A stretch of DNA of 63,839 nucleotides, the filler included, from Deltaproteobacteria bacterium (GTDB taxonomy: Bacteria > JAUYMQ01), in assembly GCA_030698575.1 (NCBI GenBank). It is 11 parts of 11 records of this genome, joined end to end, with 100 filler letters (N's around TTAATTAATTAA, not from the genome) between each part and the next. Parts side by side here need not be neighbours in the genome. Positions count along the whole stretch, not along the records: positions 37,296 to 41,493 come from JAUYMQ010000355.1; 10 more parts are not named here. One strand, given 5' to 3'. Of the stretch, positions 1-63,839 are shown in pieces. Numbering within the stretch: the stretch's first letter is position 1; each line of letters begins with the position of its first letter. The position numbers and the translations under genes were made by a program. The notes below the pieces were generated by a model. That model saw only the letters and a list, made by a program, of their open reading frames with translations. It did not search any database and was not told where the DNA came from.

Positions 1-57
1 CCGGGACGGATCCACGAGGTCATCCGCAACGTTCTGCTCAAGGGGAGGACCGCATGA
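1..57 (+). CDS. 3' end of probable 2-oxoacid:ferredoxin oxidoreductase alpha subunit (partial)
   Basis: Open frame PGRIHEVIRNVLLKGRTA* overlaps the ATG of the beta subunit (ATGA); identity inferred from context. Confidence 0.5.
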   Translation, partial: PGRIHEVIRNVLLKGRTA

Positions 58-1007
58 GGGGAAACAGCTGCTCGCTGCTTACGGCAGGACAGGACGAGGA
101 GCACGAGTACGGCCTGCAGGATTACGCCAGCGCCACGCCGCGATGGTGCCCAGGCTGCGGGGACCACGGCATTCTCACCGGCGTGCAGCGAGTGCTGGAG
201 GCCGAGCAGCTTCCGCCGGAACAGACCGTCTTCGTGTCGGGAATCGGCTGCGCGAGCCGGCTGCCGCATTACGTGAAGACCTACGGGTTCCACGGCATAC
301 ACGGCCGGGCGCTGCCGGTCGCGACCGGCATCAAGCTCCATCGCCCCGAACTGAATGTCTTCGTGGTCATGGGCGACGGCGACTGCTGTTCTATCGGCGC
401 CGGCCACTGGATCCACGCGATCCGGTACAATATCGACATGGTGGTCCTGTTGCTCGACAACGAGATCTACGGCCTCACCAAGAACCAGACGTCGCCCACG
501 ACGCCGCAGGGCTTCCCGAGCAACACCCAGCCGCGCGGAAGCTACCTGCCCCCCCTGAATCCGCTCGTGACGACTCTGGGCGTCAGCAACGCCTCCTTCG
601 TGGCCCAGACCGCCGATTGGGCGCCGGCCCATGTCTTCGAGGTCATCCGCGCGGCTTACCGGCACCCCGGCTTCGCCTTCGTCCGGATCCTTCAGCGCTG
701 CCCGCAATACACGACCGCGATCTTCGACTCGGCCGTCCGTGATCCGTCCCTCGTGGAGATGCTCGTCCACGAGAACGGAGTGATCGTTCCGGAGCTGCAA
801 GGCATCTACAAGAACCAGCGGCGGCACGATCCCTCAAACCTCGATCAGGCCCGCAGGCTTGCCGAGGATGTTGAACCTGTGCGCCTGGGAATCTTCTACC
901 GGAACGAGGACCGGCCACGGTACGAAGAGACGCGCCACGTGCCGCCGCACTCGGTCGAGGATCGCTTGAGGCTCCTCAACAAGGAGTTCGATCGCCATGC
1001 CCTTTGA
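54..1007 (+). CDS. 2-oxoacid:ferredoxin oxidoreductase beta subunit (KorB/PorB family, TPP-binding)
   Basis: WCPGCGD, SGIGC, HGIHGRALP, GDGD...N TPP motif, YGLTKNQTSPT. Confidence 0.92.
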   Translation: MRGNSCSLLTAGQDEEHEYGLQDYASATPRWCPGCGDHGILTGVQRVLEAEQLPPEQTVFVSGIGCASRLPHYVKTYGFHGIHGRALPVATGIKLHRPELNVFVVMGDGDCCSIGAGHWIHAIRYNIDMVVLLLDNEIYGLTKNQTSPTTPQGFPSNTQPRGSYLPPLNPLVTTLGVSNASFVAQTADWAPAHVFEVIRAAYRHPGFAFVRILQRCPQYTTAIFDSAVRDPSLVEMLVHENGVIVPELQGIYKNQRRHDPSNLDQARRLAEDVEPVRLGIFYRNEDRPRYEETRHVPPHSVEDRLRLLNKEFDRHAL

Positions 1008-2013
1008 CCCCGAGCGTCTCGATGCCGTCCGGGAAGCCCTGGGCGGGCTCTGGACTGACTACAGGTCGGCGGCCGCCGCCGCGGCGGACGAGGTTGAGGG
1101 AATGCTACGCGCGGCGCGGACTGCCGCGGAGGATGACCGGGGGCCGGCCTTCGCCGCGACGCTCGGGTACCTCGGGGCCGCGCACATCGACGTCGAATCG
1201 CTCGCGCCGCTGTTCGACGCCGAAGCGGCGCTCCCCCCGCCTGCGCTCAATGCAATGGAGGCGGCGGCCGCGGTGCTGCGCGAAATCGCCTGCGAGCCCG
1301 ATCCGACCCCGGTGGATCTGCCCCCCGGCGGCAGCCTGACAGACGCCGTCGGACACGCGCTGGCGCGTGTCGGGCGCGCCTTCGGCGCCGCCCATGTCGT
1401 GGCGCTCGCGCGCGCGGGGCGTTTCGACCGGAACGAGCACGGCCCCTGGCTCAAGGCCTATCCATTCTCCCGCTGGTCGCGGCGTGAGCGCCGGCTGGCG
1501 CCTCCGCTCCTGGTGACGCTCGAAGGAGCCGACCTGCGCGCCGGCGGCCTCACGGAATTTCTCGACGGCGCGATCAAACTTGTTCTGATCGTGCGAGACG
1601 ACGCGGCCCCCCCTGCCCCGCTCGTGCGTCTCGTCTCCCCGGGCGTGTATCTGGCGCAGACACACGACGGCGCCGCGCTCGCGCGGCTCGGCGGATGGTC
1701 CGGTCCCGGCGTGGTGGCATGGGTGCCCGAGGGCAGCGCCGCCTTTGTTCACGATCCCGCCGCGGGCCCGGCCCTCGGCGCGCGCATCCAGGTGATCTCC
1801 GAACCGCCGCCCCCCCGCCGCGGTCTCGGCGGACTCAGCGCCGCACAGCTGGCCGACGAGCTGCGCCAGCTCGAGGCGCTCGCGGGTACGGCAACGCTCG
1901 GCGAGCAGCCCGCCCCCTCCGGCACCGATAAAGAAAACCCCGTGGACCGGCTTGCCGCATGGATCCTGAGCCAAGCAAGCGCGGACGACGCCGCGGCACA
2001 GGCCGAACCATGA
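997..2013 (+). CDS. Hypothetical protein in the OFOR/PFOR-RnfB cluster
   Basis: 338-aa ORF overlapping both neighbours; host-like codon usage; no recognisable motif. Confidence 0.7.
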   Translation: MPFDPERLDAVREALGGLWTDYRSAAAAAADEVEGMLRAARTAAEDDRGPAFAATLGYLGAAHIDVESLAPLFDAEAALPPPALNAMEAAAAVLREIACEPDPTPVDLPPGGSLTDAVGHALARVGRAFGAAHVVALARAGRFDRNEHGPWLKAYPFSRWSRRERRLAPPLLVTLEGADLRAGGLTEFLDGAIKLVLIVRDDAAPPAPLVRLVSPGVYLAQTHDGAALARLGGWSGPGVVAWVPEGSAAFVHDPAAGPALGARIQVISEPPPPRRGLGGLSAAQLADELRQLEALAGTATLGEQPAPSGTDKENPVDRLAAWILSQASADDAAAQAEP

Positions 2014-2858
2014 ACCCCGGCGACTTCTTGCTCTCCGCTGGTATCCTGGGCGGAGTGGGGCTGGGGTTTGCCCTCCTGATCGCCCTTGCACACCGCCGGT
2101 TCTACGTCTGGGAGGATCCCCGGCTCGAGGCCGTGTCGCAGATGCTGCCGGGCAACAACTGCGGCGCATGCGGGTTCCCCGGGTGCCGCGGGTTCGCCGA
2201 GGAACTGGTGACGGGGAAGACGAGCCCGGCGACCTGTACAGTCATGAGTGCCGACCAGCGCGAGGAGGTTGCGGAATTAATGGGCGTCGAGGTCGGCACG
2301 GCGGCCTTGCGGGTGGCGCGGCTGCTCTGCGCCGGCGGGCGGGACGAGGCGGTCCGCCGCGCCGAATATGTGGGCCTCCAGACCTGCGCCGCCGCGGCGG
2401 CCGTGTCGGCGGGCGGGAGGGGGTGCACCTGGGGCTGCCTGGGCCTGGGCGATTGCGCGCGGGTTTGCATCTTCGACGCAATCTGGATGAGCGACAACGG
2501 GCTCCCGGTCGTGGAGCCGGAGCTCTGCACGGCCTGCGGCGATTGCGTGGAGGCGTGCCCGAAAGATCTATTCATCCTGATGCCGGCAGAGCAGAACCTG
2601 CTGGTGCAGTGCCGGAACCTGCTGGATGGGGAGCCGGCCACCGACGTCTGCCGGGTCGCCTGCAACACCTGCCGGCGCTGCGAGGCGGACGCCCCGGGGC
2701 TCATCACGATTCGCGATGGCCTCGCGGTGATCGATTACGATCGTTACGATCTGGCGAGCCCCGCCGCGGCGGCCCGCTGCCCGACGGGGGCCATCGTGTG
2801 GCTCGAGGGCCGGCAGTTCCCCGAGGCTTCAATACAGCTGGAGAAGGCGGCATCATGA
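2010..2858 (+). CDS. rnfB: RnfB/RsxB-like membrane-anchored polyferredoxin
   Basis: N-terminal TM, LPGNNCGACGFPGC FeS domain, GCLGLGDCARVC and CTACGDCVEAC 4Fe-4S motifs; ATG at 2010 overlaps the upstream stop. Confidence 0.85.
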   Translation: MNPGDFLLSAGILGGVGLGFALLIALAHRRFYVWEDPRLEAVSQMLPGNNCGACGFPGCRGFAEELVTGKTSPATCTVMSADQREEVAELMGVEVGTAALRVARLLCAGGRDEAVRRAEYVGLQTCAAAAAVSAGGRGCTWGCLGLGDCARVCIFDAIWMSDNGLPVVEPELCTACGDCVEACPKDLFILMPAEQNLLVQCRNLLDGEPATDVCRVACNTCRRCEADAPGLITIRDGLAVIDYDRYDLASPAAAARCPTGAIVWLEGRQFPEASIQLEKAAS

Positions 2859-5800
2859 AGTTCGGACGGCTAAAGAGCGAGTCTGCGGCGCCCCCCCGCT
2901 TCCCGGGCGTACCGTCGGCGGTCGACGGCAGCGAGGCCGTCGTCGCGATGGAGACGGCCGCGAGCGAAGCGGCGGGCGCGTACCCGATCACGCCCTCGAC
3001 CCAGATGGGCGAAGGCTGGGCCGCCGCCGTCGCCCAGGGCAAGCTGAACGTCAATGGGAGGCGGCTCCTCTTCTTCGAGCCGGAGGGAGAGCACGCCGCC
3101 GCGGCCGTTACGGCCGGCATGAGCATGGTGGGACTCCGGGCGACGAATTTCTCGAGCGGTCAGGGCATTGCCTACATGCACGAGTCGCTCTATGCGGCGG
3201 TGGGCAAGCGCCTCACCTACGTGCTGAACGTCGCCTGCAGGGCCATGACCAAGCACGCGCTGAACGTCCACGCCGGCCATGACGATTACCACGCCGTGGA
3301 CGATACGGGGTTCTTCCAGCTCTTCGCGAAGAACGTGCAGGAGATCGCCGATCTCAACCTCATCGCCCACCGCGTGGCCGAACTGTCGCTCAATCCCGGA
3401 ATATGCGCGCAGGACGGATTCCTGACGAGCCACGTGATCGAGTCGATCGTCCTGCCGGAGCCCGATCTCGTCAAGGCCTTCCTCGGAGATCCCGCCGACC
3501 TGATCGACTCGCCGACTTCGTCCCAGAAGATGGTTTTCGGCGCGAGGCGCCGCCGCATTCCCGAGATGTTCGATCTCGACTATCCGGCGATGCTGGGGGT
3601 GGTCCAGAACCAGGACAGTTATGCCCAGGGCGTCGCGGCCCAGCGGCCCTTCTACTTCGATCACATCGTCGAGCTGACAGAACGTGCTTTCGACGAGTAC
3701 GCCGCGCTCACCGGCCGCCGCTACACCCGCGCCAGCGGCTACCGGATCGAGGACGCCGAGTACGTCATTGTGGGGCAGGGCTCTATCGTCTGGAACGCGG
3801 AAGCCGTCTGCGACTACCTGCGCGATACCAAAAAGCTGCGCGTCGGCGTCGTAAACCTGACGATGTTCCGGCCCTTCCCCAGCGATCTCCTGGCGTCCCT
3901 GTTGCGCGGGAAGAAAGCCGTCACGGTGCTGGAGCGCGTGGATCAGCCGCTCGCGGCCGACGCGCCGCTGCTCAGGGAGATCCGGGTCGCGCTCGCGAAG
4001 GCGGTCGAGAACGGGCGGGCCCGGGGCACCGTGCCCCACGCCGGGGTACCGCCACTCCGGTCCGAGGAAGTGCCCGATTTCTACTCCGGCTGCTTCGGCC
4101 TCGGCAGCCGTGACGTCCAGGCCGGTGAGCTGGTCGCCGCGGTGGAAAACATGCTCCCCGGGGGCAAGCAGCGGCGCCAGTTCTACCTGGGCATCGACTT
4201 CGTGCGGCCGGGCACGCAACTGCCCAAGCTCGAGATCTGGCAGCAAGAGCTGCTGGCCGCCTACCCGCACCTGCCCGACCTTTCGATTCACGCCGGCGAG
4301 GACGTCAATCTGCTCCCGAAGAGATCGGTGGCGATCCGAATCCATTCGGTCGGCGGCTGGGGCGCGATCACGATGGGCAAGAACCTCGCCCTCACCGCCT
4401 CGGAGCTGCTCGGACTGCACATCAAGGCCAATCCGAAGTACGGATCGGAGAAGAAGGGCCAGCCCACCACCTTCTACGCCACGCTGGCGCCCGAGGCGAT
4501 CCGCATCAACGCCGAACTGCGCCACGTCGACGTCGTGCTCTCGCCCGATCCCAACGTCTTCCGCCACTCCGACCCGATTGCCGGCCTGGCGGACGGTGGC
4601 GTCTTTGTGCTTCAGAGCGAACGGGGCCCGGAGGAAGTGTGGAAGAACCTACCCCCGGCGACGCAAAGGCAGATCCGGGCGCGAAACATCCGCATCTTCA
4701 TGATCGACGGCTTCAAGATCGCCGCCGCGGAGGCCTCCGAGGCCGAGCACCGGTTCCGGATGCAGGGCGCGGCTTTCATGGGGGCCTTCTTCCGCGCCTC
4801 TCCACTGCTTGACGGGAGCGGGCTCGACGAGGCCCGGCTCTTCGAGGGCATCCGGAAACAGCTCGCGAAGAAATTCGGGCGCCTGGGCGAGCGGGTGGTG
4901 GAGGACAACCTCCGGGTCATCCGCCGCGGATACGAGGAATTGCAGGAGGTGGACTACGCCGCGCTGCCCGACAGCCGGGCCGAGCTGGGCTCGTTGCCCG
5001 TGATGCCCACGGAGCTCGACGCCAGCCACATGGCCCCGGGCATCGGGAACGCCGGACGGTTCTGGGAGCAGGTCGGGTTTCTCTACCGGACCGGCGAGGA
5101 CGGCATTGCCGATCCCTTCGCCGCGATCAGCGCCATCCCGGCCGCGACCAGCACGATCCGCGACATGACCGACATGCGGTTCGAGGTGCCGGAGTTCATC
5201 GCGGAGAATTGCACCGGCTGCGGACGTTGCTGGGTGCAGTGCCCCGACGCCGCCATCCCGGGGCTCGTGAACAGCATCGAGCAGCTTCTGGAGGCCGCCG
5301 TGGCGCAGCACGCCGACGGGAGGACCTTCGAGCGGATCCGCCCCGTGCTCCGGCCCCTCGCGCGCGAGGCCCAGCGCCTGCTGGCGGGGCCCACACGAAA
5401 CATCCCCGCGGCGCTCAGCGAGGCCTACACGGGCGTCGTGGAGCGCATGGGGATGGATCCCGAACGCCGCGCCGCCACCGACGCCGAGTTCGCGGTGATC
5501 CACGCCGCACTCGCCGATTTCCCGCTCGCCAAGACCGGGCCTTTCTTCGAGGTGCCGGAATCGAAGGAGAAGGGGAGCGGCGGCCTGCTCTCGATCACCG
5601 TCAACCCGGAGGCATGCAAGGGGTGCAACATCTGCGTCGAGGTCTGTCCCGACGGCGCGCTGATCACGGTCAAGCAGGACGAGGCGATCGTCGATCGGCT
5701 GCGGACCAACTGGGCCCTCTGGGAGCGCCTGCCCGACACTGACGACCGTTACGTGAATGTGCTGGACCTGGAGGAGGGCATCGGGGTTCTCAGCTCACTC

Positions 5801-6832
5801 CTCCTTAAGAAGGAAAGCTATCGCTCGATGTTCGGTGGCGACGCGGCGTGCATGGGCTGCGGCGAGAAGACGGCCATTCACCTCGTCTTCTCGGCGGTGA
5901 ACGCGCTCATGGGCCCGCGCGTGGCCCGTCAAGTGGTGCATCTCGATGATCTGATTGCCCGGCTGGACCGCAACGCCCGCGAGCTGCTCTCGGCCGACGC
6001 CGATCTCGAGAACCTCGATCAGCTCGACCTCGACAAGGCTGCCGTTCCGCTCGCGCCGGAGAAACGGGCGAAGGTCGACCAGCTGGCGCGGATGCTCCAC
6101 GACCTGAAGGATCTTCACTGGCGCTACATCGAGGGGCCCAGCGGCAAGGGGCGGGCGACGCTGGCCATCGCCAACTCGACGGGCTGCTCGTCGGTCTGGG
6201 GAAGCACCTATCCCTACAACCCCTACCCGTTCCCGTGGGTCAATCACCTGTTTCAGGACGCGCCCTCGATCGCCATCGGCATCTTCGAAGGGCAGATGCG
6301 GAAGATGGCCGACGGATTCATCGCGGTCCGCCGGGCTGAGCTGGAGCTGGCGGGCGAGTATGACCCCGAGGAGCACGAGCCGTTCTTCGAACGCTTCGAC
6401 TGGAGGCAGTTCACCGACGATGAGTTCGGCCTGTGTCCGCCGATCTTCGCGGTGGGGGGCGACGGTGCGATGCTCGACATCGGGTTCCAGAATCTCTCGC
6501 GCCTGCTGGCCTCGGGCAAGCCGATCCGGGTGGTTGTGCTCGACACGCAGGTGTATTCGAACACCGGCGGGCAGGCCTGCACGAGCGGATTCACCGGGCA
6601 GGTGTCGGACATGGCGGCCTGGGGCAATGCCCAGCACGGCAAGGAGGAGACCCGCAAAGAGCTCGCGCTGCTGGTCATGGCGCACCGGAACGCCTACGTC
6701 CTGCAGGGTTCGCAGGCCAACCCCTCCCATCTGCTGGCGGGCGTCATCCGCGGCCTCAAGGCGCGGCGCCCGGCGGTTTTCTCGCTCCACTGCCCCTGTC
6801 CGCCCGAGCATGGGCTGGCCGACGACGCGGCC
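2855..6832 (+). CDS. Homodimeric-type pyruvate:ferredoxin oxidoreductase (NifJ/PFOR-like, long form), 3'-truncated
   Basis: AYPITPST, KYGSEKKG, two CxxCxxCxxxC motifs, ACMGCGE, STGCSSVWG, GGDGAMLDIG, DTQVYSNTGGQ; likely start ATG 2855. Confidence 0.92.
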
Positions 6833-6932
6833 NNNNNNNNNNNNNNNNNNNNNNNNNNNNNNNNNNNNNNNNNNNNTTAATTAATTAANNNNNNNNNNNN
6901 NNNNNNNNNNNNNNNNNNNNNNNNNNNNNNNN
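6833..6932. other. Artificial contig linker N44-TTAATTAATTAA-N44 (also at 18436, 22342, 32733, 37196, 41494, 45750, 52807, 57556, 60991)
   Basis: Identical 100-nt spacer with six-frame stops occurring ten times. Confidence 0.99.
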
Positions 6933-7329
6933 CATGGCGACCCTGGCCGGAGGGGGGAACTCCAATGAGCTCAGACTCACTCGCAGGCAACGCCAGGTGC
7001 TACGACTCTACGCCGAGGGGAAGGGGTCCGGTGCGATCGCGACTCAACTGCGCGTCAGCATCAAGACCGTCGAAACCCACAGGCAGATCGTCAGTAAAAA
7101 ACTCGGCTTGAAGGGCATCACCGAGTTTACGCGCTATGCGCTGCGCGAGGGGATGGCTTCCCCCTATGGCCGGCTTCATTCAGGCGCTGTCGGCTCGCGC
7201 CTCTCGGCGTCGGTACTGCGCGAGTCTACGCGCGGCGTCTTTGCCCCCCCGCCCAGCCACCCCTTGCGCCGGAAGTACCAGAGAAGCCCGCCGGCCGTGG
7301 CGGCCATCACCAGCAGCACGAAGGGATAA
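6933..7329 (+). CDS. LuxR/NarL-type HTH regulator, C-terminal part (probably 5'-truncated)
   Basis: LTRRQRQVLRLYAEG...IATQLRVSIKTVETHR...KKLG...RYALREG; tail overlaps the corA 3' end. Confidence 0.75.
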
Positions 7330-8345
7330 CCCCAGTACCAGTCCAGCTCCGGCATGTTCAGGGGCGAGCGCTTGGTGTTGAAGTTCATGCCGTAGAGGCT
7401 CGCGATGAAGCTCAACGGAATGAAGATCGCGGCAAAGATGGTCAGCACCTTCATCACCTGGTTCATCTGATTGTTGATGCTCGACAGGTAGTCCTCCATC
7501 AATCCCGAGCTGAGTTCCCGGTAGATCTCCAGAATGTCAATTACGTGAACGGTGTGATCGTAGCAGTCGCGAAGGTAGACGCGCGTTGAGTCGGTGATGT
7601 GGGGAATGGGGTCGCGCAGAAGGGAGTTGAGCATTTCGCGGAGGGGCCAGGTTGAGCGCCGGAGCATCAGGAGGTTGCGGCGGATCTCCCGGATGCGAAA
7701 GATAATCTCGTTGTCGGGTTTATGGATCACCTCGTCCTCGAGCGTTTCGATCCGCTCGCCGTACCCCTCCAGGACCGGAAAGTATCCGTCCACGACCGCG
7801 TCGAGGAGCGAGTAGAGCAGGTAGTCCGCCTTCTCCTCGCGGATGCGGGCCCTGGAGGTGCGGATTCGGTCACGCACAAGTTCGAAGGCGGGCTCGCCGC
7901 TTCGCTCGTGAAATGACAGCACGAAATCCGCTCCGAGGAAGAAGCTTACCTGTTCGGTGTGGAGATCCTGATCGAGGGAGGCAGCCTGCGCGACCACGAA
8001 CTGGAGCCCGTCGTACTGCTCGACCTTGGCGCGCTGGTGGACGTTGACCACGTCCTCGAGCGCGAGGCGGTGGATGTCGAAAATCTCCGCCAGCTCCTCG
8101 ATCACCGTGGCGTCGCCGAGTCCCTCCACGCTGATCCAGGTGACCGGCCAGTGGCCCAGGTACTCTCTTGCGTCTTCCGGCGAAATTCCCTCGCGCTCGA
8201 CGATGCGATCGGGACCGTAGGCCATCACCCTGAGGACGGGCTTTGGCGCGGCCGGGTCGACGAGCAGTGTTCCGGGTGAGGTACCGGGCTTCGTGCGAGT
8301 GCGGAGCCCGACATGGCGGTGTCGCCGCTTGTGGCGCCTGCTCAT
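7176..8345 (-). CDS. corA: Magnesium/cobalt transporter CorA
   Basis: IHRLALEDV, YLRDCYDH, MNQVMKVLT, YGMNF...MPEL signature. Confidence 0.96.
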   Translation of the reverse strand: MSRRHKRRHRHVGLRTRTKPGTSPGTLLVDPAAPKPVLRVMAYGPDRIVEREGISPEDAREYLGHWPVTWISVEGLGDATVIEELAEIFDIHRLALEDVVNVHQRAKVEQYDGLQFVVAQAASLDQDLHTEQVSFFLGADFVLSFHERSGEPAFELVRDRIRTSRARIREEKADYLLYSLLDAVVDGYFPVLEGYGERIETLEDEVIHKPDNEIIFRIREIRRNLLMLRRSTWPLREMLNSLLRDPIPHITDSTRVYLRDCYDHTVHVIDILEIYRELSSGLMEDYLSSINNQMNQVMKVLTIFAAIFIPLSFIASLYGMNFNTKRSPLNMPELDWYWGYPFVLLVMAATAGGLLWYFRRKGWLGGGAKTPRVDSRSTDAERREPTAPE

Positions 8346-8394
8346 GAGCCCACCCTCGCTGGAATGCGGATGAAGCAGAGAGGGCGCCGCGCGC

Positions 8395-8868
8395 TCAGGC
8401 GGCGCCTTTCTTCTTCGGGCTGTTCGTGTGGGGGCGATCGGCGCGGCCCAGCTCGGCCATGAAGTGCAGGAGATCGGTCTCGGTAATCATACCCATCAGA
8501 TGGTTGTCGTCCACGACGGGGAGGCATCCGATCTTCTCGTCGGCCATGATCTCGGCCGCTTCCTGGATGCTCGTCTCTGGCGTGATCGTGATAACATCGC
8601 ACGTCATGATCTCGTGAAGCTTGATGGATGTGAGGAAGGCCCGCTTCTCGCCGAGGCCCACGTTGGAGATGGAGGAGAGGCTGGCGCGCAGGAGATCGCG
8701 CTGGCTCACGATGCCAACCAGCTCCCCCGCCTTCACGACGGGAAGATGGCGCACCTGGCCCAGCGCCATGATGTCGTCCACGGTGTCGAGTCGCTCGTCG
8801 GCGCTCACCGACACGAGCTTCGGGTTCAGGATCGACTTCACGGGCGCTTTCAGGCTATCGCTTCGCAT
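8395..8868 (-). CDS. CBS-domain pair protein (AcuB-like)
   Basis: VRHLPVV...GIVSQRDL and IGCLPVV...GMITETDL. Confidence 0.88.
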   Translation of the reverse strand: MRSDSLKAPVKSILNPKLVSVSADERLDTVDDIMALGQVRHLPVVKAGELVGIVSQRDLLRASLSSISNVGLGEKRAFLTSIKLHEIMTCDVITITPETSIQEAAEIMADEKIGCLPVVDDNHLMGMITETDLLHFMAELGRADRPHTNSPKKKGAA

Positions 8869-9027
8869 CGAGGCTCCGTCATGGTCACGCGTCGGGGGGC
8901 ATGCTCCGGGCACGGTTGATTTCCGGAGGGTGCAGGCCCCTAGCGGATCCTTTCTACTCGATCCGCCGAAGCGGGGTCAAACGGTTAAATTCGGCCGTCC
9001 CACGGGGCTGGCAAGAACCGCTGCCCG

Positions 9028-9092
9028 GAGATTGCTTCGTCGGGCTTCCGGCCCGCGCTTCGCACGGGCCCTCGGCCCTCCTCGCAATGACA
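9028..9092. repeat. REP-like palindromic repeat copy (GATTGCTTCG...CTCGCAATGAC)
   Basis: Same terminal motifs as copies at 28664, 37429-37597, 41727 and 47435-47652. Confidence 0.85.
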
Positions 9093-9118
9093 GCCGTGGG
9101 AAGGGGGTGCGAGAATAG

Positions 9119-10231
9119 ATGATATTCGGCGCTATTCTGCTTGCGATCGTATTCCTGATCTGGACCTGGCTCGTCATCGGCGTTCTGCACGAGGGCGATC
9201 GGTTCCGGCTGCGGTCGCCGCCCCCCGAGGCAGGAAAAGGCCCGAAGCCCCCTCGGATCTCGGTGATCGTTCCCGCGCGCAACGAGGCCCATCAGATCGC
9301 CGTCTGCATTGCTTCCCTTCGCGGGCAGACCATTTTGCCGCGCGAGGTCATCGTCGTGGACGACTGCTCGACGGACGGCACCGGCGCCGTCCTGCGCGGG
9401 CTGCCTGAAGACGGTGTGCCCGTGACGGTTGTCGATGGCGCCGCTCCGCCGGCGGGCTGGCTCGGCAAGGCGCACGCGCTTCACCAGGGCGCTGCCCGGG
9501 CCACGGGCGAGTGGCTCCTCTTCACCGACGCGGACACGATCCACGCACCGGAAACACTCGCCGCGGCGCTTGCCCACGCCGGCGGCAGCAACGCTGCGCT
9601 CGTTTCGCTCACCGGCGACCAGCGCGCCGAGAGTTCCTGGGAGCGCATCGTCCAGCCGCTGGTCTTCCGGCTCCTCGATGCCCTCTACCCGCTCGCGGGC
9701 GCGAACGGCCCCGATGCCGGCAGGGTCGCTGCGAACGGCATCTACATGCTGATACGTCGTGACGCCTACGATGATATCGGGGGCCACGAAGCGTTCCGCG
9801 GCGCGGTTCTCGAGGACGTCGCCATGGCGCGCGCGTTGAGAGAGAGGGGGCATCCCACGGCGTTCCTGCGGGGCGATGAGCTGCTGCAGGTCCGGATGTA
9901 CAGGGAGTTTCGCGAAATCTGGGAAGGCTGGACCAAGAACCTCTGGTTCCTGCTGGGCGAGAACGCTGCGCGCGCGCGGATGGTGGCCGCCCTGGTGCTC
10001 CTCGCAGGGTTCCTGCCCGGCGCTATGCTATGGTATGGCGGCGCAACGGGGGGGCTCGCCGCCATCACGGCGGTCGGCGCCGAAGCCTGGTTCCGGCGGG
10101 GTCGCAAGCCTCTCTGGGCGCTCACGCTTCCGCTTGGAGCGCTGCTGCTGGCGGCGATGATTGGCGAATCCGCACGGCGCCACCTCGAGGGCAGGGAGTT
10201 CTCATGGAAGGGCAGAACCTACCCGTCATGA
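9119..10231 (+). CDS. Membrane GT2 glycosyltransferase (CrtQ/HpnB-like)
   Basis: VIVPARNE, VDDCSTDGT, GWLGK, FTDAD, ANG, LEDV, RMY...W.GW.KN, WKGRTY. Confidence 0.88.
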   Translation: MIFGAILLAIVFLIWTWLVIGVLHEGDRFRLRSPPPEAGKGPKPPRISVIVPARNEAHQIAVCIASLRGQTILPREVIVVDDCSTDGTGAVLRGLPEDGVPVTVVDGAAPPAGWLGKAHALHQGAARATGEWLLFTDADTIHAPETLAAALAHAGGSNAALVSLTGDQRAESSWERIVQPLVFRLLDALYPLAGANGPDAGRVAANGIYMLIRRDAYDDIGGHEAFRGAVLEDVAMARALRERGHPTAFLRGDELLQVRMYREFREIWEGWTKNLWFLLGENAARARMVAALVLLAGFLPGAMLWYGGATGGLAAITAVGAEAWFRRGRKPLWALTLPLGALLLAAMIGESARRHLEGREFSWKGRTYPS

Positions 10232-10665
10232 CGATGACCCGCCGCGCGGCCTTCAGCGCGGCTCATCGCTATCACAACCCCGCCTGGGACGCCGCGCGCA
10301 ACGATGCCGCGTTCGGCGACTGCACCCGTGTTCACGGCCATAACTACGTGCTCGAGGCGAGTGTCACCGGTCCGGTGGATCCGCGCACGGGCATGCTCAT
10401 GAGCATTGCCGATTTGAAGAATATCCTGGCGGAAGAGGTCGGCGGGGTCTTCGATCACCGGCAGCTCGAGGTGGAGGTGCCCGAACTGCGCGGCAGAATC
10501 CCGACCTCCGAGAACGTCGTCCACTCCCTCTGGGGCCGCATAGCGCCCCGTGTGGCCGGGACCGGGGAGGGGTGCTACCGCCTCTCGCGCCTGCGCCTCT
10601 TCGAGACCGAGTCGTTCTTCGTCGAGATCGGTGACGAGGATTCGCCCGGGGGGAGGAACGGTTGA
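10228..10665 (+). CDS. queD: 6-carboxytetrahydropterin synthase / PTPS family protein (CxxxHGH motif)
   Basis: FSAAH, CTRVHGHNY, FDH, PTSEN, ETES. Confidence 0.8.
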   Translation: MTMTRRAAFSAAHRYHNPAWDAARNDAAFGDCTRVHGHNYVLEASVTGPVDPRTGMLMSIADLKNILAEEVGGVFDHRQLEVEVPELRGRIPTSENVVHSLWGRIAPRVAGTGEGCYRLSRLRLFETESFFVEIGDEDSPGGRNG

Positions 10666-10667
10666 TC

Positions 10668-11099
10668 ATGGTTCTTCTCACCCATCGCTTCGATTTCTGC
10701 GCGTCGCACCGGCTGCACAATCCGGACCTCTCGGAGCGGGAGAACGATGCCCTGTATGGCAAGTGCAACAACCCCAACGGGCACGGGCACAACTATCAGC
10801 TCGAGGTGACGCTCGCGGGCGAGCCCGATCCCGGGACGGGCATGGTCCTCGAGCTGTCGATCCTGAAGCGGATCGTCGACGAGGAGATATGCGAGCGCTA
10901 CGATCACAAGAACCTCAACCTCGACGTCTCTGATTTCAAGGAGCGGATTCCCACGGCCGAGAACATGCTGCTGGTCATCTGGGAACGCCTGACGGGTCGC
11001 ATTCCCCGGGGCAAGCTGCACCGCCTCAGACTGATCGAAACCGCGAACAACAGCTTCGAGTACTTCGGGCCTCCGAAGAACCCGGGAAGCGGGCAATAA
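10668..11099 (+). CDS. 6-pyruvoyl-tetrahydropterin synthase family protein (CxxxxxHGH, PTPS-II-like)
   Basis: [40 protein letters not shown]. Confidence 0.88.
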
Positions 11100-11103
11100 C
11101 GCC

Positions 11104-12675
11104 ATGAAGATTCGTGATCATTACTATGAGATCCTGAAGGAACTGGGTGAGGACCCGGAACGGGAGGGGCTCCGCAAGTCGCCCGACCGCGTGGAGAAGG
11201 CCCTTCGCTTCCTGACGGGCGGCTACCAGAAGGATCCGAAACAGGTGCTCAACGGCGCGCTCTTCACCGAGGAGTACAACGAGATGGTCCTCGTGAAGGA
11301 CATCGATGTCTTCAGCCTCTGCGTGCCAAGTAAGCAGATCGTCAACGCCGTACGGGGCGCCAAACCCGCCCGAAACCTGCGTGTGGGTGATGAGCTCTGG
11401 ACGCTGCATGAAGGCAGGATCGCAAGAACGACCATCACGAAAATCTCGAGCAGGGCCAGCAGGGATGTGGTCGTTCTGAGGACGGATAGGGGAACCTTCA
11501 AAGTGACGTCGGACCACCCCGTCATGACGGATCAGGGATGGCAGGAGGCGGGCAAGGTGGATCCGGGAGTCAGAATCGAGTGGATCAATCCCAGGTCGCT
11601 TTGTCGGAGACGCGTAAGACCGCAAGAAGGCTACCCGCTCGGATACGTCCTGGGAGCCGTTGCATCCGATGGAAGTCTGCAGGATGGCCGTCGCATCTGC
11701 CTCACTGTCACGAACCACAAATTCGCCGGCAGGTTCGCTGAGATGTTCGGCGAGGCCTTCGCGGTATCCACACCTCGCATGGAAAGAGTGAAGGTTCCGT
11801 CAGGTTACCGTGGGGAGGAGATCCAGGCCTATCGAGTTCGAGTCGTATCCCGGGACGCGGGCGAGAAACTCTGCCGGTGGCTCGGGGTCCACGAGAAGGG
11901 GGCCCGCTCGAAGACGAAGACCTTTCGTTTCCCGGAAGTAACCCTTTCCTCAAGGGAGATGTTCGCCGGATTCCTTGACGGCTACTGCGACGGAGACGGT
12001 CATTCCCTGAAGAAGGGCGGCGGACGAATGATCGTCACGTCCAACCGCGGGTTCGCAGAGGAACTGGCGCGAGTGCTGCAAACGACAATTGGGAAGGGAC
12101 ATCCCGGCATTTTCCGGGTTTACATATCGCGTCGATGGGACCAGGAAGGATGGTATGGGCGACACGGATTCCGAAAGGAGCGGGAGTTCTACGTTCCCTT
12201 CGACAGCGCCTGGGCGACGGTACTGGGGGTCGATCGTGTTCCCCGGCCGAAGAAGCCCTATCGCGTCTACGCGATCAAGTGCGAACCGCATCCGACCTTC
12301 CTGGTTGCGGGACATCTAACCCACAACTGCGAGCACCACTTGCTCCCCTTCTTCGGCAAAGCCCACGTGGCCTACATCCCCGACAAGAAGATCGTCGGCC
12401 TCTCGAAAATCGTCCGCCTGATCGAGATCTACGCCCGCCGCCTGCAGGTCCAGGAGCGGCTGACCAACGAGGTCGCACAGACCATCGCGGAGCAGCTCGA
12501 GCCGCAGGGTGTGGCGGTCGTCATCGAAGCGCAGCATCTCTGCATGCAGATGCGCGGCGTCGAGAAGCAGAACTCCATCGCCATCACCTCGGCCATGCTC
12601 GGCCAGTTCCGCGAGAACGCCAAGACCCGCAGCGAGTTCCTGGGCCTCATCCACAGCGGCATCCGCCACGTCTAA
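11104..12675 (+). CDS. folE: GTP cyclohydrolase I with an intein (187-aa extein + 336-aa intein)
   Basis: [12 protein letters not shown]|..|[32 protein letters not shown]. Confidence 0.95.
11320..12327 (+). mobile_element. Intein with LAGLIDADG homing endonuclease
   Basis: Cys1 (CVPSKQ), block B TSDHPV, LAGLIDADG-like [11 protein letters not shown] and [12 protein letters not shown]-terminal LTHN followed by +1 Cys. Confidence 0.93.
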
Positions 12676-12813
12676 TCTCAGGGGGCCTGAGCGGCCCTTC
12701 CTTGCCGTCTGTACGTCAAAAATACGCCCCCGTTCACTTTTCTTGATCTAAGTAAATACGCTTAAATATCAGGCATTTGGACCTATGTCGCCGGCCTCTG
12801 TGCGCCTCTTTAC

Positions 12814-12868
12814 TGAACGAGCCCTCATTCAAGGATTCCTTGACACCCGCCGATTTGAAGGCTTAAAT
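12814..12868 (+). promoter_or_regulatory. Sigma70-like promoter (TTGACA-17-TTAAAT) with upstream imperfect palindrome TGAACGAGCCCTCATTCA
   Basis: -35 at 12840-12845, -10 at 12863-12868; palindrome at 12814-12831. Confidence 0.5.
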
Positions 12869-12916
12869 GGGCAGAGCCGTAAAGGCGGCCATCCACCACG
12901 CGGAGCCGACCTGATC

Positions 12917-13948
12917 ATGAAATCCCCCCATCTGCAGAGCCTCGAGCGCCTGGGCATCCGCCTCATCGAAACCCCCACGCCCTTTCCGCAGGTCCCGACC
13001 GCCAACGCCTGGCTCATCGAAGGGCCCGAGCTGACCATCATCGACACGGGCTCGGCCTTCCGCCCCGCCTGGGACGCCTTCAAGGAGCAGTTCGCCAGGA
13101 CGGGCCACGCGATCGGCGACATCCGCCGCGTCCTCATCACCCACGGCCACCCTGATCACGCCGGCCTCGCCATGGCCATCGTGAAGCGCTCCGATGCGCG
13201 CGTCTTCATCCACGAGGCTGACGCGCGCAAGGTCACTACGGTGTCCGAGGAGCGCTTCGGCTCGGTCTGGGGGCGCTACGAGACCTATTACCGGCTGCTC
13301 GGCATGCCGGCCGACTTCATCGAATACATGCACCAGGTGGCCTTCGCCGCGCTTCGGCCCGGAGAGCTGCTCGACACGGTCGAGATGCTCCACGACGGCG
13401 ACACCTTCGAGGTGGGCGCCGGGAAACTGGAGGTCCTGGCCTGTCCGGGCCATACGCCCGGCTGCGTCTGTTTCCATCTGCCTGATCACGGTGTTCTGTT
13501 TTCAGGCGATCACCTGCTCCCGAGCATTTCGCCGAACCCGGTGATGGAACTCGGCGCCGAGGCGAGCCTTGAGGAGCCCTGGGAAGGGAAGTTCAGGAGT
13601 CTCGTCACCTACATCGAGTCGCTCGAACGGAGCCGCGCCATGGATCTGGATCTCGTTTTGCCCGGTCACGGCGATACCTTCACCGATCACCGACGACTGA
13701 TAGACGAGCTGAACAGATTCCACCAAACGCGCCAGCATCACGTGCTGAAGGCGCTGCGCGCCAGCGAGGCCACCGTGTACGACCTGGCGCGGCAGCTTTT
13801 TCCGAACCGGGAGCACATCGAGCTCTTCCTGTCGATCTCCGAGATGGTCGGCCATCTGGAGGTGCTGGAGGCGGAAGAGAAGATCACGCGGACGCTTCAG
13901 GGCGGACGCTTTTACCACCGAATCAACCAGGAGGACGTGGGATCATGA
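12917..13948 (+). CDS. MBL-fold metallo-hydrolase with C-terminal winged helix
   Basis: THGHPDHAG, PGHTPG, FSGDH, LPGHG. Confidence 0.88.
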   Translation: MKSPHLQSLERLGIRLIETPTPFPQVPTANAWLIEGPELTIIDTGSAFRPAWDAFKEQFARTGHAIGDIRRVLITHGHPDHAGLAMAIVKRSDARVFIHEADARKVTTVSEERFGSVWGRYETYYRLLGMPADFIEYMHQVAFAALRPGELLDTVEMLHDGDTFEVGAGKLEVLACPGHTPGCVCFHLPDHGVLFSGDHLLPSISPNPVMELGAEASLEEPWEGKFRSLVTYIESLERSRAMDLDLVLPGHGDTFTDHRRLIDELNRFHQTRQHHVLKALRASEATVYDLARQLFPNREHIELFLSISEMVGHLEVLEAEEKITRTLQGGRFYHRINQEDVGS

Positions 13949-15075
13949 TTTCATTCGAGCTTGACGAGGATGTCCTCGCCGTCCAGGAGACGGTTCGCAA
14001 GTTCGCCGAGAGCGAGCTTCGCGAGGGGATGCGCGAGGCGGAGACGGCGGGAGGCGTCAGCGACGCGATTGTCACTCGTTACCGCGAGCTGGGGCTCAGC
14101 ACCCTCGAGCTGCCTGAGCAGCACGGGGGGCTCGACCTCGGAATGATCACGAAAGTCATCGTCGAGGAGGAGCTGGCTTTTGGCGACGCCGGCATGGCCG
14201 CCGCGATCGACCGGGGCGGTCTCGCAGCCTACGCGCTTCTCGAGCTGGGGACCGACGCGCAGAAGAAGCAGCACCTGACGGAGGGCCAGAACGGAACAGT
14301 CGCTTTCTGGGAGCCCGGCCAGCGGCAGAGCCTCGGGGATCCGGAAACGACCGTGACGGAGGACGGCGGCGGCTTCCGCATCAACGGAAAGAAGTGCCTC
14401 GTTTCCAACGCCGGCCTCGTCGACTGGTACGTGGTCTTCGGCACGGTCGACAGCTCGCGCGGCTGGGAGGGTGTGCGCGCTCTGCTCGTGCCGAAGGACG
14501 CGCCAGGCCTCACCATCGGCGAGCCGGACGAAAAGGTCGGCCTCTGGGCGCTCCGCACGGCCACGCTCACTCTCGAGGACGTGCACGTGCCGAAAGAGAA
14601 CCTTCTCTCCGGGTCGGCCTCTGTGCGGGAGGGGGCCGAGCGACTCATGAACCGCGTGGACCTCGTGAACGCCGCGCGATCCGTGGGGTTGGCGCGTGCC
14701 GCCTATGAGTATTCCGTCGGCTACGCCCAGGAGCGGCAGGCCTTCGGAAGCCCCATCGCCCATCACCAGGCCGTCGCCTTCATGCTGGCGGACATGTCGA
14801 TCCTGGTCGACAGCGCGCGCGTGATGCTGTGGCAGGCGGCCTTTCTGGTCGATAAGGGGGAGAATGCCCGGAAGGAGGTTGCGCAGGCGCTCGTCCAGGC
14901 CAATACGGTGACCTCCAAGATCACGATCGATGCGGTACAGGTCCTCGGCGGCGCGGGTTTCATCCGCGACTACCCGGTGGAGAAGTGGATGCGTGACGCG
15001 CGCGCCCTTTCACTCCTCTCCGGCACCGACGAAGCCCAGAACCTGCTCATCGCCGACGCCATCATGGCGGCCTGA
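13945..15075 (+). CDS. Acyl-CoA dehydrogenase family protein (degenerate, probably non-catalytic subunit)
   Basis: EELAFGDAG, R.AFG.PI, QVLGGAGFIRDYPVEKWMRD; lacks TEP.AGSD and the IxEGT Glu. Confidence 0.88.
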   Translation: MISFELDEDVLAVQETVRKFAESELREGMREAETAGGVSDAIVTRYRELGLSTLELPEQHGGLDLGMITKVIVEEELAFGDAGMAAAIDRGGLAAYALLELGTDAQKKQHLTEGQNGTVAFWEPGQRQSLGDPETTVTEDGGGFRINGKKCLVSNAGLVDWYVVFGTVDSSRGWEGVRALLVPKDAPGLTIGEPDEKVGLWALRTATLTLEDVHVPKENLLSGSASVREGAERLMNRVDLVNAARSVGLARAAYEYSVGYAQERQAFGSPIAHHQAVAFMLADMSILVDSARVMLWQAAFLVDKGENARKEVAQALVQANTVTSKITIDAVQVLGGAGFIRDYPVEKWMRDARALSLLSGTDEAQNLLIADAIMAA

Positions 15076-15105
15076 CCGCCTGACGTCACGCAAAGGGAGT
15101 AAGTC

Positions 15106-16314
15106 ATGATCGATCTGGAGCTGACAGACGCGCAGCAGAACGTGCGCAGCATGCTGAACTGGTTCGCCAAGACAGAGATGCGTCCGATCGCCCTCGAGGC
15201 CGATCGGACCGGCGTGGTGCCGCTTCCCTTCCTGAAGAAGACGATGGACCTGGGGCTTGCGGGCGGCGCCATGGGCGACATGCAGGCGCCGGAGGAGGGG
15301 AAGCCCGAGAAGAAGGGCCCGAAGGGGGCGAACCGCATCGCTGTAATCGGCTCCGAGGAACTGGCCTGGGGCGACGCGGCGCTCATCCTGACGTTCCCCG
15401 GGCCTGGGCTCGGCGGCCCGCCGGTCACCTACACCGGCACCCCCGAGCAGAAGGAGCGTGCCTTCAAGGTGTTCCGGGAAGATCGGGAGAACCCGCACTG
15501 GGGCGCCTACGCGCTCACCGAGCCCGGCGCCGGCAGCGACGTGGCGAACATTTCGACCACCTGCCGGAAGGACGGCGACCACTACATCCTGAACGGACGG
15601 AAGTGCTACATCACGAACGGCGCCCGCGCCGACTGGAATGTGGTCTTCGCCACGCTCGACAAGACCCAGGGGCGCGCGGCGCACCGCGCCTTCCTGGTTT
15701 TCAAGGACGCGCCCGGCTTCAGTGTCGGTAAGATCGAGGACAAGCTGGGCCTCCGCGCGAGCGAGACGGCGGAACTCGTTCTCGAGGATTGCCGGGTTCA
15801 CAAGAACGATCTCCTCGGCGGCGAAGAGCGCTACACCTCGGCGTCGAAGGAGGGTTTTCGCACGGCCATGAAGACCTTCGACAACACCCGTCCGCTCGTG
15901 GCCGCCATGGCTGTCGGCATCGCGCGCGCCGCCTATGAGATCTGCCGCGACTGGGTGAAGGAGAACTACGATCTCAAGCGCCCCATCCCTCGCTACCACC
16001 TCATCGCCGAGAAGCTGGCGAACATGGAGCGGGAGATCCACGCGGCGCGTCTGCTCTGCTGGAAGGCTGCCTGGATGGGCGACCTCGACATTCCCAACAG
16101 CCGCGAGGCGTCGGTGTCGAAGTCCTACAGCGCCGAGGTGGGCCAGCGCGTCACGACGCAGGCCATCGAGATCATGGGTTACGAGGGGACCTACCATCAC
16201 CGGATGGTGGAGAAGCTCTTCCGTGACGTGAAGGTTTTCGACATCTTCGAGGGGACGGGGCAGATCCAGCGCATCGTCATCTCGCGGCGCATCCTCCAGG
16301 GGCTGACCCGCTAG
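15106..16314 (+). CDS. Acyl-CoA dehydrogenase
   Basis: LTEPGAGSD, NGRKCYITNG, KLGLRASET, RDVKVFDIFEGTGQIQ. Confidence 0.93.
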   Translation: MIDLELTDAQQNVRSMLNWFAKTEMRPIALEADRTGVVPLPFLKKTMDLGLAGGAMGDMQAPEEGKPEKKGPKGANRIAVIGSEELAWGDAALILTFPGPGLGGPPVTYTGTPEQKERAFKVFREDRENPHWGAYALTEPGAGSDVANISTTCRKDGDHYILNGRKCYITNGARADWNVVFATLDKTQGRAAHRAFLVFKDAPGFSVGKIEDKLGLRASETAELVLEDCRVHKNDLLGGEERYTSASKEGFRTAMKTFDNTRPLVAAMAVGIARAAYEICRDWVKENYDLKRPIPRYHLIAEKLANMEREIHAARLLCWKAAWMGDLDIPNSREASVSKSYSAEVGQRVTTQAIEIMGYEGTYHHRMVEKLFRDVKVFDIFEGTGQIQRIVISRRILQGLTR

Positions 16315-16414
16315 CCTCCGGCGCGACGGCGTTAAGACGCGCGGGCGGGGGCTTGGCGGCCCTCGCCCGCGTGGCGCTTGAGGTGCCGGCCTGGCTGTCC
16401 TACATTCCTGCCCC

Positions 16415-17761
16415 GTGAAGACTCCAACCTGCATCGCCGCCGCTCTTGCCCTGGTGCTCCCCGTCACCGCTGCGGGCGCTTCGCCTACCGATGCGTCCAG
16501 GCGCACGCCCGTCGTGGCGGCGGTCGAGCGCGTGTCGCCTGCCGTGGTCAACATCAGCGCCGAGAGGGTTCAGGAGCAGCGCATGGCGCCCTTCGGCGGG
16601 CTCATGCGAGACCCGTTCTTCGAGCGCTTCTTCGAGGACTTCGGCCTGCCCGAGTACCGCCGTCAGGTGAAGAGCACCAGCCTCGGCTCAGGCTTCATTG
16701 TTGACGGCGAGGGGCGGGTGCTTACGAACGCCCACGTGGTTGCGCATGCCTCGGACATCCGCGTCACGCTCGTGGACGAGCGCTCTTTTCCGGCCGAGCT
16801 GGTGGCCTCCGATCCCAGCTCGGATCTGGCGGTGCTGAAGATCAAGGATGGGAAGGGACTGCCGCAGGTCAGCATGGGCGCCTCCGACGACCTCATGGTG
16901 GGCGAGACCGTCATCGCCATCGGGAATCCATTCGGGCTCTCGCACACCGTGACCTCGGGCGTGATCAGCGCCACCCGGCGTTCTTTCAAGGGAAACGGGC
17001 AGGAGTTCCGGGACTTCATCCAGACCGACGCATCGATCAACCCGGGAAATTCCGGTGGACCGCTGGTCAACATTCACGGCGAGGTGATCGGCGTGAACAC
17101 CGCCATCGTGCAGGCGGCGGAAGGGATCGGCTTCGCGATCCCCGTCGGCCGGGCGCGGCGCATACTCTCCGATCTCCTCACGTACGGCCAGGTGCAGCTT
17201 GTCTGGACCGGCGTCGACGTTCAGACCGTGACCCCCGATCTCGCCCCGGCGCTGGGCATGACAGGACGGCCTGGCGTCGTGGTGACCCGGATCGAGCCTG
17301 ACGGCCCGGGCGAGAAGGCGGGGCTCCGGAACGGGGACGTGATCACGCGCTTCGCTTCGCGGCCGGTAGTGGACGAGGAGAGTTTCTTCGCCGCGGTCGA
17401 CAGCGCGCCCCGGGGCGCCCCCCAGGCGCTCGAGGGGCTGCGCGACAAGCAGCCACTCGCTCTCATGGTCACCCCCGGGGCGCCCCCGCCGGACTACGCC
17501 GATCGGATCCTGGAACGGTCCGCGGGCCTCCGCGTGAAGACGGACGAGCGGGGCGTAGTCGTGAAAGGGGTGCGGGAGGGGAGCGCCGCGGCGCAATCCG
17601 GGATTCGCGCGGGTGATCGCCTGGTGGGCATCGGAGAGGTGATGGTTGAGTCGCTCGAGGCCTTTCGTCAGGCCCTGCTCGACGCGCGCGGGCAGGGACG
17701 GGTTCGTCTCACCCTGCGCCGCGGAAACGTCACCGCATCCTTCATCTTCCCGTTGAGTTGA
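16415..17761 (+). CDS. HtrA/DegP-family serine protease with two PDZ domains
   Basis: Signal peptide, GSGFI, TNAHVV, DLAVLK, QTDASINPGNSGGPL. Confidence 0.95.
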   Translation: MKTPTCIAAALALVLPVTAAGASPTDASRRTPVVAAVERVSPAVVNISAERVQEQRMAPFGGLMRDPFFERFFEDFGLPEYRRQVKSTSLGSGFIVDGEGRVLTNAHVVAHASDIRVTLVDERSFPAELVASDPSSDLAVLKIKDGKGLPQVSMGASDDLMVGETVIAIGNPFGLSHTVTSGVISATRRSFKGNGQEFRDFIQTDASINPGNSGGPLVNIHGEVIGVNTAIVQAAEGIGFAIPVGRARRILSDLLTYGQVQLVWTGVDVQTVTPDLAPALGMTGRPGVVVTRIEPDGPGEKAGLRNGDVITRFASRPVVDEESFFAAVDSAPRGAPQALEGLRDKQPLALMVTPGAPPPDYADRILERSAGLRVKTDERGVVVKGVREGSAAAQSGIRAGDRLVGIGEVMVESLEAFRQALLDARGQGRVRLTLRRGNVTASFIFPLS

Positions 17762-17882
17762 CGCCCTGGCGAATAGAACAGGGGCAGGGAGGATTGGCGG
17801 GGTCCGCGGGATGTGCTAGGATGGGCATCTTCCGATTCGAGCGGCCCCTTTTGGGACCCAAGCCCACTTCAGGAGGTTCTTC

Positions 17883-18140
17883 ATGGCGCGCGTGAGTGTT
17901 GAGGACTGCCTCGAAAGGATCGATAACCGCTTCGACCTCGTCCTGCTCGCCGCAGAACGAACCAAGCAGCTCTACCGCGGCTCCCATCCCCTCGTGGAGT
18001 GCAAGGAAAACAAAGAGGTCGTGACTGCGCTGCGCGAGATCGCCGCCGGCAAGGTCAGCATGGCCGAGCGCGTGCCCGAAATTGCCGAGGGCGACGAGGC
18101 CCCGGCCGCTATCGAGGCCGGTGCCGAACCGACCAAGTAA
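17883..18140 (+). CDS. rpoZ: RNA polymerase omega subunit
   Basis: [10 protein letters not shown]...[12 protein letters not shown]...[16 protein letters not shown]. Confidence 0.96.
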
Positions 18141-18188
18141 AGCTGAAGCCGTCCGCCGCGCCCTAGATATTGAGAACCGGTTTCAATC

Positions 18189-18223
18189 GAGAACCCCGCA
18201 ACCCGCGGGGTTTTCTGTTTTTT
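18189..18223 (+). terminator. Probable intrinsic terminator after rpoZ
   Basis: GAACCCCGC-loop-GCGGGGTTTTC followed by a T-tract. Confidence 0.7.
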
Positions 18224-18285
18224 CTCCCTCTTCAGTCCATCCAGGAGCGCCCCCGCCGCGCGAGCCGGGCGGTGGGAATTGGAAG

Positions 18286-18333
18286 TTGACAGCACGTGAA
18301 GTCCCTTGATAGATTACTGAATGACCATTCAGT
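18286..18333 (+). promoter_or_regulatory. Sigma70 promoter (TTGACA-18-TAGATT) followed by palindromic operator ACTGAATGACCATTCAGT
   Basis: -35 at 18286-18291, -10 at 18310-18315; 8-2-8 inverted repeat at 18316-18333 typical of TetR-family sites. Confidence 0.7.
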
Positions 18334-18535
18334 CGCATTCGGGCGGCTGGCGTGTATCTTCCAATAACGCCGACGCGTAGAGCGCCCAACCCCCAAGCCG
18401 GGGCCCCCGTGCACCCTCCATCGGGGGGGCGCGAGNNNNNNNNNNNNNNNNNNNNNNNNNNNNNNNNNNNNNNNNNNNNTTAATTAATTAANNNNNNNNN
18501 NNNNNNNNNNNNNNNNNNNNNNNNNNNNNNNNNNN

Positions 18536-18699
18536 TCGGCGTGGGGGAGTACCGGGTGCTCCGGATGGAGGGGACCTATCCGCGCGTCCAGGATCTGCTG
18601 CGCTTCTGGAACTATTTCTACTACGCGGTGGGAAGAATCGGCCTCGCGGTGCTTGTCTGGATGCCTATCGGCCTCCGGGCGCTGCGCCCGCGCGGGTAG
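18536..18699 (+). CDS. 3' end of a membrane protein (partial)
   Basis: Open frame ...LLRFWNYFYYAVGRIGLAVLVWMPIGLRALRPRG* with a hydrophobic helix. Confidence 0.5.
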
Positions 18700-18725
18700 C
18701 GGGCCACGTGGGAACGGGAGACAGG

Positions 18726-20561
18726 ATGCCGAGCCTTCGCGCCTTGAGCGGGTCTCTCCTGCTGGTTGTCGCCGTGTTGCTGGCCTATGGCGGCGTCTAC
18801 GACGCGCCCCTCGTCTTCGACGACGAGCACACGGTCACCGCCGCGGCCGGCGGCGATTTGCTCCGCGCGATGGGCGAGGGCCCCACGCGCGCGCTTCCGC
18901 AGTTGAGCTTTGCGCTGAACCGGGCGCTTGGAGGCAGCCTCGCCGGCTATCACGCCCTGAACGTGGGCGTGCACCTTCTCAACGCGCTGCTCGTGCTCGG
19001 ACTCCTCCGCGCCATGGTCCGCCTGCGGAACCCCGATCTTCCGCGCTGGGCGCCCCTCGCCGGCGCGCTGCTCTGGGCCCTTCACCCCCTTCACACCAGC
19101 GCGGTGACCTACCTCTCCCAGCGGGCCGCTTCGCTGGCCGCGCTCTGCTACCTGGCCGCCGCGTTCTGCTACCTGCGCGCGCGCGAGGACGCGATCGCGG
19201 CGAAAGGTTCCTCGCGCCCGCGCGCGGTTGTCTGGTACCTGGGCGCGCTCGCGGCGGCGGTTCTTGCGGCCGGCGCCAAGGAGAACACGGCCACGCTGCC
19301 TGGCGCGATCCTGCTTCTCGAGTGGCTCGTGGTCGGCCCGCGCGCCGGCGAAAGCGCCGCCCGGCGGCTCGGGCTGGCGCTTCCGTTCATCATCACGCCC
19401 GCCCTCCAGGGCGCCTTCGTCCTGGGCCTCATGTCGCGCGTCGGCCAGGCGATGGAGGCAGCGCCCGCCGGTTCGCTCGCGTCCCCCGGCGCTCTGCCGG
19501 CGGCGTCGTTCTACGGCTACCTCGGCGTCTATCAGGGGTGGGACTTTCCGACGGCCGGGGAGTACCTCCTGACGGAAGCCGGCGTTCTGTTGCGGTACCT
19601 GAAGCTCTGGCTGCTCCCGGTGAACCAGGTCCTCGATCCCTTCGTGCTTCCCGTCGAGCGCGCGTCGGACCCGCGCTTTCTGGCCCCCGCGGCAGCGCTC
19701 CTGATCTTTCTCGGCGCGGCGCTCACGCAGGCGCGGCGTCGGCCCTGGGTGACGCTTGGCGTCCTGTGGTTCTTCCTGACGATCGCCGTCGAGTCGTCGG
19801 TCATTCCGATCGCCGACTTCATGTTCGAGCACCGCATGCTGGTCCCCTCGCTGGGCCTCACCATCGCCGCGCTGGGTCTCGCCGGGCCCTGGCTCGGCCG
19901 CCGGCCATCGGCCGGCCTGGCGCTGCTCGCCGCGGCCGCCTTCGCCCTCGGCCTGGGCACCTTCGCGCGCAACCGGGTCTGGGAGAGCCCTGAGGCCCTC
20001 TGGTCCGACAACGTGTCGAAGGCGCCACGCAAGCTCCGCGGCTGGGTCAACCTGAGCCACGTCTACGAAATGAACGACCAGCTCGAACTCGCGGAGGAGG
20101 CGCTCCTGCGCGCCAACGCGGTTTTCGATCGATCCGCCGAGGTGCACTTCAACCTGGGTGTGGTCCGGATGCGAAAGGGCCAGATGGCAGCTGCCGAAGA
20201 GTCGCTCCGGAGGGCGCTTGCGCTCAACCCGCTTTACGCGGAGGCGCACTACAACCTGGGAACGCTGCTGGCCCAGACGGGGCGCGACGAAGAGTCCGAG
20301 GCGGCCTTCCGCTGGGTGCTGCAGATCAAGGAAACCTACGTGCCCGAGGCCCGGTACAACCTCGGCGTGCTCTTCCTGAAGCAGGGCCGCCCGGGGGAAG
20401 CCGCGGCGGAGCTGGAGGGAGCGCGAGCCGGACTCGATCGGCTGCCGCAGCTTCACCTGGCGCTCGCGCAGGCCTACCGGCAGCTCGGGCGCGACGAGGA
20501 GGCGCGCCGCGAGGCCGCCATCGCGGAGCGGCTTCGGAACGTCGCCAGGCGGGCGCGCTGA
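18726..20561 (+). CDS. TMTC-like GT-C membrane protein with C-terminal TPR repeats
   Basis: VFDD, YHALNVGVHLLN, HPLHTSAVTYLSQR, KEN, FEHR, RNRVW, TPR repeats (AHYNLG). Confidence 0.85.
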   Translation: MPSLRALSGSLLLVVAVLLAYGGVYDAPLVFDDEHTVTAAAGGDLLRAMGEGPTRALPQLSFALNRALGGSLAGYHALNVGVHLLNALLVLGLLRAMVRLRNPDLPRWAPLAGALLWALHPLHTSAVTYLSQRAASLAALCYLAAAFCYLRAREDAIAAKGSSRPRAVVWYLGALAAAVLAAGAKENTATLPGAILLLEWLVVGPRAGESAARRLGLALPFIITPALQGAFVLGLMSRVGQAMEAAPAGSLASPGALPAASFYGYLGVYQGWDFPTAGEYLLTEAGVLLRYLKLWLLPVNQVLDPFVLPVERASDPRFLAPAAALLIFLGAALTQARRRPWVTLGVLWFFLTIAVESSVIPIADFMFEHRMLVPSLGLTIAALGLAGPWLGRRPSAGLALLAAAAFALGLGTFARNRVWESPEALWSDNVSKAPRKLRGWVNLSHVYEMNDQLELAEEALLRANAVFDRSAEVHFNLGVVRMRKGQMAAAEESLRRALALNPLYAEAHYNLGTLLAQTGRDEESEAAFRWVLQIKETYVPEARYNLGVLFLKQGRPGEAAAELEGARAGLDRLPQLHLALAQAYRQLGRDEEARREAAIAERLRNVARRAR

Positions 20562-20583
20562 GAAAGGCGGGGCGGCTCCGCCG

Positions 20584-22026
20584 TCAGGCGGCTCGCCCGA
20601 AGGCCCGGCGCGCCAGTTCGAGATCGCGGCGGTCGAGGCTTCCTGTGACGAGGAGCAGGAGCAAGTAGGCGGGGAGCAGCGCGACGAGGAAGGGTCCGGT
20701 GGCTACCCCGGAAAGCGGCACGAGCGCGAGCAAGCCCGTGACCCCGAGCGGTCGCCAGGTCGCCTCGGCCAGCTTGCGAACGAGCGGGCGCGTCTCCGCG
20801 ATCCAGGCGAGAAAGGGAAGATTCAGCGCCGACGTCAGCAGCAGCGCGACGGCGGCGCCCGGGGCGCCGTAACGGGGGATCAGCAGGAAGTTCAGCGCGA
20901 GGTTCACAGCCGTCGTGACGATCGAGAGCAGGAAGAAAATGCGCTGGCGTCCCGCCGCGGTCACGGCGTCGAAGGTGACCATGGAAGTGAACGAAAAGAA
21001 GAGCGACCACATGAGGATGGCCAGGGGGAGCGCTGAGGAGGCGTAGGGGGCGCCGTAGAGGAGTTTGACGATGGGCCCGGCGACTACGGTCATCGCCAGG
21101 GCCACCGGCAGGATGAAAACCGCGAGCAGCTTGTAGCTCCACTTCGCCGTCTCGTAGTAGCGCTCCGGCGATTCGCGATCATAGCGGGCCATGAGCGGGT
21201 AGGCCGAGAGAAGCAGCACCGCCGGGACCATCGTGAAGGCGTCATAGAGGCGCAGCGCCGCCACGTACTGCCCCAGCGCGTCGGCCCCGCGGAGCGAGCG
21301 CAGAATGATCTGGTCGGCCCGGAGCGTGATCAGGATGCAGGCGCTGTTGAAGGCGAGCGGCGCGGCCTCGCGCAGATAGGTCTTCCAGAGCGCGCGGTCG
21401 ACGGCCAGGCGGGGGCGGATATCTCGTTTGGATACGAACCCCAGCAGGACGAGCGCGACCGGCTGCGCGATGGCGAGCGCCGCGACGACCAGCTCGAGGC
21501 GCGCGCCGCCGAGGCGCGGCCAGAATGACGGCGCGAATGCCGCGGCGACGAGCAGCGTCGAGGTGACCGCGCCTTGCAGGAAGGCCAGCCACGCGGCGCG
21601 ACCCACTTCGAGGCGCGCCTGGTAGAACGCCGGATAGAGCGAGCCCAGGGAGAAGGGGAGGGTGGCGCAGGCCGCGATGCCCAGCCAGGCGAGGCGCGGC
21701 GTGGGTGCGGTGGCTACAAGAAAGAGTGCAGCGAGAACCGCGGACGCGACCGATAGCAGCGCCCGGAGCGTCATCGCGGCGCCGACGAGGCGCTCCGCCT
21801 CGCCGGGGCGACGCGCGATTTCCTTCAGCACGATCTTCTCGACGCCGAAGTCGCCCATGAAGAGGAAGAACGTCTGGATCGCGATTACGTAGCCGAGATC
21901 GCCGAACCCGGCGGTGCTGAGCGAGCGCGCGAGCACGGCGGCGGCCGCAAGCTGGACCACGCGAAGCGATGCCTGGCCGAGAAAGCCCAGGACGGTGTTT
22001 CGCGCGACCTTCGCGACGGTGCTCAT
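20584..22026 (-). CDS. Wzx-type flippase (MOP family)
   Basis: VARNT, DFG, RAD..IL, G.Y.AA.RL, NLALNFLLIPRYGAPGAA; many TM helices. Confidence 0.9.
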   Translation of the reverse strand: MSTVAKVARNTVLGFLGQASLRVVQLAAAAVLARSLSTAGFGDLGYVIAIQTFFLFMGDFGVEKIVLKEIARRPGEAERLVGAAMTLRALLSVASAVLAALFLVATAPTPRLAWLGIAACATLPFSLGSLYPAFYQARLEVGRAAWLAFLQGAVTSTLLVAAAFAPSFWPRLGGARLELVVAALAIAQPVALVLLGFVSKRDIRPRLAVDRALWKTYLREAAPLAFNSACILITLRADQIILRSLRGADALGQYVAALRLYDAFTMVPAVLLLSAYPLMARYDRESPERYYETAKWSYKLLAVFILPVALAMTVVAGPIVKLLYGAPYASSALPLAILMWSLFFSFTSMVTFDAVTAAGRQRIFFLLSIVTTAVNLALNFLLIPRYGAPGAAVALLLTSALNLPFLAWIAETRPLVRKLAEATWRPLGVTGLLALVPLSGVATGPFLVALLPAYLLLLLVTGSLDRRDLELARRAFGRAA

Positions 22027-22107
22027 GCGCTCCTCGAGGCTGCCTTACCGGCCGATGAGTATACGGCCCCATGATATAATCCACGCCTACCCGATCCGAG
22101 GGAACCC

Positions 22108-22341
22108 GTGAAATTGTCGATCGTCATTCCCGCCTACAACGAGGTGAACACGCTTCCGGAGGTCATCCGGCGCACCCACGCCCTGGCCGTCGACAAGGAA
22201 ATCCTCGTGGTTGACGACGGCTCGACCGACGGTACGGCCGAGCTTCTGAAAAGCGTGGAACTGCCTGATCTAAAGGCATTTTTTCATCCCGCTAACCGGG
22301 GGAAGGGCGCTTCGCTCAGGACCGCCTTCCAGCACGTGACC
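22108..22341 (+). CDS. GT2 glycosyltransferase (DPM1-like), 3'-truncated
   Basis: LSIVIPAYNE, VVDDGSTDGT, NRGKG. Confidence 0.9.
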
Positions 22342-22441
22342 NNNNNNNNNNNNNNNNNNNNNNNNNNNNNNNNNNNNNNNNNNNNTTAATTAATTAANNN
22401 NNNNNNNNNNNNNNNNNNNNNNNNNNNNNNNNNNNNNNNNN

Positions 22442-23599
22442 AACACCAACGGCCAGTTCGATTACGATCGGTACAAGCGCGCCATGGCGCTTCAGCGCCG
22501 GAACGCCAAGGACTTCGAGGCGACCATCCGCCAGGAGCTGCTGCTCAGAAAGATGCAACAGTTCCTGCTCGACTCGGTTCACGTGTCGAAGGCCGAGGTG
22601 ATGGAGGCCTTCAACCAGGCGCGCGAGAAGGTCGACGTGGAGTTCGTGGCTTTCGATCTGGAGGACTACCAGAAGAAGGCTGAACCGACGCAGGAGGAGA
22701 TCTCGGCCTTCATCGAAAAGGAGGGGGCGCGGATCGACAGCTACTACCAGGCACGCTTGGCGGACTACAACCGCCCGGAGCAGGTGCGCGCCTCGCACCT
22801 GCTGATCGCGCTGGAAGAAGGGGCTGGCCCCGAGCAGGCGAAGGAAGCCGAGGCCAAAGCGACGCGCCTGGCCGCGGAGGCGCGCAAGAAGGGGGCTGAT
22901 TTCGCCAAGCTCGCGCGTGAGAACTCAGCCGATCCCGGCAGCGCGCCGCGGGGAGGGGATCTCGGGTTCTTCGCCCGCGAGCAGATGGTGACGCCCTTCG
23001 CCGACGCCGCGTTCGGCGCCTCCCCGCCCGAAATCGTGGGCCCCGTGAAGACCCGGTTCGGCTACCACGTGATCAAGGTCGAGGAAAAACGCCCCGCCCT
23101 CGAGCGAAAGCTCGAGGAGGTGAAGGAGGAGATCGCGCAGACGCTCGTGACCGAGGATCGGGCGAAAGCGGCGGCCGTCGCCGACGCCCAGGCGCTGCTG
23201 GCGAAGGCCGGTGGCGCGAAGAACCTGGCATCTCTCGACCGCCCTCGCGGGGCCCGCTACGGCACTACCGACCCTTTCACCCGCGGCGTTCCCGAGATCC
23301 CGAACCTCGGCCGCTCTGCGGAGGCCGTCGAGGCCGCCTTCAGCCTCACCGCCGAAGCGCCGCTGGCCCCGAGCCCGGTCACCGTGGGCGATGCAATTGT
23401 GGTGCTGCGACTCAAGGCCCGGACGGACGCGCCCACCGCGCCGCCCAGCGAGGATCTCGATCCGTTCCGCGAACGCCTGCTGGCCGACAAGCAACGCAAG
23501 ACGATCTCGCTCTGGCTCATGTCAGCGCGCACGGAGGCGGTGCAGGCGGGAGATCTAGAGCGCAACGAGCGCACCCTGCAGGAACTCCTCGGGGGCTAG
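22442..23599 (+). CDS. ppiD: PpiD/SurA-like parvulin peptidyl-prolyl isomerase, 5'-truncated
   Basis: EQVRASHLLI, DFAKLARENSADPGSAPRGGDLGFF, VKTRFGYHVIK. Confidence 0.85.
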   Translation, partial: NTNGQFDYDRYKRAMALQRRNAKDFEATIRQELLLRKMQQFLLDSVHVSKAEVMEAFNQAREKVDVEFVAFDLEDYQKKAEPTQEEISAFIEKEGARIDSYYQARLADYNRPEQVRASHLLIALEEGAGPEQAKEAEAKATRLAAEARKKGADFAKLARENSADPGSAPRGGDLGFFAREQMVTPFADAAFGASPPEIVGPVKTRFGYHVIKVEEKRPALERKLEEVKEEIAQTLVTEDRAKAAAVADAQALLAKAGGAKNLASLDRPRGARYGTTDPFTRGVPEIPNLGRSAEAVEAAFSLTAEAPLAPSPVTVGDAIVVLRLKARTDAPTAPPSEDLDPFRERLLADKQRKTISLWLMSARTEAVQAGDLERNERTLQELLGG

Positions 23600-23627
23600 G
23601 CAGCGCCCTCGCGATCGCGGAGAAAGA

Positions 23628-23658
23628 AAAAGCCCGGCGTCGATGACGCCGGGCTTTT
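23628..23658. terminator. Bidirectional intrinsic terminator
   Basis: AAAAGCCCGGCGTC-GAT-GACGCCGGGCTTTT between convergent genes. Confidence 0.85.
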
Positions 23659-23691
23659 CATTGGAGCCCCTTCAGACAGCCTCACCGGCAA

Positions 23692-24993
23692 TCAATCCGC
23701 CTCGGGCATGCGCAGGGAGGCAACGTGCCTCGCCCGCTTTTCCAGCTCCTTGGTGTAGGCGTCGAGGCTCTCGATCTGCTTCCGGGCCACGCCGGATTTC
23801 ATCGCCGCCTCGGCCACGGCCGGCGCGACGCTGAAGAGGACGTTGGGATCGAAGGGCTTCGGAATGATGTACTCCGGCCCGAACTCGAGGCTCTTGAGTC
23901 CGTAGGCCACGAGCACGCTCTCGGGCACTTTCTGCTTCGCCAGATTCGCCAGCGCCTTCGTGGCGGCCACCTTCATCTCTATGCTGATCGACCGGGCCCG
24001 CACATCCAGGGCGCCGCGGAAGATGAAGGGGAAACCGAGGACATTGTTCACCTGATTGGGGAAGTCGCTGCGCCCGGTGGCCATGATGATGTCGCTGCGC
24101 GCCTCCCGCGCCTCGTAGTAGCTGATCTCGGGCACCGGGTTCGCCATGGCGAAGACGATCGGGCGCGGCGCCATGCTCTTGACCATGATGCGCGTGACCA
24201 GTTCCGCCGACGAGACGCCGACGAAGGCGTCGGCGCCGCGCATGGCATCCTCGAGCGTGCGGAGGTTCGTCCTGACCGCGAAGCGCTCCTTGAAGGGGTT
24301 CATGTTCTCCTTGCGCCCCTCGTAAATCACCCCGCTCCGATCGCACATGATCATGTTCTCACGCTTGACGCCTAGGTCCACGTAGAGCAGCGCGCAACCC
24401 ACGGCGGCAGCCCCCGCGCCCGAGAACACAACCTTCATCTCCTCGATCTTCTTGTTCTGCAGTTCGACGGCGTTCAGGAAGGCCGCAGCCGAAATGATGG
24501 CCGTGCCGTGCTGATCGTCGTGGAAGACCGGGATCTCCATCCGCCTGCTCAGCTCTTCCTCGATGTGGAAACACTTCGGCGCCGCGATGTCTTCCAGGTT
24601 GATGCCGCCGAAGGTCGGCTCGAGGGCCGAAACGACCTCGATGATTTTCTCTGGATCCTGCGTGTTCAGCTCGAGGTCGAACACATCGACGTCGGCGAAG
24701 CGCTTGAAGAGAACACCCTTGCCTTCCATGACCGGCTTGCCCGCAAGCCCGCCGATGTTCCCGAGGCCGAGCACCGCGCTGCCGTCGGAGATGACCGCCA
24801 CAAGATTGGCTTTCGAGGTGTAGCGATACGCCTTCAGGGGGTCGACCGCGATCTCGAGGCAGGGCTCGGCCACACCGGGGGTGTAGGCGAGGCTCAGGTC
24901 TTCCTGGGTTTGGCAGGGTTTGGTGGGCACGGTCTCGACTTTCCCGTGCCGGCCGCGGGAGTGATACTCGAGCGCTTTCTCCTTCCAATCCAT
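23692..24993 (-). CDS. NAD(P)-dependent malic enzyme (MaeB-type N-terminal module, no PTA domain)
   Basis: [48 protein letters not shown]. Confidence 0.95.
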
Positions 24994-25218
24994 GTCGGTG
25001 GGCTCCGTCAGGGGGCTCCACGGCGCCGAAAGCCGCCGACCGACTTGATTTCTCGGGCTGCGGCTCGGCGCTGCGAAAGACTACCTTTATAGCACAGGAT
25101 TGTATGCAATCCCAAGGACTTTCGAGCGGCTTCCTGTGGATGGCGGCGCGCAACCCCCCGCGCCGAAAAAGAAAGGCGGGAACCGGCGATCAGGTCCCGG
25201 AAGCGCCCTCGCGGCCCC

Positions 25219-26628
25219 TCACAGATCGAACGTTTCGTGGAGGGCCGGGGTTTCCACCCGCCTGGCTTTCAGCATTTTCGCGAAGATCTGCCGGGTCTCA
25301 TCTTCACCGTGCACCACGAAGGTGATCTCGGGCTCGCCGGTCTTCGCGTGCCAGGCCAGCAGTTCCGCCTGGTCGGCGTGCGCCGAGAAGCCGCCGAGCG
25401 TGTGAACCCTGGCCCGCACGTGAATCTCCTCGTCAAAGATGGTCACGCGCTTCTCCCCGTCGATGATCCGGCGCCCGAGCGTCCCCCGGGCCGCAAAGCC
25501 GACGAAGACGATGCTGCTTTCGGCCCGCCAGAGGTTGTACTTCAGGTGATGGCGCACCCGACCGCCCGTGCACATCCCCGACCCGGCGATGATGACGGCG
25601 CCTCCCGCGATGCGGTTGATGGCCATCGACTCGGCGGTCTCGTGAGTGAAGTGGAGCCCGGGAAGATGGAAAGGGTCCTTCCCCTCCCGGAACAGCCGGG
25701 ACGTTTCCTCGTCGTAGCATTCGGGATGTCGCCGGAAGATCTCGGTGGCCGAGATGGCCATGGGCGAATCGAGGAAGACCTGCATCGAGGCGGGCAGGCG
25801 CCCCGCCCCGACGCCTTCGCGCAGGTGGTAGAGCACCTCCTGCGCGCGCTCGAGGGCGAAGCTCGGGATGATTACGTTGCCGCCGCGCGCGAAGGTTCCG
25901 GTGATGGCCTCGTACAGTTCCTCGACGGAGGATTCGAGGGGCCTATGCTGGCGGTTGCCGTAGGTCGACTCCATGACAACCACGTCGGCCGTGGGCGGCG
26001 TGTCGGGATCGCGCAGGATGGGCCGTCCGCCGTAGCCCAGATCGCCCGAGAAGAGGACTTTGCGCCGCCGTCCCTTCTCCTCCAGTTCGAGGAGCACGCT
26101 TGAAGCGCCGAGAATGTGCCCCGCGTCGAGATAGGTAGCCGTGATGCCGGGCGCCAGTGCGAGGGGCTTTCCGTAGGAAGCCGGGCGCCCGAAGGCGTCC
26201 ATCGTGTCGAGCGCATCGAGCGTGGTGTACAGCGGCTCTTCCAGTTCGTGGCGCTGCCCCCGCTTCCTCGGCTTTCCGCGCCGCTCCGCCCGGCGCTGCC
26301 GCCGGCGGGCGTCCTCTTCCTGGATTCCGGCGGAATCGAGCAGCACCAGGCGCGCCAGATCACGCGTGGCGCCGGTGGCGATGATCTCGCCGCGAAAGCC
26401 CCGGCTCTTGAGTAACGGCAGCCGCCCGCAGTGATCGAGGTGGGCGTGGGTGAGAAGGACGAAGTCGACTTCCTCCGGCTCGAAGCCGAAGGGCTCGGCA
26501 TTCTCTTCCCGCAGTTCGCGCCCGCCCTGGTAGAGCCCGCAATCGACGAGGATCCGGAGCCCCGCGCATTCCACCAGGAAGCAGGAACCGGTGACGCCGC
26601 CGGCAGCGCCATGGAAGCTGATCTTCAT
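25219..26628 (-). CDS. MBL/beta-CASP ribonuclease family protein
   Basis: VTGSC, THAHLDHCG, AGHILG, MESTYG, GSGMCTGGR, FSAHAD, VHGE. Confidence 0.93.
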   Translation of the reverse strand: MKISFHGAAGGVTGSCFLVECAGLRILVDCGLYQGGRELREENAEPFGFEPEEVDFVLLTHAHLDHCGRLPLLKSRGFRGEIIATGATRDLARLVLLDSAGIQEEDARRRQRRAERRGKPRKRGQRHELEEPLYTTLDALDTMDAFGRPASYGKPLALAPGITATYLDAGHILGASSVLLELEEKGRRRKVLFSGDLGYGGRPILRDPDTPPTADVVVMESTYGNRQHRPLESSVEELYEAITGTFARGGNVIIPSFALERAQEVLYHLREGVGAGRLPASMQVFLDSPMAISATEIFRRHPECYDEETSRLFREGKDPFHLPGLHFTHETAESMAINRIAGGAVIIAGSGMCTGGRVRHHLKYNLWRAESSIVFVGFAARGTLGRRIIDGEKRVTIFDEEIHVRARVHTLGGFSAHADQAELLAWHAKTGEPEITFVVHGEDETRQIFAKMLKARRVETPALHETFDL

Positions 26629-26794
26629 GCGGTCGGGCTCTCCTCAATGCAAACTTGCTCGCCTCGCCACATTCTACACCATCACAGCACCGGGGGAGGG
26701 AGCCCGCCTTCGGACATGCAATAGTTTCATGAGGTGTTATGATGACGCGCCAATAGCCCCCTGAACAGAGAAACACCTCCCTGAACGGGGAACA

Positions 26795-27343
26795 ATGGAC
26801 GCGATCGCCGAGCTCGATCAGCAACTCTTCCACTATATAAACCAGGTCCTGGCTTACCCGCCCCTCGATCCGGTGATGACCACCATCACGCGCATCCGTT
26901 ACTGGCGCGTGCCATTCGGGATCCTGGGTGTGCTCCTCTTCTTCTTCGGAGGGAAGAAGGGAAAGATCGTCGTCCTTCTCCTGATCCCGGCCATCGCGGT
27001 CTCGGACGTTTTCAACGCGAAGATCCTGAAGCACGTCTTCGAGCGCGTTCGGCCCTGCCACGAGCTGCCGGATGTCCGCCTGCTGGTCTCCTGCCGGCAT
27101 TCGCCCTCCTTCCCTTCGAATCACGCGTTCAACATCTTCACCGCCGCGACGCTCTTCGCGCAGTTCTACTCCTGGCGCATCGGCCTCGTCGCGCTCACGA
27201 TCGCCACGGCTGTGGGCTACTCGCGCGTCTATGTCGGCGCGCACTATCCCTTCGACGTGCTGGTTGGCGCCGCCTTGGGCATCCTGTGGGGATCCGCCGT
27301 GGCCTGGACCTACCGCCGCTGGCAGAACCGGGGTCAGGCTTGA
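26795..27343 (+). CDS. PAP2-family phosphatase (undecaprenyl-diphosphatase-like)
   Basis: K..F.R.RP, SFPSNH, SRVYVGAHYPFDV. Confidence 0.92.
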   Translation: MDAIAELDQQLFHYINQVLAYPPLDPVMTTITRIRYWRVPFGILGVLLFFFGGKKGKIVVLLLIPAIAVSDVFNAKILKHVFERVRPCHELPDVRLLVSCRHSPSFPSNHAFNIFTAATLFAQFYSWRIGLVALTIATAVGYSRVYVGAHYPFDVLVGAALGILWGSAVAWTYRRWQNRGQA

Positions 27344-27410
27344 CTTGTTGACTTATTGGACCCCGACCCTGCGATGAACCGGGCGCCTCGCCACGAAATT
27401 CGCAGCAGAC

Positions 27411-27453
27411 GAAACGAGCCCGCCAGATTACTCCCTGGCGGGCTCGTCGTTTC
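27411..27453. terminator. Hairpin terminator between the PAP2 gene and the tRNA
   Basis: ACGAGCCCGCCAG / CTGGCGGGCTCGT inverted repeat. Confidence 0.7.
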
Positions 27454-27477
27454 AATGTCGCTACTTCGATCTACGAT

Positions 27478-27553
27478 TGGTGGAGCTGAGGGGGTTCGAA
27501 CCCCTGACCCTCAGACTGCCAGCCTGATGCTCTCCCAGCTGAGCTACAGCCCC
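27478..27553 (-). tRNA. tRNA-Ala (anticodon GGC)
   Basis: 76 nt GGGGCTGTAGCTCAGCTGGGAGAGC...GGTTCGAACC...CTCCACCA; anticodon loop CTGGCAG; G3:U70 pair; encoded CCA. Confidence 0.97.
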
Positions 27554-27588
27554 ATAAAGGGCGGGCGGCACGCCGCCTGCCTTGCCGA

Positions 27589-27617
27589 ACGCTAACATCG
27601 GCCCCCGGTATTGTCAA
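27589..27617 (-). promoter_or_regulatory. Putative tRNA promoter TTGACA-17-TAGCGT
   Basis: Minus-strand -35 at 27617-27612 and -10 at 27594-27589. Confidence 0.55.
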
Positions 27618-27848
27618 CGTTTACGCGCCTCTGCGACCGATCCCCGAGAATCAGGCGCGTTCAAGTTCGCTCAGAATCGCACGATGAAACCGATATCGCG
27701 CAGCGCTACCGGGCGCATCGAATATGAAGTATAAATTGCGGTCCGTTCCGGGGTTGGCTGCCCCTGCAGCCGGTCCGCCACCTGGTCTCAACCTTCTCGG
27801 CGTCTCAGTTTTTTCGGCCTCTCAGCTTTTCCGAAGGAGTCGTAACCG

Positions 27849-28655
27849 ATGATCCAGCGTTCCATCCGAACCGCTCTCGTTTTCACGCTCCTACTGGCCC
27901 CCTCCCAGACAGCGGCCACGACGACCCCCAAGCCGCTTCCGCGGACTGCAACAGTTGATCTCGCGGTCGCCTTGCCCAGCGGCGAGCAGACGCTCCCTGT
28001 CTATCGCTTCAGCCGCCAGCCCCACGAGTACACACAGGCCATGATGTATTTCTCAGCCCCCTCCGGTGTGACCGAAGAGGATCACGAGATGGCGCGCCAG
28101 GTCGCCGAAAACGGGTGCTGGGCGGTTCTTCTCGATCTCGGGAAGCTCACTTCGAAGTTCAAGGACGAGGCGGAGTTCGATCAGGCGGTCGTGGCCATCG
28201 CCCTTGCGATGAGGAAGAGCATGAGCGACGCCATCGGGCCCAGGATGAAGGACCAGGGTGAGAGAAAGTGGCCCTATACTTTCGCCGGCCGGGGCGCCGG
28301 GGCGGTGCGCGCGTCTCGCGCGGCGATCGGCTTCGAGGCCAAGGGCAAGGTGCGGGGTGTGATGATGATCGAGCCGGCGGTCGAGGCGCCCGGAATCGGA
28401 ACCGGGGCGGCGCAGGTCGAGCATTCCCAGCTCCTCCCGAAGCTCGGGGTGGCGCCGGTGGCTTTCGCCGTCTCCGGCGAGAACGAAACCGTTCACACCC
28501 TCGAGAAAGACGTCATCGGCTACAACGCGGTGAAGCCCTCGGTCAAGGGCGGGCTCGAGTTCATCTCCATGCACTACCCGATCCGCAGGCAGCGGGCGCC
28601 CCGCACGGGGCCAGCCGTGTTCGATCCCGGCAAGCTCTTCCAGCCCGGACGCTGA
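27849..28655 (+). CDS. Secreted hypothetical protein, weak AcvB/VirJ-like alpha/beta-hydrolase fold
   Basis: Signal peptide, SD AAGGAG; FSAPSG...MARQVAENG..AV..D pattern; GRGAG in place of GxSxG. Confidence 0.55.
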   Translation: MIQRSIRTALVFTLLLAPSQTAATTTPKPLPRTATVDLAVALPSGEQTLPVYRFSRQPHEYTQAMMYFSAPSGVTEEDHEMARQVAENGCWAVLLDLGKLTSKFKDEAEFDQAVVAIALAMRKSMSDAIGPRMKDQGERKWPYTFAGRGAGAVRASRAAIGFEAKGKVRGVMMIEPAVEAPGIGTGAAQVEHSQLLPKLGVAPVAFAVSGENETVHTLEKDVIGYNAVKPSVKGGLEFISMHYPIRRQRAPRTGPAVFDPGKLFQPGR

Positions 28656-28663
28656 GAGCGCGG

Positions 28664-28719
28664 GGGGATTGCGTCGTCGGGCCTCAATACTTCCTCGGCC
28701 CTCCTCGCAATGACATGCG
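28664..28719. repeat. REP-like palindromic repeat copy
   Basis: GGGATTGCGTCG...CCTCCTCGCAATGACATGCG. Confidence 0.85.
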
Positions 28720-28885
28720 GGGCGAATGTTACGGCCCCTCGCGCGTCTTGATGGGGTGCGGGGCGGGTGGTAGCATCGTTTTTTCCCGGTTTCACGCGCG
28801 CGGGCGTCGGTCCGGATCTCGCCTCCCACCCCCCAGGGCGCGTACCCGATCCATCCCCGCCCGCATCCTCAAGAGAGCGCCTAGC

Positions 28886-30241
28886 GTGCATCGAAGCGTG
28901 TCGAAAGCCCCGAACTCAAACCCGAGACCGCCAGGAAGGGTCCTGGCGCTCGCCGCCGCGTGCCTGCTCACGCTCACCATGGCCGGTGAGGCCGGGGCGA
29001 TCTCTTCGGTCAACCTCGACGTGCGCTCGCCGCAGGACGGCGAGAACCTCACCCATCACCTGAATCTCGCCTACCTGACCGGCGACACCTGGGTCAACGC
29101 CCCCTACCGGCGGGCGCAGGACGTCGTGATGCTCATCGATTCGTCGGGCAGCACGGCCGACCCCTCGGGCGCCGACGTCGACGGCGACGGCAAGACCGGG
29201 CGCGGATTCCTGGGCCTCGTGACCAACACTGACGGCGGCGACTCCGTGCTGGCCGCCGAGATCGCCTCGGCGCGCAAGCTGCTCCAGAGTTTCGACCCGG
29301 GCATCACCGCCGTGGCGGTGGTCACCTTCGACGGCGGGCGGACACAGGGGTTCGGCTTCGGCCGCCAGCTCATCCCCGACGCGGTCGTCGAGCAGCCCCT
29401 GACGGGGAACTACCATCTGGTCGAGGGCGCCCTCGCGCGAATTCTCCAGCGCGGCCCGGACGGCGGCACCAACATGGCCGAGGGCGTGCGCATGGCGGTG
29501 AACGAGCTGACCGGCTTTCAGAGCGCCTCCGTTCCACGCCCCGGCGCCGAGCGCTCGATCTATCTCTTCACAGACGGCTTCCCCACCCTCCCCTTCCTCG
29601 GCTGGTTCGCCGCCGAGCGGAAGAACGTCGAGCTGACCGTTTATTACGCCGAGACCGCCGGCCGGCTCGGCATCAAGGTCCACGCTTTCCCGGTGGGCAA
29701 GAGCGCGCTCGCGCGCCCGCTGGCCACCGTCGATGCGGCGCGCGTGTCGGGCGGAATGTTCGTGCCGGTGCCCGATCCGGGCAAGCTCCCCGCCGTCATC
29801 GAGGCCGTCGCGGCGCTGCGCGTGCAGCGCGTCACCGTGCTCAACACCACCACGCAGGAGCGCGCGCGCGTGGTTAAGCTCAATCCCGACGGCACCTTCG
29901 ACTCGCTCGTCCCCGTCAGGCCCGGGCCCAACCGGCTGGAGATCATCGCCATCGCCACCGACGGCGGCTCGTCGATGCAGAACGTCACCGTGAACTACCA
30001 GCGCCCGTCGCAGAAGAGCCTCGACGTGAGCGTCGAGGAGGCGCGGCAGCTCGAGAAGCTGCTCGAGATCCAGATCGAGGAGGACGAGGGCGGCCTGCCC
30101 GACCGCGATCTGTTCCTCGAGATCGAAGTGGAGCGCCGCAAGGCTTTCGAGCAGGCCGAACGGCAGCGTGAGGAGCTGGGCATGGCGCGGGAACCCGTGA
30201 CCTCGCCACCGACCGCGCCCGGCCCGGGGGGCGCGCCATGA
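28886..30241 (+). CDS. Secreted von Willebrand factor A domain protein
   Basis: MIDAS DSSGS...GGTN...FTDG; DVDGDG insert; start codon uncertain. Confidence 0.82.
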   Translation: MHRSVSKAPNSNPRPPGRVLALAAACLLTLTMAGEAGAISSVNLDVRSPQDGENLTHHLNLAYLTGDTWVNAPYRRAQDVVMLIDSSGSTADPSGADVDGDGKTGRGFLGLVTNTDGGDSVLAAEIASARKLLQSFDPGITAVAVVTFDGGRTQGFGFGRQLIPDAVVEQPLTGNYHLVEGALARILQRGPDGGTNMAEGVRMAVNELTGFQSASVPRPGAERSIYLFTDGFPTLPFLGWFAAERKNVELTVYYAETAGRLGIKVHAFPVGKSALARPLATVDAARVSGGMFVPVPDPGKLPAVIEAVAALRVQRVTVLNTTTQERARVVKLNPDGTFDSLVPVRPGPNRLEIIAIATDGGSSMQNVTVNYQRPSQKSLDVSVEEARQLEKLLEIQIEEDEGGLPDRDLFLEIEVERRKAFEQAERQREELGMAREPVTSPPTAPGPGGAP

Positions 30242-31374
30242 GCGACCCACGGCCGAACGGCGCCGGCGAGTCGCGCTGGACATTTCTGCGCGACGCCATC
30301 GACGAGCTTCAGCGCAAGCAGTCGCGAATTCCCGCGCGGTGGTTCCGCCCGATCTCGGAGTGGGCAAGTCGCCAGGAAAGTTCCGGCCTGCTCCGTTTCT
30401 GGTCGCCCGCGCCCCGGGTGCGCGAGGCCGGCGATCTCTGGCTGATCGAGGACCGCAACGTGCGGTTCGACCCCTTCTTCCTGACCTCACTCCTGCTTCA
30501 TCTGATCCTGGCGCTCCTCCTCTGGCAGGTGCTGAGCGAGTTGCCCGAGCCTGATCCCGAGAAGGAAAAGGAAGTCATCGTGCGGCTCGAGGAGCTGCTG
30601 CCCTCCGAGGCGGGACAGGCTGCGGCCGTCCCCGCGCCCGTGCCCGAGCCCGCCAAACCCGCGGCGGCCCCCAAGGCCGAGGCCAAGGCGCCCACGCCCA
30701 AGGCGACGGCTCCGAAGCCGAAGCCCAGGCCCACGCCGGTGGTGCAGAAGCCCGTGCCGGAGCCTGAGCCCGAGCCCATTCTCGCGCCCAAATCCATCAG
30801 CAAGCCCAAGGCCATCAGCACCAAGGCGCCCATCTCGCCGAGCACCCCCACGCTCTCGGAGCGCGTCGCCGACGTGCGGGCGCCCTCGGCGGGCGCCGAA
30901 GTCACGATGGGCGCGGGTGCGTCGGCCTCCGACATCGACGTCGATCGCGGCGGCGCCACGGGCGTTCGGGGGCCCGCCGGCCCCGTAGCGGTCCCCGGGG
31001 GACAGGGCGCCGGAACAGGGCGCGGCGCGAGCACCGGGCGCGGGGACGTCCAGGGCTCTCCCATGCGCAGCTTCGAAACCGACCCCGACTTCCAGGAGTA
31101 TCTGGAGAAGATCAAGAAACGCATTCAGCAGGTGTGGGCCTACCCGCCGGGCGTTGCAGGAAAGCAGACCGTAGTGCTGGTCTTCCGCCTCGACGCCAGC
31201 GCGCGCGCATACGACGTGAGCGTGCGGCGTTCGTCGAACGTGGGGCTAAACCAGAGCGCCATGGACGCCATGAAGCGCGGCTCCCCCTTCCCGCCGATCC
31301 CAGGCAAGTTCCGCGGGCTCATCGGCATCCCCCTGGCCCTGACGGTCACCGTCACCATCACGAGCACCGGATGA
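30238..31374 (+). CDS. TonB/TolA-family energy transducer
   Basis: TM motif SLLLH, Pro/Lys/Ala-rich linker, C-terminal YLEKIKKRIQQVWAYP...SPFPPIP. Confidence 0.85.
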   Translation: MSDPRPNGAGESRWTFLRDAIDELQRKQSRIPARWFRPISEWASRQESSGLLRFWSPAPRVREAGDLWLIEDRNVRFDPFFLTSLLLHLILALLLWQVLSELPEPDPEKEKEVIVRLEELLPSEAGQAAAVPAPVPEPAKPAAAPKAEAKAPTPKATAPKPKPRPTPVVQKPVPEPEPEPILAPKSISKPKAISTKAPISPSTPTLSERVADVRAPSAGAEVTMGAGASASDIDVDRGGATGVRGPAGPVAVPGGQGAGTGRGASTGRGDVQGSPMRSFETDPDFQEYLEKIKKRIQQVWAYPPGVAGKQTVVLVFRLDASARAYDVSVRRSSNVGLNQSAMDAMKRGSPFPPIPGKFRGLIGIPLALTVTVTITSTG

Positions 31375-32732
31375 CCGCCCGCGCCCTCAGCCTGCCGGCT
31401 GTCTGCCTGGCGTTTGCGCTCTCCGGCGCCGTCGCGCACGCGCAGGTGTCCGATCCGGCGGCGAAGCTCTACTACGAAAACGATCAGATCGTGCGCCAGG
31501 AGCTGGACAACGACGGCGACGGGCGCACGGACGTCTGGATCTTCTTCACCGCGGGCAAGCCGGCCCGGCAGGAGCAGGATGAGGACTACAACGGCCGCGT
31601 GGACATCTGGCACCACTATGAAGAAGGCCGCCTGGTCCGGCAGGAGGTCGACGAGAACGGCGACGGAAAGCCCGACACGGTCTACGAGCTGGATCCATCG
31701 GGCACCCTCTCGAAGAAGCTGTCGCTGAACAGCCAGGGGAAGAAGCAGCGCGTGGTCGCCTACTCGAACAACGACGCCTCGCGGCAGCAGGAAGACACCG
31801 ACGGCGACGGCGTGATGGACCGCGTGGTGATCTTCGAGGGCGGGCGCATTGCGCGTGTGGAGGATCTCGGGCTCACCGAGGGCAAGGCCAACACCTTCTC
31901 TCACTATGATCGCGCGGGGCAGCTCGAGCGCGTCGAGGGGGACAAGAACAAGGACGGACTCGTGGACATCCGGCGCTTCTTCGTGAGCGGCCGGCTCGAC
32001 CACGAGGAGATCGATTCAAATTTCGACAGCAAGACCGATCTGCGCGCCTGGTACCGCGACGAGAAGATGACGCGCCGGGAGCAGGATACCGACTTCGACG
32101 GCGGCTTCGAGACGAAGTCCTGGTACGAGGGGGACGCCCTCACGCGGAAGGAGCTCGACAAGGACGGCGACGGCCGCGCCGAAACGGTCGTGGAGTTTTC
32201 CGGCGGCAAGCCGGTGCGCGAGGTGCGCCTGACGGATGCCGGGCAGGAGACGTTGACCTTCGAGGCCGGGCAGGCGGCGCGCCGCGAGTTCGACTCGAAC
32301 AGCGACGGCCGGGTCGACGTCGTCGAGGAGATGTCCGGCGCCCGCATCACGCGAAAGCTGGAAGACACCGATCACGACGGCCGCTTCGACACGATCACCG
32401 AGTGGCCCGACGCGACGCGCGTGGTGCAGGAGACCGATTCCGACGCCGACGGCAAGCTCGACCTGCGATCGACCTTCATGGGCGGGACCCTCTCGCGCCA
32501 GGACGCCGACACCAACAAAGACGGTCAGGCCGACGTGTGGATCAGCTTCCTCGACGGCCAGAAGCACCAGCAGGAGGAAGACACCGACTTCGACGGGCGC
32601 ATCGACGCGCGTTTCACCTACGCCGGCGAGGAGATCACGAAGCAGGAGCGGGTCAACCGCGAACGCCCCGCCGCCGATCGCGCGCGCCCCTTCTCGCCGG
32701 TCCCGGCGACCAGCCGGGTGACCGGCGCGGCG
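31371..32732 (+). CDS. Secreted protein with many DxDxDG Ca-binding-like repeats, 3'-truncated
   Basis: Signal peptide; about 14 repeats of about 22 aa such as ELDNDGDGRTDVWIFF and EEDTDFDGRID. Confidence 0.82.
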
Positions 32733-32832
32733 NNNNNNNNNNNNNNNNNNNNNNNNNNNNNNNNNNNNNNNNNNNNTTAATTAATTAANNNNNNNNNNNN
32801 NNNNNNNNNNNNNNNNNNNNNNNNNNNNNNNN

Positions 32833-34918
32833 GGTCACGGTCGTCGAGACCAGCTTCGACGCCGAAACCTGGATCGAGAACAAGGAACCCATCCGCGTTC
32901 GTTTCGACCGCATGCCCGATCCCGCCGAGGGGAGAATCGCCATCTTCATCGGTGAGACCGATTTGAGCTCCCAGTTCAAGTGGAGGGGGAACGAGCTCGT
33001 GTTCGACCCGGCCGTCATCTCGCTTCCGAGCGGCGAGAAGGAGTTGATCGTCCAGTTCGTCAAGGGTGACGATTGGAAGGAGATCGCGCGCTTTCCGATC
33101 CGGGTGCTCACGCACGCAGGGTTCGAGCGGCTCGACGTCGATCCGCGGTTCGACGCCAACGTGTGGTCGCGTATCATTGCCGAACCCACGGGAGACATCG
33201 CCCGGCCGGAGAAGACCCCGAAGACCGCGGCGGATTTTGGCGTGGGTGTCGACACGGATTTCGAACGGAGCGGCGCCCAGCTCCAGACCTCCTTCAATTT
33301 TCTCGGCGTCACCGAGAAGAACGAGGCCCTCCAGTACGGCAACAAGGGAAGCGGCGCCGACCAATTCGACCTGAGCGACTATCTTGTCACTCTCCGGAAA
33401 GGTGACGGTGAATTGCAGATCGGCCACATCGTCTATGGCGATCAGCGGCACATCCTCAATCAGTTCTACAGCCGCGGCCTCATGGCCAGCTACACTTTCA
33501 AGGACAAGGTTTTTCTCTCGGTGGCTTCCATGAACGCCACGAGCATCGTGGGTTACGACAACTTCTCGGGGCTGGAGCACCTGGATCACCACATCACCGC
33601 CGGATCGATCGGGCTTCAGCTGTTCGACCGGGAGCGCATCTCGAGCCGCTTCGACACCACGCTTCTCATTGGCAAGGAAGAGCCCGAGACCGATTTCAAC
33701 GTGGGCGAGATTGCCGACAAGAAAGTGAGCCAGGGAATCGGTTTTCGCCTGAGAACCGATGCCTTTTCGGAGCGCATCCGGACGGATATCGGCTTCGCAC
33801 GGAGCAGTTTCGAGAACCCCTTTGATAACGATTTGTCCTCCGGCGAGGTGATCGGAAAGAGCAAGCGGAGCACCGACAACGCCTATTACGGAGAGGCCTC
33901 CGTCGAGCTTCTCCGCCAGCGTGAATTCTGGAAAGGCCGCAGCGCGTCGCTGACCACCACCTACCGCCACGAGATGGTCGACCCGCTGTATCAGAGCCTT
34001 GGGGCGTACACCCAGGCCGATCTGCAGCTCAACGAAGCGGTGATGGATCTCGAACTCGCGGGCGTGAGCGGCCAGTTCATGCACACCTGGATGGAAGACA
34101 ACGTCGACGACATCCCCACGCTGCTCAAGACGAAGACGCGCGACGCGCGGTTCAATGTGAACGTGCCTGTGGGGCAGCTCTGGGACGGCCGGGGGTCCGG
34201 CGGATGGTGGTGGCCGAACGTGAGCTACTCCTGGAACCGCGTGCACCAGTTCGGAGCGAACATGCCGCGGATGGCCGGATACGGGCCGGGCAGTTTCGGA
34301 ACGCTGGATCCGAGTGTGGGCTTGCCGGCGATCGTCGTTTCCGCCGACGACATTCCCAACCTGGTGAGCACGCTGCAGAACGTCCTGGTTTCCTTTACCC
34401 ATGAGCGCTGGAGCGCCGAGTACAGCTACTCGCACTCGGACGAGGACACCCGCAACGGCAGCGCGAGCAACGCCGATTTCGTGACGGGAACGCACAGCAT
34501 CTCCGGCACGGTCCGGCCGGTGGATGACGTGTCGGTGACGGCGGGCTACGAGCGGACTCGGGTCAAGGACGAGATGGCGTCGGTGAATAGCTACACGCGA
34601 AGCTACAACTTGGGCTTCGAGTACGAGTTCTTTCCCGAGTGGACGCTTCTGGGCAACTACACCACCACGAGGAATTCGGACGGCAGCGGCGGCGCCAAGA
34701 GCGGTGACGTCAACCTGGAGACGGAGCTGGCGAGGCGGTTCGAACTGCCCGGGCTGCGGGGCAGGAAGCATCCCGGCCGGATCTACGTGCGCCACTTCTG
34801 GCAGTCGACGAGCGCGCGCGACCCGCTTCTTCTGGTGACGGAAGCCTTGTCGCCTGACCCCTCGCAGTCGGGGCACCTCTGGATCCTGAGCGCCGGCATG
34901 AGCATCAGCTTTTTCTGA
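32833..34918 (+). CDS. Probable outer-membrane beta-barrel protein, 5'-truncated
   Basis: Alternating amphipathic strands; C-terminal ..SAGMSISFF. Confidence 0.7.
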
Positions 34919-34930
34919 GGAAGAAACCGC

Positions 34931-36211
34931 ATGAAGACGATCAAGCGCACCTCTGTTCTGGTACTGGGCGTTCTCCTGGGCATGCTGTTCCACGGGGCGC
35001 CGGTCCATGCGCTCAGCGTGAGCCCGAACGTCGTGAACGTCCGCGCGCAGGGGCCCACGACGGTTTTCCTGACCTACCGGAACCTGTTCAGTTTCGACGT
35101 CTTCAGGTACGTGCCGATCGAGGCGTTCTGGTGCGGGGAGCTCAACCCCGACAACTCCTGCGCGCCCGGGACCATCTTCGCGCGCGCGCCGATGAGAAGT
35201 CAGATTTCGACGATGAGCGCCGGCGACGACAACTTCACCGAAGTGGTGACCTTTCCGAGTTCGGTCACGCGCCAGGCTTACCAGCGGGCCCAGGCAGGCG
35301 GGCCTTCCCGCTTCTTCTACGTGCGCCTGTTTCGCGACACCCTCGGCTCGCCGAACGACGTATTTGTTCCCGTGCTCGTGCGCCTTGCCTCGGGCGGGGC
35401 GGGCGTGCCGCTCTCGCTGTTCGAGGTGCGCCTCCGGTGGAAGAAAGACAAGCCGGTTCTCGCCATCCCGCGGGGCGCAGCGCCGCCCCCGTTCGGCGCC
35501 GAGATCCGTTACGACGGCTCCGGGCGCCTCAAGGGGCGCTGGGAGATCGTCGTGCCTGGCGACTCACAGCCGCGCATGTTCGATCTGCTTCCCGAGGCCA
35601 ACCTCCCCGTGGAGGATCGGATCAAGCAGCGGCGCTATACCCGGATTGAGCGCTTCGACCGGGTTCTTCCCCCGACGGGAAAGCTCTATCTCCCGGGTCC
35701 CGACCCGAAGAACATTCCGATCAACTCCGACGGGCTTCATCTGATCCTGCTTCGGATCGAGGCGACCCAGGACAAGGTGGGCAGCTCGAACATCACCGAG
35801 TCGAATGTACCGGGCGCGACGGTGTTGACGGGCGGCACCTCGGGCTTCCCGCTGCCGGTCCTTCGCTTCATCGTGGGTTCGGGCGCCGATCCGAAGCTCA
35901 TGGCCGCGCTGACGGCCGGCGAGCTGTCACTCCTCGAACCGAAGGATCACGCGAAGCTCGGGCCGGGCGATCCGCTGACCTTCACCTGGGACGAGGTCGA
36001 GAGCGCCCTGATCTACAAGCTCGTCGTCGAGCAAGGCGAGGACGAGGAGGTGCTCACCGCGATGATGAACCCCGGCGTGGCGAGCTACACCGCGCCGCCG
36101 TCGCTCCGCGAGCACGCCGGCGAGAGGCTGCGCTGGCGCGTCGAGGCGCTCGGGGACGAGGGTATTCCCATCGCGACCTCCGACTGGCGCAAGTTCCGCA
36201 TCGAGAAGTGA
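34931..36211 (+). CDS. Secreted hypothetical protein with C-terminal Fn3/Ig-like domain
   Basis: Signal peptide AHA-like site; C-terminal LTFTW...Y...WRVEA pattern. Confidence 0.7.
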   Translation: MKTIKRTSVLVLGVLLGMLFHGAPVHALSVSPNVVNVRAQGPTTVFLTYRNLFSFDVFRYVPIEAFWCGELNPDNSCAPGTIFARAPMRSQISTMSAGDDNFTEVVTFPSSVTRQAYQRAQAGGPSRFFYVRLFRDTLGSPNDVFVPVLVRLASGGAGVPLSLFEVRLRWKKDKPVLAIPRGAAPPPFGAEIRYDGSGRLKGRWEIVVPGDSQPRMFDLLPEANLPVEDRIKQRRYTRIERFDRVLPPTGKLYLPGPDPKNIPINSDGLHLILLRIEATQDKVGSSNITESNVPGATVLTGGTSGFPLPVLRFIVGSGADPKLMAALTAGELSLLEPKDHAKLGPGDPLTFTWDEVESALIYKLVVEQGEDEEVLTAMMNPGVASYTAPPSLREHAGERLRWRVEALGDEGIPIATSDWRKFRIEK

Positions 36212-36215
36212 TCAA

Positions 36216-36276
36216 ATTCATGGGGTCAGGTCTTGAATACGACGGGCGGTCAAATTCAAGACCTGACCCCGTGAAT
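36216..36276. repeat. Long inverted repeat GGGGTCAGGTCTTGAAT / ATTCAAGACCTGACCCC
   Basis: 17-bp perfect arms at 36222-36238 and 36254-36270. Confidence 0.85.
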
Positions 36277-36622
36277 ATTACCGGCGCGCGCCGCGTCATG
36301 AAGTCGCTCAACCACGCCGCCGATGGGTTCCGGCCTTGGCCTCCCATCACTCCATAAGTGGGACAGTCCCTGTTATTAGTCGGGACGGCCGCTGTTTCTT
36401 TCGGTTCTTCCCTAGCGGACGACCATCGGTCTCGATTCGCCCCGCGGGGGGCCACGCCCCCCCGGATAAAACGCCACTGTAATCCGGCGGTTCCCGGCAG
36501 CCCTACAAACTTCCATGTCAAGAGGCGTAGTATGGGCGGGCGGCGGATCGTTTCGCGGGCTTCCGCGTGTCCGGCCTGTTTTCCTTTTGCAGTAGCCCCC
36601 TTGTGAGAGGAGCAAGAAGCGG

Positions 36623-37195
36623 ATGAAAACTTTGCTCGGTGCGATCCTGGCTATCGGATTGCTCTTGACCGTAGCGCCGCGCGGCGCCTGGGCCGTCGAC
36701 GGCACGATCACCGCCCTCAGTTTCAGCCCCGCCACAGGGACCCCCAACCAGAACGTCACCATCACGGTCCAGGGAACGCTGAAGTGCAAGAAGCTCAACG
36801 TCAACTTCGGTGACAACAGCCCCGTTGTCACGCTCGACAACGCCGACTTCGAGAACAACAACCAGGCCGATAACAGCGCCACCCATGTCTACACGAGCGC
36901 GGGGAGTTACACCGTCACCGCCACGGCCGTCGAGCAGTGCACGGGCGCGGCGCAGAAGATCTTTACAGTCACTGCAGGCGGTGCGGGGACGGGCATGATA
37001 CAGCCCGGCCTGGCGGAAAATCTCTGCAAGATCCTCGACAACTGTCCCAAGTTTCAGATCGGGAAGGCCATGGGGCAGACCCTGATGGTGTTCCCCAGGA
37101 TCGAGGCGCTATTCCCCTTTTCGGTGCCCGAACCGGGCGGAGACATCCTGGTGTTCGGCAAGAATTTCGGAAACGCCCCCGGCGAGCTGCATCTT
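36623..37195 (+). CDS. Secreted PKD-domain protein with start of an IPT/TIG domain, 3'-truncated
   Basis: Signal peptide AWA; NFGD...THVYTSAGSYTVTAT; PGGDILVFGKNFG. Confidence 0.75.
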
Positions 37196-37295
37196 NNNNN
37201 NNNNNNNNNNNNNNNNNNNNNNNNNNNNNNNNNNNNNNNTTAATTAATTAANNNNNNNNNNNNNNNNNNNNNNNNNNNNNNNNNNNNNNNNNNNN

Positions 37296-37428
37296 GCTCT
37301 TGGGAATCCCCTCATGCCGCTCGGACGGCGAAGAGATGACTCTGGCAAGACCAGATCCCAGGCGAAACCCAGGAACGGCACCGAAGAAGACAAGGGCGAG
37401 CCCTTGCATCCCGGCGCGCTTTCAGAGA
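37296..37428 (+). mobile_element. 133-bp non-coding end of a multicopy element (probable IS110/IS1111 right end), copy 1
   Basis: Identical to 41594-41726; outward TTGCAT 19 nt from the end; abuts a truncated REP copy; structured. Confidence 0.65.
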
Positions 37429-37597
37429 TGCGAGGAGCGAAGCGACGAAGCAATCCCCTCCATGGCCGCATCTTTAGTTCCGGAGGGTGGCAAGCGCGAA
37501 GGGGATTGCTTCGGCACACCCCTGCGGGGCGTGCCTCGCAATGACATGCGAGTCCTTCCCGCGGGACCAGAGGCCACCCTCCTCGCAATGACACGCG
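37429..37597. repeat. Cluster of REP-like repeats (one 5'-truncated by the element, one inverted partner, one partial)
   Basis: TGCGAGG...GAAGCAATCCCC; GGGGATTGCTTCG...CTCGCAATGACATGCG; CCTCCTCGCAATGACACGCG. Confidence 0.85.
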
Positions 37598-37647
37598 GCT
37601 GATTTCCGCGCGAACAGACCGACTAGCGCACGAGGTTGATTTCTCAA

Positions 37648-38433
37648 ATGGACGAATCACAGGACATCCTGAAGCTGGGAAAACACACGTTCCGATCGCG
37701 GCTCATTGTTGGTTCCGGAAAGTATCCGTCGCTCGACGTGCAGCGCGCGGCCATCGAGGCGTCGGGGGCGGATCTCGTCACCGTGGCCATCCGGCGCGTG
37801 GATCTCCGCGCGCAGGGCGAGGGGAGCTTCATGGCGAGCCTCGATCTGTCGCGCACGCGGCTCCTGCCCAACACCGCGGGCTGCTACACCGTGGACGAGG
37901 CTGTCACGACCGCGCGTCTGGCGCGGGAGCTTTGCGGGACCGATCTGATCAAGCTCGAGGTGATCGGCGACGAGCGCACGCTTTTCCCCGACGCCGAGGC
38001 GCTCCTCCGCGCGGCGGAGATTCTCCTCGGTGAGGGATTCACCGTCCTTCCCTATTCGAATGACGATCCGATCCTGAACCGGAAGCTTGCCGACCTCGGC
38101 TGCCCCGCCGTGATGCCGCTCGGGGCCCCGATCGGCTCAGGGCTGGGCGTGCGCAACCCGACCAACATCCGGATCATCCTCGAAACCGTCGGCGTGCCCG
38201 TGATCCTCGACGCGGGCGTCGGGACCGCATCCGACGCGGCCATTGCCATGGAGCTCGGCTGCTCGGCCGTCCTGATGAACACGGGCATCGCCGGGGCGAA
38301 GGATCCGGTGCAGATGGCGACGGCGATGAAACACGCAGTGATCGCCGGCAGGCTGGCTTACGAAGCAGGACGCATCGAGAAGAAGCTCTACGCCACCGCA
38401 TCGAGCCCGCTCGATCAACGGATCGAGGTCTGA
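37648..38433 (+). CDS. thiG: Thiazole synthase
   Basis: [52 protein letters not shown]. Confidence 0.97.
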
Positions 38434-38441
38434 GGCCGCGC

Positions 38442-39077
38442 GTGGCCGGCGCGATGGGCGGCGTGTACTTCATCACCGACCGGCGCCGGAGCATGGGGCG
38501 GCCGGTGGCCCAGCTGGCCGCGGAAGCAGCGGCCGCGGGCGTCGGGCTCATCCAGGTTCGGGAAAAAGATCTCCCGACGCGCGCCCTCCTGGAACTCCTG
38601 CGAGAGGTGCAGGCAAGTGCCGGGGGCGCGGAGATCCTCGTGAACGACCGCGTGGATCTGGCGCTGGCCGCGGGCTGCGCGGGGGTTCACCTGGGCGCCA
38701 CGACGCTTCCGGTCGCGGCGGCGCGGAAGATCGCGCCGGGGCTTTGCATCGGTTACTCCGCTCACGCCCTCGACGAGGCGCGGCGGGCCGAGGCCGACGG
38801 GGCCGACTTCGTGACCTTCAGCCCGATCTTCAAGACCGACTCGAGCGGCGCGACAAATCTTGCGCCCCAGGGGGTCGGGAAACTGGCCGAGGTCTGCAGA
38901 GCGCTCGGCATTCCGGTTTACGCCCTCGGAGGCGTGACCGCCGGGCGCGTCCCGACGCTGATCGATGCAGGCGCTGCGGGAGTGGCGGTTGTCTCGGCGA
39001 TCACCGAGGCGCCGGACGCCGCGACCGCGGCCCGAAAGCTGGTTGAACTTGCGCGCGGGGCGTCCCCGCGGGAGTGA
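38442..39077 (+). CDS. thiE: Thiamine phosphate synthase (ThiE/TenI family)
   Basis: YFITD, IQVREK, VNDRVDLA, GVHLG, SAH, SPIF.T.S, YALGG; TenI not excluded. Confidence 0.8.
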   Translation: MAGAMGGVYFITDRRRSMGRPVAQLAAEAAAAGVGLIQVREKDLPTRALLELLREVQASAGGAEILVNDRVDLALAAGCAGVHLGATTLPVAAARKIAPGLCIGYSAHALDEARRAEADGADFVTFSPIFKTDSSGATNLAPQGVGKLAEVCRALGIPVYALGGVTAGRVPTLIDAGAAGVAVVSAITEAPDAATAARKLVELARGASPRE

Positions 39078-39081
39078 ACGC

Positions 39082-40353
39082 ATGAACGGACCGACGAAGG
39101 CCACGCGCATCACGCACCCCGACGTCCACGACGCCGCGTTCCTCTCACGCATTGATCCGGAGGTGGCGCGCATCCTTGATCACTCGCTCGCGGGCGGCGA
39201 GATCGCCGAAGCCGACGCCACGACGCTGTTTGACACCGAGGGCGCGGAGATGTCGGCGCTCCTGGCGGTCGCGGATCACCACCGGCGGGACGCCAACGGC
39301 GATCTCGTCACCTTCGTGTTCAACCGCAACATCAACTTCACGAATCGCTGCTTCGTCGGCTGCCAGTTCTGCAACTTCAAGGTCCGCGACGCGAGCCCGA
39401 AAGCCTACTATCAGGATATCGAGGCGGTCGCCCTCCGGGCCGACGAAGCGGTCGAGCGCGGCGCCACCGAGGTGTGCATCCAGGCGGGCCTCAACAAGGA
39501 TCTCCCCGGCAACCACTACGAGGCCGTGCTGCGGGCGATCAGGTCGCGCCACCCCTCTCTCCACATCCACGCCTACTCACCCATGGAAATTCATTACGGC
39601 GCGAAGCGCACCGGCAGAAACGTTCGCGATCATCTCCTGGCACTGAAGGACGCCGGGCTCGACACCATCCCCGGCACGGCCGCGGAGATCCTGGTCGACG
39701 AGGTGCGCAAGCGCATGTCGCCCTACAAACTCACTGTGGACGAGTGGGTCAACGTCGTCACAGCCGCGCACGAGGCGGGAATTCCCTCGACGTCCACCAT
39801 CATGTTCGGCCACATCGAGGAGCGGTGGCACTGGTCGCGCCACCTGTCGGTCATCCGGGATCTTCAGAAGCGGACCGGCGGCATCACCGAGTTCGTCCCC
39901 CTCGCCTTCGTTCACACGCTCACACCTCTCTATCTCGCCGGCGGCTGCCGGCCCGGGCCCACGGCGGAAGAGAAGATCAAGATGTACGCTGTGAGCCGGC
40001 TGTTCCTGCGAGGCTGGATCGACAACATCCAGGTCTCCTGGCCCAAGCTCGGGCACGCGCTCGCACAGACCTGCCTCGACGCAGGCGCGAACGATTTCGG
40101 CGGAACGCTGATGGAGGAGTCGATCTCGCGCATGGCCGGCGCCGTTCACGGGCAGTACGTGAGCCCGGATGCGTTCCGTGAGATGATCTACGGGATGGGG
40201 CGTCTGCCGGCCCAGCGGAGCACGCTCTACCGGCTGCTGCGCATCTTCCCCAAAGCGGGGCAGCCCCCGATCGTGCCCGACGAACTCCGTATTCCCTCGA
40301 CCGCCGGCGCGCCGGCCATCGACGAGATGGCTTTCTCGGAGGCGGCGGCGTGA
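39082..40353 (+). CDS. cofH: FO synthase subunit CofH (radical SAM)
   Basis: NRNINFTN, CFVGCQFC, IPGTAAEIL, NIQVSWPKLG, GANDFGGTLMEESISRMAGA. Confidence 0.85.
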   Translation: MNGPTKATRITHPDVHDAAFLSRIDPEVARILDHSLAGGEIAEADATTLFDTEGAEMSALLAVADHHRRDANGDLVTFVFNRNINFTNRCFVGCQFCNFKVRDASPKAYYQDIEAVALRADEAVERGATEVCIQAGLNKDLPGNHYEAVLRAIRSRHPSLHIHAYSPMEIHYGAKRTGRNVRDHLLALKDAGLDTIPGTAAEILVDEVRKRMSPYKLTVDEWVNVVTAAHEAGIPSTSTIMFGHIEERWHWSRHLSVIRDLQKRTGGITEFVPLAFVHTLTPLYLAGGCRPGPTAEEKIKMYAVSRLFLRGWIDNIQVSWPKLGHALAQTCLDAGANDFGGTLMEESISRMAGAVHGQYVSPDAFREMIYGMGRLPAQRSTLYRLLRIFPKAGQPPIVPDELRIPSTAGAPAIDEMAFSEAAA

Positions 40354-40361
40354 AGTTTTGG

Positions 40362-40429
40362 GCATAAAGATTTGAACAACGGAATCTTTGGAAGACGGGC
40401 ATAAGATTTGAGCATAAAGATTTGAACAA
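40362..40429 (+). repeat. Three AT-rich direct repeats GCATA(A)AGATTTGA(ACAA)
   Basis: Copies at 40362-40379, 40399-40411 and 40412-40429. Confidence 0.85.
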
Positions 40430-40462
40430 AAGATTCTTGGTTAGCCACAACGTGGAGGCAGC

Positions 40463-41493
40463 ATGATCGGACAGGGCGGACAGCTCATTGCGCGGGCGCT
40501 GAAGAACGAGGGGGTCGACACGATCTTCACGCTCTGCGGCGGGCACGTGTTCGCGATCTACGACGGGTGCATCGACGAGGGCATCAAGGTGGTCGACGTC
40601 CGGCACGAGCAGGCGGCGGCGCACGCGGCCGACGCCTGGGGGCGCATCACCGGGACCCCGGGCGTGGCGGTGGTGACGGCGGGCCCCGGCGTGACCGACG
40701 CGGTCACGGGCGTGGCGAACGCCTGGCGCGCCTCGTCGCCCATGCTCTGCATCGGCGGCCAAGGCCCCTTTTCAATGTTCAAGAAGGGGGCGCTCCAGGA
40801 GATGGATCACGTGGCGCTCATGGCGCCCATCACCAAGTGGTCGGACCGCTGCTTCGAGACGCGCCGGCTGCCCGAGTACGTGGCCATCGCGATGCGCCAC
40901 GCGATCACGGGCCGGCCGGGCCCGGCGTTTCTCGAGGTGCCGCTCGACGTCATGATCAGCAGCTCGCCGATCGACGAGGTCGAGTTCCCGACGAACTACT
41001 ACACGAACGCCAAGAGCTACGGCGATCCCGAGTACGTAGAGATGGCCGTGAAGCTCCTTCAGAGCGCGCAGAAGCCGGTCGTCATGGCGGGCTCATCCGT
41101 CTGGCTCGGTCGCGCGCAGGACGCGCTTCGCCGCTTCGTCGAAGAGGCGGATCTGCCGGTCTATCTGAACGGCATGGGGCGCGGCTGCATGCCGCCCGAC
41201 CACCCGAACTTCTTCAGCCACACACGCGGCTTCGCGCTCGACTCCTGTGACGTGGCCATCGTGATCGGCACGCCGCTCGATTTCCGGCTCGGCTACGGCA
41301 AGTCGATCCCCGAAAACGCAAAGATCATCCAGATCGACATCGACCCCCTCGACATCGGCGTGAACCGCGGCGCCGACGTCGGCATCGCCGGGCACGTGGG
41401 CGCGATCCTCGATCAGATCGTGAAGGCGATCCCCGAGATCGCCGGCCCGCGCGAGGGGCGGCGGCACACGGGGTGGATCGAGGAGATCCGCGC
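40463..41493 (+). CDS. TPP-dependent enzyme (acetolactate synthase / 2-hydroxyacyl-CoA lyase-like), 3'-truncated
   Basis: FTLCGGH, DVRHEQAA, TAGPGVTD, GALQEMD, DFRLGYG. Confidence 0.9.
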
Positions 41494-41593
41494 NNNNNNN
41501 NNNNNNNNNNNNNNNNNNNNNNNNNNNNNNNNNNNNNTTAATTAATTAANNNNNNNNNNNNNNNNNNNNNNNNNNNNNNNNNNNNNNNNNNNN

Positions 41594-41726
41594 GCTCTTG
41601 GGAATCCCCTCATGCCGCTCGGACGGCGAAGAGATGACTCTGGCAAGACCAGATCCCAGGCGAAACCCAGGAACGGCACCGAAGAAGACAAGGGCGAGCC
41701 CTTGCATCCCGGCGCGCTTTCAGAGA
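41594..41726 (+). mobile_element. 133-bp non-coding end of a multicopy element (probable IS110/IS1111 right end), copy 2
   Basis: Identical to 37296-37428; followed by a different REP copy (41727-41756) cut at the same position. Confidence 0.65.
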
Positions 41727-41872
41727 TGCGAGGAACGAAGCGACGAAGCAATCCCCTGCGCGCTCGGCATCCTTCTCGGCGGCGGAGCCCGCGTGGGTCC
41801 CGCTGTCTTGACGCTCTCCGGGTCCGGGTCTACCGTGAGCGGCGCCGGCGGAAGAAAGGAAGGAGGCTCCTC

Positions 41873-42643
41873 ATGGGGTCCGATATGGTGCATGTCGAGC
41901 GGGACGGGGCGATTGCGATCTGCCACCTCGATCGTCCACCCGCGAACGCGGTCGACATTGCCTTCGTGGACCGGATGGCGGAGATGTTCGAGCGAGTGCT
42001 CGCGAAGGACGACGTCGGGGCCGTCGTGCTCACGGGAAAAGGCGCGTTCTTCTCGGGCGGGCTCGATCTGAAGGCTGTTCCCGCCTACGGCCCCGAAGAG
42101 CAGCGCGCGCTCATCGAGAAGGTCAACGCGATGGTCACGCGCATCTACGGCTTTCCGCGTCCCGTCGTCGCCGCCGTGAACGGCCACGCCGTCGCGGCCG
42201 GCCTCATCCTCATGCTTACGGCCGACTATCGCGTGGGGACCGATGCGCCCTGTAAGATTGGCCTCACTGAAGCGCGCGTCGGCATTCCGTTTCCGGCCGG
42301 GCCCATGGAAGTATTGAAGGCCGAGGTGACGCCGCACGTGGCGCGCGTGCTCGCGCTCGAGGCGCGCAACATCGGCCCGGCCGCGGCCCTCGAGAAAGGG
42401 CTTCTCGACGAGCTGCAGCCGCCCGGTCGCGTGCTGCCACGGGCACTGGAGGTAGCGCGGGATCTCGCGGGCATTCCCTCCGAGGCCTATCGCCGGATCA
42501 AGCGCCAGCTTCGCGGCGATACGCTGGCCCGGATGGAGGCGATCGTGGCTGAACGATCCGATCCGATGCTCGAGGCCTGGATCCCGCCGGGCGCCGCGGA
42601 GGCGTCGGCCGCTGTGCTCAGGGGGACGGGGGGAGGCGGCTGA
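41873..42643 (+). CDS. Enoyl-CoA hydratase/isomerase family protein
   Basis: FSGGLDL, VAAVNGHAVAAG, GLTEARVG; SD AGGAGG. Confidence 0.92.
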   Translation: MGSDMVHVERDGAIAICHLDRPPANAVDIAFVDRMAEMFERVLAKDDVGAVVLTGKGAFFSGGLDLKAVPAYGPEEQRALIEKVNAMVTRIYGFPRPVVAAVNGHAVAAGLILMLTADYRVGTDAPCKIGLTEARVGIPFPAGPMEVLKAEVTPHVARVLALEARNIGPAAALEKGLLDELQPPGRVLPRALEVARDLAGIPSEAYRRIKRQLRGDTLARMEAIVAERSDPMLEAWIPPGAAEASAAVLRGTGGGG

Positions 42644-42668
42644 GCGCGGGTCGACTGAAGGGGGGGAC

Positions 42669-44615
42669 GTGAAAGGCTGGCGCGGGATTCTGATCGGGCT
42701 CGCTCTGCTGATGCTCGCCGGGTTCGCCCTCGCGCTCGGGGGCGCCTGCGACCGGGCATCCGAGGGGAGCCTTCTCGCCGGCGATCGCGTGCTCCTCATT
42801 ATTCTCGACGGAACGAACGAGGCTGTCTTCGCCCGCATGCTGCACGCGGGAAAGCTTCCGCACTTCGCGAAGCTGCTGGAACCCGGCAAGGACGGCCGCA
42901 GCCGCGGCGTGTACACCGCCGCCACCGGCGTCTGGCCCAGCACGACCGGGCCCGCCTACGAGCCTTTTCTGGCCGGGATCTTTCCCGAGAAATCCGATCT
43001 CTCCGGCATCCGCCAGTACCTCCGCGACCAGATGGCCTTTCGCGCCTACATCGGCTGGGAGACGAACGCCATCAGCGAGGAGCTGTCGCGCGAGTTCCCG
43101 ATCATCTATGAGGTCCTCGGCCCCGAGGACACTTTCAATCAGCAGGGGTTCGTAACGCGGCGCGGGTGGCGCGATGACGGCCGCGTCATCCGCCCCTTGC
43201 ACGAGAACTACATCAGCGTGCCGGGGGCCATCGCCCGATACGGGCTCGGCCACGTTCCCCAGAACGATCTCCAGAACACGCTCTCGTTCCTCAACTACAC
43301 AACGCCCTGGTTCGACCGCGAGAAGTTCCTCGCACTCGGCGCCTACGAGGGCTCCTACTTCAGCTGGGGCGCCGCCGCGCAGGCGCGGGCCCTGGCCGAG
43401 GCCTTGGTGGGCCTGGCGGGTTTCGAACGCGTGGCGCGCCGGAAGGATCTGGGCGCCTGGCGGCTCGGCTACCTGCCGCGGTTTTCCATGATCTCGCTCC
43501 ACCTTCCCGACGACACCTCCCACAACGACGGCATGGGGGAGGTTTACGAGAAGGCCCTCGGCAAGGTCGACGAGATCTTCGGAGCGCTCTGGGCTGTGTA
43601 TGACCGGGCGGGGGCCCTGGACGATGTCACGGTGATCGTCTCTGCGGATCACGGCACCAGCCCGGTGGGAGAGGACGAGGCGGTGCATTTCGATCTCATC
43701 GCGGAACTAACCCGCGACACGGGCGTGCCGATTCATGATTCGATCAGGCGCATGTCCGATGACTTCAACGAGACCTGGCGGGCGGGGGAACACCGCCGCT
43801 GGGCCGGCATCGCCGCGGTTTCGGGGAATGCGAACGTCCAGATCTACCTCAGGAAGCCCGGCGCGGCGCTCGACGACTGGCGCGCCCGCCCGGGCTACGC
43901 CGATCTGGCCGCCTACACCGCGGGTGTGGAGGGTGCGCCCGAGGCGGCGCCGGTCGATCTCGTCGAGACACTGCGGCGATACGAGGCCGTCTCGCACGTG
44001 TACGCCGCGGACCGCGAGAACGCCGCCTATCATGTCTTCACGGCAGAGGGGGAGGGGGCCATCAGGGTCCGTCCGGGTCCCGCGGGGCAGCGTGCCTATG
44101 CTTACGCCGTGGTCGCCGGGCCGGATCCGCTCGGTTACACGGGCTTCGAGCTGACCGCCCCGATGATCGGGAAGGGCGCTTTCTACGACGGCGACGTCTG
44201 GGCGGCGGCAACGCGTGAAACGAACTTTCCCGACGGCATCGTCCAGATCGTTCAGCTTCTCGAGGGGAAGAACACGGGCGATATCGTCATCGACGCGGCC
44301 CCCGGCTTTGAGCCCTGGACGCAGATGCAGCGGGGGCTTCACGGGGCTCTGCGGCGCGAGCACATCGCGGTGCCGCTGCTCATTCACGGCCCCCGCCTCA
44401 ACGTCGCAAAGGCGAAGTACGTCTTCGCCCAGGGCCGGCTTCCGCGCACCGTCGATATCTATCCCACGTTGCTCGCGCTCCTCGACGTCACTCCTCCGGG
44501 CCGGATTCGGTGGGAAGTCCCGCGCCTCGGCGGGTTTCTCGGGAGCGAAGCGCGGGAGGCGGCCGTGAGAACCGACATTGATGGAGAGGAACTCGACATC
44601 TGGATGAATAAGTAG
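42669..44615 (+). CDS. Alkaline phosphatase superfamily (NPP/phosphodiesterase) protein
   Basis: IILDG, PSTTGP (Thr nucleophile), DDTSH, SADHG, HGAL; signal peptide. Confidence 0.85.
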   Translation: MKGWRGILIGLALLMLAGFALALGGACDRASEGSLLAGDRVLLIILDGTNEAVFARMLHAGKLPHFAKLLEPGKDGRSRGVYTAATGVWPSTTGPAYEPFLAGIFPEKSDLSGIRQYLRDQMAFRAYIGWETNAISEELSREFPIIYEVLGPEDTFNQQGFVTRRGWRDDGRVIRPLHENYISVPGAIARYGLGHVPQNDLQNTLSFLNYTTPWFDREKFLALGAYEGSYFSWGAAAQARALAEALVGLAGFERVARRKDLGAWRLGYLPRFSMISLHLPDDTSHNDGMGEVYEKALGKVDEIFGALWAVYDRAGALDDVTVIVSADHGTSPVGEDEAVHFDLIAELTRDTGVPIHDSIRRMSDDFNETWRAGEHRRWAGIAAVSGNANVQIYLRKPGAALDDWRARPGYADLAAYTAGVEGAPEAAPVDLVETLRRYEAVSHVYAADRENAAYHVFTAEGEGAIRVRPGPAGQRAYAYAVVAGPDPLGYTGFELTAPMIGKGAFYDGDVWAAATRETNFPDGIVQIVQLLEGKNTGDIVIDAAPGFEPWTQMQRGLHGALRREHIAVPLLIHGPRLNVAKAKYVFAQGRLPRTVDIYPTLLALLDVTPPGRIRWEVPRLGGFLGSEAREAAVRTDIDGEELDIWMNK

Positions 44616-44725
44616 CCCCGATTCGGTTCCGGGGGAGCCACACCCGCGTTGACCGCATGAGTTGCCTGCAACAAATAGGTACGCGATGAGAAGGCGATCT
44701 GAAGGTGACCTGAAAGGAGGCCGCA

Positions 44726-45160
44726 ATGCTCAAAGAGTTCAAGGAATTCGCACTGAAGGGGAACATGTTCGACATGGCCGTGGGCATCATCCTCGGCGCG
44801 AGCTTCGGAAAGATCATCAGCTCGCTTGTGAATGATGTCCTGATGCCGCCCATTGGCATGGCGCTCGGCAATGTCGATTTTTCGAAGCTCTTCATCAATC
44901 TGTCGGATACGGCCTACGCGACGCTCGCGGCGGCCCAGGAATCCGGTGCGCCCACGATCAACTATGGGGCCTTCATCAACGGCGTCCTCGATTTCGTGAT
45001 TGTGGCCTTCGTGCTCTTCCTTATTATCCGGCAGATGAACCGGATGAAACGGGAAGAGGAGGCGCCTGCGGCGGCGCCGACGATGAAGGAGTGCATCTAC
45101 TGCCTCTCGTCGATTTCGATCAAAGCGACCCGCTGCGCGCACTGCACCGCGACGCTGTAG
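44726..45160 (+). CDS. mscL: Large-conductance mechanosensitive channel with C-terminal CxxC..CxxC
   Basis: [37 protein letters not shown]. Confidence 0.96.
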
Positions 45161-45849
45161 TCGCTGTTTTGCCACGGGGCGCATGCCCGTGGGGGCCCCC
45201 GGGAGCAATCCTTTCCCGGGGGCCGTTTTGCGCCTGGCGCCGGGTGTCACAGGCGGGTGATAAACGAAGAAGCAGGCCCCTCGGACGAGCCGCCGCCGGG
45301 CCCGGCGCTTCCCCCCCGCCAGTATTTCTTGACCGGGTCCGTCCGATCGGGTTTTCCTGACTGAAATTCTCCAGAGAGGCTCCCTGCCGTGACTGGACTG
45401 TCGCCCATATTCGAGCCGCTGCGGAAGGCGCGTCGCGCCACAACGCATCCGTCGTGCATGCGTCCGGATCGTCGGGCGGCGCCCGATGCGGGCGAGGCCG
45501 CCTGGGTCGCCTTTCTGGCCGAGGCCCGGGCCGCGCTCGAAGCGAGCGGGAACTGGAATGGAAAGAACGGGAGAGCAATCACGAGGCGTTTTGCGGCGTC
45601 GCTGGCCGCGCGCTTCGGCGCCTGTCCGGAGAGCCCGCGCGGGCGCAGGCGCGCGTCCACGACAGCGGCGGACGAGGGCCGGCATGTGCGGGCGTGGCTC
45701 GGCGGCTGGATCTTCGTGCGCCACGATGCGTCAGCCGATCCGGCGGCGCNNNNNNNNNNNNNNNNNNNNNNNNNNNNNNNNNNNNNNNNNNNNTTAATTA
45801 ATTAANNNNNNNNNNNNNNNNNNNNNNNNNNNNNNNNNNNNNNNNNNNN

Positions 45850-46524
45850 GACGAGGCGCGGCACGTCGAGGTCTACAGCCGCTACCTCCACGACAAGCTG
45901 GAGCTGGCCTATCCGATCCCCCCCACCCACCATCACTAGCTGAACGACGTCATCACCGACAGCCGCTGGGACATTACGTACCTCGGCATGCAGATCCTAA
46001 TCGAGGGGCTGGCGCTGGCGGCCTTCGGGCTCATCCGGGATCTCGCCCAGAACAAACTGGCGAGCTCGCTGAATGCATACGTCATGCAGGACGAGTCGCG
46101 GCACGTGGCCTTCGGGCGGATGTCGCTGGCGGACTACTACCCGCAGCTCAGCGATCACGAGCGGAAGCAGCGCGAGGAGTTCGTCGTCGAGGCGAGCTAC
46201 CTCATGCGCGACCGCTTCCAGGGCGAGGAGGTCTGGGAGCAGCTCGGGCTTCCCGTGAAGGAGTGCGTCGCCTGTCTGGACAAGTCCGAAATCATGAGGG
46301 AGTACCGAAAGATGCTCTTTACCCGCATCGTGCCGACCATCAAGCACATCGGGCTCTGGGGCCCCACGGTCCAGAAGGCCTATGCCGACATGGGCGTGAT
46401 CGACTACGCGGACATTGATGTCGTCGGGCTGATGGAGCAGGACGACCAGTACGCGATCAACCTCGACGCCCAGAAGCGGGATGTCGAGGCGACCATCGAG
46501 GCCGGCCGGGCGGTCAACGCCTGA
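45850..46524 (+). CDS. Ferritin-like diiron protein (AurF-like), 5'-truncated, with in-frame TAG at 45937
   Basis: DEARH and DESRH diiron motifs, IEGLAL; one frame interrupted by a single TAG. Confidence 0.8.
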
Positions 46525-46554
46525 AGCGGGCGACTTGAAGTAAACCGAACGCCG

Positions 46555-46590
46555 AAAGGAGGGCCGGCGATGATGCCGGCCCTCTTTTTG
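46555..46590 (+). terminator. Intrinsic terminator
   Basis: GAGGGCCGGC/GCCGGCCCTC followed by TTTTT. Confidence 0.75.
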
Positions 46591-46606
46591 ATCCAGGAGA
46601 GATACC

Positions 46607-47416
46607 ATGCCGAAGGTCAAGGTCAGCGACGTCTCGCTCAACTACGAGATGATGGGAGAGGGATCGCCGGTGCTCCTCGTGACGGGGCTGGGGGCCGACA
46701 GCCTGGCCTGGGCGATGAACGTCCCTAGCTTCATGGGATCGCACCAGGTCATCACGGTCGACAACCGGGGCATGGGGCAATCCGACAAGCCGCAGACGCC
46801 CTACACGATCGAACTGATGGCCGACGACACCATCGGGCTCCTCCGCCACCTCGACCTGGGGCCCGTTCATCTGGTGGGGCAGTCGCTCGGCGGCATGATC
46901 TGCCAGCAGGTCGCCCTCAAGGCGCCGGACCTACTCCGCTCGCTCGCGCTCGTGACCACGATCGCGCGGGTGCCGAAGGCCGGCGAGCTTCTCACCGGGC
47001 TCTGGTGCAGGAACCTCGAGGAGCTGGGCATCGAGGCCTTCACCGATTTCGTGATCGCCTTCACGATGGCCAGCGAGTACATCGAGAATAACTACGAGGG
47101 GCTGCTGGTATTCCGGCAGATGATGCTCGACTACTGGAAGATGAATCCGGTCGACCCCGTCTGCTTCCGCCGCCAGACGGAAGCGTCGCTCGGGCATGAC
47201 GTGCTCGACCGGCTGAGCGAGGTGTCGACGCCGACGCTCGTCGTGGCCGGCGAGGCGGACATTCTCATTCCCCCGCGCTTCTCCGATGCGATCGCTGCGA
47301 AGATCCCCGGCGCCGAGTACACCATCATGAAAGGCGCCGGGCACGGGCTGAACGTGGAGCAACCGGGGCAGTTCAACCAGCTGCTGCTCGAGTGGTTCGC
47401 GAAGAACGAGAAGTGA
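46607..47416 (+). CDS. Alpha/beta hydrolase (PcaD-like)
   Basis: DNRGMGQS, GQSLGG, GEADILIP, GAGHG. Confidence 0.92.
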   Translation: MPKVKVSDVSLNYEMMGEGSPVLLVTGLGADSLAWAMNVPSFMGSHQVITVDNRGMGQSDKPQTPYTIELMADDTIGLLRHLDLGPVHLVGQSLGGMICQQVALKAPDLLRSLALVTTIARVPKAGELLTGLWCRNLEELGIEAFTDFVIAFTMASEYIENNYEGLLVFRQMMLDYWKMNPVDPVCFRRQTEASLGHDVLDRLSEVSTPTLVVAGEADILIPPRFSDAIAAKIPGAEYTIMKGAGHGLNVEQPGQFNQLLLEWFAKNEK

Positions 47417-47434
47417 CAAGCGGGTCGCCAGACC

Positions 47435-47652
47435 CGCATGTCATTGCGAAGCGGGCCGCCCGAGGTCCCGCGCGAAGCGCGGGCCGAGAACTGGCCGATA
47501 CGACCCGACGAAGCAATCCCATGGCAGCCGCCCGCATGTCATTGCGAGGCGGGCCGCAGGCCCGACGAAACAATCCCGTGGCAGCGCCACCGGTCCCGAG
47601 CACGAAGGGGATTGCTTCGGCGCCCCTCCAGGGCGCCTCGCAATGACATGCG
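47435..47652. repeat. Cluster of three REP-like repeats (two direct, one inverted)
   Basis: CGCATGTCATTGCGA...GA(A/G)CAATCCC twice, then GGGATTGCTTCG...CTCGCAATGACATGCG. Confidence 0.88.
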
Positions 47653-47923
47653 CTTCCACCCGGTCTTTGCGAGGCCCGAGGTTCCGCGCGAAACCATCGC
47701 ACGCTTTGCGCCCGGCGCCTCCGTCCGTCTCCGAACGCGCAAGTTTTTCTCCAGCGATCCCCGCGTCATATTGTCGGCGCCCGTAAACATTCATCGTTTC
47801 CAGCGAAGTCGCGATTGGCGCAAAAATTGCATGAAATTGCCCCATTCGGAGGGGGTCGCTAGCCGCGGACGGCGCTGACGGGTCCGGGGTACACCAAGAC
47901 CGGCTTCGAGCAGAGGGGTCCGT

Positions 47924-50887
47924 ATGAGGCCCATGGGTGACGATCGATCGCCGCAGCGGGGAATCGACCGGCGCGAGTTCCTGAAGGCCGCCGGCGCCGC
48001 GGGTTTGTCTCTCGCCCTGCTCCGTCTGGAGATCGGCTCGGCCCGCGCCGGAGCGGACGCTTCGGGGGCTGCAAACGCCGGTCCCGCCTACGAATCCTGG
48101 GAAGACATCTACCGGAACGAGTGGCGCTGGGACGCGGTTCACTGGGGCTCGCACACAAACCAATGCGCCCCGGGTGGTTGCTCTTTCCGCGTCTATTCGC
48201 GCGACGGTATCGTGTGGCGTGAGGAACAGGCGGCGCGCTCCGGCCAATCGAACCCCGCCTATCCCGACTACAACCCACAGGGCTGCCAGAAGGGCTGCGG
48301 CTTCCACCACCTGCTCAGCAGCCCGGAGCGCGTGCGCTACCCCCTGAGACGCACGGGCGAGCGGGGCGAGGGGAAGTGGAAGCGCATCAGCTGGGACGAG
48401 GCGCTCACCGAGATCGCCGACGCCATCCTCGACGCCCACGAGAGCCACGGCACCGAGAGCTTCGTCATCGACGCCCCGCACATCCACGCGGGGACCGTGG
48501 CGCTCTCCGGCGCCGGCCGGCTCGTGCGCATCCTCAATGGGGTCATGCCGGATCTCAACGTCGCGATCGGCGACGATCTGAAGGGCCTGCTGCAGACCTT
48601 CGGGAAGATGCATCAGGGCTACACGGCCGACAATTTCTTCGACGCCGAGCTGATCATTCTCACGCAGACCAATCCCTCCTACACCTGGCCCTCGAGCTAT
48701 CACTTCATGACCGAGGCGCGGTACAACGGCAGCGAGATCGTGCTGCTGGCGCCCGACTACAACGCGTCGGCGGTCATGGCTGACGTGCACCTCCCGCTGC
48801 GCGTCGGTACCGACGCGGCCTTCTGGTTGGGGGTCTGCCAGACGATCGTCGCCGAGGATCTTCACCAGCCCGACTTCATGCGGGAGCAGACCGATCTCGC
48901 GCTGCTCGTTCGAAAGGACACCGGTCGCTATCTGCGCGCTACAGAGGTCGACGGGGGGAGGGAAGATCAGCTCTATTTCCACGATCTCGCTTCAGACCGC
49001 ATTGTCGAGGCGCCCCGGGGAACCTTGAAGTTCGACGGCGAGCAGGCCCTCGCCGGGACCTACGTCGCGAAGCTCTCTGACGGCAGCGAGGTCGAGGTGA
49101 CGCCGGCCTTCACGCTGCTGCGCGAAAAGCTCGACCGCGAGCACACTCCCGAGCAGGCTTCGAAGATCTGCGGCATCCACCCGGACGTGATCCGCTCGCT
49201 TGCCCGCAAGGTGGCGAGCAAGCGCACCTGCAGCTTCATCGGGTTCAGCTCGGCCAAGCACTACCACGGCGATCTGATGGAGCGCGGCCTGCTGCTGGCG
49301 ATGGGGCTGACCGGAAACTGGGGGAAGCCGGGCACGGGCTTCAACTGCTTCCTCATCCCCGACACGGGCTTCAAGCTTCTCTCCGCCATGGATGCGCCCA
49401 CCGACCGACTTGGCATCCTGCGGCTCGCGGCGCCGGAATATGCGAAGACCCTCATGATGAAGCTCAAGGACTGGACCATCACCGAAGAGCTGATGAGCAT
49501 GGAGATCGAGTCGCAGGTCGGGCGCGATGCCGGCTCGATCCTTCCGGTTTACTTCCTGTACCACCATGCGGGCTACGATCAGCTCTGGAACCGCGCAGAC
49601 TGGGACGACCCGGCCCTCGATCGGACCTTCGGGGAGTACCTCGATGAGTCGGTGCGGCGCGGCTACTGGGACCGGCAGCAGACCGGCCCGGGACCGGAAG
49701 AGCCGCCCCAGGTGCTGATGCTGATGGCGCACAACCCGCTTCGAAGGCAGCGAAGCGGCCGCCAGATGTACGTCGAGAACCTCTTCCCCAAGCTGAAGAT
49801 GCTCTTCGCCATCGAGACCCGCATGTCCTCGTCGGCGATGTACTGCGATATCGTCCTGCCCGCCGCCTGGTACTACGAGAAGGCCGACATGACCCTGACC
49901 TTCGGCCTGAACCCCTTTACCTGCCTCATCGAGCAGGCAGTGAAGCCGCAAGGCGAGGCCAGGCCCGAGTGGGAGATCATGACGGCGCTGATGAGCAAGA
50001 TCGGTGAGCGCGCCGCGAAGCGGGGCATGACGACCTTCAGGGACCGGAAGGGAAAGACCCGGCGCTACGCGGATCTCCACGACCGGTTCACGATGGGATC
50101 CCGCATCACCAATCACGAGGAGGCGGTGCGGGAGCTGGTTTGCATCTCGGAAGCCACCGGGGTGTTTCCCAAGGGGTACAACTACGAGAAGCTGCGCGAG
50201 GACGGACAGGTTCGCTTCAGCGGGCTCGGGAAGGGCTATGCGGCGCAGGCCGCCGCGAACGACGTCGACATCGGGAGGCCGTTCTACTCCCTCCGGTGGC
50301 ACGTGGAGGACAAGCGCATATACCCGACCTACGCGCGACGGGCGCAGTTCTACATCGATCACGAATGGTTCATGGAAGCCGGCGAGGCGCTGCCGACGCA
50401 CAAGGAAACGCCTCCGATCGGCGGCGTCCATCCGTTCAGGCTGGTCAGCGGGCATAGTCGAAACAGCGTTCACACGCTTCACGCCGCCACGCCCCACTTC
50501 CTCCGGCTGCATCGCGGGCAGCCGGTGCTCTTCCTGAACGACCGGGTGGCCGCGGAGCGGGGGATCGCCGACGGCGAGATGGTGCGCATGTACAACGACG
50601 TCGACGACGTGGAGATCATGGTCTCGACCTCCGCCGCCGTCGGTCCGGACCAGGTCGTCATCTACATGTGGGAGCCCTTCCAGTTCAAGGGCCTGAAGTC
50701 GCACGACGCGATGCTGGTCGGCACGCCCAAATCGATCCAGCTCGCGGGCGACTACGGCCAGCTGCGCTACCAGATCACCTCCGGCTCACCCTCGCCCTCG
50801 AACGACCGGGGTTTGCGCGTGAACATCGCCAGGCTCGGAGCGGCGGGGTCGCTCTCGCCGGCCGGCGGAGCCCGGAGTCAGGCATGA
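47924..50887 (+). CDS. ebdA: Ethylbenzene dehydrogenase-like molybdoenzyme alpha subunit (DMSO reductase type II)
   Basis: Tat signal DRREFLK, GSHTNQC...GC, DYNPQGCQKG, IGD Asp ligand, RRAQFYIDH. Confidence 0.85.
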   Translation: MRPMGDDRSPQRGIDRREFLKAAGAAGLSLALLRLEIGSARAGADASGAANAGPAYESWEDIYRNEWRWDAVHWGSHTNQCAPGGCSFRVYSRDGIVWREEQAARSGQSNPAYPDYNPQGCQKGCGFHHLLSSPERVRYPLRRTGERGEGKWKRISWDEALTEIADAILDAHESHGTESFVIDAPHIHAGTVALSGAGRLVRILNGVMPDLNVAIGDDLKGLLQTFGKMHQGYTADNFFDAELIILTQTNPSYTWPSSYHFMTEARYNGSEIVLLAPDYNASAVMADVHLPLRVGTDAAFWLGVCQTIVAEDLHQPDFMREQTDLALLVRKDTGRYLRATEVDGGREDQLYFHDLASDRIVEAPRGTLKFDGEQALAGTYVAKLSDGSEVEVTPAFTLLREKLDREHTPEQASKICGIHPDVIRSLARKVASKRTCSFIGFSSAKHYHGDLMERGLLLAMGLTGNWGKPGTGFNCFLIPDTGFKLLSAMDAPTDRLGILRLAAPEYAKTLMMKLKDWTITEELMSMEIESQVGRDAGSILPVYFLYHHAGYDQLWNRADWDDPALDRTFGEYLDESVRRGYWDRQQTGPGPEEPPQVLMLMAHNPLRRQRSGRQMYVENLFPKLKMLFAIETRMSSSAMYCDIVLPAAWYYEKADMTLTFGLNPFTCLIEQAVKPQGEARPEWEIMTALMSKIGERAAKRGMTTFRDRKGKTRRYADLHDRFTMGSRITNHEEAVRELVCISEATGVFPKGYNYEKLREDGQVRFSGLGKGYAAQAAANDVDIGRPFYSLRWHVEDKRIYPTYARRAQFYIDHEWFMEAGEALPTHKETPPIGGVHPFRLVSGHSRNSVHTLHAATPHFLRLHRGQPVLFLNDRVAAERGIADGEMVRMYNDVDDVEIMVSTSAAVGPDQVVIYMWEPFQFKGLKSHDAMLVGTPKSIQLAGDYGQLRYQITSGSPSPSNDRGLRVNIARLGAAGSLSPAGGARSQA

Positions 50888-51927
50888 GCGCCACGATTCC
50901 AAGCAAGCAGCAGCTCAAATCGTGCAAGCGCCAGCTTGCAACGGTGATCGATCTCAACAAGTGCATGGGCTGCCAGACCTGCAGCGTGGCCTGCAAGAAC
51001 ATCTGGACGCAGCGCGAAGGGACCGAGCACATGCGCTGGGCCAGCGTGGCGACCTGCCCGGGCAGCGGCTATCCGCGTGACTGGGAGAAGAAGGGCGGCG
51101 GGTTCGACGCCGAGGGTCGCCCCCGCGCCGGCCAGCTGACGACGATGGTCGACTGCGGCGACAGCTTCCAGTTCAACCACGAGGAGGCGCTGTCTCCCGG
51201 CGCCAGCGGCGGACGGCGGCTCGAACCCCGCTCGCTTCAGGGCGGCGCCCCGACCTGGGGCTACAACTGGGACGAGGATCAGGGGAAGGGCGAGTGGCCG
51301 AACCCGTACTTCTTCTACATGCCGCGCAAGTGCAACCACTGCACCAACGCGCCCTGCATCGACGCCTGCTCGCGCAACGCCATTTTCAAGCGCGAGGACG
51401 GGATCGTGGTGATCGATCAGGACCGGTGCGCGGGCCACCGTCATTGCATCGAGGCTTGCCCCTACTCGATGATCTTCTTCAACCCCGTCACGCAGAAGAG
51501 CGAGAAGTGCATCGACTGCTTTCCGCGCGTCGAGCAGGGCATCGCGCCGGCCTGCAACCGCCAGTGCGTCGGGCGAACGCGCGCGTACGGCTATCTCGAC
51601 GACCCTGAAAGCCAGGTGCACAAGCTGGTGCGCAAATGGAAGGTGGCCGTGCCGCTGCATCCAGAGTACGGCACCGAGCCCAACGTCTACTACGTGCCGC
51701 CGATGTCGCCGCTCTCCTTCGACGGCGAAGGAAAGCTCACCGAGGCCGGGCGGATTCCGATTGCCGCGCTCGAGCGGTACTTCGGCCCCGCCGTGCGGAG
51801 CGCGCTCGGCACGCTCGTGGAGGAGCGGAAGCGGCGGCAGCGAGGAGAGCCCTCGGAGCTGATGGATCTCCTGATCAGCCGGCGATGGAGTGACCGTTTC
51901 GCGGAGTTCACCCGCGAGCCGGTTTGA
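50884..51927 (+). CDS. ebdB: Ethylbenzene dehydrogenase-like Fe-S beta subunit
   Basis: DLNKCMGCQTCSVAC, CNHCTNAPC, CAGHRHC, CIDC...ACNRQC, PLHPEYGTEPNVYY. Confidence 0.88.
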   Translation: MSATIPSKQQLKSCKRQLATVIDLNKCMGCQTCSVACKNIWTQREGTEHMRWASVATCPGSGYPRDWEKKGGGFDAEGRPRAGQLTTMVDCGDSFQFNHEEALSPGASGGRRLEPRSLQGGAPTWGYNWDEDQGKGEWPNPYFFYMPRKCNHCTNAPCIDACSRNAIFKREDGIVVIDQDRCAGHRHCIEACPYSMIFFNPVTQKSEKCIDCFPRVEQGIAPACNRQCVGRTRAYGYLDDPESQVHKLVRKWKVAVPLHPEYGTEPNVYYVPPMSPLSFDGEGKLTEAGRIPIAALERYFGPAVRSALGTLVEERKRRQRGEPSELMDLLISRRWSDRFAEFTREPV

Positions 51928-51979
51928 CGCCCAGGGCCCCGGCCCCTGACAGTCGGGTAGGGCGGGATGAGGTAGCTTC

Positions 51980-52630
51980 ATGATGCGGATTCATCGTGTG
52001 GCGGTGAGTAACGCGGCGCTTCTCGAGATCGACGGGCCGGTCTGGTCGGTTCTCACGTCGCAAAGCGTCGCGCTCTCTCCATCGCCGGTGGCGATGGTGG
52101 CGGCCGTGTCTCCCCTGATGGCCCTCAGCACGAAGCACGGGAAGGTGAAGGGCTTGTCGGCGCGGATGGCGCATAACGGTGTGACCCTCAACGTGCGCAT
52201 CTCGTGGGAGGACCCGGACAAGGACGATCGGATCGAGGATCTTGATCGCTTCGTGGACGCCGCGGCGGTCCTGTTCCCGCTGGGCGAGGACGCGAACCCC
52301 TTCACGATGGGCGACGACCGCAACCCCGTGAACGCCTGGTTCTGGAAGGCCGATCGGGAGGAGCCCTTCGACGTGATTGCGCGGGGCTACAGCACGAGCC
52401 AGCGGCGGCCGGGCGGCGCGAGCGGCCTGGTCGTGCGGGCCGAGCACCGGCAGGGCGCCTGGGTCGTCGTGTTCCAGCGCCCGCTCCGGCCTGCACCCGG
52501 CGAGTTCACACACTTCGAGCCCGGCGCCACGGCGCGCGTTGCGTTCGCGGTCTGGGAGGGAAACAATGCGGATCGGGGCGGCCAGAAGGCGGTTTCGGGC
52601 GCCTTCCTCGATCTGAAGATCGATTCCTAG
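51980..52630 (+). CDS. ebdC: Ethylbenzene dehydrogenase-like heme b gamma subunit
   Basis: FVDAAAVLFP, TMG (Met ligand), PVNAWFWKA, AFAVWEG...RGGQK (Lys ligand). Confidence 0.88.
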   Translation: MMRIHRVAVSNAALLEIDGPVWSVLTSQSVALSPSPVAMVAAVSPLMALSTKHGKVKGLSARMAHNGVTLNVRISWEDPDKDDRIEDLDRFVDAAAVLFPLGEDANPFTMGDDRNPVNAWFWKADREEPFDVIARGYSTSQRRPGGASGLVVRAEHRQGAWVVVFQRPLRPAPGEFTHFEPGATARVAFAVWEGNNADRGGQKAVSGAFLDLKIDS

Positions 52631-52687
52631 GGGCGCCGGATCTCAGACGGAAACGGGATGCGCGAACAGGAAAAGGAGACATCGACC

Positions 52688-52806
52688 ATGGGCAGCCCGG
52701 GCAGGAAGGAAATTCGCTACTGGAACATTCTCCAGCCGTTGCCGGCGCCCATCCTGATCGAGCTGGCGAAGCAGGCCGAGGCTCAGGGGATCCACGGAAG
52801 CTTCGC
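52688..52806 (+). CDS. N-terminus of probable LLM-class flavin/F420 oxidoreductase (partial)
   Basis: IELAKQAEAQG pattern; SD AGGAG. Confidence 0.5.
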
Positions 52807-52945
52807 NNNNNNNNNNNNNNNNNNNNNNNNNNNNNNNNNNNNNNNNNNNNTTAATTAATTAANNNNNNNNNNNNNNNNNNNNNNNNNNNNNNNNNNNNNN
52901 NNNNNNGCTCTTGCCGCTTGCGCGGCGTACGTAAAGGGAGAGGAT

Positions 52946-52969
52946 GGCGGGGAGAGGTCTCTCCCCGCC
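52946..52969. terminator. GC-rich hairpin downstream of the 53002-54057 gene
   Basis: GGCGGGGAGAG-GT-CTCTCCCCGCC. Confidence 0.6.
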
Positions 52970-53001
52970 GCCACCCAAACCCGAAAGAACAACCTCCGAA
53001 C

Positions 53002-54057
53002 TTACTTCACGACGCCGTGCTTCTCGATCCAGGCCCACTGGGAGTCCTGAATCTCGAGGCGATGTCTTCCCTGCCACTCCTTGGGAGCGACAGAAACGAT
53101 TCGTGTCGTCTGTCTGCCGTCGGCGCTCTCGAGGCAGAGGTACAACAACCGGCTCCAGACCGCGGTCGAGAACCGCAGAGTCTGACGCGTCTCCTTCACC
53201 GGATAGAGGTACCGATGCAGTACCTGCATGGCACCTCCGAACCTCGTTTCGAGGTACTCGAATGGAGGGATACAAATGTCGCACTCACCCCACCACGCCG
53301 TCCAGGGCTTCGCGCCCTGCCGCTGCGCATTGCATTCGCTCGGGGGAAGCGGACCTTCGCTCGTCCCGACTCCCCACCGCACCTTCTCGCCGACGACCCG
53401 GGTGTTGAACGAGACCTCGACGCAGTCACCTTTGGACTTGGCGTCGGCCTCGACGGAGAGAGGGCCGCGCTTCCATCCGTGCCCGAGGTTGTCACAGTCG
53501 GTGCAGAGGACCACCCGGCCCTCCACATTGCCAACCTTGACCGTGTAGATGTGAATCGGACACGCATCGTCTGGACCTGTGTAGATGACCGGGGTGGACG
53601 TCACTCGCGCGGGTGACCCGAAGGTCATCCGATCGAATGTGTCACCCTTTTTCAGCCAAGCGAGCGTGTAGAGACTCTTGTCCACCTTCGCTTCCAGGAG
53701 TCTCATGATCTCCGGGTGCAACTTGCGGCTGTCCCGAAAGTACTCGAGGGCGAAGAACTTGAAGCATGTCTGGCTGACGATGCCCTTTGCGAGGGCCTTA
53801 TCGTCCGGCGACGCGCTCGTGCTGTCGATGGTCGTGAGGACCACCTGTCGCTCGATCGTTGATGCCTTGATCTTCTTGACGAACTCGGGCTTGAGCGCCG
53901 CGGGAACCTGCATGAGGTCCACGCTCCGCTCGACGCTGTCGCACACGGGATTCTCTCCCACGCGCGACCAGTCCTTGTAGCCCTCCCGGGCAATGGCCGT
54001 AGATGCCGTCGCCAGGATTACCGCGGTGATGAGAATCGCGAACTTTGCATAGCGCAT
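53002..54057 (-). CDS. Secreted Cys-rich hypothetical protein (351 aa)
   Basis: SD AGGAGA, signal peptide MRYAKFAILITAVILATASTAIA, about 10 Cys including CTDC and CDIC. Confidence 0.75.
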   Translation of the reverse strand: MRYAKFAILITAVILATASTAIAREGYKDWSRVGENPVCDSVERSVDLMQVPAALKPEFVKKIKASTIERQVVLTTIDSTSASPDDKALAKGIVSQTCFKFFALEYFRDSRKLHPEIMRLLEAKVDKSLYTLAWLKKGDTFDRMTFGSPARVTSTPVIYTGPDDACPIHIYTVKVGNVEGRVVLCTDCDNLGHGWKRGPLSVEADAKSKGDCVEVSFNTRVVGEKVRWGVGTSEGPLPPSECNAQRQGAKPWTAWWGECDICIPPFEYLETRFGGAMQVLHRYLYPVKETRQTLRFSTAVWSRLLYLCLESADGRQTTRIVSVAPKEWQGRHRLEIQDSQWAWIEKHGVVK

Positions 54058-54076
54058 CGCTGGTCTCCTTTGTTGG

Positions 54077-54877
54077 TCACTTGTGCAGGATGTAGTGCAT
54101 GTCCATGGGGACATTGATCCCCTGGACGTTTTCTTGGGGCAACCTCGGAAACGGTGCGGCCTGACGAATTGCCTCGACGGCGTTTCTATCAAGCGCCTCA
54201 TTCCCTGATGTTCGCATTACTTCGGTAAACGAGAGTTCACCGTTCTTCTTAATGCCGAAGCGCACCATGAGTGTCCCACCACTTTTCCGCCGGTCGATTT
54301 CTTCCGGTGGGTAGCGGAACTTCCCCTTGATACGTTTCCTGACGATGTCGAAGTAGGACGACCACTGAGGATCATCGGCTGCGTAGATGTCTACTTCCTT
54401 CCAGCCGCCATCCTTGTGACCTTGCCCTACCAGGGCATTGCCCGATTCAGCACCTGCCGTTGCGGCTGTTGCCACCGAACCTCCTGCCGCTTGCGGTTGA
54501 ACCGCTGCGACTGGTCGTTCCGGCTGATGAACTGGTTCCCTAGCTTTGGTCGCTTTCGCGACCTGTCGCGGTTCCGCCTGCCTCACAACCGGTTCCTTGC
54601 GGGTCGGTGTGGGAGGAGCTTTTGCGACCGTTGGTCGCGGTGGCTGCTTCGGCGTCGGCGGCGCCTTGCGGACCGCACGCTTTGGCGTTGCGGCAGGCGG
54701 GACTGGTGTCCCTGTCTTCCGCATGTCCGTGGCCGTGCCCTTCGGTGGGGGTGCTTCCAGCGTCATGGTGATCGTCGCGGGCAGAGAGCGCTCTCTGAAA
54801 GACAGGGCCGTAACCGCTGAAACATGCAGAACGAGTGATGCGAGAATGATGCCTACGCAGCGTGTCCGCTGGGTCAT
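54077..54877 (-). CDS. TonB-family protein
   Basis: TM SLVLH, Pro/Lys/Ala linker, YFDIVRKRIKGKFRYP...TSGNEALDRNAVEAIRQAAPFP. Confidence 0.85.
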   Translation of the reverse strand: MTQRTRCVGIILASLVLHVSAVTALSFRERSLPATITMTLEAPPPKGTATDMRKTGTPVPPAATPKRAVRKAPPTPKQPPRPTVAKAPPTPTRKEPVVRQAEPRQVAKATKAREPVHQPERPVAAVQPQAAGGSVATAATAGAESGNALVGQGHKDGGWKEVDIYAADDPQWSSYFDIVRKRIKGKFRYPPEEIDRRKSGGTLMVRFGIKKNGELSFTEVMRTSGNEALDRNAVEAIRQAAPFPRLPQENVQGINVPMDMHYILHK

Positions 54878-54969
54878 GTCCGACGTTCCTTTCTCCCCTT
54901 GCGGGGTTAGTAGTTATCAGAAAGAACATCCCCTCCCATTGTGGAGAGACAGCCGACCTCTATCTAGAG

Positions 54970-55647
54970 TTAGATAGAAATCGAGTGTCTTTCAACAAAG
55001 TCTGCGACAACAACGAAGCGGTCACTCTTCGCACCGAAGGTGTCACAGGTTGCGAGCGTGAGCACGCGCCCCGACACCTGGAGCGGAATCGCCGCGTTGT
55101 TCGCGCTCTCCTTCGTCACGCTCCTCACCCGATACGTATATGCCGTACCAGATGAAGAAACGGTGACGAGGTCTCCCGCGACGAGCTTCTGGATTTCATT
55201 GAAGGTTTTGTACGCTTGATTGCGCACAACCGGCAAGTAGCTCGAGTGGCCAAAGAGGACGACGTTCCCCGTCTCGCCAAGTTTGGCCGACGTCGGGTAG
55301 CGCACCGCTCCCTTCAGGAGCGCCTGGTCCAGAATCTTGATGTCAACCGTCGTCGGGTTCGCGATAGTCGCCGAGAGGCCGATGGCCGGAATGGCTATCT
55401 TGGTTGGTAGTTCGGCGACCATCGGCGCGGGAGCTTCTACACGCGCCGAAGTTGTCGTACTCGCTGTCAGAGCCGGAGCTGCCACTACCGAAACAGAGGA
55501 AACCTCCGGCAAGAGGTCAAGCGAACCAAGCACGCCGACGCTCGAGAAAAACACCACGAAGAAAAAGCCGAGGAAGCTCCACTTCCTCCCATAGGCCCGC
55601 TTGCCGGCTTGGATAAGCCGTGCGGTGAGTTCAATATACTTGCTCAT
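54970..55647 (-). CDS. Sortase
   Basis: N-terminal TM, IAIPAIG, GNVVLFGHSS, TLATC...SDR catalytic H/C/R. Confidence 0.92.
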   Translation of the reverse strand: MSKYIELTARLIQAGKRAYGRKWSFLGFFFVVFFSSVGVLGSLDLLPEVSSVSVVAAPALTASTTTSARVEAPAPMVAELPTKIAIPAIGLSATIANPTTVDIKILDQALLKGAVRYPTSAKLGETGNVVLFGHSSYLPVVRNQAYKTFNEIQKLVAGDLVTVSSSGTAYTYRVRSVTKESANNAAIPLQVSGRVLTLATCDTFGAKSDRFVVVADFVERHSISI

Positions 55648-55683
55648 ATCGTCTTACCTAGACATACACTATGGTATCAATCC

Positions 55684-55721
55684 TGTCAAGTGCTTGACAA
55701 AATATGAGTAGTGAGTATACT
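55684..55721 (+). promoter_or_regulatory. Back-to-back -35 boxes (TGTCAA-GTGC-TTGACA) and TATACT -10
   Basis: TTGACA 55694-55699, TATACT 55716-55721; reverse TTGACA 55689-55684 toward the sortase gene. Confidence 0.65.
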
Positions 55722-55788
55722 CGTGATTAGAGGGAAAACAATTCGCCACATGGCGCTGCTTTAAACCCGCAGAGAAGGAGATCTTTCC

Positions 55789-56394
55789 ATGAAAACCATG
55801 AGGACGGCTGTGCTGTTCGTGATGCTGGTCCTGGGCCTCGGGCTCCAGGGCTGCGCCACCGTCGCCGGGCCCTTCAACGGGCTCGGAAGCGACGAGATGA
55901 GCATGCTGCTCGTCTACCGGGTGGACGGGCTTCCCGTCACCGGAGAGAACTACCGTGCGGTAGCCGCCGCCGCGCAGGAGATGGGGGTGATAATCTCACC
56001 CCAGCTCTCTTCGGCGGCCGAAGCCGGCGCTACTTCCGGTCTCGCCTACGGCAACGCTTACGCCGCCGGCGGAGCCGCGCAGGGGCTCTTCTTCGGACCG
56101 GTAGGCGCGGCGGCTGGCGCTGCCGTCGGTGGCATCTCCGGCGCACTCGGTGGTGTAATCACCGGAGTGACGACGGCGGCATTCGCGAACGTCCACGCCA
56201 TCGCAAAGGCGGTGGACGACAGGCTCACGTATCTGCGCACGGAAGGCAGAGTGAACCATCTTGCCTTCGTGCGCGTCACGGGAGCATTCATCCGGAGCCG
56301 AAACAACATCGGCTCCCCCGCACCGTCTCTTCGGGAGAAAATGCCCGACTGGAGCGGGCCACCGGCGGGAACGCCGGTACAGCAGAAGAAGTAG
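55789..56394 (+). CDS. Lipoprotein with glycine-zipper-like segment
   Basis: Lipobox LQGC, GAAAGAAVGGISGALGG; SD AGGAGA. Confidence 0.75.
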   Translation: MKTMRTAVLFVMLVLGLGLQGCATVAGPFNGLGSDEMSMLLVYRVDGLPVTGENYRAVAAAAQEMGVIISPQLSSAAEAGATSGLAYGNAYAAGGAAQGLFFGPVGAAAGAAVGGISGALGGVITGVTTAAFANVHAIAKAVDDRLTYLRTEGRVNHLAFVRVTGAFIRSRNNIGSPAPSLREKMPDWSGPPAGTPVQQKK

Positions 56395-56403
56395 AGCAAC
56401 GAA

Positions 56404-56447
56404 AATCGCTCGGTTCCCACTCTGGGAGCCGAGCGATTCGATTTTTA
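56404..56447. terminator. Bidirectional terminator hairpin
   Basis: AATCGCTCGGTTCCCA/TGGGAGCCGAGCGATT between convergent genes. Confidence 0.7.
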
Positions 56448-56453
56448 TATACG

Positions 56454-56957
56454 TTATTGCCCCGCTTTCTCAACCTTCAAAAGCTCGACTTCAAATACGA
56501 GCGTTGAGTTCGCCGGAATAATATTCTCGATGGCCTGGTCCCCATACGCAAGAGCGGCCGGGATGACGAGCTGACGTTTGCCGCCCACTTTCATACCGAC
56601 AATTCCGCGGTCCCAGCCCGCAATCACCTGCCCCGCTCCGAGTACGAAACTGAAGCCGGTGGTTCCGTGATTGGCAGAGGCATCAAAAATAGTTCCGTTG
56701 GTGAGCGAACCGACATAATGCACGGTGACCGTATCGCCCACTGCGGCAGCGGCACCCGTGCCCAGAACCTCGTCAGTCATCTGTAATTGTGTAGCGTCGG
56801 GCATAGGAGTGATAGTTTGAGTAGTAGTGGCGGCCCCAAGCACGGCCGCTTCATCGGCACTCGGTTGATTAAACGGTGACAGGCCCGGGAAAATAAAAAA
56901 TGCGGCAACGACGACAAGCGCGAGCGCGACGGCGATACCAGTTGGGGTTGGTTGCAT
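56454..56957 (-). CDS. FKBP-type peptidyl-prolyl isomerase with N-terminal TM
   Basis: VTVHYVGSL...FDAS, VIAGWDRG, IPAALAYG, IPANSTLVFEVEL. Confidence 0.95.
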   Translation of the reverse strand: MQPTPTGIAVALALVVVAAFFIFPGLSPFNQPSADEAAVLGAATTTQTITPMPDATQLQMTDEVLGTGAAAAVGDTVTVHYVGSLTNGTIFDASANHGTTGFSFVLGAGQVIAGWDRGIVGMKVGGKRQLVIPAALAYGDQAIENIIPANSTLVFEVELLKVEKAGQ

Positions 56958-56967
56958 ATGATTAGTA

Positions 56968-57264
56968 TTATACAGCTTGAAATGCTTTAAAGCGCTTCAC
57001 TTCCTCCGCGACCGCTGCCTTCGCGACTGCCTCGTGCGTCGGAACTTCGGTGTCAAGAAATGCCTTGAGTGCGCTCGCATCCCCCGCCTCCGAGAGCTTC
57101 GCGAATTCTTCGCGCTTCCCTTCCGGCAGTTTCTCAAGCACCGAAAGCGTCGCAGACTTGAGCGCCACTTCGCCGAACTGCGCAATCAAGGCCTGTTGTT
57201 CTTCACGCGGCAAACCCTGTATGCCGAGATCGGCGGCAATCGCGGCGGTCAGTTCATTTGGCAT
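56968..57264 (-). CDS. DUF5663-like small helical protein (Patescibacteria-typical)
   Basis: DLGIQGLPREEQQ...VLEKLPE...EEF...FLDTEVP pattern, recognised from memory. Confidence 0.65.
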   Translation of the reverse strand: MPNELTAAIAADLGIQGLPREEQQALIAQFGEVALKSATLSVLEKLPEGKREEFAKLSEAGDASALKAFLDTEVPTHEAVAKAAVAEEVKRFKAFQAV

Positions 57265-57287
57265 GGGAGATATCATAGCATGAGTAA

Positions 57288-57539
57288 TTACGGTGCCTGA
57301 ATAGTAGCGTTGATAGACGGGTCCACACTGCCGGTAGCGGCAAAGTTCGTTCCTCCTTGGGGTTGAACGCCCGGCTTCACAACTTCCCTAAGATCATCTA
57401 TGGTGGGAAGCTTCATGTCCTTTAGCGCCGGATCCATAGTATCGTCTGCGATCATCGGACGAGATATTTCAGTTGATTCCCCGGCCTGCAGTGGATTGTC
57501 TGGGTTTATGGTCTCGACGGAGGCGTCGAACCAATGCAT
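57288..57539 (-). CDS. Small hypothetical protein
   Basis: 83-aa ORF co-oriented with neighbours; frame is open to the contig end. Confidence 0.45.
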   Translation of the reverse strand: MHWFDASVETINPDNPLQAGESTEISRPMIADDTMDPALKDMKLPTIDDLREVVKPGVQPQGGTNFAATGSVDPSINATIQAP

Positions 57540-57655
57540 TCTGCTTATACTATGANNNNNNNNNNNNNNNNNNNNNNNNNNNNNNNNNNNNNNNNNNNNT
57601 TAATTAATTAANNNNNNNNNNNNNNNNNNNNNNNNNNNNNNNNNNNNNNNNNNNN

Positions 57656-59032
57656 GGAAAGGTGCTGCGGGTTCTCCCCGGCATGCAGGCCGCATTCGTC
57701 GACGTAGGCCTCGAGAAAGCGGCCTTCCTCTACGTCTCGGACTTCTACGAAGAGATGGACGAATACGAGGTGGGGTCGGAGAAGAGCTTCGATGACGAGG
57801 ACCCGCGCGGACGCCGCCACGGCGGCGGCATGCCGCGGATCCAGGATCTGCTGAAAGAGGGCCAGGAGATTCTCGTCCAGATCGCCAAGGAGCCCATGGG
57901 GACCAAGGGCGCCCGCATCACCTCACACGTCTCGCTTCCGGGGCGTAACCTGGTCTTCATGCCCTACGTGAACCATGTGGGCGTTTCACGGAGGCTCGAG
58001 AGCGACAAGGAACGGCGGCGGCTGCGCGAGATCGTTCTCAAAGCAAAGCCTCCGGGCTGCGGTTTCATCGTGCGAACCGCCAGCAGCGGGATCACGGCGG
58101 AGGAGTTGCACGCCGACATGGACTACCTGGTGAAGCTTTGGGAGCAGATCCGCGAGCGGAAGGAAGAGGTGCAGGCGCCCAATCTCGTCCACGAGGAGCT
58201 GCCGCTTACCCTGCGAGCGGTGCGAGACCTCTACACGAACGAGGTCGACAAGCTGATCATCGATGAAGAGACCAAGCTGACCCAAATCCAGGATTTCGTC
58301 CGCACCTTCATGCCGGCCTCGAAGCACAACGTGATTCACTACGACAAGAACGACCCCATCTTCGACCACTTCAGCATCGAGGTGGACATCGACGAGGCGC
58401 TGCGGCGGAAGGTCTGGCTGAAGTCGGGCGGCTACATCATTGTCGAGCAGACCGAGGCGCTCACTTCCATCGACGTCAATACCGGGCGCTACGTCGGGAA
58501 ACGCAGTCTGGAAGAGACCATCCTGAAGACGAACCTCGAGGCGGCGAAGGAGATCGTTTACCAGCTGAAGTTCCGGAACATCGGCGGGATCATCATCGTC
58601 GACTTCATCGACATGGAGAGCATGTCGAATCGCGAGAAGGTTTACAGCGCGTTCCGTGAGGCCCTGCGACGAGACAAGTCGAAGACGAACATCCTGAAAA
58701 TCAGTGAGCTGGGCCTCGTCGAGATGACACGAAAGCGGACGCGGGAGAACATCAACCAGATTCTTTGCGAGTCCTGCCCGTACTGCGAGGGGAGAGGGTT
58801 CGTCAAGTCGAAGGTGAGCATCTGCTACAAGATCTTCCGCGAAGTGAAGCGGGAGGCCAGCAACTTCCGTGGGCAGAAAATCGTCGTAAACACCCACCCG
58901 GAAGTGGCCGACATGCTCTACGATGAAGAGCACGTGGCCATCGAGGCGCTCGAGAAGGCGACGGGCAAGACGGTGATCATCCGCGCCAAGCCGACACTCC
59001 ACCAGGAGTCCTTCGAGATTCACGGCATCTGA
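57656..59032 (+). CDS. rng: Ribonuclease G (Rne/Rng family), 5'-truncated
   Basis: LPGMQAAFVD, KGARIT, IDVNTG, GGIIIVDFIDM, GLVEMTRKR, CPYCEGRG. Confidence 0.95.
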   Translation, partial: GKVLRVLPGMQAAFVDVGLEKAAFLYVSDFYEEMDEYEVGSEKSFDDEDPRGRRHGGGMPRIQDLLKEGQEILVQIAKEPMGTKGARITSHVSLPGRNLVFMPYVNHVGVSRRLESDKERRRLREIVLKAKPPGCGFIVRTASSGITAEELHADMDYLVKLWEQIRERKEEVQAPNLVHEELPLTLRAVRDLYTNEVDKLIIDEETKLTQIQDFVRTFMPASKHNVIHYDKNDPIFDHFSIEVDIDEALRRKVWLKSGGYIIVEQTEALTSIDVNTGRYVGKRSLEETILKTNLEAAKEIVYQLKFRNIGGIIIVDFIDMESMSNREKVYSAFREALRRDKSKTNILKISELGLVEMTRKRTRENINQILCESCPYCEGRGFVKSKVSICYKIFREVKREASNFRGQKIVVNTHPEVADMLYDEEHVAIEALEKATGKTVIIRAKPTLHQESFEIHGI

Positions 59033-59054
59033 TTCAATCCACCGCCAGGAACTC

Positions 59055-59627
59055 ATGAGCGAACCGATCTACGTGGTCTCGGGCCTTCCCCGCTCGGGCA
59101 CCTCCATGATGATGAAAATGCTCGAGGATGGAGGGCTGCCGCCTCTCCTGGACGGAATCCGCAAGGCCGACGATGACAACCCGAAGGGGTATTACGAGTT
59201 CGAGCGCGTCAAGAAGCTGAAGCAGGACAAGGCCTGGCTGCCCGAAGCGCAGGGCAAGGTCGTGAAGGTCATCTCCCAGCTGCTCTTCGAGCTCCCGGAA
59301 GGGTTCGAGTACCGCATCGTCTTCGTCCGGCGAAGCATCGCCGAGATTCTCGCCTCGCAGCAACAAATGATGATCCGGCGGGGGACACTCAAGGAGGGCG
59401 ATGTCGGGGATGACAAGATGCGCGACCTCCTGCTTCGTCACCTCGACCAGGTCTTCAGGTGGCTCGCCGGTCAGGCGCAAATGAAGTACGCGGAGGTGGA
59501 CTACAACAAGATGCTGCAGGATCCAGGGGAAGCCATCGGGCGCATCAACGCCCTCTGCGGAGGGAAGCTCGACACGGCAGCCATGGCGAGGGTCGTTGAC
59601 ACGGCCCTGTACCGGCAGCGCAAATAG
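59055..59627 (+). CDS. Sulfotransferase-family protein
   Basis: VVSGLPRSGTSMMM PAPS loop, NPKGYYE. Confidence 0.85.
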   Translation: MSEPIYVVSGLPRSGTSMMMKMLEDGGLPPLLDGIRKADDDNPKGYYEFERVKKLKQDKAWLPEAQGKVVKVISQLLFELPEGFEYRIVFVRRSIAEILASQQQMMIRRGTLKEGDVGDDKMRDLLLRHLDQVFRWLAGQAQMKYAEVDYNKMLQDPGEAIGRINALCGGKLDTAAMARVVDTALYRQRK

Positions 59628-59636
59628 CGGCGGGGG

Positions 59637-59665
59637 TTGACAGCCCCGGATCCATTCCATACACT
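59637..59665 (+). promoter_or_regulatory. Sigma70 promoter of rplU-rpmA
   Basis: TTGACA-17-TACACT. Confidence 0.8.
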
Positions 59666-59749
59666 CCCGCCTTTCCTCAATGGCCCTAAGGGTTTAGGGC
59701 CCTCCCGCCGCGCCCGTCGAGGCGCCACGGGACAGCACTCGAGGCAACC

Positions 59750-60058
59750 GTGTACGCGGTAATCAAGACAGGCGGCAAGCAATACAAGGTGGAAGTCGGC
59801 GGCAAGCTCCGCGTCGAGAAGCTCGAGGGAGAGGTCGGCGACGTGGTCCGGCTCGAGGAGGTGCTCCTCGTCAGCGGCGAGAGCCCGGTTATCGGCCGGC
59901 CCCTCATCGAGAACGCCAGCGTGGAGGCCAGGATCCTCGAACAGGATCGCGCGAAGAAGATCAAGGTGTACAAGAAGAAGCGCCGCCAGGGGTATGAGCG
60001 CACCAAGGGACACCGGCAGCCCTACACCCGGCTCGAGATCCAGAAGATCAACGCCTGA
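59750..60058 (+). CDS. rplU: 50S ribosomal protein L21
   Basis: YAVIKTGGKQYKV, GHRQPYT. Confidence 0.98.
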   Translation: MYAVIKTGGKQYKVEVGGKLRVEKLEGEVGDVVRLEEVLLVSGESPVIGRPLIENASVEARILEQDRAKKIKVYKKKRRQGYERTKGHRQPYTRLEIQKINA

Positions 60059-60094
60059 GCGCGCCGGCGCGTCGGGCAAAGAGGTAACGGAGAG

Positions 60095-60349
60095 ATGGCT
60101 CACAAGAAGGGACAGGGTTCCAGCCGCAACGGGCGCGACTCGCAGGGCCAGCGGCGAGGCGTCAAGGTTTATGCAGGATCGCGCGTGCGGGCCGGCGCCA
60201 TCCTGGTGCGGCAGCGCGGCACCCAGCTCCACCCCGGGCTGAACGTGGGGCTCGGGCGCGACTACACCCTCTTCGCCAAGGCGGACGGTCTCGTGAAGTG
60301 CGAACCCTTCCGCAACGGCAAGACCCGCGTGAGCGTCGTCAGCGGCTGA
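60095..60349 (+). CDS. rpmA: 50S ribosomal protein L27
   Basis: [21 protein letters not shown]. Confidence 0.98.
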
Positions 60350-60440
60350 AGCCGCACGGACCTCGCATCCCGACCCCGAGACCGCGCGCGCCAGTAGCGC
60401 CGGCTCGGGGTTTTTCGTTCCCGGGGCCTGGAAGGGCACC

Positions 60441-60990
60441 ATGAAATTTATCGATGAAGCCAGCATCGTCGTAAAATCCGGACACGGTGGGCCGGGCTGC
60501 GTCTCTTTCCGGCGGGAGAAGTTCGTCCCGCACGGCGGACCCGACGGAGGAGATGGCGGCCGCGGCGGCAATGTCGTGCTCGTGGCCGATCCGCAGCTCT
60601 GGACGCTCATCGATCAGACCTATGCGCGACTCATCAGCGCCGAAAACGGACGGCCCGGCGAAGGGAAGCGCCGCTCGGGAGCAAAGGGCGCCGACCGTAT
60701 CGTCCGCCTTCCCGTGGGAACGGTCGTGACCGATCGGGACACGGGCACGGTGCTCGCCGATCTTGCCGATCCCGGCATGCGCGTCGTCCTCGCCCGGGGC
60801 GGGCGGGGCGGCAAGGGAAACACCTTCTTCGCGAGCCCCACGAACCAGGCGCCCCGGATGAGCCAGCCCGGCGGGGACGTGGAGGAGGTCCGGATCCGGC
60901 TCGAGTTGAAGCTGCTCGCCGATGCAGCCATCATCGGTCTGCCCAACGCCGGCAAGTCGACGCTGATCTCACGCATCAGCGCAGCGCGGC
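60441..60990 (+). CDS. obgE: GTPase ObgE, 3'-truncated
   Basis: FIDE, FRREKFVPHGGPDGGDGGRGG, GLPNAGKSTL. Confidence 0.97.
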
Positions 60991-61090
60991 NNNNNNNNNN
61001 NNNNNNNNNNNNNNNNNNNNNNNNNNNNNNNNNNTTAATTAATTAANNNNNNNNNNNNNNNNNNNNNNNNNNNNNNNNNNNNNNNNNNNN

Positions 61091-62660
61091 TCCAGCTCCG
61101 CGGCAGCAGGGTGTGACCTTCCAGCTGTACTGCCCGCTCAAGCAGTTCGGTCACGAGCCCGCGCACCCGGCGGCGGTCGATACCGTCGCTCATAACCGTT
61201 CCCGGCGGCAGTGGGACCTTCGCGCGAACCGCATCAGCCGGGAAGACGCCTCGGTCGATGATGCCAAAGGCTGTGCGGTCGGCCGCGGCTTCGTCACGCT
61301 CGAACAGCAGGTAGGGATTCGCCAGGATCTCGGCATCCGTCGTCTCTTCCGAGTAGTTGCGCTGGCTCGGCTGGTAGGCCCTGAACGCCTGATCGGGATT
61401 GAGGCTGCACCGGGCAATCAGGTCGAGAAGCTGCCGGCGAGGTTTGGCCAGCCCCCGCCACTTCTCGCGGTATGTGGATCCGAAGCCGAACGTCTCCGCT
61501 TGCGGGAACGACTTCGACGCGGCGGCGAACCCGTCAATGAACGAGAAGGCGTCGAAGATCTCCCCCTCCTTGCTTCCGACCCTCGCGATTTCGTGGGCGA
61601 GCAGCGCCCCATGCTCTAGTCCGAAGGCAGTCAGCGCGCTGCCGAGCCCGGGGTGGACTCCCCTCGCGGTCCAAAGGCGGGCGACCTCCCGGTCGATCCA
61701 GGCGAGCGCGGTCGATATGTCCGTCTCGATCACTTTTGCCGACGCCCTCAGCGCGCCGGCACAGGCGAGCAGCGACCCAATGGCGCCGTCATGACTAAGA
61801 TGCTCGGACCCGTACGAGAACGCGTCGAATTGATCGTCTGGCGCGAACGCGACACACTCGTCGACCGCAATGCCAGCGTCGGCATCCGCGGCGGCGAGCA
61901 CCTCGTAGTAGGGCATCAGGAACCCGTCTGCGCCACCGGGACGCAGGCTATGCCGAACGCACCGTTCCCATAGAACACCCTGCAGTTCGCCCGGCGCGTC
62001 GTAGGCGTATTCGGTATACTGGCCGATTCCTTTCACGCGTGCCGCCCCGATGATCACGCGGCTAGCGCTTTCGGAAAGCGGGGTCTTTTTTGCGTAGAAA
62101 AAGCAGAGGGAGGTTCCGGGCTCCAGCGCGCCGAAGAACGTGTCCAGCATGACGAGCTGGTTGGCCTTGTCCTGGACCCAGCCGGTCTTGAAGGAGAGTT
62201 CGGGTTCGCGTTCCGGCTCGTAGCCCAGGCGCAGTGCCGCCGCTTTCCCGACCTCCCCTGACTTCTCGTCGCCTTCCACGTTGGACTTCAGCATCCATCC
62301 GAAGGGAATGCAAGCCGCCGAAAAGGCTTCGAGCCTGAGCGTGGTCTCGCCAAAGTGCCCATGGCTCTCGGGGCTCGACGACTTGTAGGGATGCTGCTTC
62401 TTCACGACGAGGTCGTGGTCGGCCATGAAGCTAACCCGCTCGTCAATGCACGGCGGCATGACAGAGGTAGCAAGCTCCTCGAAGAGCTGTCCAGCTTGCT
62501 CGTCCTGGTCGTCGCGCTTTCCGGCAGCAATTCGGCTTAGGACGAGGCAAGAGGTGTTTGCCGAGGGGGAGGTGCACACGCGGCCGTTCCAGCCTCCGTC
62601 GTGCCAAGGCACGCGTATTGTCACATGCTGCGACGGCAGCTTCCTCGATCCCGAGATCAT
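61091..62660 (-). CDS. N-terminal half of a large RecD-like helicase/AAA ATPase, 3'-truncated
   Basis: HVTIRVPWHDGGWNGRVC N-terminus; ILANPY...F..ID...DRRR...EGHT RecD2-like pattern; the Walker A motif lies beyond the contig end. Confidence 0.65.
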
Positions 62661-63083
62661 TCGCCCCCCTTAGACCGCTTGCCGGCCTAAAAATCCCGCC
62701 AGATTTGCGGCCGCCCACCCGCAACGTTTCGCGCGTTTAGCGGCCTCACCATTGGTCGGGTACGCAAGCTTACAGCTGGCGCTCCCATTTGGAAGGCCAT
62801 TACCCAGAAAAAACTGAAGTTTCTGGACTCGCCACAAGCGACGTCGAACAGTGAAGGTTGAACGCATTGCTGGCTCGCGCCTTCTTGATAGTAGATAACT
62901 GTTTCCGTTGGCAGCAGACGTTCACGTTGAGACCGCGGAACGACTAGGACTGATCGAGAGCCGTCCCTGCGCGAACGACAGCTATCCCAATATCCCGGCT
63001 CAGAACCGGACAGTCGCCTCTCGGCCCCATTTCCGACGTTCATCGACGGTGTAGTGAATGATCCCCATCCTCCTGCCCCCCCA

Positions 63084-63450
63084 TCACCCACCCCCCAGCC
63101 CCACCAGCACCTCCCGTGTCGCCTCGTCCGCCGGAAACAGATGTTCGATCTGCCAGTCTGCCAGCGCAATATCTTCCGCCGTGCTGAACTGGCTCAGCGT
63201 CGAGAACAACGACAGCGTCGTCTCGCCCAGCCGGTAGCGGGTGGGAACGATGGCCTGGCTGCCGGGGTTATTCGTGGCGGTTCCGAGTTGGGCGGCGAGC
63301 CGCGCCGCCATCTGGTCGAGCCAGGCGTCGCCGCCGAGATGGGCGGACTGGCGCGCAGGCGGTGGACGAAATGGCGTGCCACTTCGTCCCGGTTTTCGAT
63401 CACCGCCGGCAATTGCGCCGGGTCGAGCAGCGCCTCGATCAGGTTGCTCG
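63084..63450 (-). pseudogene. Truncated, frameshifted MmyB-like (XRE-family) regulator ligand-binding domain
   Basis: IENRDEVARHFVHRLRA in one frame, then SAHLGGD...LSLFSTLSQFSTAEDIALAD.QIEHLFPADEAT in another (1-nt loss near 63349); no HTH. Confidence 0.7.
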
Positions 63451-63758
63451 GCAAAAAGCTTTTGCTACTTATACCTGCCCAAAGGCGATGCAAATGTGGA
63501 GTTCCAAGTTGAACCCATGAACAGTGGCGCCACGATGTCCGCAACTGTTGAGTTTTTCATGTGAAAGCCACGTTCGCGAGAGCGATGGCGGCCAAGGGGC
63601 ACAAGACGGCGATCGAACATTGTGATGGTCCGAACCAGCGGTCATCAAATCAATTGATGCATGTCAATACACCCGCGGAAAAACAGGTCTCTAGTAATCA
63701 CGGAGTGCGGTTTGGGCCGGCTTCATTGAAGAGTTGCCGAAATGGAGGAATGATTCAG

Positions 63759-63839
63759 ATGACTACGTTCTCAAAATTACTTCGAGTGGGGGCGGCGGCA
63801 ATTGTTGCTGCCGGTGTTCTTGCCGCGGGCGCGGCCAAT
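63759..63839 (+). CDS. Start of a secreted protein (signal peptide only)
   Basis: SD GGAGG; MTTFSKLLRVGAAAIVAAGVLAAGAAN. Confidence 0.55.
   Translation, partial: MTTFSKLLRVGAAAIVAAGVLAAGAAN

Follow-up and report, generated by a model that had tools for sequence, protein, structure and literature searches.

Two REP sequences of a deltaproteobacterial draft genome very probably interrupted at the same position by the right end of an IS1111-group insertion sequence

Background

Insertion sequences of the IS1111 group insert at a single, sequence-specific site and leave no target duplication. They are described as having subterminal inverted repeats that measure 7-17 bp and mostly 11-13 bp, terminal extensions of 7 or 6 bp on the left and 3 bp on the right, and transposases of 330-350 aa (PMC11187229), and as encoding the bridge RNA in the right end (PMC11208160). 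In the seekRNAs of this group the segment matching the top strand is placed 5' of the segment matching the bottom strand, and the two overlap in the target (Siddiquee et al., PMC11187229). According to the same article, ISEc11 of E. coli, a 1,443-bp member with subterminal inverted repeats and 7-bp and 3-bp extensions, has a 3' non-coding region essential for movement, produces an 82-nt seekRNA and forms a promoter at the circle junction; ISEc11 is the only element for which such a promoter is presented there. ISXne4 is given as a case of natural retargeting by guide replacement, and the seekRNA of ISPa11, an IS1111-group element of Pseudomonas aeruginosa that uses REP sequences as targets at a fixed position, was demonstrated and originates 3' of the transposase gene (PMC11187229).

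IS621, an IS110-group element of E. coli, is described in PMC11208160 as combining a DEDD recombinase with a bridge RNA that has target and donor loops and is encoded in the left end; its subterminal repeats are 2-3 bp long, its targets are REPs and its core dinucleotide is CT. ISPpu9 and ISPpu10 of Pseudomonas putida (IS110 family) are described as multicopy elements occupying REP sequences, and ISPpu9 as having a small-RNA gene downstream of its transposase gene, with extra ssr9 copies elsewhere.

The DNA analysed here, referred to as the window, is a stretch of 63,839 nucleotides from a draft genome of a deltaproteobacterium (GCA_030698575.1), in which 11 contigs are strung together with N/ttaattaattaa spacers. 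Two of its contigs begin with the same 133 nt, which are very probably the right end of a multicopy insertion sequence of about 1.3 kb, belonging to the IS1111 group of the IS110 family and inserted in the same orientation and position in two REPs. The targeting of REPs by IS1111/IS110 elements is already known from ISPa11, IS621 and ISPpu9/10, and the element of the window is a further example. It shares with ISPa11 the REP target at a fixed position and the origin of the guide RNA downstream of the transposase gene, and differs from it in host lineage, REP family and guide sequences, as far as can be judged from the description of ISPa11 rather than from its sequence. The comparison with ISPpu9/10 likewise concerns their description only. 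The target of ISEc11 is a short linear sequence as opposed to a REP, and in the family to which the window element belongs, called L110-type here after its closest full-length relative, (A)TG is repeated at both junctions and the right extension is 3-4 nt long, unlike in ISEc11. The L110-type family departs from IS621 in encoding its RNA in the right end, in having longer subterminal repeats (12-15 bp) and in having TG as the shared dinucleotide.

Results

Two contigs with a common start

Contig 6 (37296-41493) and contig 7 (41594-45749) open with practically the same sequence. Direct comparison of 37296-37458 with 41594-41756 gave agreement at 162 of 163 positions, the sole mismatch being G/A at offset 141, inside the remainder of a REP. 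Copy 1 (37296..37428, + strand) comprises the final 133 nt of the insertion sequence, i.e. part of its 3' non-coding region and the right end, and aligns with L110:2323-2459. Copy 2 (41594..41726, + strand), at the start of contig 7, is identical to it at 133 of 133 positions. A BLAST search with the 133 nt against all 11 contigs returned these two full matches (133/133), both at the 5' ends of contigs, and otherwise only matches of 23 nt or less. Downstream of the REP remainders the two contigs diverge completely into unrelated DNA, copy 1 being followed by thiG (37636-38433) and copy 2 by an enoyl-CoA hydratase gene (41873-42643). The GC content of the two contigs is 0.667 and 0.668.

The initial annotation, which had reported two contigs opening with the same 133 bp, each continuing into a REP-like remainder with one SNP between them and different genes downstream, was therefore correct as to the identity, and its BLAST search, run here on the 11 contigs of the window, brought up no other full-length copy. 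The figure of 133 bp did not hold as a limit of the repeat. The first base that tells contigs 6 and 7 apart comes after exactly 141 identical nt, and their common start is probably a k-mer overlap in the assembly graph of a de Bruijn assembler (the type of assembler that we infer) with k=141. The 133-bp figure is thus an effect of the assembly and has no biological meaning, and the repeat extends further 5' than 37296. A repeated element would have made the assembler break at this point, each contig beginning one k-mer (141 nt) ahead of the first base specific to its locus.

The interrupted REP and the position of the junction

Both copies run on into TGCGAGGA(G/A)CGAAGCGACGAAGCAATCCCC, at 37429-37458 in contig 6 and at 41727-41756 in contig 7 (both on the + strand). 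Sequence comparison identified these stretches as remainders of a REP-like repeat, whose head is GTCATTGCGAGG and whose tail is GAAGCAATCCC; the GTCAT of the head is missing from both, and copy 2 carries A for G at 41735. Six exact copies of the head are present in the window, at 47538 on the + strand and at 9080, 28703, 37534, 37581 and 47636 on the - strand, and two further heads in REP context, at 47440 and 47663, have one mismatch each. The intact copies that had been placed at 47435 and 47533 are those at 47440 and 47538, counted from CGCAT. REPs are short, multicopy, intergenic and palindromic repeats, often arranged in inverted pairs, and here the 63 kb contain 8 intact and 2 truncated heads distributed over both strands, those at 37429-37545 and 47538-47647 forming inverted pairs. 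The summed depth of REP 31-mers in the public run X1 was 1,600-3,300. A literature search gave nothing on this particular REP motif, and the thiG neighbourhoods of 80 relatives (identity <=69 %) were almost devoid of REP motifs, a single motif being present at each of 2 loci.

In all 8 intact heads (C/T)(A/T)T precedes TGCGA, and the two junctions read AGAGA-TGCGAGG. Since it is T and not A that stands before TGCGAGG in the intact heads, position 37428 (41726 in copy 2) is the last base that the REP cannot supply. The final bases not derivable from the REP form the terminal extension GAGA (37425..37428, + strand). Comparison with the 8 intact heads (GTCAT-TG) bore out the claim that TG is all that the junction (AGAGA-TG) shares with the intact REP. 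Contigs of the public runs X1, X2 and X4 that contain the REP and lack the element have ...GTCAT directly before the sequence starting at 37429.

The TG at 37429..37430 (+ strand) is probably the crossover (core) dinucleotide, judging from the presence of TG at both junctions in 16 of 16 full-length relatives and from the end of the homology to L110 directly after it. For the L110-type family the exchange site would thereby be narrowed to TG, as it is TG and not ATG that the junction and the target have in common at this locus. The insertion would have occurred between GTCAT and TGCGAGG of the REP, with strand exchange at or beside TG. Both right junctions, which are the junctions that the window contains, lie at the identical REP position and are followed by unrelated genes, so the description of two loci with one breakpoint stands.

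Some further variation was noticed among the REPs. BIME-like clusters of REP-like units alternating in orientation are located at 47435-47680 and 37429-37592. The distance from the GTCATTGCGAGG head to the GAAGCAATCCC tail varies among the units, and both insertions sit in the shortest form. In addition, contigs of X1 link 37458 to 37527 or 37577, dropping 68 or 118 nt between REP units, which indicates REP-mediated length variation among related genomes.

Full-length relatives of the element

A transposase gene is absent from the window (best tblastn match with E 0.048), as the annotation had noted, and relatives of the 133 nt were looked for in other genomes and metagenomes. The L110 element was found on a metagenome contig by a 22-mer scan. 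It is a complete element of 1,330 bp with an ORF of 351 aa in which the domains PF01548 and PF02371 were detected, and the C-terminal part of this transposase matches the solved IS621 chain 8wt6_A with E = 7e-13. The 185-nt non-coding region of L110 aligns with all 133 nt of the window sequence through TG (111 of 139 columns identical), and the similarity is lost directly after AGAGA-TG (3 of 15 columns). L110 is the closest full-length element, with 80 % identity over the end; its insertion site is not a REP. Its subterminal inverted repeat is 12 bp long, GGCGCGCTTTCA on the right with the inverted partner TGAAAGCGCGCC near the left end. The terminal extensions of L110 are 6 and 3 nt if the repeated ATG is assigned to the left end, and the window element needs at least 4 nt (GAGA) beyond its repeat; depending on the assignment of ATG, the right extension in the L110-type family is 3-4 nt, with (A)TG repeated at both junctions.

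BLAST searches were performed in five genomes and then in 251 genomes of one phylum, the Methylomirabilota, to which G003 belongs. Many short matches were returned and only proven copies were counted; true copies of the element amounted to 10 places in 8 genomes, all covering positions 14-62 of the query, and in these places the conserved block lies directly downstream of an ORF of about 360 aa. With protein searches, the number of full-length relatives rose to 16, their lengths being 1,184-1,526 bp. PF01548 (DEDD_Tnp_IS110) and PF02371 (Transposase_20) were present in 6 of 6 full-length ORFs tested (L082, L083, L089, L095, L110 and L112). All 16 relatives have the layout left flank ...TGA-TG-G..T-GAAAGCGC ... 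GCGCTTTCAGA(G/T)(A/T)-TG-right flank, with TG at both junctions. Their subterminal repeats are 12-15 bp long, their non-coding regions span 153-343 nt in intact elements, and their transposases, at 351-363 aa, slightly exceed the length of 330-350 aa given for IS1111. An early placement of the left end of L110 at CTCTTGG, with AAGAGAUGAC as the guide for a GTCAT|CTCTT junction, was dropped, as the 16 relatives fix the left end at TG-G..T-GAAAGCGC.

Searches elsewhere returned little, and they brought up no closer relatives in which guides directed at REPs might be expected. In 239 genomes of the order of G657, whose RNase G was the most similar among 10 genomes (61 % identity), the 133 nt found no counterpart; a single chance match of 24 nt came from 401 genomes of the class of G657, and none from 401 genomes of the phylum of G001, where the L110 transposase matched in 1 of the 401. 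Exact-pattern scans with pieces of the 133 nt gave 0 genome contigs (34-mer), 0 metagenome contigs (26-mer) and 0 viral contigs (19-mer), and blastn of plasmids gave no match. The literature search returned nothing specific to the L110-type subfamily; it or its guide code may be listed in the supplementary tables of PMC11208160 and PMC11187229, two 2024 articles with catalogues of many elements, these tables lying outside that search.

Several relatives deviate from the complete form. In L081 (G003), L085 (G104) and L088 (G167) a guide-RNA module and a right end are present with no IS110-type gene upstream; these may be remnants or non-autonomous derivatives, and they resemble the extra ssr9 copies described for ISPpu9. 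L130, L131 and L135 have transposase frames that are shortened or interrupted (319, 309 and 261 aa; one TGA within the match, G242:C25), the right end of L131 carries an extra G (CAGAGTA-TG), and the three look like decaying copies. In L117 and others the transposase ORF passes through the T guide and the hairpin described below and stops at a TGA inside the B guide, so that coding and guide RNA overlap. L114, L115, L117, L131 and L135 are inserted at the centre of palindromes whose arms resemble tRNA T-arms (GGTTCGAATCC); ARAGORN reported no tRNA gene at these T-arm-like targets. The L110-type subfamily thus also seems to favour repeats that form hairpins.

Assignment to the IS1111 group

Homologues of the 133 nt occupy the non-coding region directly downstream of genes encoding PF01548 and PF02371, as expected of the IS110/IS1111 end proposed in the initial annotation, whose site-specific IS1111-type interpretation is supported. 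The long non-coding region 3' of the transposase gene, carrying a guide RNA, was recognized by alignment with L110 and with the relatives from the phylum Methylomirabilota. A subterminal inverted repeat within the range of 7-17 bp is represented in the window by GGCGCGCTTTCA at 37413-37424, and its left partner was seen in L110. The arrangement of the IS621-like IS110 group, with the RNA in a long left end and repeats of 2-3 bp, was not found, as the RNA of the relatives is in the right end and their repeats are 12-15 bp long. The long 3' non-coding region and the subterminal repeats of 12-15 bp of the relatives place the element in the IS1111 group and not in the IS621-like IS110 group; short asymmetric extensions, as read in L110 with ATG given to the left end, are a further published mark of the IS1111 group (PMC11187229, PMC11208160).

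Organization of the right end in the window

The features of the right end are given for copy 1, all on the + strand. Contigs 6 and 7 start 16 nt before TCATGCC, and the window holds only the part of the predicted seekRNA/bridge RNA that follows the target-binding loop. Both target guides, as well as the left end, would lie upstream of the contig starts, the guides by about 15-60 nt, so that the match between guides and REP lies beyond the window.

The predicted scaffold hairpin 2 (37311..37335) is formed around the invariant TCATGCC (37312-37318) and corresponds to helix 4 of the consensus structure, in which 98.3 % of cells are paired and 2 pairs show a compensatory change; the hairpin also appears in the single-sequence fold. 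Hairpin 3 (CUGG-CAAGA-CCAG, 37342..37354) was obtained in the single-sequence fold, and the same hairpin is present in L110; L111-L113 have C-G where the window has U-A in an alignment judged by eye. The single-sequence fold of the window region as a whole was no better than those of shuffled sequences (z = -0.37), and Rfam assigned no family to 37296-37700, the best result being a chance microRNA match with E = 5.1.

At 37332..37338 stands AGAGATG, a sense copy of the right end of the element plus TG, the same 7-mer being found at 37424-37430. In the relatives, the variants AGAGATG, AGATATG and AGATTTG accompany the right ends CAGAGA-TG, CAGATA-TG and CAGATT-TG, respectively, which suggests that this segment could act as a guide for the donor end, comparable to the donor loop of bridge RNAs. 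The G/T base that varies in the segment also pairs structurally (column 75 with column 100) and the covariation with the right end involves only about two independent changes, so that AGAGATG is treated here as a candidate guide whose role we infer from the comparison.

A spacer separates hairpin 3 from TTGCAT (37404..37409), an outward -35-like hexamer placed 19 nt from 37428, as first annotated. The position is conserved: 14 of 17 elements, among them the one in the window, have a TTGNNN hexamer at a distance of 18-20 nt from the right end. It is followed by the right subterminal inverted repeat GGCGCGCTTTCA (37413..37424), identical to the right repeat of L110.

Two other guide candidates within the 133 nt were rejected. 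A right-flank guide (GGGAAUCCCC, UGACUCU) showed just 4-6-nt matches in an inconsistent register, and the T guide of the relatives is located upstream. TCATGCC was considered, as the counterpart of GGCATGA, as a guide for the start of the left end; it is invariant while the left end varies, and no claim is made for it.

Guide segments in the RNA of the relatives

The RNA modules of 14 relatives were aligned with the window sequence to obtain a consensus structure. It consists of a closing stem (CGCGG with UUGCG), an inner hairpin, the hairpin around the invariant TCATGCC and, as judged by eye, a third hairpin further 3'. Within the consensus 97.8 % of cells are paired, compared with 29-50 % when the partners are slid, and 5 of 19 pairs show a compensatory change. 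A loop separates the closing stem from the inner hairpin; its two strands are the guides, and each matches the flanks of its own element. The B guide, on the 3' strand, repeats 7-9 nt of the left flank, together with the T of TG, in the sense orientation and occupies a fixed position in the RNA (13 of 13). The T guide, on the 5' strand, is antisense to A-TG and the right flank over 6-9 nt in 11 of 13, L113 and L131 having no T guide. In a permutation test with 10 elements, the B guides attained 40 of 50 (mean of the shuffled pairings 15.8), a score that 0 of 100,000 permutations reached, and the T guides 42 of 70 (mean 24.7), a score that 3 of 100,000 reached; the elements tested represent at least 8 different targets, and as three of them share a left flank they are not fully independent. 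The order of the guides in the relatives, with the top-strand match followed by the bottom-strand match and the two overlapping in the target, agrees with the order described for IS1111 seekRNAs in PMC11187229, where the seekRNA of ISPa11 is shown with the top-strand match 5' of the bottom-strand match.

The left flank before TG is ...TGA in 16 of 16 relatives, with the B guide ending ...UGAU, and the REP reads GTCAT-TG. With T in the REP where the relatives have A, the B guide of the window element would differ at a position invariant among the relatives. In the register set by TG, the REP head TCATTGCGAG agrees at 8 of 10 positions with UGAUUGCGAC, which comprises the invariant end of the B guide and the 3' strand of the stem closing the loop. 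If this agreement is not due to chance, it is conceivable, though doubtful, that REPs are targeted through a duplex running from the programmable guide across the core into a structural stem, i.e. by recognition of sequence plus structure, or that REPs and guide RNA share ancestry.

Discussion

Proposed structure and movement of the element

By homology, the element would consist of a DEDD transposase gene followed by a non-coding region that makes the guide RNA (seekRNA/bridge RNA). If its target loop is built as in the relatives, the T guide would be antisense to A-TG and the right flank, the B guide would be sense to the left flank plus T, and both would match the REP. Full-length copies bearing the transposase would be expected upstream of both contigs, with the left end predicted to read TG-G..T-GAAAGCGCGCC and to be preceded by a REP head ending in GTCAT. 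Movement may proceed through a circular intermediate, whose junction would read ...TTTCAGAGA-TG-G..TGAAAGCG.

Alternative explanations

Because the window shows nothing upstream of 37296, the two copies might be transposase-less remnants, either solo right ends or a short non-autonomous derivative, unlinked from a full insertion sequence; 3 of 16 related RNA-plus-right-end modules (L081, L085 and L088) have indeed no IS110-type gene upstream. We regard this as quite unlikely. The identity of the two copies at 133 of 133 positions points to recent movement, whereas the remnants among the relatives have diverged ends, L088 being without the AGA-TG end. The public runs speak in the same direction: a 1,483-nt contig from groundwater (X1) and a 1,352-nt contig from marine sediment (X3, a different study) carry the 133 nt and the REP at their 3' ends with one differing letter, and they reach 1,308 and 1,189 nt upstream of the 133 nt, respectively. 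In L110, 1,196 nt of the element stand ahead of the aligned start, so the upstream lengths fit a full element of about 1.3 kb, the two contigs being known by their measured lengths. Shorter contigs of 265 nt (X2) and 311 nt (X4) extend 60 and 165 nt, respectively, beyond the contig starts in the upstream direction. The window may itself derive from the X1 sample, in which case X1 would not be independent.

The window is part of a fragmented draft and the REP remainders differ by only one base, and it could be argued that only one of the loci adjoins the repeat, or that contigs from different strains or organisms were placed in one bin. Such an artefact of assembly or binning is very improbable, since an overlap of 141 nt would need k-mers spanning element, REP and unique flank and would imply that both junctions are present in the reads; the downstream genes are unrelated, the GC contents of the contigs are nearly the same, and X1, X2 and X3 each have a contig that joins the end of the element to the REP. 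That the 133 nt belong to a larger REP/BIME-type repeat of the host or to a non-mobile repeat of another kind (an rRNA or tRNA flank, for instance) is hardly credible: they do adjoin a REP in a repeat-rich region, but no Rfam family was recovered, and their homology is specific to the region between the transposase genes of IS110-family elements and the right ends. The right end of a multicopy IS1111-group insertion sequence is the reading preferred here.

Implications

The insertion of one element at two loci accounts for two assembly breaks in this genome. It also points to a mobile element that is active, or was until recently, and for which the REPs ahead of thiG and of an enoyl-CoA hydratase gene are safe landing sites. 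The known mechanism of these elements is left unchanged. The relatives represent a compact IS1111-type subfamily from uncultured lineages of groundwater, soil and sediment, in which two short guide segments, each with a fixed position, read at least 8 targets that differ naturally, TG being common to every junction. They illustrate clearly how guides are reprogrammed in nature, and new RNA-guided recombinases might be drawn from them.

Apart from the insertion sequence, the window contains an ORF of 523 aa for GTP cyclohydrolase I (11104-12675) with an internal LAGLIDADG_3 match, the cyclohydrolase domain being split into two matched stretches. From this domain arrangement, the insertion is probably an intein with a homing endonuclease.

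Follow-up and report, generated by a model that had tools for sequence, protein, structure and literature searches.

A putative donor-binding segment of a right-end bridge/seek RNA in an IS110-family, IS1111-group insertion sequence at a REP-like repeat

A short segment (37301–37360) of the window, the whole 63,839-nt stretch of DNA analysed here, was read as encoding the donor-binding part of the right-end bridge/seek RNA of an IS110/IS1111 element, with a probability of about 85%. Two hairpins would flank a single-stranded AGAGAUG(A) that repeats the right end of the element, as read on its top strand, together with a TG core; the bottom strand of that end would be its pairing partner. The reading was carried by related elements in other genomes, in which the strand between the hairpins and the right end of the element changed together, and in which an adjoining loop followed the target of each element.

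The window consisted of 11 contigs chained by ten 100-nt linkers (44 N + TTAATTAATTAA + 44 N; Table 1), and ORFs and repeats spanning these linkers are artefacts. The element tail opened the contig 37296–41493, and the next contig (41594–45749) opened with the same sequence. The first 141 nt of the two were identical, the first difference was at 37437, and they were alike up to 37459. This exact 141-nt overlap at two contig starts indicated an assembly break inside a longer repeat, such overlaps being a typical trace of a de Bruijn assembler at a repeat. The “133-bp element” of the first-pass annotation was thus a contig-break artefact, the visible tail of a longer repeat. In all likelihood, 37296–37430 and 41594–41728 each represent the terminal ~135 nt of a ~1.4-kb insertion sequence.

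Longer contigs with matches to this tail were present in two sequencing runs. In a groundwater run (X1), in which 67% of the sampled words were present, a contig of 1483 nt carried 37296–37459 at its positions 1309–1472; it extended 1308 nt upstream of 37296 and stopped 11 nt past 37459, inside the REP-like repeat described below. A contig of this length is the size expected of one element cut on both sides at a high-copy REP. If its left end was also cut in REP, this suggests an element of ~1.40–1.44 kb, similar in size to ISEc11 (1433 bp; PMC11187229, legend of Fig. 2). The depth of the X1 contig was 10.6, versus 7.4–8.6 for single-copy neighbours; being near single-copy, it gave no proof of a multi-copy element, and X1 may hold one copy. 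The sequence 37460–37660 was partly thinly covered in this run. In a marine-sediment run from another study (X2), a contig of 1321 nt matched 37296–37408 with 98% identity, differing solely by T>A at 37356 and by one G inserted after 37358; matches of X2 to the neighbouring gene thiG were only pieces of 90–95% identity. None of the sequencing runs listed with the stretch was recorded as RNA. A left copy of the subterminal repeat, searched for with 37412–37423 (one base off the final repeat), was absent from the whole window.

Table 1. Positions of the contig linkers, of the repeats and element features in the window (numbering of the window), and of the helices predicted in alignment A4 of related sequences (alignment columns)
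Feature	Position	Strand	Remark
Artificial contig linkers, first five	6833–6932, 18436–18535, 22342–22441, 32733–32832, 37196–37295		
Artificial contig linkers, last five	41494–41593, 45750–45849, 52807–52906, 57556–57655, 60991–61090		
REP-like copies	37431–37600, 9005–9100, 28630–28720, 47430–47680		
3′ arm of helix P1, closing the putative target-binding stem-loop	37296–37303	+	aligns with A4 columns 74–81
5′ strand of the putative donor-binding multi-loop, containing CCCCTCA	37304–37314	+	without left-end match in relatives
Hairpin 1 (UGCCG/CGGCG, loop CTCGGA)	37315–37330	+	98.3% of cells paired
Putative 3′ donor guide	37331–37340	+	co-variation with right end, four matched variants
Hairpin 2 (TCTGG/CCAGA)	37341–37355	+	two-sided changes in 2 of 4 consensus pairs
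Rest of 3′ non-coding region	37356–37412	+	sequence not kept among relatives
Local hairpin CAAGGGC/GCCCTTG	37391–37406	+	within 37356–37412
Right subterminal inverted repeat (GGCGCGCTTTCA)	37413–37424	+	kept in all relatives
Right terminal extension GAGA	37425–37428	+	4 nt, precedes TG
TG common to element and target, putative recombination core	37429–37430	+	empty copies ..GTCAT-TG-CGAGG
Right half of REP-like target repeat	37431–37459	+	X1 bin depth 2319
Second copy of right end and REP half	41594–41757	+	one difference, at the match of 37437
Helix P1	A4 columns 16–23/73–80		98.8% paired; 5 of 8 pairs compensatory
Helix P1b	A4 columns 27–30/67–70		100% paired; 0 compensatory, invariant
P2 hairpin	A4 columns 40–45/52–57		100% paired; 2 compensatory
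Hairpin 1	A4 columns 93–97/105–109		98.3% paired; 0 compensatory, 4 of 5 pairs invariant
Hairpin 2	A4 columns 119–122/132–135		97.9% paired; 2 compensatory

The sequence after 37430 belonged to a repeat family with eight copies in the window, against 0.37 expected. Intact copies read ..TGTCAT-TG-CGAGG.., the two element-bearing copies read ..CAGAGA-TG-CGAGG.., and X1 contigs matching from 37429 on carried ..GTCAT directly before it. The junction of element and REP fell on the same base in both window copies, and their orientation was alike. Comparison of empty and filled REP copies thus indicated that insertion is fixed in position as well as orientation, with TG common to element and target and with no target duplication beyond this short core. 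At the junctions of elements in two other genomes (G483 and G455), TG alone was common to both sides, which fixed the 2-nt core as TG, as the first-pass annotation had proposed; the core of IS621 is CT. For annotation of the source genome, the element accounts for two contig breaks and identifies the REP family as a hot spot of insertion.

A two-part REP pattern was found in at least 119 stretches (loci L001–L119) from genomes named as many phyla, and 173 of the 181 REP right halves at loci in other genomes were preceded by GTCATT. The REP-like repeat has the form GGGATTGCTTCG .. CCTCGCAATGAC(A), often as an inverted pair, and is not lineage-specific: Chloroflexota, Patescibacteria, Ignavibacteriota, Bradyrhizobium, Nostoc, Bacteroidota and others were among the matches listed. 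A related REP form is the target of the G492-type elements described below.

Exact-pattern scans for the element gave no match in genome contigs, in metagenome contigs or in viral contigs (0 and 0); the five stretches returned by a second metagenome scan were shown by BLAST to be chance matches of 20–22 nt, and blastn against plasmids gave no match. When the 141-mer was searched against 401 genomes of one phylum, G301 gave two 40-nt matches of 88–90% identity over 37303–37342, and five other genomes gave only 24–27-nt matches elsewhere in the query (E 1e-4 to 8e-4). G301 held four copies (C60, C107, C128 and C238), and the same search of 123 genomes of its order found one copy each in G445 and G505. 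With the G301 C60 transposase as query, viral contigs yielded no relative. A phylum-wide protein search at E ≤ 1e-60, too strict a threshold, returned the query alone, and a protein search of the 123 genomes (E ≤ 1e-30) found relatives in 18 of them. Close protein relatives (50–57% identity) were those of G459 (two copies), G492 (11 matches), G499, G483, G455, G511 and G529. In G492, five near-identical copies formed one type and two further copies another, 82% identical to it; the G492 copies had ~1346 nt in common and REP halves on both sides. Inference from relatives of the window's transposase gene, left end and target loop draws on a donor region 85–90% identical over 40 nt, or on a more distant set. 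The RNase G of the window reached no more than 61% identity in any of 151 + 15 genomes compared, and a protein atlas yielded no usable taxon for it.

In G301 C60, ~150 nt homologous to the window began directly after the stop codon of a 322-aa ORF. With NF033542, the model of the IS110 family RNA-guided transposase, this ORF scored 215.5 bits against a cut-off of 140; it also matched PF02371 and PF01548. This copy was damaged: the model match started from position 36 of 343, the first ~35 codons having been lost. The 346-aa transposase of G492 scored 234.9 bits on NF033542 and carried GLVPRENSSG, which fits the motif GL-P----SG given for IS1111 transposases in section 6 of PMC11187229. Homologues of the window stretch adjoined IS110-family transposase genes, on their 3′ side, in nine elements, and we infer that the 1.3 kb upstream of the window's own copy would likewise encode a transposase, in keeping with the 1483-nt length of the X1 contig. 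The non-coding region that followed the gene spanned 150–220 nt in all these elements; from stop codon to right end it measured about 150 nt in G301 C60, and G492-type elements had about 220 nt. The window stretch aligned within this long region downstream of the transposase gene.

The right subterminal repeat of the relatives, GC(GC)TTTCA, was mirrored by TGAAAGC(G) near the left end, and both were followed by short extensions to the termini. GCGCTTTCA/GCTTTCA was kept at the right-end position in all relatives; the left copy, TGAAAGC.., was found in G301 C60, G445 and seven G492-type elements. A sequence resembling TGAAAGCG, the inverted repeat that the first-pass annotation had tentatively placed at the left end, does stand at the left ends of relatives. 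In the cited parts of PMC11208160 (section 12) and PMC11187229, IS1111 elements are described as having the non-coding region downstream and subterminal repeats of 7–17 bp, and a bridge RNA was predicted in the right end of 93% of them. The stretch is very probably the tail of an element of the IS110 family, IS1111 group, and so belongs to a known kind of system. It is counted as an added member of that kind; the clade, although divergent, scored well above the cut-off of the NCBI family model. Among the plasmid records listed, the best relatives of the G492 transposase reached 31–33% identity, and all of the at least 5000 matching records were below 60%. The suggestion of a new RNA-guided recombinase was dropped, as this layout had been described in 2024 for the IS1111 group (PMC11187229, PMC11208160).

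All motifs named in the first-pass annotation were located at the coordinates it gave: TGGGA at 37301–37305, CCCCTCA at 37308–37314, TCCCA at 37356–37360, the hairpin GCCG/CGGC with arms at 37315–37319 and 37326–37330 (including a U-G pair), the hairpin TCTGG/CCAGA with arms at 37341–37345 and 37351–37355, and AGAGATG at 37332–37338 and again at 37424–37430. The internal AGAGATG has the sequence of the right end, in which the final base of the subterminal repeat is followed by the 4-nt extension and then by the TG core. On its own the 141-nt sequence made a weak case. Shuffled sequences folded just as well (z = +0.29 for the + strand, −1.29 for the − strand), and Rfam returned only noise for the window stretch (mir-BART10, E 5.1) and no match for the four G301 loci. 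The terminal 7-mer recurred once in the preceding 128 nt, as happened in 1.7% of 20000 dinucleotide shuffles, or in 9.8% when any of four end registers on either strand was allowed, which bears out the earlier caution that the 7-nt matches alone could be chance.

Twelve related sequences were aligned from the gene end onward (A4), and RNAalifold together with pair counts gave five helices (Table 1). In the consensus, 99.0% of cells were paired and nine pairs were changed on both sides, a result reached by 0 of 500 shuffles, although the A4 rows are related and shuffle counts therefore overstate significance; slid controls gave 34–48%. The 5′ arm of P1 was formed by the last codons of the transposase gene in the relatives. 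P1b and P2 enclosed an internal loop of 9 × 9 nt, and P1 was followed by a single strand of ~12 nt, hairpin 1, a single strand of ~9 nt and hairpin 2. Both hairpins were kept in 12 of 12 aligned rows; the invariance of hairpin 1 neither supports nor refutes its pairing. The window contig starts (37296) inside the 3′ arm of P1, whose 5′ partner lies before the contig start. The outer stem TGGGA/TCCCA, by which the segment had been delimited, did not survive this comparison: family-wide, its pairing held in only 57.8% of cells, its 5′ arm overlapped the 3′ arm of P1, and the X2 copy altered its 3′ arm (T>A at 37356 and the G added after 37358) with the 5′ arm unchanged.

Predicted single strands were then compared by coordinates with the junctions of eight elements in which both junctions were visible. 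The 5′ strand of the internal loop, as its reverse complement, matched the right junction (core plus right target) over 6–10 nt in 8/8, and the 3′ strand of the same loop matched the left junction (left target plus core) over 6–10 nt, again in all eight. The strand between the two hairpins matched the element end plus core over 6–9 nt, also in 8/8. The strand before hairpin 1 (the CCCCTCA strand, as its reverse complement), similar in length to the other three and used as an internal control, matched the left junction over only 3–5 nt and never at the junction. The matches followed three target classes, namely REP of the TGTCATGC-TG-AGCG type, AACC-TG-GATGCC and GAGGT-TG-ACATAA; the third of these is a repeat of ~150 nt with 24 matches in G301, in which empty sites were read. 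A target-matching loop just upstream of the donor segment, as had been predicted, was thus present in 8/8 relatives with that part visible, the corresponding part of the window's element preceding the contig start. Within this loop, the complement of the top strand came first in the relatives, as in IS1111 seekRNAs, for which the introduction and section 9 of PMC11187229 place the top-strand complement 5′ of the bottom-strand complement.

In most copies the internal heptamer was identical to the terminal one: AGAGATG in both copies of the window, AGATATG in G301 C107, G301 C128 and G445, AGATTTG in G301 C60, and ATAGATG in G459, both G492 types (A and B), G499, G455 and G511. One mismatch each was found in G483 (internal GTAGATG, terminal ATAGATG) and in the G505 fragment (internal AAATTTG, terminal AGATTTG); the right end of G301 C238 was missing. 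Three substitutions were therefore each mirrored at two sites 85–190 nt apart, giving four matched heptamer variants, a pattern for which a chance repeat or a single old duplication cannot account. Such mirrored changes, read from sequence, would be expected of a guide and the DNA with which it pairs. The match of AGAGATG to the right end plus TG, weak when taken alone, gained its weight from this co-variation of the two sites in the relatives: guide and right end change together across homologous ends, as the first-pass annotation had asked to be examined. Its donor-binding loop stood in the half that matches the right end, and fell in the half assigned to the left end, which was matched in 0/8 elements and not in G445. 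According to section 12 of PMC11208160, the donor-binding nucleotides of IS1111 orthologues often lie in a multi-loop, not in a simple internal loop, and a guide between two hairpins fits this placement.

Both 3′ guides (A4 columns 58–66 and 110–118) ran 1–3 nt past the TG core. After the target guide, the overrun matched the first bases of the left end, ATT, as in the recombined junction, and the overrun of the donor guide matched the first bases of the right target in most elements. It resembles extra pairing of IS621, for which a ‘handshake’ is reportedly formed.

The left end was compared in nine relatives, eight by coordinates and G445 by eye. The reverse complement of the 5′ loop matched the left end over at most 5 nt and never at the junction. 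A left end starting TG-AGGGG, predicted earlier because the 5′ loop had been taken as a guide, is unlikely to be that of the window's element, judging from these relatives. Left ends of the window type read TG-ATGTTA-TGAAAGCG in G301 C60 and (G)TG-TTA-TGAAAGG in G445, where the loops would predict TGAGAAT and TGAGGAT, respectively. In the G492 type the left extension was ATTAATA or ATTATTA and the loop varied independently of it, and G459 and G499 had the same 5′ loop with different left extensions. The 5′ loop ended in UCA (the core complement plus one base) in the window type and in UCU in the G492 type. Compared with the left end, the right end and the flanks, it gave only matches of 3–5 nt without a common register; a 6-nt match of the G445 loop to the right flank was absent elsewhere and was taken as chance. 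Among the relatives, then, the left end was unmatched by the reverse complement of the strand equivalent to CCCCTCA and the target loop was found upstream, so that one of these two predictions failed and the other held. The long subterminal repeat may serve left-end recognition instead of the 5′ loop.

These comparisons suggest how the RNA might act. The target-binding loop would sit just upstream of the donor segment, before the contig start; as in the relatives, its 5′ strand would be complementary to the core plus right target and its 3′ strand would equal the left target plus core. With this RNA bound, a DEDD recombinase would juxtapose the joined element ends and the REP target, and strands would be exchanged at TG. 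RNA production, pairing and strand exchange are all postulated here by analogy with IS621 and ISEc11.

The heptamers could instead be DNA sites for a protein, e.g. repeated transposase-binding sites, and not a guide and its partner. This is improbable, though the best of the alternatives. In its favour, the two heptamers form a direct repeat in the DNA, and the recognition of IS1111 ends is called unsettled in section 6 and the discussion of PMC11187229. It does not readily accommodate three substitutions mirrored at both sites among close relatives, nor an adjoining loop that co-varies likewise with three different targets, nor the location of the segment between conserved RNA helices. Co-variation of this sort is unusual for protein sites, which tend to be conserved.

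A miniature element of ~90 nt bounded by a 7-bp target-site duplication (AGAGATG ... AGAGATG) was judged very unlikely. Direct repeats do bracket ~85 nt, and G301 C128 starts at the internal heptamer, but in all other copies the sequence 5′ of the first heptamer was kept and continued into the transposase gene, and one duplication would not change at both copies three times. Equally poor was a chance stem-loop with a chance 7-mer repeat in GC-rich intergenic DNA. The folding energy and the 1.7–9.8% of shuffles given above would allow it for the window sequence taken singly, but not the conservation in other genomes and in a run of a second study, or the co-variation of guides and helices. Least probable of all was the right end of an IS200/IS605-type element with a TnpB guide-RNA scaffold, inserted 3′ of a motif like TCAT. 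For this reading one could cite the structure of the right end, the subterminal hairpin (37391–37406), a frame closing at 37337–37339 and insertion after ..GTCAT, but the homologous stretch follows IS110-family transposase genes in the nine elements, the relatives carry these and not a TnpB or Y1 gene upstream of the structured right end, and no TnpB-like ORF was seen beside any copy.

Read as the donor-binding part of a right-end bridge/seek RNA, the segment can be set beside described systems, each as presented in the cited parts of its source. ISEc11, ISPa11 and ISKpn4 (IS1111 elements with a seekRNA; PMC11187229) share with the relatives a transposase of ~340 aa with GL-P----SG. IS1111 seekRNA elements in that paper also have the long downstream non-coding region, subterminal repeats and short asymmetric extensions, the absence of duplication beyond a few shared bases, and the target complement of the top strand 5′ of that of the bottom strand. 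They differ from the relatives in the left extension (7 versus 6 nt after TG, or 8–9 with shared bases) and in the right extension (3 versus 4 nt before TG). They also differ from the present element in its distant sequence and REP-like target. IS621 and the bridge-RNA elements of the IS110 group (PMC11208160) likewise have a DEDD recombinase, one RNA with both binding parts, and a core of 2 nt that forms part of the guides. In the IS621 group the RNA lies in the left end and has a simple internal donor loop, whereas here it would lie in the right end with the donor strand between two hairpins; long subterminal repeats and a reversed guide order further set the present element apart from that group (PMC11208160). 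ISPpu9 of Pseudomonas putida (PMC12288879) resembles it in being an IS110-family insertion at a fixed REP position, and ISPpu10 is named in the legend of Extended Data Fig. 10 of PMC11208160. These REP-targeting elements of P. putida, likened here by description, differ in REP family and host.

The element would extend the RNA-guided IS110/IS1111 recombinases by a clade that is divergent and targets REPs. It offers natural co-variation evidence that matches a segment of an IS1111-type multi-loop, the strand between the hairpins, to the right end plus TG. This would be useful for reprogramming IS1111-type systems, in which donor recognition is less well described than in IS621.

Five loci were remnants without a transposase gene: L132 (G301 C107), L135 (G301 C128), L134 (G301 C238), L191 (G505) and L192 (G445). 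In G301 C107 the left half of the target was joined to the base after the 3′ guide of the target loop, and G301 C128 began at the 3′ donor guide, so that two remnants started exactly at guide-coding DNA; G445 held a derivative of ~270 nt with both ends and no gene. A speculative and rather doubtful reading is that guide-encoding DNA is itself a recombination site for the RNA-guided recombinase. If so, self-recognition of the guide template would be a built-in route to shed the transposase and leave small guide-bearing remnants, and, taken with the unmatched 5′ loop, recognition of the left end in IS1111 elements would seem to depend on the long subterminal repeat, with no second programmable guide involved.

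Two ORFs elsewhere in the window were also observed. The ORF at 11104–12672 (+; 523 aa) matched the GTP cyclohydrolase I family in two stretches, with a LAGLIDADG_3 match between them (residues 288–326); the insertion is probably an intein or a homing endonuclease. At 2168–6832 (+), a fused pyruvate:ferredoxin-oxidoreductase-like ORF of at least 1555 aa ran off the contig end and carried POR_N, PFOR_II, POR, several 4Fe-4S and TPP_enzyme_C domains.

Follow-up and report, generated by a model that had tools for sequence, protein, structure and literature searches.

The genes thiS, thiG, thiE and cofH, followed by a gene for a TPP-dependent enzyme, form a real operon that is conserved by a small uncultured lineage, and the cofH product encoded in the window (the whole stretch of DNA analyzed, 63,839 nucleotides with filler) is, judged by curated models and tree placement, a true CofH and neither MqnC nor MqnE. 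It is plausible, if tentative, that CofH in this lineage is used twice, for FO and to provide the thiazole synthase ThiG with 2-iminoacetate. The strongest and independent support for the general idea that CofH can feed ThiG comes from a second, low-GC lineage, which suggests that CofH-type enzymes are able to supply the glycine-imine block of the thiazole ring.

Background

The usual role of CofH is in synthesis of the deazaflavin cofactor F420. ThiG requires 2-iminoacetate (dehydroglycine), and textbooks give two routes to this glycine-imine unit of the bacterial thiazole, through ThiH in anaerobes and through ThiO in aerobes. ThiH, the 2-iminoacetate synthase, is a radical-SAM tyrosine lyase that acts in anaerobic thiazole synthesis. 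It releases p-cresol, in contrast to the transfer of the hydroxybenzyl group by CofH. ThiO is an FAD glycine oxidase that needs O2 and glycine and has a fold unrelated to CofH. CofH is reported to abstract H from the amine of tyrosine and to break tyrosine into fragments (PMC8498797), and another paper describes ThiH as mechanistically similar to CofH, with a dehydroglycine co-product that feeds thiazole synthesis (PMC7771511). A literature search covering papers available without subscription returned no published description of CofH-ThiG coupling.

Organization of the locus

The window consists of 11 contigs joined artificially by spacers of the form N44-TTAATTAATTAA-N44. Two of these spacers (unstranded, 37196..37295 and 41494..41593) flank the contig carrying thiG-thiE-cofH, which truly begins at 37296, ends at 41493 (4198 bases) and has just 352 bases upstream of thiG. 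Its first 164 nt (37296..37459, + strand) are a repeat that recurs with 99.4% identity at the beginning of the next contig (41594-41757) and is probably the cause of the assembly break.

thiG (37648..38433, + strand; 261 aa) has GAGG 11 nt 5' of its ATG, scores 362.8 bits against PF05690 (cut-off 23) and is 82-88% identical to thiG of two related genomes, G001 and G002. thiE (38442..39077, + strand; 211 aa), for thiamine-phosphate synthase, has a GTG start 8 nt past the thiG stop and scores 154.7 against TIGR00693 (cut-off 145.1) and 172 bits against PF02581; its score against the TenI model, 134, falls below the cut-off of 251. cofH (39082..40353, + strand; 423 aa), for a CofH-clade radical-SAM enzyme that cleaves tyrosine, starts with ATG 4 nt past the thiE stop and is followed by an A+T-rich spacer of 109 nt (40354..40462, + strand) in which a word of approximately 18 nt is repeated. 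The last gene (40463..41493, + strand) encodes a TPP-dependent enzyme of the acetolactate synthase / 2-hydroxyacyl-CoA lyase superfamily (PF02776, PF00205), which is cut by the contig end and retains only its N-terminal and central domains. No terminator-like site was found anywhere on contig 37296-41493.

A sequence-only reading of this DNA had described thiG, thiE and cofH as sharing an orientation, as spaced by 8 and 4 nt and as followed by a TPP-dependent enzyme, all of which is as claimed. Its observation that neither thiH nor thiO lies beside these genes is true but nearly empty, because the contig spans only 4.2 kb of an artificially joined stretch and absence at the locus carries little weight. 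Unlike in relatives, no thiS was found in the 352 nt before thiG, and tblastn with ThiO, ThiS, CofG, CofD and CofE of relatives gave no match in the other 10 contigs (~60 kb).

Identity of the radical-SAM protein

The cofH product scores above the cut-offs of two curated CofH models (TIGR03551, 475.4 against 374.1; NF005609, 450.5 against 426), contains PF04055 and PF19288 (the CofH/MqnC C-terminal domain) and carries the radical-SAM CxxxCxxC motif at C90, C94 and C97, which is invariant in 29 sequences. MqnC and MqnE share the superfamily branch TIGR00423 with it, and it misses both of their cut-offs (324.1 against 428.1 and 283.7 against 434.55, respectively). A quick IQ-TREE tree of 60 proteins (44 CofH-side rows and 16 Mqn rows) separated the CofH side from the Mqn rows at support 98, with MqnC and MqnE on the opposite side of this branch, and recovered the clade of the window protein at support 100, which removes the earlier concern that the protein might group with MqnC or MqnE. 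The only relative with a solved structure is an MqnE (6xi9).

Against the ThiH model (TIGR02351, cut-off 380 bits) the protein gave no match at E 0.001. By sequence it therefore falls outside the ThiH family, a different radical-SAM subfamily, though it may work in a ThiH-like manner; its gene does match thiH in operon position, thiH normally adjoining thiG (e.g. in G006, G011, G029 and G038). In curated-model scores, CxxxCxxC motif, CofH_C domain and tree placement the protein is the same as canonical CofH, and it differs in having P instead of V at residue 321, so that it reads SWPK in place of the SWVK found in 19 of 20 canonical CofH proteins. The gene differs from canonical cofH in its separation from cofG and its place within a thiS-thiG-thiE operon. 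A fusion (Rosetta-stone) search recovered four long homologues (533-651 aa) extended at the N-terminus, three of them with a second radical-SAM stretch in the extension; no ThiG domain was present in these proteins.

Conservation of gene order

Gene order was compared in close relatives. thiG-thiE lies upstream of cofH in all five for which upstream sequence is available (L001, G002 contig C101, L065, L067 and L068; CofH 73-79% identical to that of the window), so the synteny that the earlier reading had proposed to survey is conserved in the close clade. thiS precedes thiG in 4/4, and the TPP-dependent enzyme follows cofH in all three that have downstream sequence (L001, L002 and L066). Between thiE and cofH, the window has a gap of 4 nt where L001 has an overlap of 4 nt. 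In 12 of 18 genomes having both genes, cofG is found within 1 kb of cofH; in G001 and G002 they are on separate contigs, and the 9-kb G001 contig is without cofG.

The main alternative to dual use is that there is no coupling at all: an ordinary F420 cofH landed behind thiE in the clade ancestor and was passed on along with the operon, and ThiG is fed by ThiO or a divergent oxidase. Such an accident of gene order with a ThiO source is nearly as likely as dual use. The distribution of the linkage favors it, since the thi-linked cofH genes are restricted to a single narrow clade (11 protein clusters, all at ≥72% identity and on contigs <15 kb, that of the window included) and neither thiG nor thiE was found within 1.5 kb of any of seven more distant CofH genes. 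So does regulation: no TPP riboswitch was found in 37296-41493 at E up to 1 or upstream of the operon in L001, L101, L065, L067 and L068, and the sole TPP riboswitch of G001 precedes thiC, so that thiamine regulation of cofH is unsupported in this clade. Against an accident, the order of the five genes and the overlap between thiE and cofH have been kept even though ThiE identity has fallen to 59-65%, and the genes on either side of cofH are thiamine-themed.

A further possibility is that the link runs from cofH to the downstream enzyme, for example through consumption of glyoxylate arising by 2-iminoacetate hydrolysis, or that a TPP consumer is simply grouped with TPP synthesis. The gene does follow cofH in 4/4 loci, including the window, and is the best conserved of the set (86-89% identity in L001 and L002; 74% over 127 residues of L066). 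All three TPP domains are present in the full-length L001 orthologue (551 aa, 89% identical), whose best model is NF004516 (585.7 against 587); the curated models reject glyoxylate carboligase (181 against 791) and oxalyl-CoA decarboxylase (317 against 557), and nothing connects the substrate of the enzyme to CofH. This possibility is considered improbable.

Gene content of related genomes

The sequence-only reading had called for a genome-wide check for thiH, thiO and the remaining F420 genes, which was run on G001 and G002 with a divided outcome. thiH was not found in either genome, and each carries cofG, cofD and cofE with a single cofH; G002, however, encodes a ThiO that passes the curated cut-off (291.7 against 250.8). 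ThiO would give ThiG the same metabolite as CofH, so CofH is not the sole possible 2-iminoacetate source in the clade and is not needed for this in G002. The ThiO of G002 thus favors an accident of gene order, as does the full F420 gene set with a single cofH, which explains retention of cofH in both relatives. G001 points the other way, having no match to ThiH or to ThiO (best 45 bits), but it is a fragmented MAG of 2.5 Mb in several hundred contigs and the missing ThiO may reflect incompleteness.

CofH-clade genes in a low-GC lineage

Orphan CofH-clade genes from a low-GC lineage (G192, G221-G256), which are publicly named 'CofH' or 'FO synthase subunit 2', resemble the cofH of the window in CofH-clade membership, thiS/thiG linkage and SWPK. 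In 29 of 30 loci the gene adjoins thiS/thiG, and two gene orders occur. Unlike in the window clade, a TPP riboswitch lies directly upstream, in 14/14 scanned loci of order cofH-thiS-thiG (11 at or above the gathering score), and cofG and cofD were not found in the genomes tested: cofG, cofD, thiH and thiO were each found in 0/5 genomes of the lineage, and G192 and G023 were likewise negative. The orphan CofH of G192 scores 42 against the ThiH model (cut-off 380). Taken together, the linkage, the riboswitch and the missing cofG, cofD, thiH and thiO indicate that a member of the CofH family very probably feeds ThiG in this lineage. The orphan and window clades are separate in the tree, so the thi linkage arose independently in the two. 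Here selection has brought genes of the CofH clade together with thiS-thiG for a role in thiamine synthesis, which argues against an accident behind thiE in the window clade.

A closer parallel would be that CofH of the window clade works chiefly or exclusively in thiazole synthesis, as an analogue of ThiH comparable to the orphan proteins, and that FO is no longer its main product. Its position in a thi operon is consistent with this, as is SWPK, which is common to both clades and counts in favor of dual use as well. Among the 120 proteins listed, SWPK occurs in 12, comprising the query and all 11 matches at ≥64% identity, with V in the other 108; in the orphan clade it occurs in 18/18 proteins and in 68/68 pattern-matching clusters (a 69th, partial cluster is without a pattern match). 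It was also found in 7/51 other CofH clusters, so the shared substitution is weak evidence. Elsewhere the clades differ: the orphan clade has diverged at 12 of 80 columns conserved in canonical CofH, and 11 of these 12 still carry the canonical residue in the window clade. Both relatives also keep cofG, cofD and cofE with no second cofH, so a thiazole-only CofH would leave the F420 pathway without its first enzyme. A CofH devoted to thiazole is therefore very improbable for the window clade, and is rated lowest of the readings considered.

Survey of ThiG-bearing genomes

A survey of 220 genomes was carried out, in which ThiG holders were split into those with a clear CofH (17) and those with no CofH (85). 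Borderline 'CofH' matches at 363-378 bits were all scored as CofH-negative; the two examined were rejected as an MqnC (G022) and an MqnE (G036). Neither ThiH nor ThiO was matched in 29 of the 102 ThiG-bearing genomes, comprising 11/17 with CofH and 18/85 without (Fisher p 0.0007, or 0.03 with curated cut-offs only, relatedness and completeness being ignored in both), a difference in favor of dual use. Three of eight ThiG-bearing controls (Caulobacter, Thermus and Deinococcus) also showed neither enzyme at the thresholds used and have no CofH, so 'no match' is unreliable as a sign of absence. ThiO is carried by 6/17 genomes with both CofH and ThiG, which again is in line with an uncoupled cofH.

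Proposed coupling of F420 and thiamine synthesis

In the dual-use reading, CofH of the window lineage would be a genuine FO-synthase subunit that cleaves L-tyrosine with a 5'-deoxyadenosyl radical. The 4-hydroxybenzyl part would be passed by CofH to 5-amino-6-ribitylaminouracil, for CofG, and the other tyrosine fragment would be 2-iminoacetate, the substrate that ThiG needs. Two cofactors, FO/F420 and thiamine, would then draw on a single radical-SAM reaction, and at least one relative would have an alternative source in ThiO, which depends on oxygen. Use of the co-product by ThiG is most likely why the only cofH of the lineage left cofG and became fixed behind thiE. For dual use the stoichiometry is a difficulty, since thiamine supply would be tied to the output of FO.

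The proposal of the sequence-only reading, that CofH supplies the ThiG substrate at this locus, gains from the true CofH, the conserved gene order, the lack of a thiH match in both relatives and the orphan lineage, and loses from the ThiO of G002; for the window organism itself, we infer that 2-iminoacetate from CofH may reach ThiG. A broader formulation is offered with a little less assurance than dual use in the window lineage: CofH-clade lyases would be a third natural source of 2-iminoacetate for ThiG, with orphan CofH replacing ThiH/ThiO under a TPP riboswitch and, in F420 producers including the window lineage, a single turnover yielding both precursors, so that F420 and thiamine synthesis would be stoichiometrically linked.

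If true, a CofH-based route would fill part of the gap left by the 29 of 102 ThiG genomes that lack a match to ThiH and ThiO. Annotations as 'CofH / FO synthase subunit 2' would need rereading in genomes without cofG; 68 orphan-type protein clusters carry these names or none. The window lineage would be an example of one radical-SAM turnover supplying two cofactor pathways.

Gene content of the thi-cofH contig

Ten TTAATTAATTAA words flanked by twenty 44-N runs mark the window as 11 contigs joined with artificial spacers, not continuous genome, and genes across a spacer (6833-6932, 18436-18535, 22342-22441, 32733-32832, 37196-37295, 41494-41593, 45750-45849, 52807-52906, 57556-57655 and 60991-61090, each N44-TTAATTAATTAA-N44) are not genomic neighbours. 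The contig at 37296-41493 (4198 bases) has four + strand genes: thiG (37648-38433; PF05690, 362.8 bits), thiE (38442-39077; TIGR00693, 154.7, cut-off 145.1, with the TenI model at just 134 against 251), cofH (39082-40353; 423 aa) and, from 40463, a gene for a TPP-dependent enzyme that is cut by the contig end after its N-terminal and central domains. The intergenic gaps are 8, 4 and 109 nt, and no terminator-like site was found on this contig. The co-orientation and tight spacing of thiG, thiE and cofH and the TPP-dependent enzyme downstream, as described in the sequence-only reading, were thus confirmed. The stretch that separates the TPP enzyme from cofH (40354-40462) is A+T-rich with two copies of an ~18-nt word and may be a promoter or operator; it varies in length, with 109 nt in the window but 82 nt and about 26 nt, respectively, in L001 and L002, two relatives' loci.

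A 164-nt repeat opens two consecutive contigs (37296-37459 and 41594-41757, 99.4% identical), has weaker or shorter copies near 47599-47652 and 28699-28720, and looks like a dispersed element that breaks assembly. Because it is shared with the next contig, the assembly appears broken just upstream of thiG, so the remark that these genes have neither thiH nor thiO next to them is true on the contig but says little. An enoyl-CoA hydratase ORF on that next contig (41612-42643) matches its family from residue 90 only, its long N-terminal extension crossing the repeat, and the contig is not syntenic with the close-relative genome G001, where the TPP enzyme is followed by Yip1 and HtrA.

Identity of the radical-SAM protein

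The window protein scored above both curated CofH cut-offs (TIGR03551, 475.4 against 374.1; NF005609, 450.5 against 426). Assignment as MqnC (324.1 against 428.1) or MqnE (283.7 against 434.55) was rejected on scores below cut-off, and the ThiH model gave no match at E 0.001. A tree of 60 proteins (quick IQ-TREE search, with SH-aLRT as the sole support measure) split 44 rows on the CofH side from 8 MqnC and 8 MqnE proteins with support of 98; in it, the window protein and five close relatives formed one clade with support of 100. Grouping with MqnC or MqnE, named in the sequence-only reading as a refutation of the proposed coupling, was not seen, the window protein lying on the CofH side.

CofH as a candidate source of 2-iminoacetate

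CofH releases 2-iminoacetate according to the enzyme's EC entry, as Philmus et al. reportedly also found in 2015. In PMC8498797, CofH takes a hydrogen from the tyrosine amine, tyrosine fragments and the hydroxybenzyl radical adds to diaminouracil; ThiH is described in PMC7771511 as mechanistically similar, with a dehydroglycine co-product that feeds thiazole synthesis. In the window's lineage, tyrosine cleavage by CofH would yield 2-iminoacetate as a co-product, and ThiG would use it. We hold this use by ThiG tentatively, at slightly under an even chance; it would explain why the sole cofH came to be separated from cofG and retained within the thi operon.

Conservation of gene order

Scans of genomes and metagenomes with the CofH protein yielded matches at 72-79% identity in two genomes and on four metagenome contigs. 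The thiG-thiE-cofH synteny was borne out in close relatives, with thiG-thiE upstream of cofH in all five that have upstream sequence (L001, from G001; contig C101 of the second close-relative genome, G002; L065, L067 and L068), L001 having a 4-nt thiE/cofH overlap. Directly 5' of thiG lies thiS (4/4 relatives' loci). ThiE identity across these loci is just 59-65%, which means that the gene order has outlasted real divergence. Neither thiG nor thiE was found within 1.5 kb of any of seven more distant true CofH genes fetched, and among the canonical CofH compared the thi-cofH linkage is limited to the window clade (the window protein and its close relatives); of 18 genomes with both genes, 12 instead have cofH and cofG no more than 1 kb apart. 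A search of 5.8 billion proteins gave, among the matches listed, 11 clusters at at least 72% identity, the window's own included and all on short contigs, the next matches listed falling to 64% or below. The TPP enzyme follows cofH in all three relatives with downstream sequence (L001, L002 and L066); that the position of cofH reflects a link to this enzyme instead is a smaller rival explanation and improbable.

Thiamine and F420 genes in close relatives

In G001 and G002 no thiH was found (best matches 24 and 31 bits, on their cofG genes), and cofG (430 and 437 bits), cofD, cofE and one cofH each are present. With cofG, cofD and cofE in the genome and a single cofH, CofH is expected to serve a complete F420 pathway as its FO synthase subunit and not to be a spare paralogue; a CofH serving thiamine only is a smaller rival that we consider very improbable. 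The gene content expected from the sequence-only reading was borne out for the absence of thiH and the presence of cofG, cofD and cofE but, in G002, not for ThiO, which there scores above its curated cut-off (291.7 against 250.8) from a gene adjoining an arsenite methyltransferase, not thiamine genes. No ThiO was found in G001, a fragmented 2.5-Mb MAG (best match 45 bits). An inherited accident of cofH position, with ThiO supplying ThiG as the G002 ThiO could do there, is nearly as likely as supply by CofH. The sole TPP riboswitch found in G001 sits before thiC, and none was found before the thiS-thiG-thiE-cofH operon in the window or five relatives' loci.

Survey of related genomes

Use of the CofH co-product by ThiG was also considered across 220 genomes related to G001, with clear CofH defined as at least 399 bits, ThiH scored at E 1e-70, and borderline CofH matches (363-378 bits) counted negative because two that were examined were MqnC and MqnE. 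ThiG was present in 102 genomes, clear CofH in 20 and both in 17. Among these 17, ThiH was found in none, ThiO above cut-off in six and neither in 11; among the 85 with ThiG and no clear CofH, ThiH was above cut-off in 34, a weaker ThiH-like gene lay beside thiG in 7, ThiO was above cut-off in 21 and borderline in 5, and none was found in 18. The contrast (11/17 versus 18/85) gave a Fisher p of 0.0007, ignoring relatedness and completeness, and 0.03 under curated cut-offs alone; without two genomes of the orphan clade described below, these became 0.004 (lenient criteria) and 0.09. The 11 genomes are spread over several separate CofH clades in the tree and include G110 (3.35-Mb contig; best oxidase match 108 bits, far from thi genes). 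Three of eight ThiG-bearing controls (Caulobacter, Thermus and Deinococcus) likewise lacked ThiH and ThiO at these thresholds and also lacked CofH, so a negative search often reflects a sequence that has diverged beyond the model's reach.

Two further thiG loci were recorded. In G036, a 329-aa radical-SAM protein (L103:8005-8994; Radical_SAM and Radical_SAM_C) of neither the ThiH nor the CofH family is encoded after thiS-thiG-thiE and may be another ThiG partner; ThiH and ThiO were not found above cut-offs in this genome. In G041 (L094:5992-7533), ThiS and ThiG domains share a single 513-aa open frame, reflecting a thiS-thiG fusion or else a start codon called wrongly in this high-GC DNA.

An orphan CofH clade in a low-GC lineage

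G192 and G023 (33-35% G+C), two of the 17 genomes with CofH and ThiG, have a CofH-clade gene (TIGR03551, 399 and 405; MqnC, 358 against 428) but no cofG. An orthologue at 63-90% identity was found in 36 small low-GC genomes among 151 relatives of G192 searched. The lineage is represented by L112-L141 (G192, G221-G256 and G023); L104:6598-8824, minus strand, is an example in which a TPP riboswitch controls thiS-thiG with the CofH-clade gene. The 30 loci fetched had the order cofH-thiS-thiG in 26, thiS-thiG-cofH in three and no thi gene nearby in one. A TPP riboswitch lies directly 5' of the cofH-like gene in all 14 scanned loci of the order cofH-thiS-thiG, 11 at or above the Rfam gathering score and three at 51-54 against 54.3. 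None of five orphan-lineage genomes tested yielded cofG (the top match, at 60 bits, being the CofH-like gene), cofD, thiH or thiO. The orphan proteins form one clade (support 100) within the CofH side, apart from the window clade; their public names are CofH, FO synthase subunit 2 or none, with ThiH given to 0 of 69 clusters at at least 64% identity. The simplest reading of these genomic data is that a CofH-type tyrosine lyase makes 2-iminoacetate for ThiG in this lineage. The "third route" to thiazole proposed for the window is thus supported by comparative genomics, but in a different organism without F420. One TAA each was flagged inside the CofH match in G239, G243, G246, G248, G252, G254 and G256 (order thiS-thiG-cofH); the 370-aa ORFs extracted from this sub-clade are open, and the TAA probably belongs to the 3' end of the preceding thiG.

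A substitution common to both clades

Against 20 canonical CofH proteins (80 alignment columns at least 90% conserved), the orphan clade has another fixed residue at 12 columns and the window clade differs at two. One change is common to both, V to P between invariant W320 and K322 (SWVK to SWPK). Proline occurs in 12 of 120 proteins listed (the query plus every one of its 11 hits of at least 64% identity; valine in the other 108), in 68/68 orphan-family clusters matching the pattern and also in 7/51 more distant CofH clusters. The shared SWPK is a hint, not proof. At the other 11 diverged positions of the orphan clade the window clade is canonical, which fits a CofH still making FO. P0016, a 360-aa CofH with SWPK and 64% identity to the window protein, is named "2-iminoacetate synthase ThiH" by JGI.

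A search of openly accessible literature returned no description of CofH feeding ThiG or of riboswitch-controlled cofH. The proposal draws on an enzyme family and a metabolite that are both already known; what this search did not turn up is the use made of them, and the orphan lineage is a stronger example of it than the window's own case.
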